Shown in pieces: positions 1-64,000 of a stretch of DNA of 64,000 nt (positions within the stretch are counted from its first letter, which is position 1; every line of letters begins with the position of its first letter). The notes under the pieces are model-generated. The model was not told where the DNA came from and ran no database searches. It saw only the letters and a list, made by a program, of their open reading frames with translations. Source of the stretch: Takakia lepidozioides (lineage: Eukaryota > Plantae > Bryophyta); assembly GCA_030704615.1 (NCBI GenBank), contig CM060732.1, forward strand, positions 10,664,001 to 10,728,000, given 5' to 3'. The translations under genes and the position numbers were made by a program.

Positions 1-1035
1 GTTTGCGAAATGTAGATCGTTAGATTATACTCTGGTTTCAGTTGCTTCAAAGCTTTGACCTCTACTCTGGAGCTGGGATCCAGCTGGGAGCGAATCGATG
101 ACATTTGGAAAAAGAAGGGAAAAATGATATGAATCGAATTTGCAATGCCGCTCCTCACATCCAAATTTTTGCAGGGATTTGATAGAATAGGTAGATCTTG
201 GTAGTCGGTAGATCCCTCCTGTTGATCTCGAACTCTGTCCTATCTTATCTATGAAGTTTGGTATGACTATTGCTCTAAATTACGTGTACGCAATATCGTT
301 GCTAATCTTACGATCTCTTATCAAATTAAGACATCAATTGAGTACAATGACTAACCTGCTGGCCAATTGTGTGAAATGCTTTCGTTGGAAGACTCAATTG
401 AAGAAGGATGTCCGACCACCCCGTCAATCTCGATCCAAACAATATCCCTCTATAGAAAGTTCTCGTGTGAGCATACCACAATTTTCTTCACATTGGCAGC
501 GTTTCTCTGAATTTGGCCGTCGTTCCGGGTTCCCTGAATTCCCACTTCCTTGGTCTTTTCCTTTTTACAAGTAGTCTATCTTCCAATGCAAAACAAAGAC
601 ACGTGAAAACCAAATATATACAGAGAGTGAGAGTGAGGAAGCCACTGCTTACTTGAAGACACTGAGGGAGGAGATGGTAGCCATGAAATGCGAGACAGCC
701 AGTAAAGAGCAAGTTAGTTATAACAAACAAATGATAACCAAATTTGGCGAACTTTCTCATACCAACCGTAGAATTTGGATACTGATTAATTAGTCGAGGT
801 TTTGGCGAAGATCCAGGGCTTGTTGATTTTGCGCGGGAAGAAACAGTGGATGGAATCTACCTAAATATTTTGTGTATTGTGGCTGATCAATACAGTTCGG
901 AGTGAGCATTCAAGGCATGCCGTTACTGCGATCTTGAAGCCTGGCTCCTATTGTGCAGCTGCAGGATCCGGCGACAGACTCCTGCGAGGATTGCTGCTGT
1001 TGCTGCTGTAGCTAGATCAGCATTACGCTGCTGCA

Positions 1036-4000
1036 ATGGCTCCCAAAAAATTGAGCAATAAGGAAAAGAAAGCTCTAAAACAACAGGAAAAAGGCACTTC
1101 CCAACTACCCTTGGTTGTTTCGGGTCCACGGTGCAAAAACAGCTTTCTCGATCCTTTCCCCTCTTTAGGGCTTAGGTAATATGAATGAGGACAATAGTTG
1201 AGGTACTGGGGAGGGGCCCTAAGTCTGCATGTCTTTCTGCAAGTAGTATCTACGGGGGACGAGGCCCTTTGTTTACAAAGAGACTTTCTTCAGCAGTCGG
1301 TCAGGTCCGCGCCTGCAGAGTCCTTAATGTCACAGTTGTCTTCCAAGAGACAGAGGTAGGGGAGGGAGCAAGGCTTTGGCTCGCATAATGTGTGACACAG
1401 GTAACCTGTTGTGCAGCACAATTTGCGGAGATTGATCGCAGATTGGAGCAAGGTACATCTTTTGTGAACCGTTAGAAATTGGTGCGATCTATTTCCCTGT
1501 TTCGAGAGCTATTGCACTGTCGACTTTCAATTGTTTGTGCCTCCTTAAAGCTTGACTGCTCCGTCATCGACGTAGTCTCCAATCAACAATGGTGGGAACT
1601 GGGTGTAGAACGGCGGCAGAAGGAGACAGAAGAAATTGCAAGGCGCAAGCTGGCAAAAAAGCTTGCCTATGAAGCAGAGCAAGGCTGAAGGCCGAGAGGG
1701 AACGCCTGGCCGCCGAAACTGAGATGATGCGCACCTTCCTCGATTGGCGCGGCGCCTCCTTGGCTCAGCTTCAAGCCGAATCCCTCAGTGTGGCCAATGT
1801 ATGCACAAAACACTCCATCCCTGCCTTTCGAGTACCGGAAAAGAAAATTGTCATTGTGAGGTTGCAATAGACTCTGGATGGTAGAGGTCACCACCTCACG
1901 TCATATGGCCTCTCAAGAGAAATTTGATACTCACTGCATTTCCAAATGTCGAACCTTCCCTTGGTTTCGTTCATCCACAAGCTCAACACCGAGTGGCAGT
2001 GTACATACTTGTGCAACTAATACTAAAGATTGACAAAGAAAGAAAATGCACTGAAAGAAAGAATTTTTTGAAGGTCCACAAGAGCTTATGGGACAAGAGA
2101 AAGCACGAGAAAAGAACAAGAAAGAATGTGGGCTTCTGAATAAGCAGCCCCAAAGTATGTAATCAAGGAGATGGTCAAGAACCTCATGTACATGTGCTGC
2201 CAAGCATTTCTGGTCCTCGTAGTGAAAGTTATTAGCAAGGGATTGGCTGTCCTAAGTAACTACATAGTAGAGAGGACAATGGGGAAAAAAAAGTCTTGAG
2301 TCTCCAACCGTCCTAATGCCCAGAGAAGAGCTGGAGATAGAGCAGAAGTAATTACACTGTAAGATTCTAGCATCATAGAACCAGGAAGGTGTCATGGGAG
2401 AAAGTATGCAGTTTTGTTTTGAAAGAAATCAAGAAACTATATAATAGCTGGTGAAATGACCCCTACGAACCTGTGATGTTGGTGCTACCAAAGGAGCTTG
2501 ACACATACTGTATTTGATTATCATGGGAACTGGTGGGCAGTGGAGCCGATATTTAGATACTTCCGGGCTTCCAGATGCTTCCTCTGAGAGCTCCATCAAC
2601 TGTTATCTGGAGGCCATGTATTCTACTTTTGACACAGACTTCAATGGGATGCTGCAGGCCCTGCTCGATATCTACAAGGTTCTGTCCTTTTGCCTTCATG
2701 CAACGTGTTATAGCTTTTTGTTTGCATACTGGATGATAGAGGCCTGCCCAGCCTAGCAACTGAATGGAGGGTTGTTTCTATTGCTCCTCTGCAGGTGGCT
2801 GGAGGAGCAGAAGAGCTTGCCTTGGGGGAAGACCAGAAGGGAAATACTGATTTAGCCACCAAGTAACTCTTGCTCACATTAGAGCATACAAGATTTACAT
2901 TTGCTCTAGAGATCAATTTTAGGCTAGAACGAGTCTGGGCGTTTTTTGCCCAGTATCATGCAAGCCTTAAGGGATGGACTGCCCAGCCAGGTTTGTCAGA
3001 AAATTGTTGATCACCTTATCTCAGATATTTTCTCAGATGTTTTAGCATAATCAATCATGTGTCTGGGCACCTAGCTGTAAACTGGGCTTTCCTGTACTGA
3101 AGGCACTAGCATGTTACGATCAAGATAAAAGACATGCATAGATTGTTATGGAGGGAAGCCAAGGGCATTCTCCTGAAGAAAATGTGAGCATCCTGTCAAA
3201 GATTGGCAGTGTGGGTGTGGGAGGTGTTGTCCAGATACAGGAGCTACATGCAGAAGCTGGAACAGCTCGCCAACAAACGCCTGGACTGGACCACCACCTA
3301 TCTCCTTCAAGTAAACGGTGCTGTCTCTCATCACCCTGGCATGCATGCTCTCACATGCCATAGTTGCTGCAAGGTCTTCTTTGCAAGAAATAAATATTCT
3401 CATTACAGTTATCTAACCACTAGGTGGCCAATGCTGGCTTCAGTATATCCTGGAGTACTATTTTCTTTTTTGGTGCATAGCACCATTTGTAAGCAGTTCT
3501 TACTCAGCATGTTGGAACACTGCAGTTTCCTTGACTGAACTGAGGTGCAACTAAGTGGCAGACCAAGTGGCTAGGTTGTCCATATGACTTCTGTGCGCAA
3601 TAGGCATAAGCAGTGATCTGAAAAGTGGCATTTTGTCTACTGGTTGGCAGTGCTCATATGACATATGGAGGGATAAAGCAGAGAATATTGTGTGTGGTAA
3701 GGTTGGGGACTGGAAGCTAGCACTGTGGATAAATCATCCCAAAAACCCACGTTTACGTGTCCTGGACTTGCCTGAAATTTCCATCATCTTGAATCTTCCG
3801 AAACAGTTTGCGTTGGCTAATGTTCGCCCACTTGGTCTGTATCTTGAGCATCTTTCTGCTTGTGGAAGAACCTTGAGTGATTTGCATCCATCAAGGCTGA
3901 AAAGTAGCTTTATCATGATATGTTTCAAGTGTCACACCTCCTTCAGTAGGATATGAAACGACTGCAAGGGGAGGGTAAGGCTGTGGGTAGGAGTTAATGA

Positions 4001-7000
4001 TATGCAGGCTGGTTGAAATGCAGGGTGGAGTTTTCATGATTGATGTACTGGGCGTGCCACCTCCAGCCAAGGTTGTGAAGGCCTGGACCCTCGAAAATAG
4101 TACATACTGTCCTTGCAGGAGTTTAGGTCATCTTCCACTACATCATATGTGCCAAGACTCACTACACACCTCTCCTTCACCACAATACATGCTGCAAAGT
4201 TCAAATACAGGGAGCTCATCTGAAATCCTATCTATGTCTTGTGTTGCAGTGTCAGCTTCAATGGTCAATTTGGGATACCCCATTCCAGTTGTTGGCCAGA
4301 CAGTTGCTGCGGCGCAGTCGAATGTACTTCCTATTGGTGTCAAGCTGCACATCCCTACATTCATCATCCATTGGAATCCCACTCCAGAGATTGGGTGGTG
4401 GGATTCGGTATACCTCCTCTCCCATCTTACTATCGACTGCTCCAGAAGAGCATCTTTCAACGATCTTTCGTTGTCTGAGTAGATGTTGGGTTGTAATTTG
4501 TGTGGTATAGATATTTGAGGGGAAGGAAGGGCCTTGTAGCCACGTTCCTCACGTACTCAAATTGGACAAAACAAAGAGGGGTAAGGAAGACAAAGAAGGA
4601 GAAGAAGAAGGGTGCCCCAGCCACTCTTTACACTCACTGTATTAGTTCAACTATATCAGTAGAGAGAAAAGAAGGAATGAAGCCTCCACAAGGTACCCCA
4701 AGGCCCATGGAACAAAGTAGACCAACAGGAGAGATGGAAGAAAGAAAGAAGGGAAGGAGTTTCATAATGCCCATGGAAAATGTTTGAAAAATGATATAGA
4801 AGGTGAGAGACAGTAATAATATTTACAATGCAACTCTTAAGATATAATTCCAAGGTGTTACCTCCTTGACACAGTGGAAACACAGAGGAGGAGGAAAGAG
4901 CAGCGGGTTATGGTTCTCACTCGTGGTGGTTGCAACTACTGCATAAGCAGAGGGGACAGTGCTGGCAGACAGAGGGCATCACAGAGATTGTACATGAGGC
5001 TGCAACACACAAACTGACATTTCAGACTACAAAAGCCAAGCCACTGGCTATTGTGCAAGTATTCCTTCTAATTGCTAACCTCTACACACATGTGACTGAA
5101 TAAGACATGGGCAGATGACCCCCAGTGAGTCCCCAGAAGATGAGGGAATTTTGTTAGAATCTACAGTAGTCTATTTGCCAGCTTTTGCATGAACAAAACT
5201 AACCCAATCCACGGCAACATATTTTTTAAGTCTTCTTCACCCTGATCCCAATATCCTTGTCTACACAGGTGGGAAGCTGTTTTTCTTTAATACAACTTCC
5301 CATGCTCTCTCGTCTGGACCTCCTGCTTGTACCTGGTTATCACCTCTTCAACGATATCTTCATGCAAAATGATACCAGAATGTGATCATACAACTTGTGT
5401 GTGTGTGTGCAACTTAGCATTAGAAGGCTGTGGATTGGGACATGTGAATTGAGCTTCTGTTGGTCTTGCAATGGGGGCCATACTTGAGAGCTGGGACTTG
5501 GCAGCTAGTGGTTGACTGCTTGTGTATATGCAGAGCCGGGTGCGACAGTTGCCATACATAGCATGGATCATCCGCCCAACATCCAGCTGCAGTGGCCGAG
5601 CATGCAAACACCCGCCCTCAATATCTCCATTAGCATCGGGGATGGCTGGTGCCAACTGCTACACCCAGAAATTGCAGAATGCAAGGACATTCAAGCGCAG
5701 CACCTCCCTCCGAAAGTTCTACTTCAGGTTCTTTCTTCTTGTGAACCCACCATGAGGCCCCAAATTTTGGACTTTTACATATGGCTCATCTGCATATGTA
5801 GTAGGAGCGAGGTGTGTGCCGATTTGAGATTCCACGTGAAGCTAAATGTTGGAGCCTACATGTGCATGACTGGGGTGGGCTGAGGGGATTGTCAGATTTG
5901 CAAAATATGGGCAAGGTTGGTGCAATTACCTGCTAAATATTGGATCCGACAGGGCTCATTATTGTGGGCATGCAGCATTTGTCTCGATGCGGCCGGAGTT
6001 TGCTAGGATGATGATGCTCCATTTATTAATGCTCTCATCAAGGTAAGACTTCATCTGCTGAGGAGTGGCATGAGGTGTTGCAGATCCAGCCATAGGTGCC
6101 TCTACCTGAGTTTCGGGTAACTGAATATGCACGGGGACCATAGGCACTTTCACGGAGAAAGAAGCAAAAAAAGCAATCCATATGCCATAGACATGACATG
6201 CAAATGACCATTGTTGAAAATGTGGTGTGTTCTATGCGTGTAATTGGATCATCCACGTTTGTTGAGTGACTGTGTAAGCTAAAATACAGTGCTTTTTGGA
6301 GGGGAAGCCACGCAAGTCATGTGCTATTGTTCGTTAGAGTATCCAGTATGGGTCCACATAATGGGTCTTCGTTGTACAGAATGCACCATGGACATTGCAG
6401 TCAACTGTGCAATTCCATTGAAGTGCAACATTTAGAGGAACTAGGAAAGATTAAGCAAAAGTCAGAAAGTGAAGAATGGGCCAAACAGCTGTCAACCTTG
6501 TCCATCGCTGACCTGCTTCACTAGGCAGAACCCATGCAAACTTGTGGGGTGCTGGTCAATCCCGACATAGGAGCCTGGTGAGAGTCAACTTGCTGAATCA
6601 CAAGCAACTTCATAACAAAGGTAGACGATCTGTGTACCCAAATATATCTGACAACAGTTCCACAAGCGCTTTGCTGACATTATCTATATCTGCTGGGTTG
6701 ATGCTGAGCTATGAAAGGATGTGGAACTGGAGAAATTGATATGCCGAGATGTGGCCCTGGCAGTGCCTGCCTTTACACTGGCTAGCAGCCCAATGAATTC
6801 AACTGTAGGTAGGGAAGTGTGTATTGTGCGCATTCAGGAAATTCCTGAGCCTCTGTATCCACCCACTCTGGAGAAGGTACATCGTCTTACCCAAACTATC
6901 ATATCTTCTTGTAAAGTTGTTTCCATGTCTCTGTGACACAGGCTACTTTCCCTGCTCTGCTCCTATTCCTTTGTCCCCATTTGCTCTTCCGAAGACAATA

Positions 7001-7601
7001 GGTAAAATATCCATAAAAGATTCAATGTAGAGAAGACTCGATACACTTCGTAGTCCTTTATGCAAGTGATGGTGGGTTATGCATGATCATGGGCAGAGCA
7101 AAGTGGTGAAAACATTGGTTTATAAGATCAAGGGTAGTGCAGTGCTGGATTACTCTGACAAGCTTGCAGACTACTCCGAGCATGTCACCACCTTGCTTTC
7201 TGACAAGCTTGCCACGGTATTACTTACATCCTCCACCCTGGGACTCTTCATATGGCCAGCAGCTGACTGGAAATGTCTTGAAAAACCTTTCATGTGAGAC
7301 TCCAAGCAGCAAGCGATGGAGCCCTAGCTATCTTCCAAACATTTGCAAACTGCTATGAAGTGTTGAAAGAAGAGTCCAAAGAAAATTAAAATTCATATAG
7401 TCATCCCAAAAGTATCAATTCCAGCAGTTTACCAAGACTTTCACTATGTCCGTTGTGCAGTACCATGCAAGTGTGCTTGTGACTTTGCATGGCTATTGCA
7501 CGGATACTTCTCTGCACAAGATGGAGTCAGGCTTTGTTGGCTTCACTGAATGTGTCAAAGACCTGGCATATGCACTGCGACTGTTCACCTTTGGACCTTG
7601 A
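1036..7601 (+). pseudogene. DNAI7: CASC1/IC97-family axonemal inner-arm dynein intermediate chain gene, multi-exon, with at least two frameshifts (pseudogene or assembly errors)
   Basis: Spliced pieces give MAPKKLSNKEKKALKQQEK (1036-1093), ERRQKETEEIARRK (from 1609), WSRYLDTSGLPDASSESSINCYL (2541-2678), RYRSYMQKLEQLANKRLDWTTTYLLQ, WKLALWINHPKNPRLRVLDLPEI, GGVFMIDVLGVPPPAKVVKAWTL, YPIP...GWWD, WQTEGITEI...LAIVQ, SRVRQLPYIAWIIRP, LEKLICRDVALAVPAFTLASS and YHASVLVTL...ALRLFTFGP* (TGA 7599-7601). Order and motifs match the Casc1 N- and C-terminal regions. Frame breaks near 1685 and 5600. Confidence 0.85.
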
Positions 7602-8598
7602 GTGGGATTGGGTTAACAGTGAATGAGCACATATGTTACAATCCAGTCATAACTCCCTTGGTATGAAATGTGTCAGAGTGTGGTATGGTGCCGGTAGGAA
7701 GTGGCATATCACAGGGGAGCTTGCCTCATCCATGGGCCATCAGTTAAATCGTATTGGCATATAAACCCCGATGATCATGGGATTGAGGGTTTGTTGTGAA
7801 AAGGGAAATCAATTGAAGATTTGGGTTGGAAAAGTATGATGGTGATATTGCGAGATATTGCCCCAAGAAGAGTCCCAGAAGATGTGGCTTCATGATGCAG
7901 GCTGTATGAAGAGGCCACTCTCCAACTCTAGAGTGATACTGATAACCACCTTGCAAGAAAAGAGCCTATCTATCCATTGCTGTGATTATTCCTTTCACTC
8001 AATTCCAGGTTCAATTTCATCTTGGTGTTTTGCCGTGAGAGGCAAGTGCAGGATGGACTGTTGCAAGGTGAGGTGAGTGGATCTTGATTCCTTGCGTTTC
8101 CAAGTATGGCTTGATAGTTCACTGCGCTGTGCTATTCCTAGCAGACAACTAAAATTCCATCACTGCAAGCACAGGACATGTTAGATACTAGGAAACTACT
8201 GATGCCTATCAATATAATCGAACAGAGGGAGTGTTTGACATGCACTTACAAGAGTTTAGTTTCACTAAACAATAACATACAAGTCTGCCCATACATCGGC
8301 CTCCTTAATGAGTGAATGGTATGGTGGGATACACCAGATAAGGGAGCTCCAATGAAATGAGCCCTCTTGCGGTTGCAAATTTCGGGAAGCAAGTTCAGCC
8401 TCTGAGTGAAGACCAATCATGGGCCACTGCCCTCTGCAGCATTTTGGCACAGGGTGCAGGCTTGCACCTCTCAATAAGGATTGTTGGCCTGATGGGAGCC
8501 ATAGCCTACACGGATGCAAGCAAGGATCAAGGGCCACAATGTATGGGGCCAGGGTGGGATTGCTCATGTAGACATGGTACTACCCGTGTGAGTGCATT

Positions 8599-9965
8599 TT
8601 AAGACCGACTCCACTTGGGTCTTTTTAGCTTGTTTTCCTCAGCTAGTCGCCGTTCTCTCATTTGATAAGCCTCCTCTTTCAATAGGGCGGCATATTGGGT
8701 GCCTATACAATGCCGTTTTTTCTCTGGTGAGGCTGACCTACTGGGAGGTTTACTGCCACAGCCACTGCTGCCACCACTGCTGAAGCATATATTGACAGGA
8801 CCTCCTCCACCTTGCATTTTACCCATCCTGCTGTCAATGTGCAGATTATTGTCGTTGGATAGCTGCACGCCCACACTCATCCCTCGTGACCGCTTGGGCG
8901 ACTGCCTGGGAGAACGCCTTGTAGGGCTCATACTGTGCAGCCGGTGCTGACAATGCCCGGCCCCTCCTGAATACGTCTGTGGGCTTCGGGTCCTTGAGGC
9001 GTACTGGCGGTGCTCTGTGTTGAGGCCAAATGCAACATGGCCATGGGCATGCTGGCGGTGTAAATTCCGAACAGAACTGCCGGCAGATGGTGAATAGCAT
9101 CGCTGTGGACTCGCATTCCCGTGCATCTTTTGCCCACCGCCATTGATACCTTGGTTCAACGACATGAGGCCCACCAGTTGGTCGCGAGCGTCTGTGAGCG
9201 CCTGCGCCAACGTTGACACTACTTCCCAGATGCTGCCCAGATGCACTTTCCCCACGGCTTTGTCTGCATATCCACCACAACCCCTCCTACCTCTATATCC
9301 CTGCAATGTTCCACCCCCGAGACTGTATTAGCTCCGCTGCCCCATTTCTGCCGTGAATACAAACTACGATTCCTCCCTGTAGAGAACAAGCAGCCAACAA
9401 GAGGTGGCCCTTTCCGTAAGTTCAACCAATTGGGTGAGACCACTGCTTCCAAGGACACGTGATCCCCCACTCGCATATAGCATTACCCAGGTCCTATGTT
9501 TCCAACCCGCATGAACACCAACCCCGCTCTCCAAACAACCCCTGTCATTCCAACTTTTGACTCATCCGAAATGTGCAAAGGGTTTAAGAGGGCGCCCTTC
9601 CATATTGCTGGATCATCTGGGTGCAAATGGTCATGTGCCGACTAGTAAGGGATGCATTACCCCGCCCTACTTACGGAATTGATTTGCAAAGCAGGTCCAT
9701 TACAAACCCACTCACATGAAAATACAGAAGGACCGCAGATCAGCTGGTAACGACCCCTCAGTCTATCCCTGTTACCTACCCACATTACCAGAGTCACACA
9801 GCACTAGGATTTATAAGAGAGCAGACACATGCTAAGCAAAATTGGGACAAAGACGATCGAGAAACCAGAGGTAGAACCTGCTGAGAAGGCCCGCGCATCT
9901 CCACTAGTCTGGCAAACAGCCGCGGCACCGGAAGCCCCTCCAGCAGCAGTACAGCACTCGCTCAT
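8599..9965 (-). CDS. Hypothetical Ser/Gly/Arg-rich protein, probably multi-exon
   Basis: A 235-aa ORF (8599-9306) extends upstream to an AG acceptor near 9378. A candidate ATG exon lies at 9965-9878. TGGGCC site-II motifs occur near 10332. No recognisable domain. Confidence 0.3.
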
Positions 9966-10924
9966 CTGCCGAGAGAAAAATTACATCGGGGTTTGGGAAG
10001 ACGGATCAGCACGATGGCGCAGCTGCAGCTGAGATGCGCACTGAGTTTGTGATCTGAACCGACAACTCAAACGAAAACCCGAGCTCCCCACAGTGGAAGG
10101 GAAGAGTACCCAACGACGCTTGGCAACAGAGGACGCGCCCTGCGGACCTGGCGGCCGAGCTCGCCCCTTGCTCCCCTGCAACCGACAGCCCTTTCAATCC
10201 CCTCGCTCGCCCTTCCGCCCCCCACACCATCTCTTGGGGAGATCTGCTCCTTTGTCGATATTTTCTCTCACGTGTTTCATATTTCATTAGAAGAAACAAA
10301 AAAAAAACCTGCCCAAGAGCAGTGGAATGACTGGGCCTTTGGTCTGGGGTTCAAACCAGTGTTGGACTGCTATATAGTATACTGGCCGGGTATCAACCGG
10401 CTGGTATCTGCTATTGTAATACTATGGTTAATAAGGGGCCCAGAAAGGGGGTGTGGGGATTAGAGAGTGGTCCAGGAATTATGAAGCGGGAGTTATAGTA
10501 AGCTACAGCAGGAGTTCAATTAATAACTGTCACGTAAGGGGAGGGGGGAAAAAAGGAGGTAGGAAGGTAAGACCTATTAAATAGGGGATGGTTCATGGTT
10601 AGATTGGGGTCAGCGTGGTGGTTTATAGGAGTGATGTGTGTTAGCCTTCTAGAAGGTCCCACCGCTTCAGGGTGGGGCCTTCTAGAAGGGTCCCACGGCA
10701 CCACTAGGGTATATAAAGAGAGCAGGGCTCTCATCTTACTATCTAAATTCACTGGACGTTAAAGAATCTTTATCTTTTATCTTTATTTATTCTTATTACT
10801 TACTATTCACTACGTACTAGTACCTAGGGGCCTCTACACACGCCCCACTAGGGTATATAAAGAGAGTCGGGCTCTCATCTTACTATCTATTCTTACTACT
10901 TACTAGTACCTACGGGGCTTTGCA

Positions 10925-11106
10925 CACAAATTGTGTGGACAGTGGAGATCGGCCGCCACAGCAACAGAAGCTGAGATAGCATTCATGTCAATCAGATCAT
11001 GGTGGATATCATCGGGAGCGGCAACCAAAGAAGATATTCCCGCCCTAGATAGCTGGCTTTCGTGGTGGACGTACCGGTATGCCCAGCTCGGGTCATTCGT
11101 GAGGGA
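10925..11106 (+). mobile_element. Fragment of a probable DNA-transposon protein (MULE/SWIM-like) lodged in the LTR region
   Basis: HKLCGQWRSA...IRSWWISSGAA...LDSWLSWWTYRYAQLGSF resembles a repetitive bryophyte TE protein motif (from memory) and is followed by a GTAAGA donor. Confidence 0.35.
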
Positions 11107-13453
11107 GGTAAGAATGCAGGTGCCAAAGTCACCACTACTATATCCATTGCTTTTGCGGTTGCTAACGTGAGCAGATGATGGGTGGACTGTCACCGTCAGA
11201 ATCGGTGCTCGGGGAGTCTATGCCGACTTCCCACCTCCGGCATCATGCATGTCTGGTGCGTGATAGGGAAGTCTGCACCGACTTCGCATTGGCTATTTTG
11301 ACAGTGTGTCCAGCCACCTCTTTAAGTCTGCACCGACCTCCCTTGGCAATGCTCCGGGAGTGTAGACAGGGAAGTTTGTGCCGACTTACCACTGTGTTAT
11401 TACTATACTGTTCCCCTAACCCAGTGCAACTCCATGTAGCCTTCCCGTCCTTCCCTGTCACATGGAAGTCTGTGTCGACTTGTCAGTGGAGTGCCACTGT
11501 GCCCAGGCACGTTTGCGTGTGTGCAAACTTCCCATGTGCAAACAGGGAAGTCTGTGCCGACTTACCACTGTGGTTTTCTGATTCTGTGTCCACAACCCTC
11601 TGTAAGTCTGTGCTGACTTCCCATGTCGCCGGAGTACTGTCAGGGATGTCGGTGTCGTCTTTCCAGTATGTTTATTCCGTTTGTCTGCCTCTGAACAGAG
11701 CACCAACCAAGGCGCGTGAGAGTGTCAGTTCCCCGCAATCAAAGATGGTCGTCCTGGAGGCCTCCCCTGCTACTATGCCTAGTAAGAAAAAGAAGGCCCG
11801 TGAGTGGGCAAAATAGAGGGCAAAAGAACATGCGAGACAGAAAGCTAGCCATGAGGCAAGAGAAAAGGCCACTGAAGAGGCCAGGGATGTGGAGATGACA
11901 GATGCCCATGTAAGCGAGGGACGCACAGAAATGGTGGATCCCTCCAAGACAGCAGAAACAGGCAGCAACACACTGGCTGCATCCTTACCGGTTACACCAT
12001 CGCGGATGGGAGCAGCCCCGCAATTACCCATACGGTGGAGACTGGGGGAGAGTCTTGGGACTCATCACGGTCCAAGGGGACCGTGGTGGGTGGGCCAAGA
12101 CTCATCGCGACTCATCACCGGGAATCGAGGGTTTTTGTGGTGGTTTGCCATAAAATGGTGTTGTTGTTTGTGAAACCCCCGCGGACAGTTACAAAAGTAT
12201 ATATAGGGAGTAGTAACCTCGAGAACGGTGCAAGCCCGTTGGTGTCCAAAAACTAGTGAGTAAGCGTGCGAGCCGGAAAGCGACCAAGGTGTGGGGAGCT
12301 ATTCCGGACTTCCATCGACCAAAGGGAATTTCCACTAGGTCCATTGGGAGAGGGTCTAGTGGAGGAGTAAAGGGGGGCCGTTATGCCCCGGTGAGCAGCC
12401 GAAGCTCCGAGTTGGCCTGGCGGCCAGTTTGGGAGTTAGGCGCGCGCATCAAGCGAGTAACTATGACTTGAAGGGGAGCTTACCGAAGTGAGGTGCGCGA
12501 CACTTGGTATCAAAGCTTAGAGTTCAGTACGCGATCGTCCTTGGGATCAGCCTCATCATGGGGTCGGGCAAGCCAAAGCGAAAGCGGAACGGCCCGAAAG
12601 ATGATGATCCTGCTGAGCCCGATGGGGGCGACGTGTCACCGAAGCGGCCATTTGAGGAAGCGATGCATGCCTTTGGAAGCAAGGCCGCTCAAGGACGGGA
12701 GGAATCTGAGGAGTCGGAGTCCGAGGAATCCCTGAGAGCTCCGACAGACCAACAGATGCCTCCCATGCCAACAGCCTTTTGGGAAGGGTTGTTGGCGCAG
12801 TTTGGTGGGACGTTGAAAGACGTGTTAAAGGTGACTAATGTCACTTCCACTAAGGCAAAGTTTAAGGTGAAGCCTAAGGAACCCGGCACCTTTGAGGGCG
12901 TCCAAAATTGGAAGGCACTCAATACCTGGCTCTTGGAGCTAGAGCAGTACTTCCGGGCGGCCAAGTTGGATGACGAGGATCGGGTGGAAGTGACTCCCAC
13001 CTATTTGAGGGGCTATGCTCAACAATGGTGGCAGAAACGCCTTCACAACCGAGGCCCAAACCCGAAGACCTTGAACTGGAGTGGGTTCAAGGAACTCATG
13101 AAGAGACAGTTTGTGCCCCTCAACGCGTCCTAGCTCGCCCGGGACAAGATGAGGAATTTGAAGCAAACGGATGACATTCGGGGATATGTTCAGGCTTTCA
13201 ATGTGTTGTTGCTCGAAGTCGCGGACATGGCAGAACCTGAATCATAATAATTATACTAGGGCTATGCGTTGCTCTACACTACCAGTGACAACTTCTGAGA
13301 ACAATGATTCGGGTGTGTATGCAGTGAGAGAGACAAAGAGAGAGCAAGTTGATGAAGGGTGCTGCAATCATGGGCAATAACTTGCATTGTGCACACCAAC
13401 CATCCACAACAACACAACCGTTTTTTTGGTGGGTTCATAGAACCCAATTATTA

Positions 13454-13633
<180 letters not shown>

Positions 13634-16600
13634 TCAACTTTGTGGCGGGACTGGCCCTATGGGCCAGGCGGAAGTTGGAGGAGAAGCCACCTAAGACTTT
13701 GAAAGAGGCAATTGAGAAAGCTGAATGTTTCTCGGATGTCCCTAGGGGCGAAAAACAAGGCCGTACGGAGCTGAACCACAAGAAGACCCGGCGGGAGGGT
13801 GACTCCTTCCGACCGGAAAAAAAGTGGGATAGGCCACGCGGCGACATGGCATGTGGAAATCGAAGGGAGGGCATTCACACGTCAAGGCGGCACCCGGTGC
13901 TACGAAAGGAAAATCAAGTGTGACGCCTTATGGCGGACAAAAGGCGACCTTCGATGGAGTGTGCTTTAATTGTGGGGAGCCCGGGCACATTGCCAAGAAG
14001 TGTACGAATCCCCGACAATTGAACATGACTCGGGCAACCACAGAGTTATCCAAAGCCTCCACCAGCCGCTTGGTGGAGGCGGTGGTCGCCAAGACTTGCA
14101 AGGTAGGCAACTACTCTTGTGAGTTGTATCAAGAAACTGGCGTCTTGCGTAAAGGGAGTCAGTTAATGTTTGTGAGTGGGATAATCTCCGGAACTAACGT
14201 ATCGTTGTTGGTGGACACAGGAGCGTCGCACTCCTTCATGACACCGGCAACGGCACGGACTCTGGGACTCTCGACAAGTGATGTGGGGGCCTCGATTGAG
14301 GTGTGTTCTGCTAAAGGAGAACCACAATTGGCGACGAGGTTGGCGTTCGATGTTCCTCTTCAGTTCGGGAGTTGGGAGGGACGTGAGAACTTCACCATTT
14401 GCAAGATCGATGGAGTGGATCTCATTTTGGGGATGACCTTTTTGAGCAGATCCGGAGCGGTCATAGATGGCCGCAAAAAGAGTAGTCACGCTACCGTGTG
14501 GGAATGGTCAGTCAAATCCTCCATGGGTCATGACACAAGGTCAAGGACAATGTGGTGAGGGCACCTTCTTCTTCGGTGGCGAAGTTTTACGAGTGTCGGA
14601 AACGCCCAACCCCGTGGGAGGGCGAATAAACCTTCTATTAGCAAAGGAGTGGGCCGTGGAGGAGCCACACGAGCCCCAGTTCTTGCTTTACGTAAGACAA
14701 GTGAAGGAAAAAGGCGATGGGGAGCCGAGCCCAGATTGGATCAAGGGGATTTTGGAGAAATATCAGGATGTGATGCCGGAGGATTTACCAAGCGGCTTGC
14801 CACCGCAAAGAGGAGTTGACCACAAAATTGAGGTGATACTGGGATTGGAGCCGCCTGCCAAGACACCCTACCGGTTGACAGAGAGTTGGTCGAGCTGAAG
14901 ACTCAGTTCAAGGATCTAATGTCAAAGGGGTACATCCGGCCGAGTAAGTCACCTTACGGAGCCCCGGTGCTATTCGCAGACAAGAAGGATGGGACGCTGC
15001 GGATGTGTGTCAATTACAGGGCTCTGAATAAGGTGACTATCAAAAACCGATACCCTTTGCCAAGGATCGATGACCTCTTCGATCGGTTGGCAGGAGCGAA
15101 GTATTTCAGCCTGATCGATTTGCGCTCCGGATATCATCAAATTCGAGTGGCGGAAGGAGATGAGGAAAAGACCGCGTGCAGGACAAAGTATGGTTCCTAT
15201 GAGTTCTTGGCGATGCCCTTTGGGCTCACCAATGCACCCGCAACCTTTAGCACGCTAATGAACAGCCTTTTCCAGGAGTGGTTGGACGACTTTGTGATCG
15301 TGTACATCGACGACATCTTGGTGTACTCGAAAACAAAGGAAGAGCACTTAGAGCACCTGGAGCACCTCAAAAGGGTGTTCCAGAAATTACGGGAAGGGAA
15401 GTTGTATGCCAAAGCTTCAAAGTGCGAATTCGGGGTCACAAAAGTGGAGTTCTTGGGGCATGTGATTACATAGGATGGGATCAAAATGGATGACAGAAAG
15501 GTGAGAGCAATCTTGGACTGGGAGCCTCCGACTTCGATCCCAGGAGTGCGATCCTTCTTAGGACTCGCCTCCTATTACCAAAAGTATGTGAGAAATTTCG
15601 TCAAAATCGCGGGGCCACTGTCAGACCTCCTGTGTAAATCCAAAGTCTGGGTATGGAACACCTTTTGTGGCCAAGCTTTTGCCGAGTTGAAGCAGCGGAT
15701 GGCGGAAGCTCCAGTCCTGAAAATCCCGGAGTTCGACCGCCCATTTGAGATTCATACGGATGCGTCGGACTTCGCGATTGGAGGTGTACTTATGCAGGAC
15801 GGACGTCCAGTGGCTTAGGAAAGTAAATAACTGAATGAAGTGGAGCGGCGGTGGCCAACGCACGAGAAATAAATGAAGGCGGTGGTGCATTGCCTTGAGC
15901 TTTGGCGCCACTATATTGGCTCCAACCCGGTGAAGGTGTTCACGGACAATGTCACGGTGAAGTATTTTGCCACGCAGCCTAAGTTGTCCCCAAAACAAAT
16001 TAGGTGGCAAGACACTTTGGCACTGTTCGACGTGGATATCCAGTACAAACCGGGACGGGACAATGTGGTGGCCGATGCTTTAAGTAGAAAGCAGCAGCTC
16101 ATGATGGTGTACAGGGGTGAGACGGCGCCCCAAAGGAAGATTCGGAAGGCTTACCGGAAGGATGAGATGGCGAGGTCTGTGACGCGGGACTTGAGGATGG
16201 GGGTTAAATCGCAGTTCCGCTTGCAAAATGGACTACTCCGGTATAAGCAAAAACGTCTCTATGTGCCGATGGGAGGGATCAGAGATAGTCTCTTGAGAGA
16301 ATGTCATGATGGCCCGCTTGCGGGCCACGGCGGAGCCACGCGCACCGTGGCACTCCTGAAGAAAGAGTATTTATGGCCCAAACTGAGGGAGGAGGCGGAG
16401 GAGTATGTCAAGACATGCACCACATGCCAACAAAACCAGAGCGAGTACAAAAAGCAAGCGGGGCTGTTACAACCCTTGCCGAGGAGTCTTGGGAAAGTGT
16501 CTCGATGGACTTCATGACTGCTATGCCGCTGTCAAAAGGATTCGACGCAATCATGGTGGTGGTGGATAGGTTCAGTAAAATGGGCCATTTCATCCCCACC

Positions 16601-19600
16601 AAGGAGACGGCAACGGCGCAAGAGACGAGGCGACTTTACTTCGTCCACGTCTTCAAGCATCATGTACTCCCGAAGGATATTGTCTCGAACTGCGATCCAA
16701 AGTTTACTAGTAAATTTTGGAGGGTACTTTGGAAGAAAATGGGGACGAGGCTCAAAATGAGCACCGCCTTCCGACCTACGACGAACGGCCAAACGGAAAG
16801 GGTGAATTCCGTGGTGAAGCAGATCTTGCGGAATTACGTGTCGGCAGACCAATCGGATTGGGTGGAGCACTTGGATGCGGCAGAGTTCTCTTATAATAAC
16901 ACAAAACATTCCGCAACAGGAGTTTCCCCTTTCGTTTTGGTCTATGGAAAAGCACCTCTGGTGCCGACAAGTTGGGCCGCCCAAGACGTTGAGGAACCGG
17001 CAGCAGCGGCAGTGCTAGAAGAACGTGAGCGTTTGTTGAAGCTCGCAAAGTACAACATTGCCAAAGCTAGGAAACGATATGAATCGGAAGCGAGGGAGGT
17101 TAAGTTTGAGGCAGGCACGGAGGTCTGGTTGAACATCAAATTTTTTCGACTACCTCCGGAAGTGAGTCCGAAGTTCGTACCTCCATATGCGGGACCCTTT
17201 TGCATCCGGAAGGTTATGAATGAGGATTTGTATGAATTGGAGCTGCCGGCAAATAGCAAGGTGCATCCGGTATTCCACGTCTCCCTTTTGAAGCCTTACT
17301 TCAAAGATGAAGCGCGTCCGAATCGGCCTCAAGTGTTGCGTCCGCTATCTGTGCTGTTGGATCATGAAAATGAACCTGAGTACGAGGTGGAGGCAGTGCT
17401 TAAGTCGAGGAGGTTCAAGAATCAAGAAACGGAGTATCTCGTGAAATGGAAGGGCTATCATCATGTGGAGGCATCTTGGGTGCTTGCCTCAGAAATGGAA
17501 AACGCATCCGAGGCGGTTGCAGCTTTCGAAAGACGACCTCAAAAGCGGAAGAATCGTTGATGGGGACATCAACCTTAGAGCGTGGGGGAGGAAAATACCC
17601 ATATTATGGGCAAAAACATGACTATAACAATGGTATGGATAGGAAATTGGGCGGGTGCACAGGGATCAGGTAAAAGATGGTGCACATGTCACGGAGCCCC
17701 AAAGGCCCGCCTCTATTATTCATTTCTTAGCACATGTAGGGCGGGCCAGCCCATATGAGGGTTGCAATCAGTCTTCTTTTAAGCTTGCTTCACTTAATAA
17801 AATCTGCAACGTAATGATATTATCTAAGGCAAACTCTCAATTTTGCAACATAATAATTAAATTCGTTATGAATTTCAACTATGTTTCTAAATTCAATTAA
17901 GGACACATTAATGATTTAGTGGTTATTTTAATTTCAATTTTAATTATGTATATCCGGGTTGATAACCGGCTGGTATTAGATTGGAATACCCATCCTATTG
18001 ATAACCGTCCACAAATCAAAAATCATACTAAAATCATACTACTATTGAGAACCGGCTGGTATTAAAATTAAGGGAATCTTTCAATACTATGGAACCGGCT
18101 GGTATTGAAAATTAATTTCTTTTCAATACCCGGACCCGGCAGTATTAGAAAATGTAATACCCGCCCAACACTCTTTCAAACTTCAAAAGGCCCAGTGGCC
18201 CGCTCCGGTTTCCTTGGGAAAACAAATACAAGGAAGACTCGCAAGGCAAAACGGCTCTCTTGTTTTGGCAAAACATAAGAGGAAGGTAAGACTTGGGAGC
18301 ATGACATGGTGTAGTTCTTTGACCACATTTTCTCCCTTGACTTCAACATGATGCATATTCTGTCTCTAGAGAGCCAACAAATCGTCTAATCGTCTACAAC
18401 TGTGCAGAGCCGTCTACTCTGATTTCAAACCAGTGGCTATCGCAAGGCAGTGTCCAGTAGAGATGAGCTTATGGTACCCTACTATTGTGTATCTTTCACA
18501 ACCATAAACAACTCATAAGCTGTTGGTTTCAAAGACTCGCACTCCAGTTACAGGGAACGCTTTCATGTGCATGCTGGTCTTCCGCATCCGAGCACTGGCA
18601 GATGAGCTGTGCACATCACATATGGTGGCCATCCACAGGAGTCCTTCAGGGGACGAAACCAGCAGCTACCAATATTTTCTTAAACTACTTGCCCCATAAC
18701 AACACTGGCAAAGGTGCCCTCAGGACATTATCCACAAGTGTTTCTGACTACCAGGCCACATTGACATTTCATCTTCTAAAGAGCTTCATCCGAAGCCTCT
18801 GTACGTTTACCAAAGATGATTAAACACTACATGGCCTTCCTGTAGTTTCAAAATTGAATCAAAAGTTGCCTCAAGTGATGTGGTATGAACAAAAAGCCAG
18901 TTCCTCTGATAGCTACAAGTACCTAACAACAGAGAGTACTGGGACAATTCCTTTGGGTGGGGGGACCTTGCATCTTTACAAAGTGTGACAAAGGCCTTAC
19001 CCCGATCTGCCAAGGCTACCTATTACTAGGGCATCTTAAATGACATTTCATCATGATTTGAAGAACAAACCATTGCAAGGCTGCCCTTTCCACAAATCCA
19101 CAAAATGACATTACTGCAGCGTGCTGACCAGAAACACTGTGTTGATACACAAACACAGCATAAGAATCGTGGCTTTCTCTCTCCACCCAAGCATGCATAC
19201 TACTATGCACTTCCTGCTGGATTGAGAGCGACAGCACAGCTGGCTTGTGACCAAAATCCACAAACCGATTACGACATTGACACCATACTCTTGAACTCAC
19301 TTTGATAGCCTTTGGATCGCACAGTTTCATGCGACAAAACAGGCATCCCCGCAGGCAGTCCAATGCAGTATGCACCGATCATATGGTAACCTGTCCATGA
19401 ACACCAAAAGCTTGATGTATGAATATTTTCCACTGTCATGCGTGTATTCTCTTGCATGTGGTACAGAAGGCCATTGGTGTGTCAAGAGTACATCTACAAC
19501 CTCCCCAATGCATTCAATCGTTTAGTGGAAACAGCAACAACTACAAACAGGAAAAACAGAGACGCTAATACCTAAGTCAAACAGTTTCTTACAAACCTAA

Positions 19601-19767
19601 CCATTACCCCCTGTAGATTCAAAAAGTCCTTTCCTTGTTCTCACGTAATACTTTCACCATCAGAGAAAAATCGCAAAAGAACTCTTAAATACAGGTCCAT
19701 ATTAACAAAAAAGAAGTGTGCAGAACCAAACTCACTGCTGGATGATTACACACATGTTGTCTCGCTA

Positions 19768-21830
19768 TCATTTGCTTAACTTGTCCTCACCTTCACCTTC
19801 CTGCTGAGCACAGTTCATCTTGAACACATAAACTGAGAATAGCAGTATAGACTATGGCAGAATATACCATCTCAAACATATGCAGTCAAGCTCAAAAGCA
19901 CATCACTTTGCACCCTCTATGATGACCTCAGGTGTCAGATTTCTATATCCTCCAGGGCTATGAATTCATCATAACCATTCCAGGTAAGGCCAAGAGTGCA
20001 AACCTTGCTAGAACTTTTCTTGTTAAAGGACGCCGCTGCTTCCTCGTACTTTACCTTCCTTTCTGCAGCCTCTGCATGGAAAGGAGCTTTCTCCTGCATA
20101 CACAGGACATCCTTGAGCTGCATATCTGTGATCAGATTACCTGAATCTACCGATTACCCTGGGAAAATAACACTTTGCTAGCAGTTCTCAGTTGAGAAAA
20201 AATGCTAACTAATTGTGAACCATTATGTATTTCACCTCGGAGACATGGCACAAGCTCACATGCATTACAGGGAGAGTATGTGAGCAGACTGACCTGCTCA
20301 GACATGAGCAGCCACTTTTCACCACCAGCCTTGGCACTCTGCATATGACCCAAATCTACTGCTGAGCGATGACTTCTTGAGTGATACCAAGTCAAGTCTC
20401 ACTAACAACAGAAAAAGAAACCACAATTCAAGACTTATCTGTGTAGGAATTCCAGGATACATACAGTTTGATGCAATCTGCAAATAAAGGGTACAGCTGA
20501 CAATGCCTTTGAAGTCTTTGTTAGTCAGCACCTACATGATACAAAACTGATCCTAGAAGGTTTAACAACCATTGCCAGAGAGATCTTACCGCCGTAACTC
20601 CTTTCACATCGGGATTTTCCTCCTTGAAAATCTTCCTGAAAGTCTCCCTGAAGATGCAGTTCAATCAGGCACAAAGTTAGCATCTCATGCTGCAATGTAC
20701 TCTTCACTGTTCTTAGGCACCAGTGTAAGCCCCTGTTTCTCTCTGAGCAGAAGTAGATGTCTCTTAAGAGAAAACAAACTCACATAAAAACAAAGAAACC
20801 AGATACAGGGCGCTTAGGCATGTCAGAATCCTTTGCTGGCTTCTTTGATGCCTTTGTCTTCTTTGCTTTCAGGTCCTTGTCAACTCCCGTTTTAATCCTT
20901 CCCACTCTGTTCAATAAAAGCAACCGGCCACATTATCACTTCTCCAGCGCCAGCACATTTTGACAGGGAGTAACAGCGTTGCTAAACAATAGAAAAAAAG
21001 ACTGGACCTTGAGGGTTTAGAGGGTTTTGATCCACAAATGAGAAACGTACATCTCATCGCTCTCCTTGGTCTGAGCCTGCGCCTGCACCTTCGCTGCTTA
21101 CACAAACGAGAGCTGAACTTGCATTAGGCGAGACCAACGCAAAAGGTCTCCACTGCAGAATGCAAGAGAGAGCAGCAACTAAGCAGCTCAGAAGTGTCGC
21201 AAACCACAGAACCCCATCGACTACTTGTCAAGCTAGTTGCTCTTTTAACAAACAAACTGCATATCGAAATAAACAACTCCTTTTCAGAAGCAATGCATCT
21301 AGGTCTAGACCTCAACAAGGACAAGAGAACAAGGGACTAGTAGTGCCATCGAAGACTTCTGCGCAGCCACTTTTCATAATCAGGAATCGACTGAGGAGGG
21401 AACTTTGAAGAACATATATCAGTAGGTCTGGAAAACACAGTAAGAGAACGCACATGCATTCGCTTTCGTTTGACCCTCCTTAACAAATGGAGCAGCAATG
21501 CCTTTCCTCCCCACCTCACTGCTTCACGTATCACAGACATTAGATAATGGTACATCCGAACTTGATGTTTACTGAAGACAACAGCCATCTAGTTTTACAC
21601 TTCGGGCCATCCTAGAAACTCTTAACATACTCAGAAAAATATCTCTAGAAAGAATGGAAAACAGGAAAGTTCCATAGAAGTACAGTATATCGAATAAAAA
21701 TACAATTTTGAGTGCGTTACCGGGGTGAAAATGCATGGCTACTTATGCTACGATTCAAGAGAACAAGGTCACCATCAATCATCTTTCTGCCTTTCAGCGC
21801 CTGAAATTTGGAGCCTAACGCTGCCCTCAT
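19768..21830 (-). CDS. HMGB: HMGB-type single HMG-box protein, about 7 coding exons
   Basis: Spliced: MRAALGSKFQALKGRKMID / AAKVQAQAQTKESDE / ...KKPAKDSDMPKRPVSGFFVFM / ETFRKIFKEENPDVKGVTA / SAKAGGEKWLLMSEQ / EKAPFHAEAAERKVKYEEAAASFNKK / EGEGEDKLSK*. This is a classic HMG box with GT-AG borders. Confidence 0.9.
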
Positions 21831-22127
21831 GGTAACAGCTCTGGCAGAAACCTGGCACGAAAGGACAAAATGTCATGTGCAACCAGTTTCACAAAATTCA
21901 ACCATCAGAAAATAAAAGTCAAAATCGGTGAGCTCTTATCCCTTCTAGAGCTAAGATGATGGAGCTTATTACGTTACATAGAGCGGACATCTCAGCGACG
22001 AAGCTATGCACAAGCTCTGCATGCTGCGTGGACGACAGGCAAGACTGAGTGTCTATTCACAGAGACACAGCTCCTCCGAGAAACGGAACTACCAAATCCA
22101 ACGTTAAAGCAAAAGTCGAAAAGTTCA

Positions 22128-22280
22128 TAACAATGTGCAAAATCAGACGATCATACAAATATCCTCCAACACCTACAGGCACGACAAAATCCAGTCGCTT
22201 ATGGATATCGTAAGGCGCCGGGACTTGAACGTCAGGGCGAACTCCCGACATTCTCAACATTGCACCGCAAAACCCCGATC
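22128..22280 (-). pseudogene. nad7: nad7/NuoD (complex I 49-kDa subunit) fragment, NUMT-like
   Basis: GFCGAMLRMSGVRPDVQVPAPYDIHKRLDFVVPVGVGGYLYDR aligns without gaps to nad7 [43 protein letters not shown]. It matches plastid ndhH much less well. Confidence 0.75.
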
Positions 22281-23458
22281 TGAGTCGGAAGACGGGGATT
22301 ACACAGGCTGCTGAACGGAAGGGGAACAGATGCGAATCCAGCGCCAGGAGCATTGGTGAAGATGAGACGACGCAAAGGGGATGTCGAAAGGTGGGAAGCT
22401 ACTCTCTCTCTCTCTCTTGGCGGCAAGTGAAGAAGAAGGCTCTCGCTCCGTGCCCGGGCTTCGAGCTCGGCCGCCATACCCGTGGCTTTGGAAACTTTGC
22501 AACCCCCGTCGGAAACCGATTTTTTCCTAACTAGATGCATGTGTTGAGTCATCCATCCTCGACTAGACGGTGGATGAACAATGCTAGCCAGGGGTTTCAT
22601 TCACATCCATTGTCTACTAGCGAGAAATTTCCACAGGCACCTTGTCTCAACCCCGTCTGCCTTTTGTCTGTGTAGATTTCTGCACAGTGCAGAGACCTGA
22701 GTTGGTAGCAAGAGTTGTGCAAATTGAGGTAATTTCTACCTCGACTGTGCTTCACAAATTTGATGTGCAACAAGGCTCACAATCCTAGGGGCATATATGT
22801 GTGATGCATTTACGCCTCCGGCATTCATCATGTACAAAAGATTGCTACTTCACTGTTTCTGAGTCTGCCGGAGACCGTGATATCATTAGGGTTCACAGCG
22901 GACCTTTCACATTAAGCATTTTACAAGGAATGTAATTACAAACCCTTAAGTGTGGGGTCAGCAGTGAGATATGGCCCTACCCATCTGAGATCTGCCACAA
23001 CCACATATGACATTCGATGGCTAACTTGCTTTAACAGCCGGCGAAAGTATGTAAGCTAATCAAATTCAGAGGTGTTACCTCCATGAATGAAGAAGAGAGC
23101 AGAGGAATTTGACAACTCTGCTGTCATCCTAAATGCAGTGATTTCTACAGGTAAAGAGGTGACCAAAGGAGAGCTGCGAATGCCCCCCAATATCTCACAT
23201 CATGATTCTAGGGGGAAAGCAGACCTCGCAACCTTTCACTCCAAGTTGGTTGGGAGGACACAAGTCGACAGACAATGACAAATGCAGGGGCCAATGACAA
23301 CCCAAGTACACCCATCACCTTTGTACTCGGTTGCTAGCTGTGAACTATCAACAAAAAGCACATCAAGGGCTAGTGATCAACTGATCAGACAGCAAGAGGG
23401 AAGGGAGATGAATGGAAGACAGTTTTACAAAAGCTTTATGCCCTCCTCCTGCATCTAG

Positions 23459-25880
23459 CTAAATTGTAACAAGACGGCTTAATGACTCAATGAGCCGCTT
23501 TAAATTGTGCCGTACTGTGGAGTCTCCCGTCAGTCCACTCACATCTTTGCTGATGCTCTGCACACTCCAACACCAATTTTCAGTACAACAGCAAAAGAAG
23601 CTGTGGCAGACTGACTCATGAAGTCCGCCATGAATTAATGATACCAAGGATATGGAATCTATCTACAATTGGTGACAAGTTCTCAGTCAGTAAGGAAGCA
23701 GCACAAAAGGGAACATCCGCACCTCAATGTGCTTCAGTGTTTTTGTCAGTGTGGACACCGACTCACGCAGCAGCTCCATATTCTCTGAGGTCAGCACTGA
23801 ATTATTCAGTTTCCTGCCACATTTTCACAACCATAAACTACAACGTAAGAGATCTACAAAGCAGCACCAACGCCACCCACATTCATACCGACTTTGGTCC
23901 TCAACTTCGCATGTCCTATGGCAGAGCTAAAAACGTCAGCCCAGATTTGCAACATTTCATGTGGACAAATGGACTGGGAAAGAGCAACAACGTGCTGCAA
24001 GACAACAATAGCAATAGAACATGCATCAGCATCAGAGGAAGTAAGTCGTGGGCAAAGAGGAAGACCACAACTACCATGGAAATATCACTCCATTGAAGGG
24101 GCTATACTTGGACACCTTACATTGGTAACGCCAATTAAGGGAAATCAGTAATGAGGAGAGCCTCAGTTGTACACCCTAAGCATCTTTACAACCTACTGTG
24201 AAAGAGGAGCTGTACGTACAAGGGTGTGTGACCAGTTCAGCATGCCAAAAACCTGGATGCCATGCTCACCTCAAATCATGGCCAGCTTCAGTAGCAACTC
24301 TGGTGAGGCTCTCAAGATCTTTCAACAGGTTTCCATCCTGTACTTCCTTGAGCAAGGGTTCAATATCACCCGCAATCAATTGAACCTGCCCAGAAAAGAA
24401 ATAAGAACAAATTATCCCACAATTCCCTTGCAACAAGGCAACCAGGGCCTCACATGGGCCTCACATGGGCCTCACTTGGAGTCACATTCCCAGAGACTTC
24501 TATCTGTCAAGGGAATGAGCAGGACGATTTTGACTTCTATTCCAACGCTGAAGGACGGCTCCCTTATGCACCTTCCCCCTCACTTTGGTGCTGGCAGATG
24601 CCCACACATGAAGAACCTAACAAACCACTTTCCAGGATATTCACTACATTGGCTCCAAGATTTTTTACTCTGGCTTTTATCACAAAACAACATACACAGA
24701 TCCAGACATTCAAATCAGATTATTATGAACCAGATGTATTAGCCAGAAAAGTGTCAGGGTGGGCCAAAGGGCAGAATGCAGTAGACAATCGGAGTACCTT
24801 GGCAAGAAGAGGTTTGGCATCTTCCACCACCATTCCTAGGCGTTCAGCCATGCCATACATTTTGGAGACACCCAGGCTATCAACTTGCTTCGCTATTTTG
24901 GTACAAATGCCAACTAGCTCATCCAGGCTCACTCCTTGTTCCCCCTTTATCCTTTCTCTGTCACAAACTATAAGGCCTTCCGCAGAGCAGCCTGAGTCCA
25001 GCGGCCCAACTGTGGGCTTGGGCAGAGGCAGGCGTGGCGTGACGTCGATGAGTGTCTCACTGATGAGGCCAGACTGGTTGACCTCAACCAGTGCGTTGCG
25101 AGGGATGACAATGCCTGAGTCCACAAGCTCCACGACCACATCGATGCGCTCCAGGCTGGGCCGCACCCCCACCACGTTGCCTACATCCACACCACGGATG
25201 CGCACCGGCGTGCCCACTGTGATGCCTTGTGCCTGTGCAAACTCAAACACCGCTTCATATGTCTTTGTCCGTGCTCGTATTTGAGTGCCCTTCACCCAAA
25301 CTAATGTGGTCGCCAACACGACCACCCCCGCCATTACAAAAAGGCCAACGCCACCCTCCCATATGCTGCGCTTTCCAAAACCAAAGTTGCTGAGTGGATT
25401 TACCAATTGATTCCAGAGGGACCTCGGGATCTCAAGAAACTTTCCCAGACCGTTCTTTCTTTTGGGAGATGTAGATGATGAAGATGAATCGCTGCTCTTG
25501 CTGCTCACCCTCACCCTCATGGCCCCGTGTATTTTACAAGGGTCATGCAATAGTTCAAATACAATCTTACCATCCAGACGGAGACTGCCATCACCAGTGC
25601 TAAAGTAGGTCTTGGGTCGCCTTCTCTGCTCAGGTCCGCAATTCCGCCCAGAAGGCTGAAGCCCGTTGAAAGAATGCGGCCCTCTGATAGTGTTTGGAAA
25701 GTGTAAAGTTTTAAATCCAGAACCCAAGATTTTCGATGGAACGGACGGAACATGGAGGCTTCCAGAAGACCATTCCCAATTCATCACCGTCGTGCCAGCA
25801 CCTTTTGAAGCCTGAGGTACGCATCCTGACACGCATCGGAGGCAAGGAGGCACATCCATGCTTGCCGCTCCTATTTCCAT
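23459..25880 (-). CDS. TGD2: TRIGALACTOSYLDIACYLGLYCEROL 2, MCE/MlaD-domain chloroplast lipid-transfer protein, 4 exons
   Basis: Transit-peptide-like N-terminus; PLSNFGFGKRSIWEGGVGLF plus a TM helix; MlaD motif GITVGTPVRIRGVDVGNV; NQSGLISETLIDVTP. Exons about 25880-24798, 24385-24269, 23813-23723 and 23557-23459 (SISKDVSGLTGD...LIESLSRLVTI*). Confidence 0.95.
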
Positions 25881-26350
25881 GATATCATTGCTCCATTGTA
25901 CTCCAACGCCACAATATTTCTAACCCAATTTGGTTGCGAATCTGCTGGAAGCAGGTTTGCTTACCTGCATTGCCAAGAAAAGGCGACAGATAGTAGATTA
26001 CCTGAGTGCGAGGAGATGACTGCCAACAAGCTCCTCTTCCTCAACGGACTTCTTCAACCCTACTTCTGGCCCGCAACGTGTACTTATTCCGTAAATAGGC
26101 AGTGCAGCATTTTTGGTTGTGGATTGCGAAACATACCAAACAGGCCAGTGTCCGTGTAGCTCAACAGATGAGGCCACACAGATTTGGTTAGGTGCTTGAT
26201 GCCTCCAAGACGGAGATTTTTGGTAATCTCCAAACCGACAGTCTTGTACTAGAGAACGGGCCGTGTTTGGCCGATTCTGCCCTGTAAGCGGCCTTTGGGC
26301 GAGCCCTATGGCCGCGCACAGGGCAGACTCGGCCAACGCGGCCCGTTCAC

Positions 26351-26641
26351 TGGCGTTAAAAGCAGGTGTGGCGGATTCTCGCCGTTACGTGGCGCAATAT
26401 GATTGAGGTTCGATTATCCCATATCGATTGCCCAGATTCAGAGCCCCCGAGAGGATATAAACGGGGCGAGCCTCAGGTGAGGGTAGATCTGATGGTGGCT
26501 GATGGCTTGGGCCTCGGTGGCAAGGCTGCCGTCGTCTGTGCTTGATCGGTCATCCCTGCCGGTTCTGCCCTGGGTGGCCGATTCGGCCTGAGAATTAGGC
26601 CGAAAAAGTGGCAGAATCCGCCACAGCTGCTTTTAACGTGC
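26351..26641. mobile_element. MITE-like element upstream of TGD2
   Basis: About 25-bp inverted termini cgttaaaagcaggtgtggcggattc / gaatccgccacagctgcttttaacg and internal ggccga repeats. TSD not clear. Confidence 0.55.
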
Positions 26642-26749
26642 ATGCCATTGGGTCGCTTTTGCTATTCCAGAGACAATCAGGTACAGTACAGTATATGTTG
26701 GACTAGGTTTGGACCTTTGAACTTTGGACTCTAATGCAAACTCACTTGA

Positions 26750-27125
26750 GGGAGACCGCACACAATAAAGTTCTCCTTAAAGTCATGCCCAGTTTGATCC
26801 CCAGTTTGGACCTTTAACTCGTGTTTCATCCCCAGTTTGAGTGCAAACCTAAAGTCAGCAAAATCAGGCACGAGTTGATCAAATTGGGCATGAGCATACT
26901 CTTTGACATGATCTCGCAGCTTCCTGCTTGCAGGTCGCTCGTCACCGGGCGTGCAGCTCGGCAAAACCCAAACCGGGTATGAAACTAGTTTGACCCCCAA
27001 TTTTGGTGAGAAAACTAGTTTCATCCCGTGCTTTTTTCCTTTGAGTTTGGTCCCCAGTTTCTTAACTCGTCCCCACTTTTGGCCAAACTCAGGGTACTCG
27101 TCCCCGGTTTTTGGCACTTTAGGAA
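26750..27125. repeat. Probable non-autonomous DNA-transposon remnant with ccccagttt motif repeats
   Basis: Multiple cccagttt/ccccggttt/actagttt motifs. Starts gggagaccgcacac. Confidence 0.35.
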
Positions 27126-28033
27126 TAACTTTAATAGTTGAGGTTTGATAGCAGATTTGTGGCCATTCTACTTGAGGCATCAGCAACATAAGCGGAAGGA
27201 GGAGGCATCTGAGAGGATTTCAAAGAAGGCAGAGGCTGGAGTAACACTTGTAAAAGTTGAACATGAGAACAGTTACCATTGATGGGGCCCTTTCCAGAAT
27301 ACTGATCCACCTCCTCCCCTTTCAATACACTGCCCACATTGCATCATTGACACAGGATTGCCCCTTCAATCAGGTCATGCATATAATCGAGTGCATCTCT
27401 ACTAGTAAGACGACTGTGAAGATAGATTCATCCACAGTTTTCATTTGCATAATGAAGACAAAAAAAAGAAAAAAAAAACAGGCGAAGTGCTCAGATCAGT
27501 TCTGGGCTTTATGGTCACAATGCAGCCAGCACAAAGCTCCACCCTTAGTAGTTGACTTTTGCTGTTGATGGTAGCAAATTCGCTGTGAGAAAGCTCCCAC
27601 ATTCCTAATCAGTGCATCTATCTTCTTCATTCAGCTGGAATGAATGTATACCATTTCAACCAAACCACTCTTAACTTAACAGGTGTGTGGCCCCATCCTC
27701 CACTTACACTCATCTCCTGGGAATATTGAGATTGTGCATATTCCACACCCCACTTCCATGGTGAACTATTCATGTGAGTTTACAAGCAAGAGAGAGAGAG
27801 AGGCATCAAAAAGGGATAAACAAAGGAAAACTAGTTGTGCTATAAATCCAAATATAATCGGGAGTATCCAGAGTACGAACTTGTTAACAAGGAAACACGT
27901 GAATTTTGTAGCATACTATACCTCTTTTGCATTGACAAATGCACAACATTTCAAACGTATTGTGTGTGAGCACAGGAGACGACCCAATGAGAGTCTGTAT
28001 TGAAACAGAAAAATAAAGGGTGGACTGACTGTG

Positions 28034-29997
28034 TTACATAAAATCAAACTCATCTATGTCATCGTAAGTTCCAGGAGCAAAACTATCATCATCCGGTTTG
28101 TCCACATGGAGCTGCTTCTTCTTTGGGCCTGTGAATCACACAACACCAATTCCAAATTACAACCATGTGAGCCCATCAACTCTAGGACCTAGCAGATTTG
28201 ATACACGCAAAAAATCAGGTCTCTATCCTTGGAGATAGCACTGCAACTGGCCTACCTGACTTTTTCTTCCCTGCAGTCGCATCCTTCTCAGCTTTCAACT
28301 TCTCATTGGCAGTAACAGTCATACTGGATGCCAATTCTTTTGCATCAGCCGCCTTCAGTGATGCAACTGAATGTCGCATCAAAGCCCTGAGCAGTGTCAT
28401 ATAATGGAAGCTTTTCTGCAACCAAGGAGAAGCCCTAGGGAATGAATTAGTTATGAAATCCACAGGTCACAGTAAGTTCTCAGCTCCTGGTTGCCCTGAC
28501 ATAACTGGTAGGAATTTGGTTAATCTAACTTGACTTTGAAAGAGGAGTACATTCATCATTACTGCTTAAAAGCCATAAGGTACAGCTAGAGCAACCCGCC
28601 ATGCTACCATCATTCGTCGCCATGCCCCACACGCCACTGATGGTTGCAGCGCGCAGGTCACAGCACAAAATGAACATTGATAGAATGTACTCACTAGACG
28701 TTGTTTGCCGTAGCCTTGAGGCCATTGACCCCGCGCCCAGTTTGAGCGGAACACAAAGGGACAGAACCTACCTCTGTCAGGGGTTGACGTCAGTAGTAAG
28801 GCTTACCTTGATAAAGAACATCGATCCGGGTTTTCCAGATATCCTCTAGAAATCCCTTCACACAAGCATCAATCTGCTGTGTGTGGTTTGCCCAATAACT
28901 AGGCCCCAGAAGGGCCTGAATGAACATTGATAGAATGTACTCATAAGTCGTTGTTTGCCGTAGCCTTGTGGCCATTGACCCCGCGCCCAGTCTGAGCGGA
29001 GCATAAAGGGACAGAACCTACCTCAGTCCGGGGCTGACGTCGGCAGTAAGACTTACATTGATAAAGGACATTGATTCGGGTTTTCCAGATATCCTCTAGA
29101 AATCCCTTCACACAAGCATCAATCTGCTGTGTGTGGTTTCCTCAGTAACTAGGCCCCAGAAGGGCCTGGGCTTTTGGCTCAGCCTCGAGACTTTCAAAGT
29201 TGGTAAACATAGATAAAAATGAACATTGATGGAGTAAGGTATTATGATTGCAAAGCTAAATAGCTGGTCTTGTGAGGATTGGAGACAGACTGACCTCAAA
29301 AGGTCTGATTTTTACAGCAAGTAGCTCAGCATATTCTAAAAACTCCTCTTCAGATTTGGGGATGAAGTCATCCAAACTGCGGACACCATCAGTCTTCTGC
29401 CCACCAAACAACTCTCTGGTAGATTGATAATCTGCCTCCTCCACCAACCTGTCACATTACAGCATTGTCCTTCTTAGATCCCACCCGCTATGTTGATTAA
29501 ACTAAGAGTCAATTCAGGACTTGTTACTAAAGCCGCATTTTGGCAAGCAAGATCTGACTGCCCCTTTATGTCTCACTAACCAAACTCGCCACTTTCTGAG
29601 AACTATTTGTAATGACCAGTGAGGTCAACAAACACACAAGAAGAGCGCACCTTTGTTGTCGAAGCTTCTCAGCCACAGGATCTGCAAGCCTGTCATCTTG
29701 AACAGCTACCTTCTTCCCTCTGGTGTCCACTGCCTTCTTCTTCTCTGCCTTGGGCTTTGTTGGTGCTGCCGCCTGAGCCCCATCAAAACACAAATGATCA
29801 GTCTCCCGCACATACATACCAAAGTCCTCACAGTCGAAAAATCAGAGGGCATCATTGAAAAACTTGGGGCCCTGACCTTCTCATCACAAACAGACCACAT
29901 GATTCGAGCCAGAAGAGGTAAAACAGCGAGAAAAATACCATCATCCACGACCAGGCAACAAACCCCAAACAGTGGACAAGAGTTATAGAACGTTATG

Positions 29998-30035
<38 letters not shown>

Positions 30036-33000
30036 GGTCTACCCACTCTTCAAACTGGCAAGGGCAAAGCTCTGGGGCTCACTAAATTTTCCACTGCAGA
30101 GGGGTCAACTCTGAGGTTAAGAAAACCATGCTTTGTCGCGTTATTAGACCTGCCTTGGAGTACGGATCTGCTATATGGGTTGATAACTCCAACCAGGCTA
30201 AGTCTCTAGAATCCATTCAAGTGGGGGTGCTTAAGGAGTGTAAGTCAGCATGCTCCAAAACAGCCAATGTGGCTGTTCGGGGTGAGTTTGGCATTCCGTC
30301 CTTAAGCTCCCAACGAGATGAATTCAAGGTCAGATGGTGGGGTCAGCTGCAACATATGCCCAACACCAGATATCCTAAGTTAATCGACTCTATATCTTGG
30401 CAACAGGACCGCCCTGTCAAACAGGCTAAGTCCTGGCAGAAGAGAGTAGAAGAGATCCTCAAGGACCTGGACCTGGATCCGCAAGTCTTGACCCTGCTGG
30501 ATAAATCTGACTTAGAGGCTGTAGTGTCCTCAGCCATGTCTGTTGCCATGAGATTGTCTGATGAAAATGAAGTTAGGCAGAAAACTTCCCTGAACTTGTT
30601 TCCAGTCTGTGACATGGGGGAGGACATCTTGGATGACCTCAAGGGTCTACCCGCTCTCGGCACTAGACTGAAATTTAAACTCAGGGCAGGAAGCCTACCT
30701 TTGAACAGCAAACAGAAGCAGAGAGGAAAGGGAGAGTGCAATTGCCCGTTGTGTGGGCAATCTGAAGACAGTATTCATTTTCTGATACACTGTCCGGGGT
30801 TCTCTCACCAAAGAGACGCTCTCTTCAAATCTATTACGGGTATTGTGCCTGTACCCCTGTTTACCAACTTTGAAAGTCTCGAGGCTGAGCCAAAAGCCCA
30901 GGCCCTCCTGAGCCCTAGCTTTTGGGCAAATCACACACAGCAGATTGATGCTTGTGTGAAGGGATTTCTAGAGGATATCTGGAAAACCCGGATTAATTCT
31001 ATATATGGAGGTAAGTCTTACTACCAACATCAGCCCCTGACAGAGGTAGGTTCTGTCCCTTTTGTTCCCGCTCAAACTGGGCGCGGGGTCAATGGCCACA
31101 AGGCTACGGCAAACAACGTCTTATGAGTACAATCTCTCGCTCTCCCTCTCCCTCTCCCTCTCTCTCTTTCTCTCTCTCTCTCAAGGGTCTACCCACTCTC
31201 GGCACTAGACTGAAATTTAAACTCAGGGCAGGAAGCCTACCTTTGAACAGCAAACAGAAGCAGAGAGGAAAGGGAGAGTGCAATTGCCCGCTGTGTGGGC
31301 AATCTGAAGACAGTATTCACTTTCTGATACACTGTCCGGGGTTCTCTCACCAAAGAGACGCTCTCTTCAATTCTATCAAGGGAATTGTGCCTGTACCCCT
31401 GTTTAACAACTTTGAAAGTCTCGAGGCTGAGCCAAAAGCCCAGGCCCTCCTGAGGCCTAGTTTTTGGGCAAATCACACACAGCAGATTGATGCTTGTGTG
31501 AAGGGATTTCTAGAGGATATCTGGAAAACCCGGATTAATTCTATATATGATGGTAAGTCACACTACCAACGTCAGCCCCTGACAGAGGTAGGTTCTGTCC
31601 CTTTTGTTCCCACTCAAACTGGGCGCGGGGTCAATGGCCACAAGGCTACGGCAAACAATGTCTTATGAGTACAATCTCTCTCTCTCTCTGCCCAAAGACT
31701 GTCCGAAGAAAATGAAGTTAGGCATAAAACTTCCCTGAACTTGTTCCCAGTCTGTGACATGGGCGAGTACCTTAAGGATGATCTCAAGGCCTACCTACCC
31801 TCGGAACAAAACTGAGTTTTAAACTCAGGGCGGGAAGCCTACCTCTGAAGAATAAACAGATGCAGAAAGGAAGAGGAGATTGTAATTAACCGATTTGCGG
31901 GCAATATCCATTTTCTGATACATTGTCCGGGATATTCTCACAATCAGAACATTGTCCCTGCACCTCTGTTCACCGGCTTTCAAAATCTTGGGGCTGAGCT
32001 CAAAGCTCCAAGTTGGGGTCTAAGTGCTGGGCAGCTTACACACAGCAAGTTGATGCTTGTGGGAAGGGCTTTCTAGAGGATATCTGGAAAACCCGAACTA
32101 GTTGTCTCTATCAAGGTAAGTCGCACTACCAGAGTGAGCCCCTCACAAAGGTAGTATCTGTTCCCTTTTGTTCCCACCCAAACTGGGCGCGGGGTCTATG
32201 GCCACAAGGCTACAGCAACAACGTCTTATAAGTACATCCTCTCATCACAGGGCAGGGCAGGTAGAAGAGATTTTCAAGTACCTGAATATTAGGTGGGAAG
32301 AACTGACCCAGCTAGACAAAACTGACTTGGAGGCTGAAGTGTCTAAGGCCATGTTGAAAGCATGAAGAATGTCCAAACAAAACGACGTTAGGCATAAAAC
32401 TTCCCTGAACTTATCCTGCACCTCTATTCCCCAACTTCCAAAATCTCAAGGCTGAGCCCTAAGCCCTGGCCCTATTGGGGTCTAATTGCTGGGCAGTTCA
32501 GCTGCTTGTGTGAAGGGATTTCTGAAGGATATCTAGAAGGCCAGAACCAATTATGTTTATACCAAGGTAAGTTACACTACTGGAGTGAGCCCCTGACAAA
32601 GGTAGTGTCTGTTCCCTCTTGTTCAGCCCAAACTGGGCCCGGGTTCTATGGCCATAAGGCTACGGCAAACAACATCTCATGAGTGTATCCTCTCATCTTC
32701 GACCAACATGAAGTCTGTTGATGAGGCTCTGTCTCATGTTCTTTAAGTACTTTCCAGACTTATGCTGGTTGTGCGTGGCACCATCAAGCTGAGTCAGCAT
32801 ATTGGATTTTAAGATAGCACATGTGGGAACTATTCGTTCCAAAATGGAGCTTGCCACCACTACATTTTCTCCTCATCCTCCTCTATAATCTCCCCCCTCT
32901 TTTCCTGTTCTCATCCACGAGCGTGGGTTCAAAACTACAAGGTTGTGTAACAAGCACATACAACTCAAAGTGACAGTCAACTTCAGCTTCAACTAATTTC

Positions 33001-33808
33001 TCATGGATGGATGCTGTGACCGACACGCCGATAAGATGTTTCTTATCTTTCTTATCGTGACATCCCACGGTAGTAAGCCAGCTGCCAGGCAGCAACATCA
33101 TGAAATGCACCAACACGAGCTGCTCGTGGAGTCTACGCACCCTATCATTCCTACACTCACTACAGACAGTAAGAATGAGAACATGAAGCTTGAAAAGATG
33201 TGTACCGGTTTAGAAACGTCCTCATCATCCCAGGACTGCTTCACATCTTCCTCGGCAACATCTTCATCTTCATCATCCCATTGACTCTTTGGTTGCTCCT
33301 TTACAACCACGGGAGGAGCTGGCACAAAATCCTCCGACTCTGTAGACACATCCCGTCACAACTTTGAGTGATGAATGAAGATAGGGTTCACTAGGAAACC
33401 CTAAAGTGGCTTCAACTTCTAGAGAAAACTATAGAACCATGTCTTTGTTCGGTAAGAGTGCACCACACGGCCACAGTCCGTTAGCTGCAAGGGCATGCAA
33501 AAACAAACCTTGCCATAATCAATTCAATTCTACAGAACACGACGGTCTCTCTATATACAGAATATGATGGTGACTCCCTACACAGGACGAATGAGCAGAG
33601 CACCACCAACTCTTAACCATTGCTTACAGACGTGCTTAAACAAACAAAGAAAACCCTCATGGAACTGCGCCCCTGAGATTAGCGCTCTCGAGGCATGAGG
33701 CTACAACCGCACAAGAGGAAAGCTGTGGTGTATGTCAGAAAGAGAAAAAAAAAACAATAATGAAACCAAAAGAGGTTAGCAGGATAAGGACCCACCCCAG
33801 TCATCCAT
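28034..33808 (-). CDS. EIF3J: Eukaryotic translation initiation factor 3 subunit J, 6 coding exons
   Basis: MDDW (33808-33796) / ESEDFVP...QWDDED...KQSWDDED / ...DPVAEKLRQQR / LVEEADYQSTRELFG...LDDFIPKSEEEFLEYAEL / KSFHYMTLLRALMR...ANEKLKAEK / KKKQLHVDKPDDD...YDDIDEFDFM* (TAA 28034-28036). Confidence 0.95.
28681..29210 (-). mobile_element. Two tandem 5'-truncated LINE 3' ends in an eIF3j intron
   Basis: Reverse complements of the 3' end seen at 30050-31132. The target aatgaacattgat occurs three times (about 28668, 28919 and 29218). Confidence 0.9.
30000..32700 (+). mobile_element. Head-to-tail array of four 5'-truncated non-LTR retrotransposons (RTE-X/CR1-group-like) separated by TC-rich tracts
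   Basis: Copy 1 (30050-31132) encodes the RT C-terminus IRPALEYGSAIW...TANVAVRGEFG and the zinc motif CPLCGQSEDSIHFLIHC. Copies 2 (31183-31674), 3 (about 31690-32245) and 4 (about 32246-32700) share the 3' end ...gtcttatgagtac followed by TC. Confidence 0.92.
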
Positions 33809-34419
33809 AGTGCCTGAGCTGAAAACCCGTTCAAATAAAGGTAGAAGCAAATGGAAAAGCTTCCCAAAGTCTCAGAATTTCCTTGGTCCGGAACAACCAC
33901 CGCCTGCCCTCTCCAGCTTGTCGAAAATTCCCAGCTACTGTTCCGAATGCCCAGTGCAGACAACACAGAACAGCAGAGCAATTGCAGAATAGAGCAACAC
34001 TAAATCTTGTGCTATGAGGAAACCTAGAGAAAGATTGCAGACTAGGTCTGCGTGGGGACGAAGGCATAGTGGGCGGTAGCGGCAGCCCGAAAAAGTCATT
34101 CTTCGATTAGGTCAAGGGGTACAACCACAATTATTGAGGCAATAGTATTACCTTCATGACGGTACTACTATAAACCCTTCCTCCTTCAAGTGGGAATGAC
34201 ATATATTACCTTTATAACGGTAAGCTACGTGGTGAGTGGAAGTGTTCTTCTATCCTCGACTCACCTTCAAGGACGAACTAAGTAAATTACCTCCATAGAG
34301 GTAAATTGTTTCTCGTTGCACTTATGTGGGTCAGTGGTTACATTGCATTCAATCAATCCCTTCGCACATAATAGCTTATTAAACTCGTCTAAATGAATGG
34401 AATAAATCTCGAGAGCTGC

Positions 34420-35260
34420 TCTCAAGTCCAACAATGATAAACTTTATTTTTCATAGTGGCATTTGTGGACCGATGCCCCTTTCTTCTTTTGGCAAATCTC
34501 GATACTATATCCTTTTCAAGGATGATCACTATGGTTACCGCTTCATCTTCTTTGCTCAACACAAATCAGAGACTTTTTCTTGTTGTAAGAAAGTAGTACA
34601 CCACACCTTCAGAGATATAGGAAACAAAGTCCTTACCATACGGACTGACCAAAGAGGTGAATATATGAGTCAAGATTTATGCACTTTTATGAACAAGAAG
34701 GCATCATCCACGAATACACTGCAACGTACAGCCCAGAGCAAAATGCTATCTCTGGAAGGGATAACTGCACAATTGTTGAAGCAGCTCGGAGCATGCTTCA
34801 CTCAGCCTCACTTCTAATCCGTTTTCGGCCAAAGCAATTGCTTCTACAATACATGTATTCAACAGAACTGACACTAGAACACTCCCAGGAAAAACGCCTT
34901 ATGAGGCTTGGTTTGGCATCAAAGCATCAGTGGCTCATATTCGAGTGTTTGGCTGTATAGCATTTGCACATATCATGCTCGCTTGTTTTAGGATTTTCCT
35001 CCTATTCAGGTACAACCAGCATCCGTTCAAGTGACACATACTCCTCCAGCAAATCCAATGCATACTGTACTTGCTCATATGGTTCCTGCAACACCAATTG
35101 TGACAACTGACACATCTGATGCAGACACATTTGATCATGTTGCATCACCAACAACGATCCCTCCTCGTTCTAGAGTGCCCCCCATTAGATTTGGAAACTA
35201 GATATATCCACCTAATCGGAGTATTTATGTTTGCACAGCAACTGTCACTGCACTTCCATT
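34420..35260 (+). mobile_element. Ty1/Copia integrase remnant
   Basis: ICGPMPLSSFGKSRYYILFKDD...KSETF...RTDQRGEY and YSPEQNAISGRDNCTIVEAARSML; frameshifted. Confidence 0.85.
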
Positions 35261-35315
35261 AAGTGTCTAGGGTGGCCTGTGCCGTTGGTCCAAGTGTCCA
35301 ATGTCATTTAGGTCA

Positions 35316-36324
35316 TCTAAGTCTAATCATTTTTTTCCACAGAGCCTACGATCAGATTTGAACCGGAGACCTTTCCCTTCATATCTCTCCCGTCGAGGCT
35401 CCAACCAATGCCCACTTTGCCATTTTTGCTATTTTTTGTGAATTTCCAGCGACCAAAAGTACTTGGAATTCCGTACCTCCCACACCGCAGGTCCAAAAAT
35501 CGTGAGACCAAGCCCGTGCACCCCTCCTCGTCAAGGGCTTTCCAACGGTACCAAGCACCCATGTTGGGGCCCCGCGGTTCGGGACATCTCAACGTGACAA
35601 AACAAAACAAAACAAACAAACAAATCGTCTCGATTCATATATTGATCTTTTATCTGATGAAACATCATCAAGAGAGGAAGAATCAGCCTCATACTACACT
35701 AAAAAATAGACCAAAAATTGATTATCTTAATTATTAATTATATTTTTGAGTTGAGCATAGCAAACAAATAAAATTATATATCCTTTATTTACCCGGCGGA
35801 TATATAAAGGGTAAATCATTTATCCTTACCCGGTCAAAAATATTGGCCTTTATCCTTTACCTGTAGGATAAATAAATGGACATATAATAATTTACCCTTA
35901 TCCGAAGGATAAATATCCTCTGATTTCTATTTATCCTTACCCGGAGGATAAGCAAAAATCTATTTACCCGCACAACACTGGTTCTGACGCCCTGGGGGTC
36001 GGTGTGCACCAGCGACGGACAAGGATGTGGGGCAAGGGAGCGTCCCCCAAGGGGTTGGTGTTACAAAGCGACGTTTTCAACGGCCGGGGCCAAAACATTC
36101 AGCGACCCCCAGGGGTCGGTGCTTACAAACGACGGGCAGGGCCTGCTTGGTTTAACCCTAAACCGACCCCGGGAGGTCGGTTTTTCCAGGCGACGGGAAG
36201 GGGCATGCCTGGGTGAACCCTAAAGCGACCCCCAGGGGGCGCCCCTCAAATGAGGTTTTCATTTTGTTTTATTTATTTGCTTTATCTTACCCCCGCGCAT
36301 TGGGTCGGGCCTTTTAAATAGTAG
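35316..36324 (+). mobile_element. Possible non-autonomous Helitron-like element with a nested hAT-MITE end
   Basis: A|TC start at 35316. Imperfect GC hairpin cccgcgcattgggtcggg followed by ...atag/gtag|t (not the canonical CTAG). Internal tatccttaccc repeats end in caacactg (35979), matching the TIR family at 10357. GC-rich cgacccc..gggg repeats at 35985-36245. Confidence 0.35.
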
Positions 36325-36528
36325 TACCTTTCTTGGGGCCCAGAAGCTTCCTAGAGCCTCTTTGTAGGTGTAACCTATATGTCCACAACAAAGCAAGCCG
36401 AGAGACACCGCGAATTAGACGACAAGCAACTGCTACTAGAAATAATCAAAAAAACATAACGAGGTCAAAGCCTCTTATCCTGTACATGCACTATGTAATA
36501 TATGCGTCTTCTATAGTACTAGATACCC

Positions 36529-37015
36529 CAACGACGTTACGGCATGAGCCTCGCATGTGAGCGTGTGAGCGTACACTCACGCAATGGTGACGTGGCGTGG
36601 TGCTGACGTGGTGTGAGCACACCCAAGGTCGTGCCACGGCACCACAAAGATAGTGGGCCTATAACCGTGGATCCATTAAAGGCAAGATTTATTCATCTGA
36701 AGGTAAGATGGGTTTAGGGTTTAGGATGTCCGCAGATATCAACCTCGTGTTAACACAAGCATGATTTCCAGTTCTAGGAAATGAACCTTGTGTTAACACG
36801 AGGTTGAATCCGCGAACTTTAAATCAATCGTGTGTTAACACGAGGTTGATTTCCGAGAACTTGAAATCATGTTTGTGTTAACACGAGGTTGCAGATTTCA
36901 GAGAACTTGAAATCATGCTTGTGTTAACACGAGGTTGATTTCCAAGAACTTGAAATCATGCTTGTGTTAACACGAGGTTGATTTCCGACAGCTTGAAATC
37001 AACCTTGTGTTTGAA
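36529..37015 (+). mobile_element. hAT-like terminus followed by 43-bp subterminal repeats with palindromic cores
   Basis: caacgacgttacggcatgagc matches the TIR at 55235-55255. About 6 units of tgtgttaacacgaggttgatttccgagaacttgaaatcatgct at 36740-37010, the first inverted. gggtttagggtttagg at 36710. Confidence 0.6.
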
Positions 37016-37235
37016 TGTGACTTGATGTGTTCGCAAATGAACAAATGAGTTTGAAGAGCAAATGCAACAAATGGCAGATGCACGCACAACACGATAGATG
37101 ACGTGACATACACCGATAGACATACGACTTCAACATTTTTTTATTTTTTTATTTTTTTTGAAAAAATGATGCTTTCATTTCTCAAATCAAGACAAAACTG
37201 ATGTTGAAAGCCAAAGGATGAGCCAAGCCTTAGCA

Positions 37236-40200
37236 TTAATCCGGAAAAAAAAAGTTGCAACTGACTAAATGCCTGAAAGTCTGCGGAGGACTAAATTCCT
37301 TCCAAGCCAAATCCAACACAATGGGAATTTGGTTGAAGGGCATAATCATAGCCCGACTGTACTCTCGTGCAGCAGGAGTTTTCGGTGGGTTAAAGGCAGC
37401 ATCCCCCCATACCTCAGGCTGTGGCAGCTGTGGTGTGGCTGTAGTAACAACAGGGTCAGCTACTGGCACAGTCACTTGTTGTGGTATTGGTAGCACTGGC
37501 TCTTGTACCACTGGCATCTCCTGCACCCCCTGCGAAGAAGACTGAAAAGCTAAAGTTCTGGCTTGTAAATAAAAAGTCATCAGCTGCTCCTCAGGTACAA
37601 AGACTCTCTTGTCAATATTCGATGTCAGGTTCTCCACCTGAGTCTACAGGCCGTCTACATCCTCCTGTAACAATGTTCTGCACCTGCAGTCTGAGTTCAT
37701 TCATCTCACCTTAGGTGAGCTTCCGTGGTGCTTTGCCTTCCACCGGCCCTTGTGCTAACCAGACTTGCATAAGGTGGTTATCCACCAAGTTGCGTGTGGC
37801 ACCCCTGAGAGGCTGCTCCTCTGTGAGCCTGTACACATCTATATGCTGCTGTAAAGCCTCCATGCGCTTCGCATGAGGTTCAACCAAACTCGCATAGGCA
37901 GCAGCCAGATTATTGGCTTCCTTCCAAGCCTTGTTAGCCACAGAGAGTTCATTTCTCTTTACCATGACCGTTTGTTGCAATTCCAGGATGTACCTCTCTT
38001 GGTCAGCTTCAACCTGTCTGTATTGCTTGAAAGTATTCTCATTGCGACAGATTGTATTCTTCATATCGACAATGAGTTTCGTCTGCTCGACATTCTCTGC
38101 CTCTGCCTTCGTACATCTTTCCGCTTGACTGTTAACTTCTATTATAGCTTGCTCAAGCGTAGTTGTGAGTGTAGCACATTGTATGGCCATCCTCTCATGT
38201 ACTGTCTGCAACTCCGTATGTAGTGCATTCACTTCTTGCAACTTGCTCTCATGTTTCACCTGCATTTGGTATAGCTGTTGCTTATGTGCTTCGTGCAACT
38301 GGTCCTACGCTTCAATCAAATGTTCCTTGGCCAACTGCAAAGCAGCTGTTGTATCCTCTAACTCTTGCTATAACTTGAGAGTGACCTCCTCATCGATCTT
38401 GTTTGCACACTCAGTGGCAAGTCGAGCCTCAAACTCCTTCCTGAGTTCCTCCCTCAAAGCTGCCAATTGGGTAGATGGAACATGGGATTTCACATAAGTG
38501 CCCAACAAATTAAGTGTCCTGCTTATGGAACTCATAAGCATGGCCTGCTGAGGGTCATCATGGTGAGTTTGCTGCTGTTCTCCCTGATCCTCAACAGTGT
38601 GATGCCTCACGAACCATTCAGGCCATTGCCCCACCAGATTTTCTTCCTGAACCACCTCATCCACCACAGGTGCTGCAGTCTCTTGATATTCTCCCCCTGG
38701 TACCTCCGTCACAGTTGTGGTTATTACATGCACAGCAGGGTTTCCCCTAGACAATCACTGCACCTCTGGAATCATTGTTTCCCTTATTAAGCCAGAATTT
38801 TCATAGAGAATGTCACTCTTCTCAATTTCGGCCACGACCTGCTCTATAGTGGGAATGTCCAATCTTTCTCCTTCCTGAGCAACTGGGGATGATACCACAG
38901 CATATACTAACTGTGGAACCTCTAAAACAATAGAGTCAATTGGTTGTGGTGGCTGTGACATCGAAGTGACTTCATTTTCCCTCTCTGAAGGCCCTGCTTC
39001 CAATAATAGCAGCTCTCTGTGCTGTTGTGCCCCATCCTGCACAAGAGCTTGGGAAACATTATCGTGTGGTTTCCGTGAAGCTAGTGGATCCGCCATTACG
39101 ATCTTACCCCGCCTCTGTCTCTTAGACTGGTGTTGTGCTTCCAGTCTACCCTCACTGTGTGAAGAGCCTTGCTCTTCAATTGCAGTGGTTTCTGTTTCAA
39201 ACACTCCCATCTCATTTCTTTCCCGAGTATCAAGTATGCAAGAATCAAGAATTATTTGAGCAATGATTGGACCAGACACAATGATCGGAGACAAATCCCT
39301 CCAATTTCTTGATTTCGCTTCTTGGAAAATACCTTCTGCAGGTATTTCTGGCTCATGATTGGCTGTTGGCTGTGTGATTTGTTTTGTGATTTAATTTCCT
39401 TCCATGGATTTTCCCCCCTGGACTGTCCACTATGATAGCACATGTGACCTGGATTTTGCTTTTCGGTACTTGTAAAGGGTTCTGTTACCCGTTCCCTGTA
39501 TGCATTAATGGCCCCATAATAAGTTAATATGTCGGGTAGGTACTTTGACGGCTAATTTTGTCTTCTTTCTTGATGACACTCGCTTTTGCAATCCATGTCC
39601 GGCTGTGTGTCTCGCTCTGGCGTCCACGTGTCCATTTCTAAACGTGCCTCCGTCCACTTTTCCGCCGGCCACTCTCCGGATGTTAACCCACGTCCACCTA
39701 TCATTGATCCTATGGATTGTGTAACCCCAGTAGGTTGTGTTGAGCTGTGACAAGCTGTGTCATACTGTGGTACGCTGTGATAGGCTGTGTGGCACTGTGG
39801 TAAGCTGTGATAGGCTGTGACACGCTGTGGTAGGTTGTGATATGTTGTGTCGCGCCGTGATGGGCTGTGATAGGTTGTGTCGCGCCGTGATGGGCTGTGA
39901 TACGCTGTGTCGCGCCGTGATGGGTTGTGATAGGCTGTGTCGCGCCGTGATGGGCTGTGATAGGCTGTGTCGCGCCGTGATGGGTTGTGATAGGCTGTGT
40001 CGCGCTTGTACTGCCCGTCCTGGTCATATACGCTCGGCCTAGCGACAAGTGTTCTATACCCCGTTGGTATCACTGGCGCAGCCCGTGATTGCTTCTGCGT
40101 TTCAACATGCAAATCGTGCTGCAATGGTTTGTCATGGATACCACTGTACCCCTTCAACTTATTGGCATTGACTCTTCCCAGCATCTCTTTGTTAATGGTT

Positions 40201-41725
40201 TGCAACATGGCGGTGTTATTATCATACATCTTTTGTATGACATAAGGTCCTTTCCATGGTGATTTAAGCTTAGAAACTTTAATCTTACCTTTCTTCTACA
40301 ACCAGAGAACCAAATCTCCCGTCTTAAAAGTCTTTAACTTGCCTTCATCAAACTGTTCCTTCCTCTTCATCTGAATTCTGGTCATGTTATCTGCTGCATT
40401 AGCACGTACTTCTTCCACATGGTATAATTCATGTTTCCTGACCTTAATTGAATCTTCCAATTCCATTCTCTTTCCCCATTCCATTCTCATGGTAGGTAAC
40501 AAGAATTCCACTGGAAGTAAAGCTTCCATACCATACACTAATTGGAATGGTGTATACTTAGTGATGACTTTATATGAAGTCCTGTATGACCACAAAGCTG
40601 TCAGCAGCTTTGTATCCCAATCTGTTCTGTTTGCATTGACTATCTTAGCCAAGATAGTACATAGTATTTTGTTGGTAGCCTCTGCCTGCCCATTACCCTG
40701 TGGGTAATACGTTGTACTCTTCCTATGCACAATCATGAACTCTTTAGTCAATAGATCAATGGTCTCATTAATGAAGTGACTTCCCTGATCACTGATAAAT
40801 TCCAAGGGACAGCCAAATCGTGTAAGTATGTTCTCATATAGGAACCTTGCTGTGGACTTAGCTGTGTTGTCCCTCAAAGCTTTAGCTTCCACCCACTTCG
40901 TAGTATAATCAGTGGCTGTAATTATGTACTTGTTCTGTGTATTCTTGGCCGGTGGGTTAATTGGTCCAACAAAGTCTAGTCCCCATTTCTGAAATGGTTT
41001 AGTAGGCATCATAGGATGCAAAGCCATCTTCCCATATCTCTGCAAAGGTCCTAGCCTCTGACATTCATCACAACTCTGACAATACTTGTGTACATCTTTG
41101 AACAAAGTAGGCCACTAGTAACCTGCAAGTAGTATCTTCTTACTGGTAGTCTCTTCTCCAAAATGTCCTCCAGCCACTCCTTTATGAACTTCCTCCAAAA
41201 CTTTATTTACTTCATGGTGGTACAAGCATCGTTTGAGTACTCCATCAGGTCCTAGCTTATACATTCTGCCTCCTACCATAGTATAAGGTAAAGCCTTGAT
41301 AGCGATTCTCTTCCTCTGCTCCTTACCATAACTAGATGGGCACTGACCATGAGTAAGGTAGTATCTGATTGGCCACTGCCAATCTAACCATTCATTTGCA
41401 CTTCCTTGCACCTCCATTACAAATAAACTCGCATCAGGTAATTGATCGTCTACTCCTGTGGCGGCCTCTCCTGTTGTTAGTCGTGACAAGTGATCTGCCA
41501 CAAGATGCAAACGGCCAGGCTTGTAAACAACTTCGAACTCAAACTCGTGCAAGATTATTAACCACCTTGCTATCCTTCCACTTATCAAAGGTTTGTTCAC
41601 CAGATATATTAGAGCCTGGTGATCCACATAAAACAAAAACTTTCTTCCCAATAGGTAATGCCTGAATTTCTTGACTGCATAAATCATTGCCAGTGCTTCT
41701 CTTTCAGTTGTGCTATAGTTCCTGT
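37236..41725 (-). mobile_element. Non-chromovirus Ty3/Gypsy 3' half: RNase H, H2C2, integrase, 30-bp minisatellite and an extra 3' coiled-coil ORF
   Basis: RNYSTTEREALAMIYAVKKFRHYL; HKGVAGGHFG...CQSCDECQR; WGLDFVGPINPP...TDYTTKWVEA...SDQGSHF...PQGNGQAE; WKGPY. Broken ORFs at 39294-37236 have heptad-rich segments. Confidence 0.9.
39725..40005 (-). repeat. 30-bp minisatellite reading (RRDTAYHSPS)n
   Basis: tgtgataggctgtgtcgcgccgtgatgggc, about 5 near-perfect and several degenerate copies. Related to the cacagcc repeats at 43548-43775. Confidence 0.9.
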
Positions 41726-41905
41726 ACTTAGCCTTGTTGGAGTTATCAACCCATATTGCAGATCCGTACTCCAAGGCAGGTCTAATAACGCGACAAAGCA
41801 TGGTTTTCTTAACCTCAGAGTTGACCCCTCTGCAGTGGAAAAATTTAGTGAGCCCCAGAGCTTTGCCCTTGCCAGTTTGAACAACTTTCCAGATATGTTG
41901 TGCCC
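41726..41905 (-). mobile_element. Internal LINE RT fragment of the same family as 30050-31132
   Basis: Near-identical to 30050-30205 (QTGKGKALGLTKFFHCRGVNSEVKKTMLCRVIRPALEYGSAIWVDNSN). Confidence 0.9.
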
Positions 41906-43418
41906 TTCATTGATCATTAAGATACAGCGGCGCATCTTAAGACCTCAGGGAAGTGAATGAACCTGATGCTTGGGCAATCCACTCTTTTTGTGTTTTGTTG
42001 TTTGTTGGTCTTGGGAGCCATTTTGCAGGCTCCTCTTCCGCAAACCATCAAGGTGATGGCTTGTTTATGCTCTGATTTCTTTCTACTCCTGCTTTGGAAT
42101 GCATGTTGTACAGCGATAACAAGCGTGAGACCTGTGATTCACCTGGGGTTCCACAATCCTTACTAACCTGTCGGTTTTTGTGGGGGCTTGTGATGGGACC
42201 AGGTGAGGGTCCTCACTTAATATGATTATTTGAGCTTGAAGTTGAATGAAATCGAGCTACTGATGCGACGCCGCAACTTCTGTATCTTTGGGGGAGAAGA
42301 CCTCTTTCTGCCTCTTTGCATTGATCTTTCTGGCCTTTGTTCTTAACCTTCTATGGTGGACAACGATTCATTAGGATATTTCTCTCTTGTTCCCTGTGGC
42401 CTTCTGTTGTGACACCGGAGCAATTATATGACGAGCTGGCTGTTTTAAGATATCTAGTACCAAGCAGCAAAGTGGGGAAGCTCTGTTTTTTGACCAAACA
42501 GTGTCCTTTATTGTAAACCTTGGAAAGCCTGGATTCTGTTACGAGCAGGCTGTTTTAGGACATTTGGTGCCATGCAAAATTGTAGGGTGGCTCTTCTTCG
42601 ACCAGATAATGTCTTTGGTTACAAGCCCCTGGATGCTTGGTTTTTTTAATGGACAATGTCCATGGTGGTAAGCACTTGCTGGCTGTTAAGAAGTTGATTC
42701 AGGCCCTGTGTTCATGTTGCCTTAGGATAAATATGCCGTGGCAGCTTACTAGCCTGTTGGAATGAACAATTCAGACCCTGTGATACTACTCTATGATGGT
42801 AAACTGATTAGAAAAATATCTGCAATTTTAATATGGTGTTTGTGTTACCAAAACAGACTGGAATTCGTTTTCCAGCGTGCAATGTAGACATTGGTGGTAA
42901 TTGTAGCAATCTGAATACTTGCTTGCTATTCAACACCTTGTTAACGCATTTATACACTAGCCCCAGACCTAAACTAGGTCGTGGGACAAAAAACAAGGTA
43001 TCTGGTTATACCCTAGTGTGTAATTTGCTTAGAAAATGTCTGCAGCTCTCATATGGTGAAGGTGTTAAACAAAACAAAGCTGGAACTTCTTTTCCAGGCT
43101 TTCAATGTAATCGAGGGTGGCAATTTTGGCAAGCTGAACACTTATTCTTGCTATGCACAGTTGTAAATATTCCATATGAAACATACCCAAACATGTAATA
43201 CTTGTTTGGGTCCCCGTTTTGCTGAATATAAAGCTGATTTATATAGGGGGGGTTCTTTATGTAATCCAACACCCCCCCCCCCCCCCCACCCATTCATTTC
43301 ATTTACTTTGAAATCAGATGTATGCCTTTTTAAGACTGGTTTTTGAATGAAGGATGATTGATAATGCCTTGTTATGAGGCTGATTTGTCATTAATTTGAC
43401 AAAGACCTTGTTTGGTCT

Positions 43419-46400
43419 TGTCGTGTTAGAGGGCTGTTTGGGACTTAGACACTTTTACAGGTCCTGTGGGGTACCCTTAATTTTTATACAGACTGAGACG
43501 AATAGGAGCCTTAGGGGTGACAGCAGCAGGCTTTAGGGACGAGGGTTACACAGCCAACACAGCCCGTCACAACCAGTCACAGCCAGCACAGCCCGTCACA
43601 GCCCGTCACAGCCGCCACAGCTTCGCACAGCCGTCACAGCCAACACAGCCGCCACAGCTTCGCACAGCCGACACAGCCGTCACAGCCAGTCACAGCCCGA
43701 CACAGCTGACACAGCCAGTCACAGCCGACACAGCCTTACACAACTCGGCATAGTTTGACACAGCTTGTCACAGTACATAGGGAATAGTTATCATGGGATT
43801 GTGAAGGAACGACATCTGCAGAAAGAACGTGTTACATTAGGGATGACGGTAAATTGTTAGCAAGGCGGTTAGAACAGGTTGTAGGTAGATAAAGCGGAGA
43901 ACGGAGACTTCTGGGGGGGACAGAATTCTGGGAGCACTTCTTGGTCATGGAGGAGAGGAGATCGGGCGGAGAGCAAGAACGAAAGCACGGAGAAAGATGA
44001 GAGTTGGACAATAGATGTTTGTTTCATGCAGAACTGTAGTGATACTGTAGGGCGGATTAGAGTCACTTGACATTGGCCTAGTACCTGATAAATCATAATC
44101 TGATACTTATTTGATACAAGCACACTATGTAGAGAGACATGAGTGAAGTTGTGAAATGAATGCATGATTAACTGGGACTAAGAAGATACTGAAGCAAATT
44201 GATGCTACAGTATCAGATAAGGTAAATTGATAACATGAAGGCAAGAAGGAATACAAAGGGGAAGCACAACCATGATTCACTAGCTGCAGGTCATGACTGA
44301 TTGTACTGGCTGAGTGCTTAGAGATATCCAACTCTTCTATCTTGGAGTTTCCACCTCGGATAGCGAAGGGATGGGTGAGTAAAAGCCATTCGACATTTGG
44401 CGACCATACTGGGGAACTGGGTCATGAACAACCAGATGTGACAGGTATCTAGTGGGATCATGGTGGTTGGAGAATTAAAGAATTTGATGTGAATCAAATT
44501 CCCTGTGAAACTAAGAAGGAAATATTGTCCAAACGATTCTTTCAAAGGTTCTTGGAATTGCCAGACGGTTGTAAAGAAAACATTCCTAAAAGAGTGCATG
44601 ATGCTGACCTTGAGTGGGGTCTGGAGAAAGGAGTGATAAAGATTTATCAGGTGGCCTGTAGAGGAAGAGCACGTTGGTTACCAACACTGGTTTATGTTAT
44701 AGCATTGCTATCCATTAAGCGAGTAGAGTTTGAAGGCTGGGAGGAAAGGAATGTGAATGTTTATACTCATATGCATGAAAAGCTTGTACTGGTAAAGAAT
44801 TGGATTTCAAAGGATATTTTGTGGATCAAACTCACACCAAGAACAACTTTCCAGACTTGTTTGCCATATGGTTATATGATAATGGAGACTTCTAATATAG
44901 CCAAGGGTGCATTGAAGCTTGAAAGAAACCCAGGCATATACGAGAGATACTACATAAGAGAGTTTTGGTTACTACCACATTAAAGAAATGAAAGACATAG
45001 GACATGAGTGATGAAAGAGAAGCTAGACTCCAGAGATATTCAGCAAAAAGATAAAGGTATCTGAAAGCTAATTATCCATATCTTTGGGAGAGAGGAATAG
45101 ACATAGGGGAATCATCTGGACCTCTCACACCATTAAGATCATAGAGTACATCACCCATACCGGAAGAACTAGAGTTGGATGCCACTCCTTCTTTTTCTCT
45201 GCAAAATAGATTAAGGGAATTGGTACGGGAAGAAGATCAACCACGAGGTGAAAGATCTGAGGTACATCCCTGGATAAAAGATTTGACAGAAATCTTTGAT
45301 AAGAGTTGGCATGGAACACCAAAAGCAGGAACTCCAGTTTCTGAAATGGAAGGTGAAGAAGGAGGAGATGATGGGCAGAGCCAACGGAGAGTTCAGACTC
45401 TCCAACACCATTGCAGTTACATGAGTGAAGAAGAAACCCAAGGGCAGAACTTGGAGGATGAAAATAGAGAGAAGAAATTGGAAGAGGAAGAGTATGAAGA
45501 AGTAGACCCAACAGCTGAGGTTGAGACTACAACCAGGACATCCCAACCCGTTGGACCTGGATCAAGTGGAGCACTTGGATCACAGGGCAACGAAGATGTC
45601 GGCTCAGGGGGATCAGGCGGGCAGCCTGGACCTGGCTCTGGGGGGACAGGGAGTGTGGGAAGTAGTGCAACTGGAGCTGGGAATACTGTGAATATAGTGG
45701 GGCCAGTAGCAGAGAGTGCTCAGGGGCCACCACACTTGGTGGGAGATCCACCACAATTACAACAGGTCCTCAAGGACCAGCACCAGCAAGGGTGCCAACA
45801 CCTGTCAGTGGGCAGAAGGTAGGGCCACAGATGGCGTTACAACCAACACGGGCAAAACCACATTTTCCAATATATTCAGGAAAAGGGGACCCCAATGTAC
45901 ACATTAGCCAATTTGAGCACATGTGTATAGTGAACAATGAGAATGGCGATGATACCAAGATGAGACTGTTTCCTTGTTCCCTTATCAAGAAAGCAAGTGA
46001 ATGGTATGCAAGATTCCCTGATAATCATTTCATAACCTGAAATGGCTTGAATACAGCATTCCGAAATAGGTTCATGACAAGTAAAACTGAGGATGAAGTG
46101 TATGGAAGTTTACAACAGTTAAAGCAAAAGAAGCATGAAACTGTTGAGGAGTATATGGAAAAAATGGAATTGATAATGAAAAAGCTGGCTGCTGTACCAG
46201 CACCAGGTTTACAGAAGATGTGGTTTGTGAATGGACTAAGACCAGAGTTGCAAAAGAAAGTGGATATGTTACCCCATAATACAGTGGAGGAGGCATTTGA
46301 AACAGCAAACAGAATTGAGCAATTGGGAATGCTCAGAAGAGAGAAAAAGGATGATGAGGACTCTGAGGATAAGTCAGATGAAGAAGAAGAGCAAGAACTG

Positions 46401-46975
46401 AAAAGGAAGAGTAAGAGAAAGGAGAAGTTGAAGAGGGATAACTATGAGAAAAGATTAGAAGAAATCTTGAAGAAGTATGCCACAGAGGCTGCAACACATT
46501 GGAGGAAGGGTGTTTGGTGTGCAAAGTGCCAGAATGAAGGCCATACCACCACTAAATGCCACATGAAGGAGAAACATTGTACAGATGGATAATCATTCTA
46601 CTGAGAATTGTTACTACAACAGAAGGACAGCTGCAAGAGAACCTAGGCAAGTAAGGGTGCATTAAGTGCAGCCCCAGCCAAGAAGAAACAGTGATCATGA
46701 CCATTATGGTAGGCCTGGTGGTTATAACAATGGCATGGAAGGGAGAGGTAATTCAAGAGGGAATTACCAAGGAAATTCCAGAGGCAACTATCAGGGTAAT
46801 CCAAGGGGGAATTACCAGCCAGGGTTACAGAAATAATCCTAGAGTAGACCAAGAGCGAGGACCCAATGGTGAAGAACTGTGTTACTATTGTAATCAGCCA
46901 GGACATCGCAAGGCAGCCTGTTCATTCTGGATTAGACACCAGAATGAGATGAGAGCTCTATTGCAGAACTCAGTA
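43419..46975 (+). mobile_element. Tat/Ogre-like Gypsy 5' half: LTR, PBS, extra upstream ORF and gag
   Basis: TGTCG (43419, tentative start)...CGACA (44395); PBS tggcgaccatactgggga (44398), tRNA-Arg type; 164-aa ORF at 44489-44983; gag YSGKGDPNVHISQFE...RLFPCSL..KASEWY and QKKHETVEEY; CCHC knuckles CAKCQNEGHTTTKC and CYYCNQPGHRKAAC. Truncated before the protease. Confidence 0.85.
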
Positions 46976-49900
46976 TGAAGAGTGCATGAAGTTGAACACA
47001 AATCAAGTTTGGAGTGCAAAATGGGGAAGAAACTGTGGTTTTGGGTCCAAATGAATTGTGTTCGCTCCCAAATTTTGCACGCACGTTGAATATGGCTACA
47101 TTACACGCCCCATCAAAAAACGGAATGAAAAACAAATCGTGAACACGCGAAACACAATCCAACAGGTCCCAAAGTATTAGTAGATCCAACGGAATACATT
47201 CAATGGGTGAACGGATGGTTACCCATCCAAATCATTTTTGTTTGCTTCCAAACTTTGCCAGTACATTCAAGACACCCTCTCACAAGTCGCGGACTAATAT
47301 GAGATCAATCGAAATTCATTCGATGGCTCAACGGATGGTTGGCCATCGAAATGATTTTGGTTTGCTTTGAGACTTGGCCACTATGTTCAATGTGCCATGT
47401 AAGAGGCCCCATAGTAATATGAGATCAATCGAAATTCGTTCAATGGGCCAAAGGATGGTTGCCCATCCAAATTATTTTCGTTCGCTTTGAAACTTGGGCA
47501 GTGTGTTCAATGTACCTTCTGATATGTCCCAGTGTAGTACGAGATCAATCCAAAACTCATTCGATTGTCCAATGAGGCATTCACTTGTCATCTGGTTTTT
47601 GTTCAATGCGAAAAAAAAATCCTGCAATGCGTGCACGGCTATTGCACCCATTGAACGGATGTGGTTGAAGCCCCTCTTTTGCCCCCATGTGCTGGAGCAT
47701 GTGTGGAGACACATTAGACGAATAAATCATTTGCCTCTCCATCGACACGTTCACCCCTCAAGCCATTCCACAATTGAATTGAATTTAAATTCATTTTAAG
47801 CCAATGAATAGGTTTGCACTGTCTTTCATTGGGGGTTTTTGGCACGTATCGATTTTTTTTTTGGCTCAATTTTGTTCTGCGGCTTCAAGCATCCCACCGC
47901 TACTCCCTCGCCAAAATTTGGACCAATCAAAAATGCCTAAAAAAAAAAGTGTTCTCTTCGCTCATTATTGCAGAACTCTTTATAAAGAGTGCATGAAGTT
48001 GAACACAAATCAAGTTTGGAGTGCAAAACAGGAAAGAAACTGTGGTTTTGGGTCCAAACGAATTATGTTCGCTCCCAAATTTTGCACGCTCATTGCATAT
48101 GGCTACATTATACGCCCCATTAAAAATCGGAATGAAAAACGAATCGTGAACACGCGAAACACAGTCCAACAGGTCCCAAAGCAATAGCAGATCCAACGGA
48201 GTAAAGGGGATTTTAGAGAAATACCAGGATGTGATGCCGGAGGATCTACCAAGCGGCTTGCCACCGCGAATAGGAGTTGACCACAAGATTGAGGTGATAC
48301 CGGGATCGGAACCGCCTGCCAAGGCGCCCTACCGGTTGAGCCATAGAGAGTTGGTCGAGTTGAAGGCTCAGCTCAAGGATCTAATGTAAAAAGGGTACAT
48401 CCAGTCGAGTAAGTCACCTTACGGAGCCCCGGTGCTATTTGAAGATAAGAAGGATGGGACGTTGCGGATGTCTGTCGATTACAGGGCCCTGAATAAGGTA
48501 ACTATCAAGAACCGGTATCCTTTGCCAAGGATCGACGACCTCTTCGATCGGTTGGCAGGAGTGAAGTATTTCAGCCGGATCGATTTGCGCTCCGGGTATC
48601 ATCAGATCCGAGTGGCGGAAGGAGATAAGGAGAAGACCGCGTGCAGGACAAGGTATGGTTCATATGAGTTCGTGGTGATGCCTTTTTGTCTCACCAACGC
48701 ACCCGCAACCTTTAGCACGTTGATGAACAGCCTTTTCCAGGAGTGGCTGGATGACTTTGTGATCGTGTACATCGACGACATCTTGGTGTACTTGAAAACA
48801 AAGGAGGAGCACCTAGAGCACCTCAAAAGGGTGTTCCAGAAATTGCGGGAAGGGAAGCTGTATGCCAAAGCTTCAAAGTGCAAATTCGGGGTCACAAAAA
48901 TGAAGTTCCCGGGGCATGTGATTACACAGGATTGGATCAAAATGGATAATAGAAAGGTGAGGGCGATCTTGGACTGGGAGCCTCCGACTTCGGTCTCGGG
49001 AATGCAATCCTTCCTAGGACTCACCTCCTATTATCGAAAGTATGTGAGAAATTTTGCCAAGATCGCGGGGCAGTTGTCAGACCTTCTGTGTAAATCCAAG
49101 GTACGGGTATGGAACACCTTTTGTGGCCAAGCTTTTGCCGAGTTGAAACAGCGGATGGCGGAAGCTCTAGTCTTGAAAATCCCGGAGTTCGATTGTCCAT
49201 TTGAGATTCATACAGATGCGTCGGACTTCACGATTGGGTGTATATTTATGCAAGATGGACGTCCACTGGCTTACGAAAGTAAGAAACTGAATGAAGTGGA
49301 GCGACGGTGGCCTACACATGAGAAGGAAATGAAGGCGGTGGTGCATTGCCTTGAGCTTTGACGCCACTATGTTGGTTCCAACCCAATGAAGGTGTTCACG
49401 GACAATGGGTGAACGGATGGTTACCCATCCAAATCATTTTTGTTTGCTTCCAAACTTTGCCAGTACGTTGGAGACACCCTCTCACAGGTCGCGGACTAAT
49501 ATGAGATCAATCGATATTCATTCGATGGCTCAACGGATGGTTGGCCATCGAAATGATTTTGGTTCGCTTTGAGACTTGGCCACTATGTTCAATGTGCCAT
49601 GTAAGAGGCCCCAAAGTAATATGAGATCAATCGAAATTCGTTCAATGGGCCAACGGATGGTTGCCCATCCAAATGATTTTCGTTCGCTTTGAAACTTGGG
49701 CAGGTGTTCAATGTACCCTCTGATACATCCTAGTGTAATACGAGATCAATCAAAATTTGTTCAATTGTCCAATGAGGCGTTCACTTGTCATCTGGTTTTT
49801 GTTCAATGCGAAAAAAAAATCCTGCAATTGCACCCATTGAACGGATGTGGTTGAAGCCCTTCTTTTGCCCCCATGTGCTGGAACATGTGTGGAGACACAT

Positions 49901-50760
49901 GAGACAAATAAATCATTTGCCTCCCCATCGACGCGTTCACCCCTCAAGCCATTCCACAATTGAATTGAATTGAATTTAAATTCATTTTAAGCCAATAAAT
50001 AGGTTTGCACTGTCTTTCATTGGGGGATTTTGGCACGTATCGATTTTGTTTTTGGCTCAATTTTATTCTGCGGCTTCAAGCATCCCACCGCTACTCCCTC
50101 GCCAAAATTTGGACCAATCAAAAATGCCTTAAAAAAAAAAAAGTGTTCTCTTCGCTCACTGTTGCAGAACTCTCTATGAAGAATGCATGAAGTTGAACAC
50201 AAATCAAGTTTGGAGTGCAAAATAGGGAAGAAACTGTGGTTTTGGGTCCAAATGAATTATGTTCGCTCCCAAATTTGGCACGCACGTTGCATATGGCTAC
50301 ATTACACGGCCCATTAAAAAACGGAATGAAAAACAAATCGTGAGCACGCGAAACACAGTCCAACAGGTCCCAAAGTATTAGTAGATCCAACGGAATACAT
50401 TCAACGGGTGAACGGATGGTTACCCATCCAAATCATTTTTGTTTGCTTCCAAACTTTGCCAGTACGTTGGAGACACCTTCTCACAGGTTGCGGACTAATA
50501 TGAGATCAATCGAAATTCATTCGATGGCTCAACGGATGGTTGGCTATCGAAATGATTTTGGTTCGCTTTGAGACTTGGCCACTATGTTCAATGTGCCATG
50601 TAAGAGGCCCCAGAGTAATATGAGATCAATCAAAATTCGTTCAATAGGCCAACGGATGGTTGCCCATCCAAATGATTTTTGTTTGCTTTGAGACTTGGCC
50701 AATATGTTCAATGTACCCTCTGATACGTCCCAGTGTAATATGAGATCAATCGAAATTATT
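46960..50760. repeat. Higher-order tandem repeat: about 2.6 copies of a ~1-kb unit, each with ~120-bp subrepeats
   Basis: The unit start tgcatgaagttgaacacaaatcaagtttggagtgcaaaa recurs at about 46983, 47990 and 50184. The subrepeat aacggatggttncccatccaaat...atgagatcaatcgaaattc recurs 3-4 times per unit. Confidence 0.9.
48201..49407 (+). mobile_element. Internal RT-RNase H fragment of the same chromovirus family as 14740-15950, without LTRs
   Basis: ORF 48432-49361 with [22 protein letters not shown] and TDASDF; colinear with the upstream element. Confidence 0.95.
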
Positions 50761-51333
50761 TTGTGCTTTGAGAACTTTGTGGGTATGTTCGTAGAAAGAT
50801 CATAGATTTTGCGAAATGATTATGAAATACGCAGGGACCAAGCGAAATTTGTTTGGAAGACGACCATTCGTAACTCGTTATAACTTATTGGTTAATATCA
50901 ATTTTCCTTGTTCTCCAGCTTTCGGAGTTCATTGCAAATACCCACATACACGTCATGACCAAATATGACACCATTGTAAATTTGTTTACAGGGTGAACTA
51001 CTTCTTCCCCATCACACGAGTGTAATTGTGAAGAAAACGTTGCTCATGCAATTGAAATTGGCAGGTGCCGCACATGTACATTGTGTGTTAACAAAATTGG
51101 TGATATACAAAATTGGCGGAATGCCATCATTGTGTTTTTTCCAACAATATTCAAGGTACAACAAAAATGCACATTGTATATGTACTATGCTGCCAGTCAT
51201 TAAAAGCCTAGTCATCACTGTCCGAGGACAAAGAATTTGATGTTGTGGCATGATTTGCACTGCCAATTGCCAGAGCTTGCGACCGTGATCTCGTGGTCAA
51301 TGAGGGGCCCAATGACATGTGATCAATTCTGGC

Positions 51334-52227
51334 CTACATCCGCCTACTTCGCGGCGAAAGTTGACTTTCTTCTTCACTCTCACGACGTGGGGGAGGTGGA
51401 TCGAGAACAAGTGCTCGGGCTGCATGCAAATCGGCAACGAGGCCATCCATATCTGGCAATAGAGCCCCCGAAACACGATGATAACGGTCTGTCCATAGTC
51501 GCCTCCATTTCTCTACAACTGCCTTGATGGTACTTTTGAAACTTTCCAATTGCCTCTTGCGGACATTGTCCCTAATCATTGTGTCGTTTCGATGATAAGC
51601 CGCCTCGTACGCCTCATTCATTCGGCGTTGACATATTATAGCATCTTCTAGTTCGGACAACAACAAATGTCTCCCAATCGGTTGTTGGTCATATATTTCG
51701 TTCTCCTCTAGCACCCATGGAACCTGTGGGAGCCGGATAAACCTGGACCTTCTTTGACTCCAATGCCCTCCCAGATTGCGGCAAAACTGCTCTCTCTCCC
51801 ACCAATCTCGAATGCCTCCCGCACGTATGGTTATCTCCCAGTCAGATGTGACCCAGAAATACTGGGGATCTTTGATGTATGCCGGGTTTCCGGCATGTAT
51901 GCCATGCATCTCTCTGTCTGCATCCCATACCAAGTTCTTGCCCCAATACACACAATTCAGAAATGTGAATGGTAGCCCATCCAACGGGAGGTTGTATCGA
52001 TTGTATTCAAAACCTATGGGCATCCGTTCCTCCAAGCCTACCAGCTCATAGAAACGGTGATGGATTGGTGTATGGCATTCTGGGCAAGCGCTCATCCGCA
52101 AGGCTTGCGGGATAAGACATGTGAGATGGAACATATGTCCACATGATCCAAGTACATGACATCCCTCTGGGCCGTATGGATTCCTATACATCGAACAAAC
52201 TGTGCCATCTGATATCCATGATGGCAA
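51334..52227 (-). CDS. Intronless RING-H2-like ORF, probably TE cargo and possibly degenerate
   Basis: CSMY(C lost)...CGHMFHLTC...CPEC pattern in a 297-aa open frame starting at a non-ATG codon, adjacent to the higher-order repeat. Confidence 0.55.
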   Translation of the reverse strand: MPSWISDGTVCSMYRNPYGPEGCHVLGSCGHMFHLTCLIPQALRMSACPECHTPIHHRFYELVGLEERMPIGFEYNRYNLPLDGLPFTFLNCVYWGKNLVWDADREMHGIHAGNPAYIKDPQYFWVTSDWEITIRAGGIRDWWEREQFCRNLGGHWSQRRSRFIRLPQVPWVLEENEIYDQQPIGRHLLLSELEDAIICQRRMNEAYEAAYHRNDTMIRDNVRKRQLESFKSTIKAVVEKWRRLWTDRYHRVSGALLPDMDGLVADLHAARALVLDPPPPRRESEEESQLSPRSRRM

Positions 52228-52651
52228 AACGCCTCGTGGTATCTCCTCCCTCTGGGCCGACGACGGATAGAAGTTGGATCAATGACTCCGGAGTCGCAGC
52301 AATGAGCGCGACTATTTAATTAATTACGTAAATAGACAAAATTATAAAAAGCGGCAATTACAATTGGTTTTAAGCACTGGAGAAACGACTCGAAAACCAA
52401 AATCCGTATTCCTAATAAATTCAGTTTTATATTTTTTAATTGGGGTGAATGTATCGTTGTTTGTACCACTCCTTTAACAACTAGGCATTCATTGCACACC
52501 CTATTCAAAGATGCAATTTCCGTAAGTGTTGTACGTGGTTCATGACGTGGAATATTTTAATATATTTTAGCTTTTTGTGCGGCTCATAGACATTAGGGTG
52601 TAGTCTCTCGTTGGTTGGCAAGTTGTTTTAATTGTCGGATGTAAAAGTATG

Positions 52652-52819
52652 ACGCCTCCCGAAGGAAGCGTCACTTATGGAGTCACTTCACCCCGAAGGG
52701 CTACTGCCTTCCGCTAGGAAGGTGGACACCTTCATAACACACCAGACCGTGGTTTAAACCCACAACCACATCCAACGTGGTATGTGCCCATTACCACTGG
52801 GTGTCAAGGGTTGAAGACT
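52652..52819 (-). mobile_element. tRNA-derived SINE with a highly structured 3' domain
   Basis: Minus strand has a box A-like gacacccagtggtaa and a box B-like gtgggtttaaaccac, then two C(UUCG)G hairpins. 7-bp TSD aagtatg (52645-52651 / 52820-52826). Confidence 0.65.
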
Positions 52820-52849
52820 AAGTATGTCCTTCGCCAAAATTCGTCCAAG

Positions 52850-53925
52850 TGTTGGGAGAGGGAGCGCTTGGGAGAGAGAACGCTCGAGATGGAGGCTTTG
52901 GAGAGATGTGAGCAAGTGATGCGGGAAGGATGAAGACCAAAACTGGAATTGTAATGTTCCTCTGAGCACTGCTATATTTGAACATGTATGTCAAATGTGG
53001 GAACATCAAGGATGCAAAGGGATTGTTTGACCATATGGCTGAACGAGATGTGGTGATGAGGAAGACAATGATTGCAGGATGCACAACAGAGGCGTGGGAT
53101 GGAGGCTTTCGAGACCTAGGAGCAAATGATGCGGGAAGGGGTGAAGCCCAACCACGTCACGTTTGTTTGCGTTAATGCATGTGCAAGCCTAGCGGCCAAG
53201 AGGTCCATGGTGACATCGTGAAAGCTGGAATTGTACCAGATGTCATTCTGAACACCGCCCTGGTGGACATGTATGCTGAATGCGGGAGCATTGAAGATGC
53301 AAAGGTAATGTTCGACAATGTGGCTCAACGAGATGTGGTGTCATGGAGTGCGATGATCGCAGGATATGCATAGCAGGGGCACGGGATAGAGGCTTTGGAG
53401 ACCACCTATGAGCAAATGATGCGAGAAGGAGTGAAGTCCGACCGAGGCATCACGTTTGAGACCATTTGCAATGTATATGCAAGCCTGGGAGACCTGGTAA
53501 AGGGCAAAGAGATCCATCGTGACATCGTCAAAGCTGGAACTGTACCAGAGTCATTCTAAACAATACCCTCGTGGACATGTATGCCAAACGTGGGAGCATT
53601 GATTCTGTAAAGGGAGTGTTCAACAATATGGCTGAGCGAAATGTGGTGTTGTGGAAAGTGATGATCGTAGGACATGCACAACAGGGGCGGGGATTGGAGG
53701 TTTTGGAGACCTATGAGCAAATGATGTGGGAGGGGTGAAGCCCGACCACATTACGTTTGTTTGCATTTGCAATGCATGTGCGAGCCTGCTGGAGAAGGGC
53801 AAAGACGTCCATGGTTGCATCGTCAAAGCTGGAATTGCTTTGCATCCTCAAAGCACCCACATTTGACATACATGTCCACAAGGGTATTGTTCAGAATGAC
53901 ATCTGCCAAGTGTTCGAGAAAGTGG
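52850..53925 (+). pseudogene. PLS-class PPR pseudogene fragment
   Basis: Repeated motifs MYVKCGNIKDAKGLFDHMAERDVV, NTALVDMYAECGSIEDAKVMFDNVAQRDVVSWSAMIAGYA and GVKPNHVTFVC, with stops and frameshifts. Confidence 0.9.
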
Positions 53926-53964
53926 TCTGTGAAATCCCTCATGGGTCATGACACAAGGTCGAGG

Positions 53965-55680
53965 ACAATGTGGTGAGGGCACCTTCTTCTTCGACCTATT
54001 TTCAGCCTGTTTTGCCCTCTCATCAGACTCGGCCCTGATTCCTGATTGCATGTTGAATTATGAAAATTAGCTCGTTGGGTGGTGGTGACGGCACGAGGGA
54101 TGCTAGACCGTGAGTGGTGAGCCTGTACTCACGTGAGCGGTGCTGCCCCAAGATTTTGCAAAAAGGTACTGTACGCAATTCCGCAGATGACACCCATAAC
54201 CACGGGCAGGATATCCCTGTAGGCATGCCAATGACATGAAGAGCATAGTTGCTAAGGATCCAACCGATTGTTGCGATATTGACAATGGGCACAATGAAGA
54301 TTGGTAATTAAGGGGAAGGTGGTATAGTGGATGGGTAATAAGGGTTTTCTTTAGGGTTTTTAGGGGTTTTTTTTCCGCAGATGCCACTGAATTTTTTCTT
54401 GTTTTTTCGGGGTTTTAGGATTTTTAGGGTTTTCTTAGGGGGTTCTTAGGGGGGTTTTATTGTCCCTGCAGATGCCACTGAAAGTGGTGTGCGGTGCCAC
54501 ACACCACTTTCAGAGGATTGTTTTTTGGGGGTTTTAAGGGTTTCCTTAGGGGTTTTTTTTAGTGTGCGGTGCCATTGAAAAAGGTGTGCGGTCCCGCACA
54601 CCCCTTTTCAGGATTTTGTTTTTTTTTTTGGGTTTTTTTAGGGTTTCTTTTTAGTGTGCAGTGCCACTGAAAGAGGTGTGCGGTGCCGCACACCCCTTTC
54701 CAAGGATTTTCTTTTTCTTTTTTTGGGGATTTTTTTTAGTGTTTTTTAGGGTTCCCCCCCCAAGATGCCACTGAAAATGGTGTGCGGTGCCGCACATTAC
54801 TTTCAGGGTTAATTTTTTTGGGGGGTTTTTTTAGGGTTTTTTCCCTCCAGAAGTGGTGTGCGGTGTCGCACACCACTTTTAGGGGTTTGTTTTAGGGTAA
54901 TTTTGGGGTTTTTATGCTCGGGGGATATTTTAATGCACACCACTTTTGGGGATATTTTAGGGTTTAGGTTTGGCAATTGCCACTCAAAATGGTGTCGTCT
55001 TGTTTGTGATATACATCATAGGTCAGCAGTTGACAGTCCTAGCTATTCATTGAAGCCATGTGCTCTTCTTTCATAATAGGGTATAATTTCATCATACTAT
55101 ACATGCCTGTTCCCACGGTTATAGGTCCAGCGGGAATAGGTACTCTTTCTTCGACCGCCCATTTTGTGGCATTTGCTGACGTGGCTTGAGCGTGGGCTCA
55201 CGCCACGCCAGCCCCGCGTGAGCGTGAGCTCACTGCTCACGCCGTAGCGTCGCTATGAGGGCACCTTCTTCTTCGACCTATTTCAGCCTATTTTTCTCTC
55301 TCATCAGACTCGGCCCTAATTACATGTTGAATTCTGAAAGTTAGCTGTTGGGTGGTGGTGAGGGCACCTTCTTCTTCAACCTATTGTAGCCTGTTTTGCC
55401 CTCTCATCAGACTCGGCCCTGAATGCATGTTGAATTCTGAAAGTTAGCTGGTTGGGTGGTGGTGAAGGCACCTTCTTCTTCGACCTATTTCAGCCTGTTT
55501 TGCCCTCTCATCAGACTCGGCCCTGATTCTTGATTGCATGTTGAATTGTGAAATTTAGCTCATTGGGTGGTGGTGAGGGCACCTTCTGAACTTCGACATA
55601 TTTCAGCCTGTTTTTCCCTCTCATCATACTTGGCCCTAAGATGCATATTGAATTTTGTAAATTAGCTCGTTGGGTAGATC
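53965..55680 (+). repeat. ~105-115-bp tandem repeat (about 5 units) split by a hAT insertion
   Basis: The unit ggtgagggcaccttcttcttcgacctatttcagcctgttttgccctctcatcagactcggccctg...ttagct occurs at about 53972, 55256, 55357, 55461 and 55572. Confidence 0.9.
54094..55255. mobile_element. Non-autonomous hAT element with telomere-like tracts and repeated hairpins
   Basis: Imperfect TIRs c(g)agggatgcta...cgtgag and ctcacgccgtagcgtcgcta (Ac-like C/TAGGGATG). 8-bp TSD tgacggca (54086-54093) / tgagggca (55256-55263). Confidence 0.75.
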
Positions 55681-55748
55681 TGTGGTGGTTTGGGGTGCAG
55701 CAAGAGTGTGGGAGTAAGGCTTTGGAAACCTCATTGGACTGCTCTGCG

Positions 55749-58700
55749 TCATGGAGGTAGCTGTGTCAATGTCCACGTCTCATTTTGAAGGAGTGAGTTA
55801 TACTCCGCCTGCATTGCCTCTTGCCACTTGGTATGATCTGGTGAAGAAATGGCCTCTTCATACGTATTTGGATCATCAAGAGACTCAATGGTCTCAGTGT
55901 TTCCTGCAAAATCAGTTTCAGCATAATAGAGGAAATCGCCGAACCGTTGAGGTGGCCCTGCATTTCGCTGTGGTCTGACTCTCACACGAGCTTCGTAAAA
56001 AATGATTTGACCGTTGGCATCTGGATTTTCCACATAATCTCTGCTCTCTACTGCTCCCGAGCTCTGTGATCCATCAATTGGTTCTATAGGCTGTGCCACA
56101 TTCTGTTGCCCTTCTGGCTGAACTGGATGTGTTGATGCATTTGAGGCAGGACCTAAGGCAAGTAGTATGATAGAGCTCTGATTGCTCTGTTGAGATTCCT
56201 TGAACGCTATGTTGGTTGCATCATCGTGAAACAAGACATCTCTGCTTACAATCACCTCAAGCGTTTTTCTGTGTCCTAAAGCCTATAAGCTTTACTCTGG
56301 ATGTCATAGCCTAGGAAGAGGCACTTTCTGCTTTTCTATCCAACTGCTTACGCAGCTGCGCGGGGATGTGTGCATAGGCTGTATCTGCGCTTACAAGCAG
56401 AGACATAACTTGTTTATACAGCAACAGCCGGAAAAGTGATGTTCTTAATCGCTTCAAGGAGTTATGGAACATCTCCAAGCATGCTACCGGAAACGAGATA
56501 ATGAAGCTTCACACCGATCGAGGGACTGAATATGTGAACAAGGCATTTGCCGATTTTCAATCAGCTACTTGGGAATCACGCATGAGCTGACAGCAACGTA
56601 CACCCCTGAACAAAATGGTTATGCACAAAGAGACAACCGAAGCATTATCGAAATGGTTAGGACTATGCTCCACGACAAGCAAATGTTGCTCAACTTTTGG
56701 GGTGAAGCGTATAGGGCCCACCCCAGACAGGGGGCAGTAGCCGTAAAGTGAAATGGCTCCTAGTTACGTGGGCTTCGGCCGGAATCTTCTCTCTCTCTGG
56801 GGTGAAGCAGTAATGACGGCAGCATATTTGCTCAACCGAATTGGCACTCTTTCCTTAGGGTATGCAACCCCATTGAAGGCCTGGAATAATAAGCGGCCAG
56901 ATGTGGCACATTTACGTGCAAAGGGTTGTAGCAGGGCCACTGGTTTGGAGCAGGAGCTGGAAGTATGCAAGGAAAAGGTGGCTCTGCTTACACGTGATAA
57001 TCATAATCTGCAAGAAGAGCTGACTGAAGCTTATCGTGTCAAGTTATTGTCAGAAATTTAATGAATACTTGCCTACAAATGGACTAAGCATCATACAAGC
57101 AGCTAGGCCCTTAAATAGTGTGCTGAAGCACTACCCTTACTCATCATAATTGTCCTTCTGGAAAAACTTTCAATCAGATCGTATGAGGGACAAGAGTTGA
57201 TGGCATACCAATGTCTCTGCAATGATTGAGCTGGTTCAAGGCAGCTGGAGCTCGTTGCTCATAATCCCTTGTCCTGATGCATTTCAGTTTCCAAGCATCT
57301 TCAGTAGAGATGATCGACACAAGATTGCGGCTCAGGTCAGGTACAAAGAGTACTCGGTTCAAAATGCCTCTTATCCAAATCCCGTCGACATAAGACTCTA
57401 TTTCTATGTCTCCAACACCTCTAACCCAAACCCGAAGGTCCGTTGCGACTTTAACTCCCCAGACCCAGAGACAACAGTTTAAAGTTAGCATACCAATCGC
57501 GATGGAATGTCATGTGCTCCCGATGCCCCGGAGTCGGCAATCCACATTTCTTCTTGATCACTGTGCGTGATGTACGCATGACTGCTGTATCGTGCTGTTG
57601 TAAGCACGAGTCTGAGTATTCTCTTGTGAGGCTACAAGTTCCAACTCCTCCACTGCTTCGTGTATCTCTGATATAACTGGTAATGCAAAACTCCATTGGC
57701 CATTACTTGCTGTTGCATCACTCCCACTGTCACTTGCAGTATGGTCGCAAGAAACGCATCGCTCTCCATGACGTCGGTTTCTATTACATTAGCTTGGCTG
57801 CCTGGCTTACGCTTACAGTCCTTCTTGCAGCCTTTGATTGAGCAAGGATCCTCCGTGCATTCCTTAGACCAGTGTCCCCAGCAATGATACAAGTTGCACT
57901 GACTGCTCTTTTTCAATTCAGCTATTCTTCGATTTCTTGTCTTCCTTTGCTCAGGAGTATATTCTCGTTTGCTATAGCTCCCACTCTGACTAGCACTAGG
58001 GCTATAACTGGCAGTGCGACCTGTGCTATGGCCATGACTCCCACTATGGCTGCCAGTCTTGCCTGAACTTTTAGGCTTCCCACTACTGGCGAAGAACGCC
58101 TTATCTGCAAGATCCTGGCCTACTCCTCTCTCCTTCTCGAGATTCTCCTTCTTTAATAAATGGTCCTGCAGCTTATTGAGTGTTTGCTCTGCCTTTGGTA
58201 CGCTGTCCAAGGCATAGAGAAGATTGTCGAAGCTAGGTGGAAGTCCACTTACGATCTTAGATATGATCGCTCTTTCGTCCATGGACGTCCAGCATCTCTG
58301 CCCTAGTATGTAGCAACGTCATCTCCTGGCTGCATGTTCACCCTGTACCATCTCATCTAAAGATGATGTACGATATCATCTGTTGCTTGCTCGTTAACTT
58401 GGATCAGTAATCCCCACATGTCTGCTGCTGTTTCATAATGCATCACATGCTGCAAATGCTTCTCATCAATGGCCTGAATCAGAATAACAATTGCCTGTGT
58501 ATTCTTATCATCCCATACCTTTACTGCCTGACTGTTTGCAGGGTCAGGTCGCTTATCCTTTCCACACAGTACATCCCACAGACCTGTAGATGTATTCCAT
58601 TTGGAACCCCAAACTGGAAATCCCTCACCAGTATACTTTCGTATGCCTATTCCTTCTTTCTCGCCACCGCTTGCCATAGCTGAATCGTAACAATACTTAA

Positions 58701-59345
58701 TATCGCTTAGACTTCTATTCTGCACGTGAACTTTCTCAATGCTACTGATCAAATCTATCCTGCCGTAGCAATATGTTCTCTATCTATGCTTTCTGCACGT
58801 AAACTCAATGCTACTCAAATCTATCATGCCGTAGCAATACGTTCTCTATCTATGCTCAGATATCTCCCAACTGTTGTTTGAATCAACTGATTATGCCAAT
58901 CAGTTCGTTCAATCCTCACTTCTTGATTGCTTCTTGCGCAATGCTATCGCTCAGCTCATGCTATCCTTCTTGCTCTCAACTCGATTCCACCTTCTACAAC
59001 AATATGCACAACTCTTGAAGCGGTTGTGGGATAACCTTTTAGCTAGAATTGCAGGTAGAAGACAAATCTGTTACAATGGAATAAAAAATAGTGCAGTGCT
59101 CATCAGAGTACTTGTAGGCATTCGAGGATGCCAACAAAAATGAGCGCGTAGATTCAAACTGTGTTTCTAGAAGCTACATACTCTGCAGGAAACTTCTGGA
59201 ACACTCTATCCTATCTGTCTTAGAATCCTTCATCTAATTCGCTGAGTTGGATCGTTAAAAAATCTGACGTGGCCGCCATGTAGTAGTCCGTTGTTTATTT
59301 CGTGGAACTCTGTCACTTAATAGCTAGTTTGCATGTTATCTCACA
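55749..59345 (-). mobile_element. Ty1/Copia element: 5' LTR, gag, protease, integrase and start of RT, with the integrase core inverted
   Basis: LTR about 59345-59037 starting TGTGAG, followed by a ggttat-type PBS; gag (FPVW, WDDKNTQA, SGLPPSFD); knuckle CxxxHCWGHWSKEC; protease WIADSGAS/EHMT; AYAHIP..LRKQLD; PNTYEEAISSPDHTKWQEAMQAEYNSLLQNETWTL. The integrase core is on the + strand at 56385-56920. Confidence 0.9.
56709..56797 (+). mobile_element. 89-bp 5'-truncated retroposed element with a (TC)n tail
   Basis: 11-bp TSD tggggtgaagc (56698-56708 / 56798-56808) splits the integrase FWGEA codons. The tail is ttctctctctc. Confidence 0.8.
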
Positions 59346-59820
59346 CTGGAAGGTTCAATGAGTTATTTCAACTGCCTGCTGTTGTAGTAGGGGCGGAAGC
59401 GTTGTTTGCACGGATGCATTCAGACACAGAAGTTGACACTGGATCCAACCTGCTAAGGGAGGGCCAGTGGACCCTTCTTGTGAAATCCCTCACGCTGGTA
59501 GCTTTCCTTCTGATCATCCGCCTTGCCCAGAAGGTGTGGAAGGAACGTATGATAGCTGCCTCTCAGGCAGAGCTCAAATCAGCTGCAGTGGAACTCCCGG
59601 GAGAAAGCAACGTAATTTTGGTCTGTGGGATCACCCATGTTGTGAGTTTCCGCCTGGTGGTGCTTGCTGTTCATGGTGCTAGAACTAACAATGACCAAAT
59701 AGCATTGACCAAGGAAGTCAATGATTTGCAAATGTCCCCGACTTATGTCATGCAGAAGGAAGCAAAGGAGTATTGGGAACTGGTGGAGGACCTGTTCCTG
59801 CTGCCACAGGTTGTGGGTCC
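59346..59820 (+). pseudogene. DUF2921-like plant membrane-protein gene fragment
   Basis: GAEALF...LVKSLTLVAFLLIIRLAQKVWKER...LPGESNV...EYWELVEDLFLLPQVVG resembles the DUF2921 TM region. It is cut at its 5' side by the Copia LTR. Confidence 0.6.
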
Positions 59821-60937
59821 AGCTCAGCCTACATGCGCCCACTTTCATGTACTCTCTGTGTGCAATTATTCTGTGGTAAGACAGCCCTGGTTGAAAAACC
59901 AAATCCTGCTTCAAGGTTTTGATCCATGTAAGGTTCATTTTTAGTCAAATGACTACTTGATGATTAGAGAACATATTATGACCACTACAGGCCCGAAGGA
60001 GAGAGAGGAGGGATGGCATCTGTGGTGCCAGCATGTCCACATAAAAGCGTAGTAAAATATTTTTACTTCCCTTGGAGGTGCATGGGACAGACCTTGATTG
60101 GAGTGGCTTGCATATGGTGTGATGGCAGACCTGTTACCCAGCCCAGGCGCAGTCGGGGTGCCCCTCAACATATGGTAAAGTTTAAGCCTCACACAACTCT
60201 ATGGCTGGAAGATGCTCATTGGCAACGGGGTTTTCAGATTCATGAGCAACTGGGCAGCAGGCTGCGATCATGTACAGAGCTTCTTCTCTTGACGAAGAGG
60301 GGAAGTCTCTCACTGTCTACGTGGGGGCACACCCCTCGCTTTAACTTGTTGAAAGCCGCAGCTCAAGTGCACATTCACCCTCTTTCAGTCCTCAACTCCT
60401 ATGTATCCCTCCCTCTCTCTATCTCCTTAGGATTTCCATTTATCGTACGTCAACTATTGCACCATATTCATAAAATGGTCCAGGCCCGGTCTTGGGTGTT
60501 ACACACCTCCCTCGTGACACCATTATCTTCTGGAACATACGAGAATTCCCAATTTTGGAGGGGATTCGATTCGATATTGATTATGCGAACACCTAGTAAT
60601 TTCAAGTCATAATAGTGATGGGCCAGTGACCCCCATCAAGGAACCACAAACTACATACTATCAGTACATCAAATCCATCGACCTCGTCGTATCTGCTATA
60701 CACCCAGAACACTCTGTGTTGCACGTTATCACAAATTCTACATAGCTCATATCTACATAGCCAACAGCCCGATTGGAGATCCACTGGTGAAGAAAAAAGC
60801 AAGGACGACAGTAGCCCGTGTAACTGTGGATACTCGAAAATAGTAACCAGTGGAGAGAAACATGGCAAACTCAAGCGGATGGAAGACTTGGACGTATACA
60901 GTCAGCTAGTCTCTTATAGATGCAATTTGGACCTCAG

Positions 60938-63450
60938 TCACAGTCGCTTGCTGATTCGGATGGGATAACCACCTTTGGGAGGAGTAAGAGCCCAGTGCTG
61001 GTGGCCTGGATTAGGTCCAATTCTCTCCCACCTACAAAGCATCTCATGACACTTCGTCAGTGCATATCAACCCTCGAATCAGTGCATAGCACCAGGCAGA
61101 AGTACATATCTGTTTACGTGATCACTTTTGATCTGTATCTCTCCTCCATCCACATTGCAATTCCACACTGATCAACTCTCAACAATTTTGACTTCAATGT
61201 CGTCCTGGCTATGCAGCTACTTCTGTCTCTCTTCCCTACATCTAAGATACGCACAGTTGAGAGAAAATCCGTCTGCAGGGGTGCATGTCACGAGTACAGA
61301 ATTATAGGCTTACGCACCTGTATTGAGTAACCAAGTAATGGAGGAAAACTAGGACCTCTGTCTTTGAAAGCTCGCCACCAGGGCACTTGTGTGGTCCGTG
61401 GCCAAAGGGGAAAAATGTGTTGGGCTTTGGTGGAACCTGCCATCCGTCCCAGACGTTTATGCATTGAAGAGCCCCAGATCCCTCATGGAACGAGACTAGC
61501 CTCCAAGAAGATTGACTAGAGAGTAATCTTGAGAGTATCCGAAATGCATGAATGGTCTACCATACCTCAAAGCGGAACGGATCAAACTTCCAAGGTTCCG
61601 GAAAGTATTCTGGATTCCTATGAAGAGCACCCACTGATGCCCAGACTTTCCATCCCTTTGGAATGAAATGCCCTGCACAAACAAGCATTTCTATCAGGAA
61701 TTGGCCAAGCACGAGTTGTGGACCTTTCTTCCATATCCCTCTGGAAGGCATTCCACGTCCCTTTTAAAATATGCACAGCAGTAAGTTGTCATTAACTAAA
61801 AGGACAAAGCATGATTAAGGTATGGTGTCATGATTTTAGAATCACATGCAACCAAATTCTGTACAATGAAATTGAATGCCAGACCAAGTGACTAGCAGCT
61901 ACCATTCAACTCCACATCTTGGGCTGCTGTTCGAGGAATAAATGGAACCAATGATGCACACCGAAGACCCTCCAGAAAGACCTGCATTCATGAAGCTTGT
62001 CAGGATTCAGTAAACAGGGCCAAACAAAATGCTGGAAGATTAAACTCTTCCCAGTTAATTCAGATCATCAATTTTTCCTCTTTTCTAGAAGAACACGTTT
62101 GACATAAACTTGCTCCTCCTGTTTCGCACTCTTGAGATCCAACTTCCAAAGCTAATGTGCCCCCTAGTCTTATTCGTGTTCTCCCATTTTTCAGAGATGC
62201 TTACAGGACCTGGTCACATTTTGTGGCCTGCTGGGTGGATGTATTTGTTCCCTGCAAATGGGGCCCTAAGCTCCAAGCCCACGTCTGACTATCTTCCTCA
62301 GTGTTTTGACATGGACTGTCAAAGGGCAGGATGTGATAACGTACAAGATTACTGAGCGGCATGTGGTTCTTCATGTCCAACGGTGTCAACACATAATCCT
62401 CTGTTTGCCTCAAGCTCATGTGCTCTGCCTGCTCAGTGTACTGATGCCTGAGTTAGTATATTCTTCAATCCATTGCAGACTCCCATCATGTGCTAACTTT
62501 TCCAACACATAAAATCGTTCCAGGTGTCTTCCAAGTTTTGATGCAGTAACTTCAAACAAGCAGATAGCAACTGGCAGAGGTGAAGGAGAGCCATTGCATC
62601 CATTCCAGATGACACATAAATTCATATTAAACACAAGAGGGAGCAAACATTGAGGTTCTTGGATACATAGGCTGCCAAGATAAGCAGGGTAGTTGTTACA
62701 GCACAGGTCAGCATCAAACACATCTACAAAAGGTGAACTTCTCAGAGAATTGGACAGAACAAGACCCAAGGTTAATTTCATGTGCACTGAGAACAATATT
62801 GGTTCTACTTTCATACATTACTTTCCAATTTTCATCTCCATTGGAACATGCATCGCATGTGGGCGATGAGCAGCTGGTTACAATTCACTTACTCTCACAG
62901 CTTCGAATATGGCAGGATTTTCATCAAGAAACTTCATAATCCAGGGAATCAGTGCCGAAGTGGTCTCGAACCCAGCAAAGAACACAGTAATGATGATAAG
63001 GCAGATCTGCCGGGGTGTGAATTGTGACTCATCCTCAAGTTTGTACTCCATCAAAGCTCCGAGAAGATCATCGTAATCTTTTCCTTCTTGTCTTCTCTGC
63101 ACCATGTAGCTTTCCATTTTTTCAAAAATCTTCTCTTTGGCCTGGTACAAGTAAAGAAAAGTAGTGAAAGTTAACCTCAGAGGACACCCTGAGAATAATA
63201 AAAACTGACTTGTAAGTGAAGACAGCCTAATATCGATTTGAACAGTCGCTCAAGTTTCAGGAGGAAATCATGACTGGATTTAGGACGTACAAGGACCTAC
63301 CACCAGTGCCGTCCGAATCTGGGAGAACGGAACATTCCAGGGCCAGGCAGTGAACCCCTTCCCATTCTGTGTGGCTAGTCTTCCCATCTCCTTGGCTTCT
63401 GCAGAGTCCACTTCCAGGTGTTTGCACACGAAGTGAAGATCGACAGAGAA
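60938..63450 (-). CDS. Cytochrome P450, CYP85 clan (CYP707/716/90-like); 5' exons lie beyond the window end
   Basis: I-helix FFAGFETTS; ExxR (EGLR); IPKGWKV...[18 protein letters not shown]; haem motif [12 protein letters not shown]; last exon WERIG...[13 protein letters not shown] (TGA 60938-60940); GT-AG introns. Confidence 0.92.
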
Positions 63451-64000
63451 GGTAAACTGCCACGTTGTTTGAAGTAAAATCAAATATCAGAACTAGTCTC
63501 CTCCGTGAAGACCAAACGAGTATCATATCTGCACTTATGTCCACAATGAAGAACAATGAGCCTGAAAGAGCAATTCTAACCTGCCCTATTACTTGTTTCC
63601 TGATATGTGCTCAGCAGTTTTGTCAAATTTGCAGAATCAAACGTTCAGATAGTTTGTATCAGCCAGAGAAGAATACTCATGCAGACTGTACTAAATAGTT
63701 TGATCATCAGACATATAGGTATGGACTCTTATCAATTTGAGGAGGGAGAGAGAGGGAGGGAGGGAGGGAGGGAGGGAGTGTGTGTGTGTGTGGGTGTGTT
63801 TAAGCGTGGTTCACTGTAACACTCATACAGAGTTACACTCCACGTCGGGTTTTGGGAAGTCCATGGACTAGTGATCAACCTAGATATTGCGATTGTATAG
63901 TCCTGTGCATCTATTTCATCCCTGGATACCTTTGAGATGACTTAACCGCCATGATTAATGCAGGAAGTTGAAACCTCAGGAACTGCACCTTCTCAACTTC

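Follow-up and report, generated by a model that had tools for sequence, protein, structure and literature searches.

A four-copy LINE stack in an eIF3j intron of Takakia lepidozioides, probably built by repeated insertion at one site

How does one intron come to hold four fragments of the same LINE family, standing head to tail and each truncated differently at its 5′ end? The question arises in a 64,000-nt stretch of the Takakia lepidozioides genome (hereafter the window; contig CM060732.1 of assembly GCA_030704615.1, positions 10,664,001 to 10,728,000), where four 3′ fragments (c1–c4) occupy positions 30050–32687 of the plus strand. The first, c1 (30050–31131), is a 1082-nt fragment of the post-RT C-terminal region whose first base starts TCAAACTGG; a single stop (30083–30085) precedes 346 open codons (30086–31126), and the fragment encodes a Cx2Cx7Hx4C knuckle, with a weak zf-RVT match. 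Next comes c2 (31183–31673; 491 nt, 162 codons open), 96.5% identical to c1. The remaining two are decayed: c3 (31690–32236) carries six disabling lesions beside a 24-nt deletion (five frameshifting indels and one stop), and c4 (about 32247–32687), the most decayed, at least seven (four frameshifts, three stops), with ~250 nt deleted internally. Identity to c1 falls to 81–82% in c3 and ~76–78% in c4, while c3 and c4 are 84% identical to each other. Judged from 14 derived sites found in these two copies alone, c3 and c4 represent a different, older subfamily than c1, so their distance to c1 is not simply a measure of decay time. In all four copies a TGA or TAA is followed by a GTACA-like sequence (GTGTA in c4) and a single A or T, beyond which TC-rich sequence begins; the family terminus is thus a stop codon plus 6 nt, GTACA(A/T), and lacks a poly(A) tail.

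What kind of element is this? Every copy in the window stops short of the RT domain (the 5′ end of c1 lies immediately downstream of it), so the class has to be read from relatives: proteins of 1300–1480 aa that are ~30% identical to the 346 aa of c1 combine PF03372 (Exo_endo_phos) with PF00078 (RVT_1), in some cases with PF13966 (zf-RVT), and carry the same motif at the extreme C terminus, directly ahead of the stop. By this analogy the family is probably an APE-type LINE. The closest solved structure to the RT of these relatives is L1 ORF2p (PDB) and Atlas neighbors are mostly molluscan and arthropod proteins, both of which place the family no finer than “LINE.” The copies themselves have what defines a LINE: a common 3′ end, variable 5′ truncation, and flanking target-site duplications. 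A protein homolog search for family members gave one weak match, a 23-nt pattern of the 3′ end matched nothing in metagenome contigs, and a search for related loci returned one unrelated-looking partial metagenome locus and none in viral or prokaryotic genome contigs. A candidate RNA hairpin at the 3′ end, with a 5-bp stem (UGGCC/GGCUA) present in six of six copies, was rejected: the stem lacks covariation and fold z-scores range from −0.3 to +1.3.

The array lies in the gene for eIF3j, which is on the minus strand. Its intron is bounded by the 5′ coding exon (33098–33349; PF08597, E=6.4e-4) and an exon near 29650–29790; a further exon at 29256–29447 also matches PF08597 (E=6.6e-10), the profile matches having been obtained exon by exon. 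The LINE stack makes up ~2.7 kb of this ~3.3-kb intron and disrupts no exon. An MlaD-domain gene, whose PDB matches are bacterial homologs only, neighbors the locus. The next intron holds a second stack, 0.8 kb from the first and on the opposite strand, made of two 3′ fragments of the same family: rB (28936–29209, minus strand; 274 nt), in the sense orientation of eIF3j, and rA (28686–28918, minus strand; 233 nt), 91% identical to rB with another 5′ end. Three copies of a 16–18-nt target, TCYATCAATGTTCATT(TT), bracket rB and rA (29233–29216, 28934–28919, and 28684–28667; the whole spans 28667–29233 on the minus strand). In c1 coordinates, the 5′ ends of c1–c4 fall at 1, 592, ~496, and ~385, and those of the inverted pair rB/rA at 809 and 850: six copies have six distinct 5′ ends and one common 3′ end, complete in every case.

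The history of the array is written in its junctions. Upstream of c1, a pure (CT)16.5 tract (30000–30032; TRF, 100% matches) is followed by a 17-mer (30033–30049) that matches the start of c2 exactly (31183–31199); with the preceding TC run, the repeat extends to 48 nt with 46 matches (30002–30049 versus 31152–31199). The version internal to c1 (30641–30657) differs at one base, a G in place of the A present in both 17-mers. The start of c2 and the TC run before it were thus duplicated in front of c1, as the upstream copy of the c1 target-site duplication, and c1 inserted after c2. Between c1 and c2 lies an impure TC-rich tract (31132–31182; 51 nt), the 3′ part of which belongs to the c1 target duplication; between c2 and c3, an A plus (TC)7.5 (31674–31689; direct reading and TRF) is probably the downstream copy of an all-TC target duplication made by c2. 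A 10-mer, TCCTCTCATC, follows c3 (32237–32246) and is repeated after c4 (32688–32697); it is either the target duplication of c4 or else an end common to c3 and c4, and no recognizable copy of it is found upstream of c3. Target duplications lie inside tandem junctions of both stacks (the 16-nt target in rB/rA, the 10-mer in c3/c4, the TC run plus 17-mer in c1/c2), and those flanking the copies measure 10, 16–18, and 17–48 nt. These are separate insertions, as an earlier note on this DNA had proposed from the different 5′ ends and from the duplicated start of c2, which it, too, took to make c1 the younger copy. Its description of the locus also stands: four head-to-tail fragments with differing truncations and gagtac-like ends plus TC, open frames in copies 1 and 2 and erosion in copies 3 and 4, an end common to the last two, and a location inside a housekeeping intron.

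That the copies inserted independently at one site is well supported, and the array probably arose through four separate rounds of target-primed reverse transcription by a single tail-less, APE-type LINE family that re-used a regenerated target. In the proposed mechanism, the 3′ end of the element would be joined before a short pyrimidine motif, YCT(C/A)TC; every event would be 5′-truncated at its own point and would duplicate 9 to ~18 nt or more of target, leaving a usable target at either side of the insert, so that the site could be struck again. The older-subfamily copies c3 and c4 would have come earliest, c2 next, into the TC run before c3, and c1 last, into the TC run before c2, by way of a staggered cut that extended 17 nt into c2. 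The two-copy stack rB/rA was probably built by the same process at a site that is not a microsatellite.

What does the family look for? Of the ~117 YCTMTC tracts in the window, 2 hold all six copies (P ~1.6e-7 under equal use). This re-use is far beyond chance, and it suggests that further insertion is made more likely by the site itself or by the copy already there. The six copies also point to a preference of the family for YCT(C/A)TC, a motif read from about four independent sites, all in the window. The earlier idea of insertion at one (TC)n site holds in part: c1 and c2 lie between TC runs, but they alone do. The c3/c4 site, CCTCTCATC, and the rA/rB site, TCYATCAATGTTCATT, two of the four contexts, are not microsatellites, and pure TC runs of at least 14 nt at 22402 and 27789 in this window carry no copy.

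Could the TC tracts be tails rather than targets? L1 primes on A-rich tails; by analogy, the RNA of this element would end in a short, variable (UC)n tail, lengthened by RT slippage, and most of the TC tracts would be resident tails that prime new copies. At least 20 nt on the 5′ side of the tract that follows c1 fall outside the 48-nt duplication, and a tail-less end does not explain them either. TC tails do exist in this genome, since a retroposed insert at ~56710–56798 ends in a TC run and yet has a non-TC 10-nt target duplication, but this insert has no similarity to the array family (BLAST). In green algae and flowering plants, RTEX and RTE LINEs terminate in short simple repeats (PMC3747384, Table 3). 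They resemble the present family in that poly(A) is absent, the 3′ UTR is very short, and the end looks like a simple repeat; however, the repeats listed, (CA)n, (CAA)n, (TTG)n, and others, do not include (TC)n. Against tails as the source, rA, rB, c3, and c4 are followed by a target-like 6–9 nt and no further TC repeat, and c1 landed upstream of c2, not in a tail of c2. We therefore regard tail-primed growth as rather unlikely, and re-use of a regenerated target as the better account of the array.

If a regenerated target is re-used, do the copies record time? In the strictest form of this idea, the endonuclease needs a constant upstream flank plus TC, the 5′-most target alone is competent, and the array is strictly chronological. 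The nested target duplication places c1 after c2, the intact c2 stands upstream of the decayed c3 and c4, and private changes are more numerous in c4 (24) than in c3 (15); but the last difference is not significant (p=0.10), and with three comparisons only, a monotonic order would arise by chance with a probability of ~1/12. In the rB/rA stack, both outer target copies have two extra T residues that the middle one lacks and rB has 12 private changes versus 7 in rA, weak hints that this stack may run in the opposite order, with the younger copy on the 3′ side; the two stacks also have unrelated upstream flanks. A strict oldest-to-youngest order is thus weakly supported, and its strict version is unlikely. 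Nor does polarity follow from the mechanism first offered for it: the site that a target duplication restores is present at either flank of the insert, so the claim of the earlier note that a regenerated target makes new copies stack 5′ is not established, while of its polarised, chronological array the order of c1 after c2 and the position of intact c2 upstream of decayed c3/c4 survive. The sequence that it read as a minimal further 3′ end (aacgttatgag at 29988) does not qualify as an established copy: this 11-mer (29989–29999, plus strand) resembles the LINE end with a local score of 8 that requires a 2-nt gap, the terminal TACA is missing, and 336 of 20,000 random 20-mers from the window (1.7%, p ~0.017) score as well. 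As a LINE-end-like element at the end of the upstream flank, it nevertheless counts for the strict version. A kindred proposal, that a resident copy, or a LINE-end-like flank plus TC junction, is ~100-fold more attractive than other sites, that a fixed upstream flank is required, and that growth occurs only at the 5′ edge in strictly chronological order, is likewise improbable; if true, it would give a land plant a LINE with true homing and make intronic arrays readable as local time series of subfamily succession.

Two further routes to a tandem array bypass repeated insertion altogether. In the first, local DNA-level tandem duplication or unequal crossing-over multiplied one or two insertions, and decay and deletions followed. 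This route predicts that adjacent copies are each other’s closest relatives, and c1/c2, c3/c4, and rA/rB indeed are among the six window copies, which were compared with each other only; TRF also calls rA/rB a 250-nt tandem repeat of 2.0 copies. However, the additional nucleotides of the longer copies abut the junctions exactly (590 in c1 over c2, ~110 in c4 over c3, 41 in rB over rA), and the nested duplication of the 17-mer requires an insertion. Nei-Gojobori dN/dS, which ignores transition bias and gives a modest signal here, is 0.38 for c1–c2, 0.42 for c3–c4, and 0.31 for rA–rB (p=0.005–0.024), as expected if neighbors stem from separate active sources, but not if one were a DNA copy decaying beside its original; the signal is in this ratio only, as a test of third codon positions between neighbors is not significant (p=0.08–0.22). 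Differing 5′ ends, nested target duplications, and a neighbor-to-neighbor dN/dS of 0.3–0.5 favor re-insertion, and local duplication is very unlikely. In the second, non-LTR reverse transcriptases are able to jump end to end between templates, as reported for R2, and a concatemer made in a single integration, with the RT passing from one RNA end to the 3′ end of another, would suit the joint youth of c1 and c2 but not the target duplications inside the junctions (16 nt in rB/rA, 17 nt or more in c1/c2) or the very different decay of c2 and c3, making it the least credible route.

Repeated insertion at a regenerated target has precedents. The (TC)n-specific Kibi of teleost fish (Tx1 group), along with Koshi, Waldo, Mino, and Dong (reviewed in PMC3812793), resembles the present family, read from its relatives as APE-type, in that TC-containing sequence adjoins the 3′ end and insertion restores the target, which makes repeat insertion possible. 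Unlike with Kibi, here two of four contexts are not microsatellites, other TC runs of the window are empty, and the host is a land plant; the Kibi-type arrangement, with the same microsatellite on both sides, describes c1 and c2 but not the other copies in this window. In Drosophila tandem dimers (jockey, DMRT1B, and R1 arrays), target duplications at the junction and distinct 5′ truncations identify independent insertions (McGurk and Barbash 2018, PMC5932611), and the stacks in eIF3j show both features in the same head-to-tail arrangement; but whereas the Drosophila cases are mostly dimers, here a four-copy stack spans two subfamily ages, with a second stack 0.8 kb away. Often 5′-truncated LINEs also pile up through repeated insertion at one place in the telomeric HeT-A/TART arrays of Drosophila and the Zepp clusters of Chlorella/Coccomyxa (PMC5932611; PMC3446292). 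HeT-A/TART arrays, however, owe their polarity to growth at a free chromosome terminus and Zepp copies lie nested within one another, whereas the site described here is internal to an intron and has no evident structural cause of polarity.

Fish and insect LINEs and the elements of Drosophila tandem dimers are thus already known to behave in this way, and the Takakia array is an example rather than a new principle; a literature search found no land-plant report of such LINE site re-use. If the habit holds genome-wide, a LINE of a non-seed land plant would direct a large part of its insertions to short TC motifs and to sites that it has already struck, which would explain how introns can swell in essential genes such as eIF3j. 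Nested target duplications of the kind seen between c1 and c2 also give the relative order of insertions without a molecular clock.

Four 3' fragments of one LINE family lie head to tail on the plus strand at 30050-32687. The first, c1 (30050-31131; 1082 nt), has 346 open codons (30086-31126) preceded by a single stop (30083-30085); in c2 (31183-31673), all 162 codons are open. The third, c3 (31690-32236), is broken by one stop, a 24-nt deletion and five indels that shift the frame; c4 (about 32247-32687) has lost ~250 nt from its interior and contains three stops as well as four frameshifts. Counted in c1 coordinates, the four copies begin at positions 1, 592, about 496 and about 385; the differing truncation points and the split into open (c1, c2) and eroded (c3, c4) frames described in the earlier note thus hold up. 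Two additional copies, rB (29209-28936) and rA (28918-28686), form a second stack on the minus strand. The 3' UTR is 6 nt long and poly(A) is absent: in c1-c4, the stop codon is followed by GTACA (GTGTA in c4) and then a single A or T. Downstream of this end, c1 and c2 continue into TCTCTC..., c3 and c4 into CCTCTCATC, and rB and rA each into TCTATCAATG...; the common gagtac-like end is confirmed.

What the fragments encode is the C-terminal part of the LINE ORF, downstream of the RT. In c1, this part contains a Cx2Cx7Hx4C knuckle, with a weak zf-RVT match, and its relatives (~30% identity; 1300-1480 aa) carry an APE-type endonuclease and an RT. These relatives share with c1 the final motif before the stop: G-V/A-N/Y-G-x-x-x-x-A, with the stop no more than about 6 codons further on (alignment A2, relatives P0002-P0014). 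The coding 3' terminus of the LINE may double as an RT recognition site. A metagenome contig (L001:273-1199) contains an ORF of 308 aa, the second half of which matches the c1 knuckle region at 41% identity, with a His-Ser/Gln run inserted and an internal duplication upstream; the LINE 3' end is not recognisable in this contig, and the ORF may be a decayed or recruited LINE fragment in another organism. Within the window, a 155-nt minus-strand piece (41726-41880), 98% identical to c1, begins at the very first base of c1 (TCAAACTGG), with an upstream flank unrelated to that of c1, and breaks at c1 position 30203/30204, just inside TCTCTAGA; the frame then runs on into a Ty3/gypsy RNase H-integrase ORF (PF17917; 41115-41801). 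The remainder of this LINE copy is absent from the window. The 5' end common to this piece and c1 points to a short subfamily, to a site at which the RT stops, or to a chimeric retrocopy.

Is the TC sequence that follows c1 a target, or does it belong to the element? An unrelated retroposed insert of ~88 nt (about 56710-56798, plus strand), which lies within a copia integrase reading frame and overlaps a neighbouring feature (52652-56797), ends in AATCT and a TC run, yet lies between the two copies of a 10-nt non-TC duplication (GGGGTGAAGC; 56699-56708 and 56799-56808). Its TC run is a tail, not a target, so TC tails do exist in the Takakia lepidozioides genome. The sequence after c1 may be partly a tail; an obligatory long tail is contradicted by rA, rB, c3 and c4.

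In both stacks, independent insertions are favoured over local duplication on three grounds. First, 5' sequence unique to one neighbour stops exactly at the junction (590 nt in c1 vs c2, about 110 nt in c4 vs c3, 41 nt in rB vs rA). Second, target duplications lie inside the junctions between neighbouring copies: rB and rA are bracketed by three copies of the 16-18-nt target TCYATCAATGTTCATT(TT) (29233-29216, 28934-28919 and 28684-28667), a 10-mer lies on both sides of c4 (32237-32246 and 32688-32697), and a TC run is repeated before c1 together with the 17 nt that open c2 (30002-30049 vs 31152-31199; 46/48). The same is true of Drosophila tandem non-LTR dimers, which arise by double insertion and in which a target duplication within the junction is the signature for inferring it (PMC5932611). 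Third, differences between neighbours are skewed to synonymous changes (dN/dS 0.38 over 491 nt for c1-c2, 0.42 for c3-c4 and 0.31 for rA-rB; p=0.005-0.024), a modest signal that ignores transition bias; a plain third-codon-position test between neighbours was not significant. Such a skew is predicted for neighbours derived from separate active source elements, but not where one neighbour arose from the other as DNA and has decayed since.

Only one step in the order of these insertions can be read firmly from the sequence: c1 inserted after c2. The 17-mer before c1 has an A, as in c2, where c1's internal version has a G, and is accompanied by a TC run matching the 5' junction of c2; a staggered cut extending 17 nt into c2 accounts for the 17-mer before c1, in line with the earlier note, in which the c1 TSD ran into c2. 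The c1 target duplication spans at least 17 and at most 48 nt; no fewer than 20 nt of the TC-rich stretch right after c1 (31132-31151) fall outside it. The intact c2, with TC runs of 14-15 nt on both sides, is very likely later than the decayed c3; c3 and c4 are not significantly ordered by changes seen in one copy only (24 in c4 vs 15 in c3; p=0.10). The 14 derived sites common to c3 and c4 place both in a different, older subfamily, so divergence from c1, which does rise along the array, mixes subfamily distance with decay time and cannot be equated with age.

Do new copies stack at the 5' edge? The c1-c4 order is consistent with the youngest copy being upstream, but four copies would fall in monotonic order by chance in ~1/12 of cases, and, because duplication puts a target copy at each end of the insert, growth at the 5' edge does not follow from the stated mechanism. 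The rB/rA stack weakly points to the opposite polarity: of its three target copies, the outer ones finish with TTTT and the middle one with TT, directly against the 5' end of rA; rB would have inserted first with an 18-nt duplication, followed by rA into the downstream target copy with a 16-nt duplication (private changes 12 in rB vs 7 in rA; p=0.18). Polarity is therefore unproven.

The array was placed in a housekeeping intron, correctly so, since eIF3 subunit J family matches lie on either side of it. These are minus-strand exon-sized ORFs (29256-29447, E=6.6e-10; 33098-33349, E=6.4e-4), each searched singly; their PDB match is human eIF3j. The array is antisense to eIF3j and takes up ~2.7 kb of a roughly 3.3-kb intron bounded by exon 33098-33349 and an exon near 29650-29790; the next intron holds rB and rA in sense orientation. 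About 3 kb from the gene is a single long MlaD-domain ORF (24723-25880, minus strand; PF02470, E=1e-15), which we take to resemble a TGD2-type chloroplast lipid-transport protein. Together, the minus- and plus-strand stacks form inverted repeats (28679-29209 vs 30858-31680; 240-281 nt, 88% complementarity) that bracket two eIF3j exons and could pair in the pre-mRNA, yielding double-stranded RNA or a back-splicing substrate.

Other LINEs are known to target microsatellites or pile up. Kibi elements are specific for TC microsatellites, and other microsatellite-targeting LINEs are found, in fish and insects (PMC3812793); LINEs accumulate at Drosophila telomeres and in the Zepp clusters of green algae (PMC3446292), and algal RTEX and plant RTE elements have short simple repeats at their ends (PMC3747384). 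No description of such stacking in a land plant was found in the literature searched. Unlike for Kibi, a strict (TC)n requirement is unsupported in the window. Past the 6-nt end, the six copies continue with TCTCTC, TCTCTC, CCTCTC, CCTCTC, TCTATC and TCTATC, about four independent sites of which two are not microsatellites, and no family copy lies beside the two other pure TC runs of at least 14 nt in the window (22402-22417, plus; 27802-27789, minus); the single (TC)n site of the earlier note is too narrow a description. A minimal further 3' end near 29988 is not established: aligning the 11-mer at 29989-29999 with the LINE end takes a gap, its terminal TACA is missing, and 1.7% of random 20-mers match as well.

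The window gives a clean example of such stacking, in which one insertion order is well resolved. About 115 further YCTMTC tracts in the window are copy-free, and six insertions in two tracts have P ~1.6e-7 under equal use, for a motif defined post hoc from the same copies. This clustering shows that site re-use is real and much stronger than a short motif would explain: either the re-used sites are hot in themselves, or a copy already in place makes its site more attractive.
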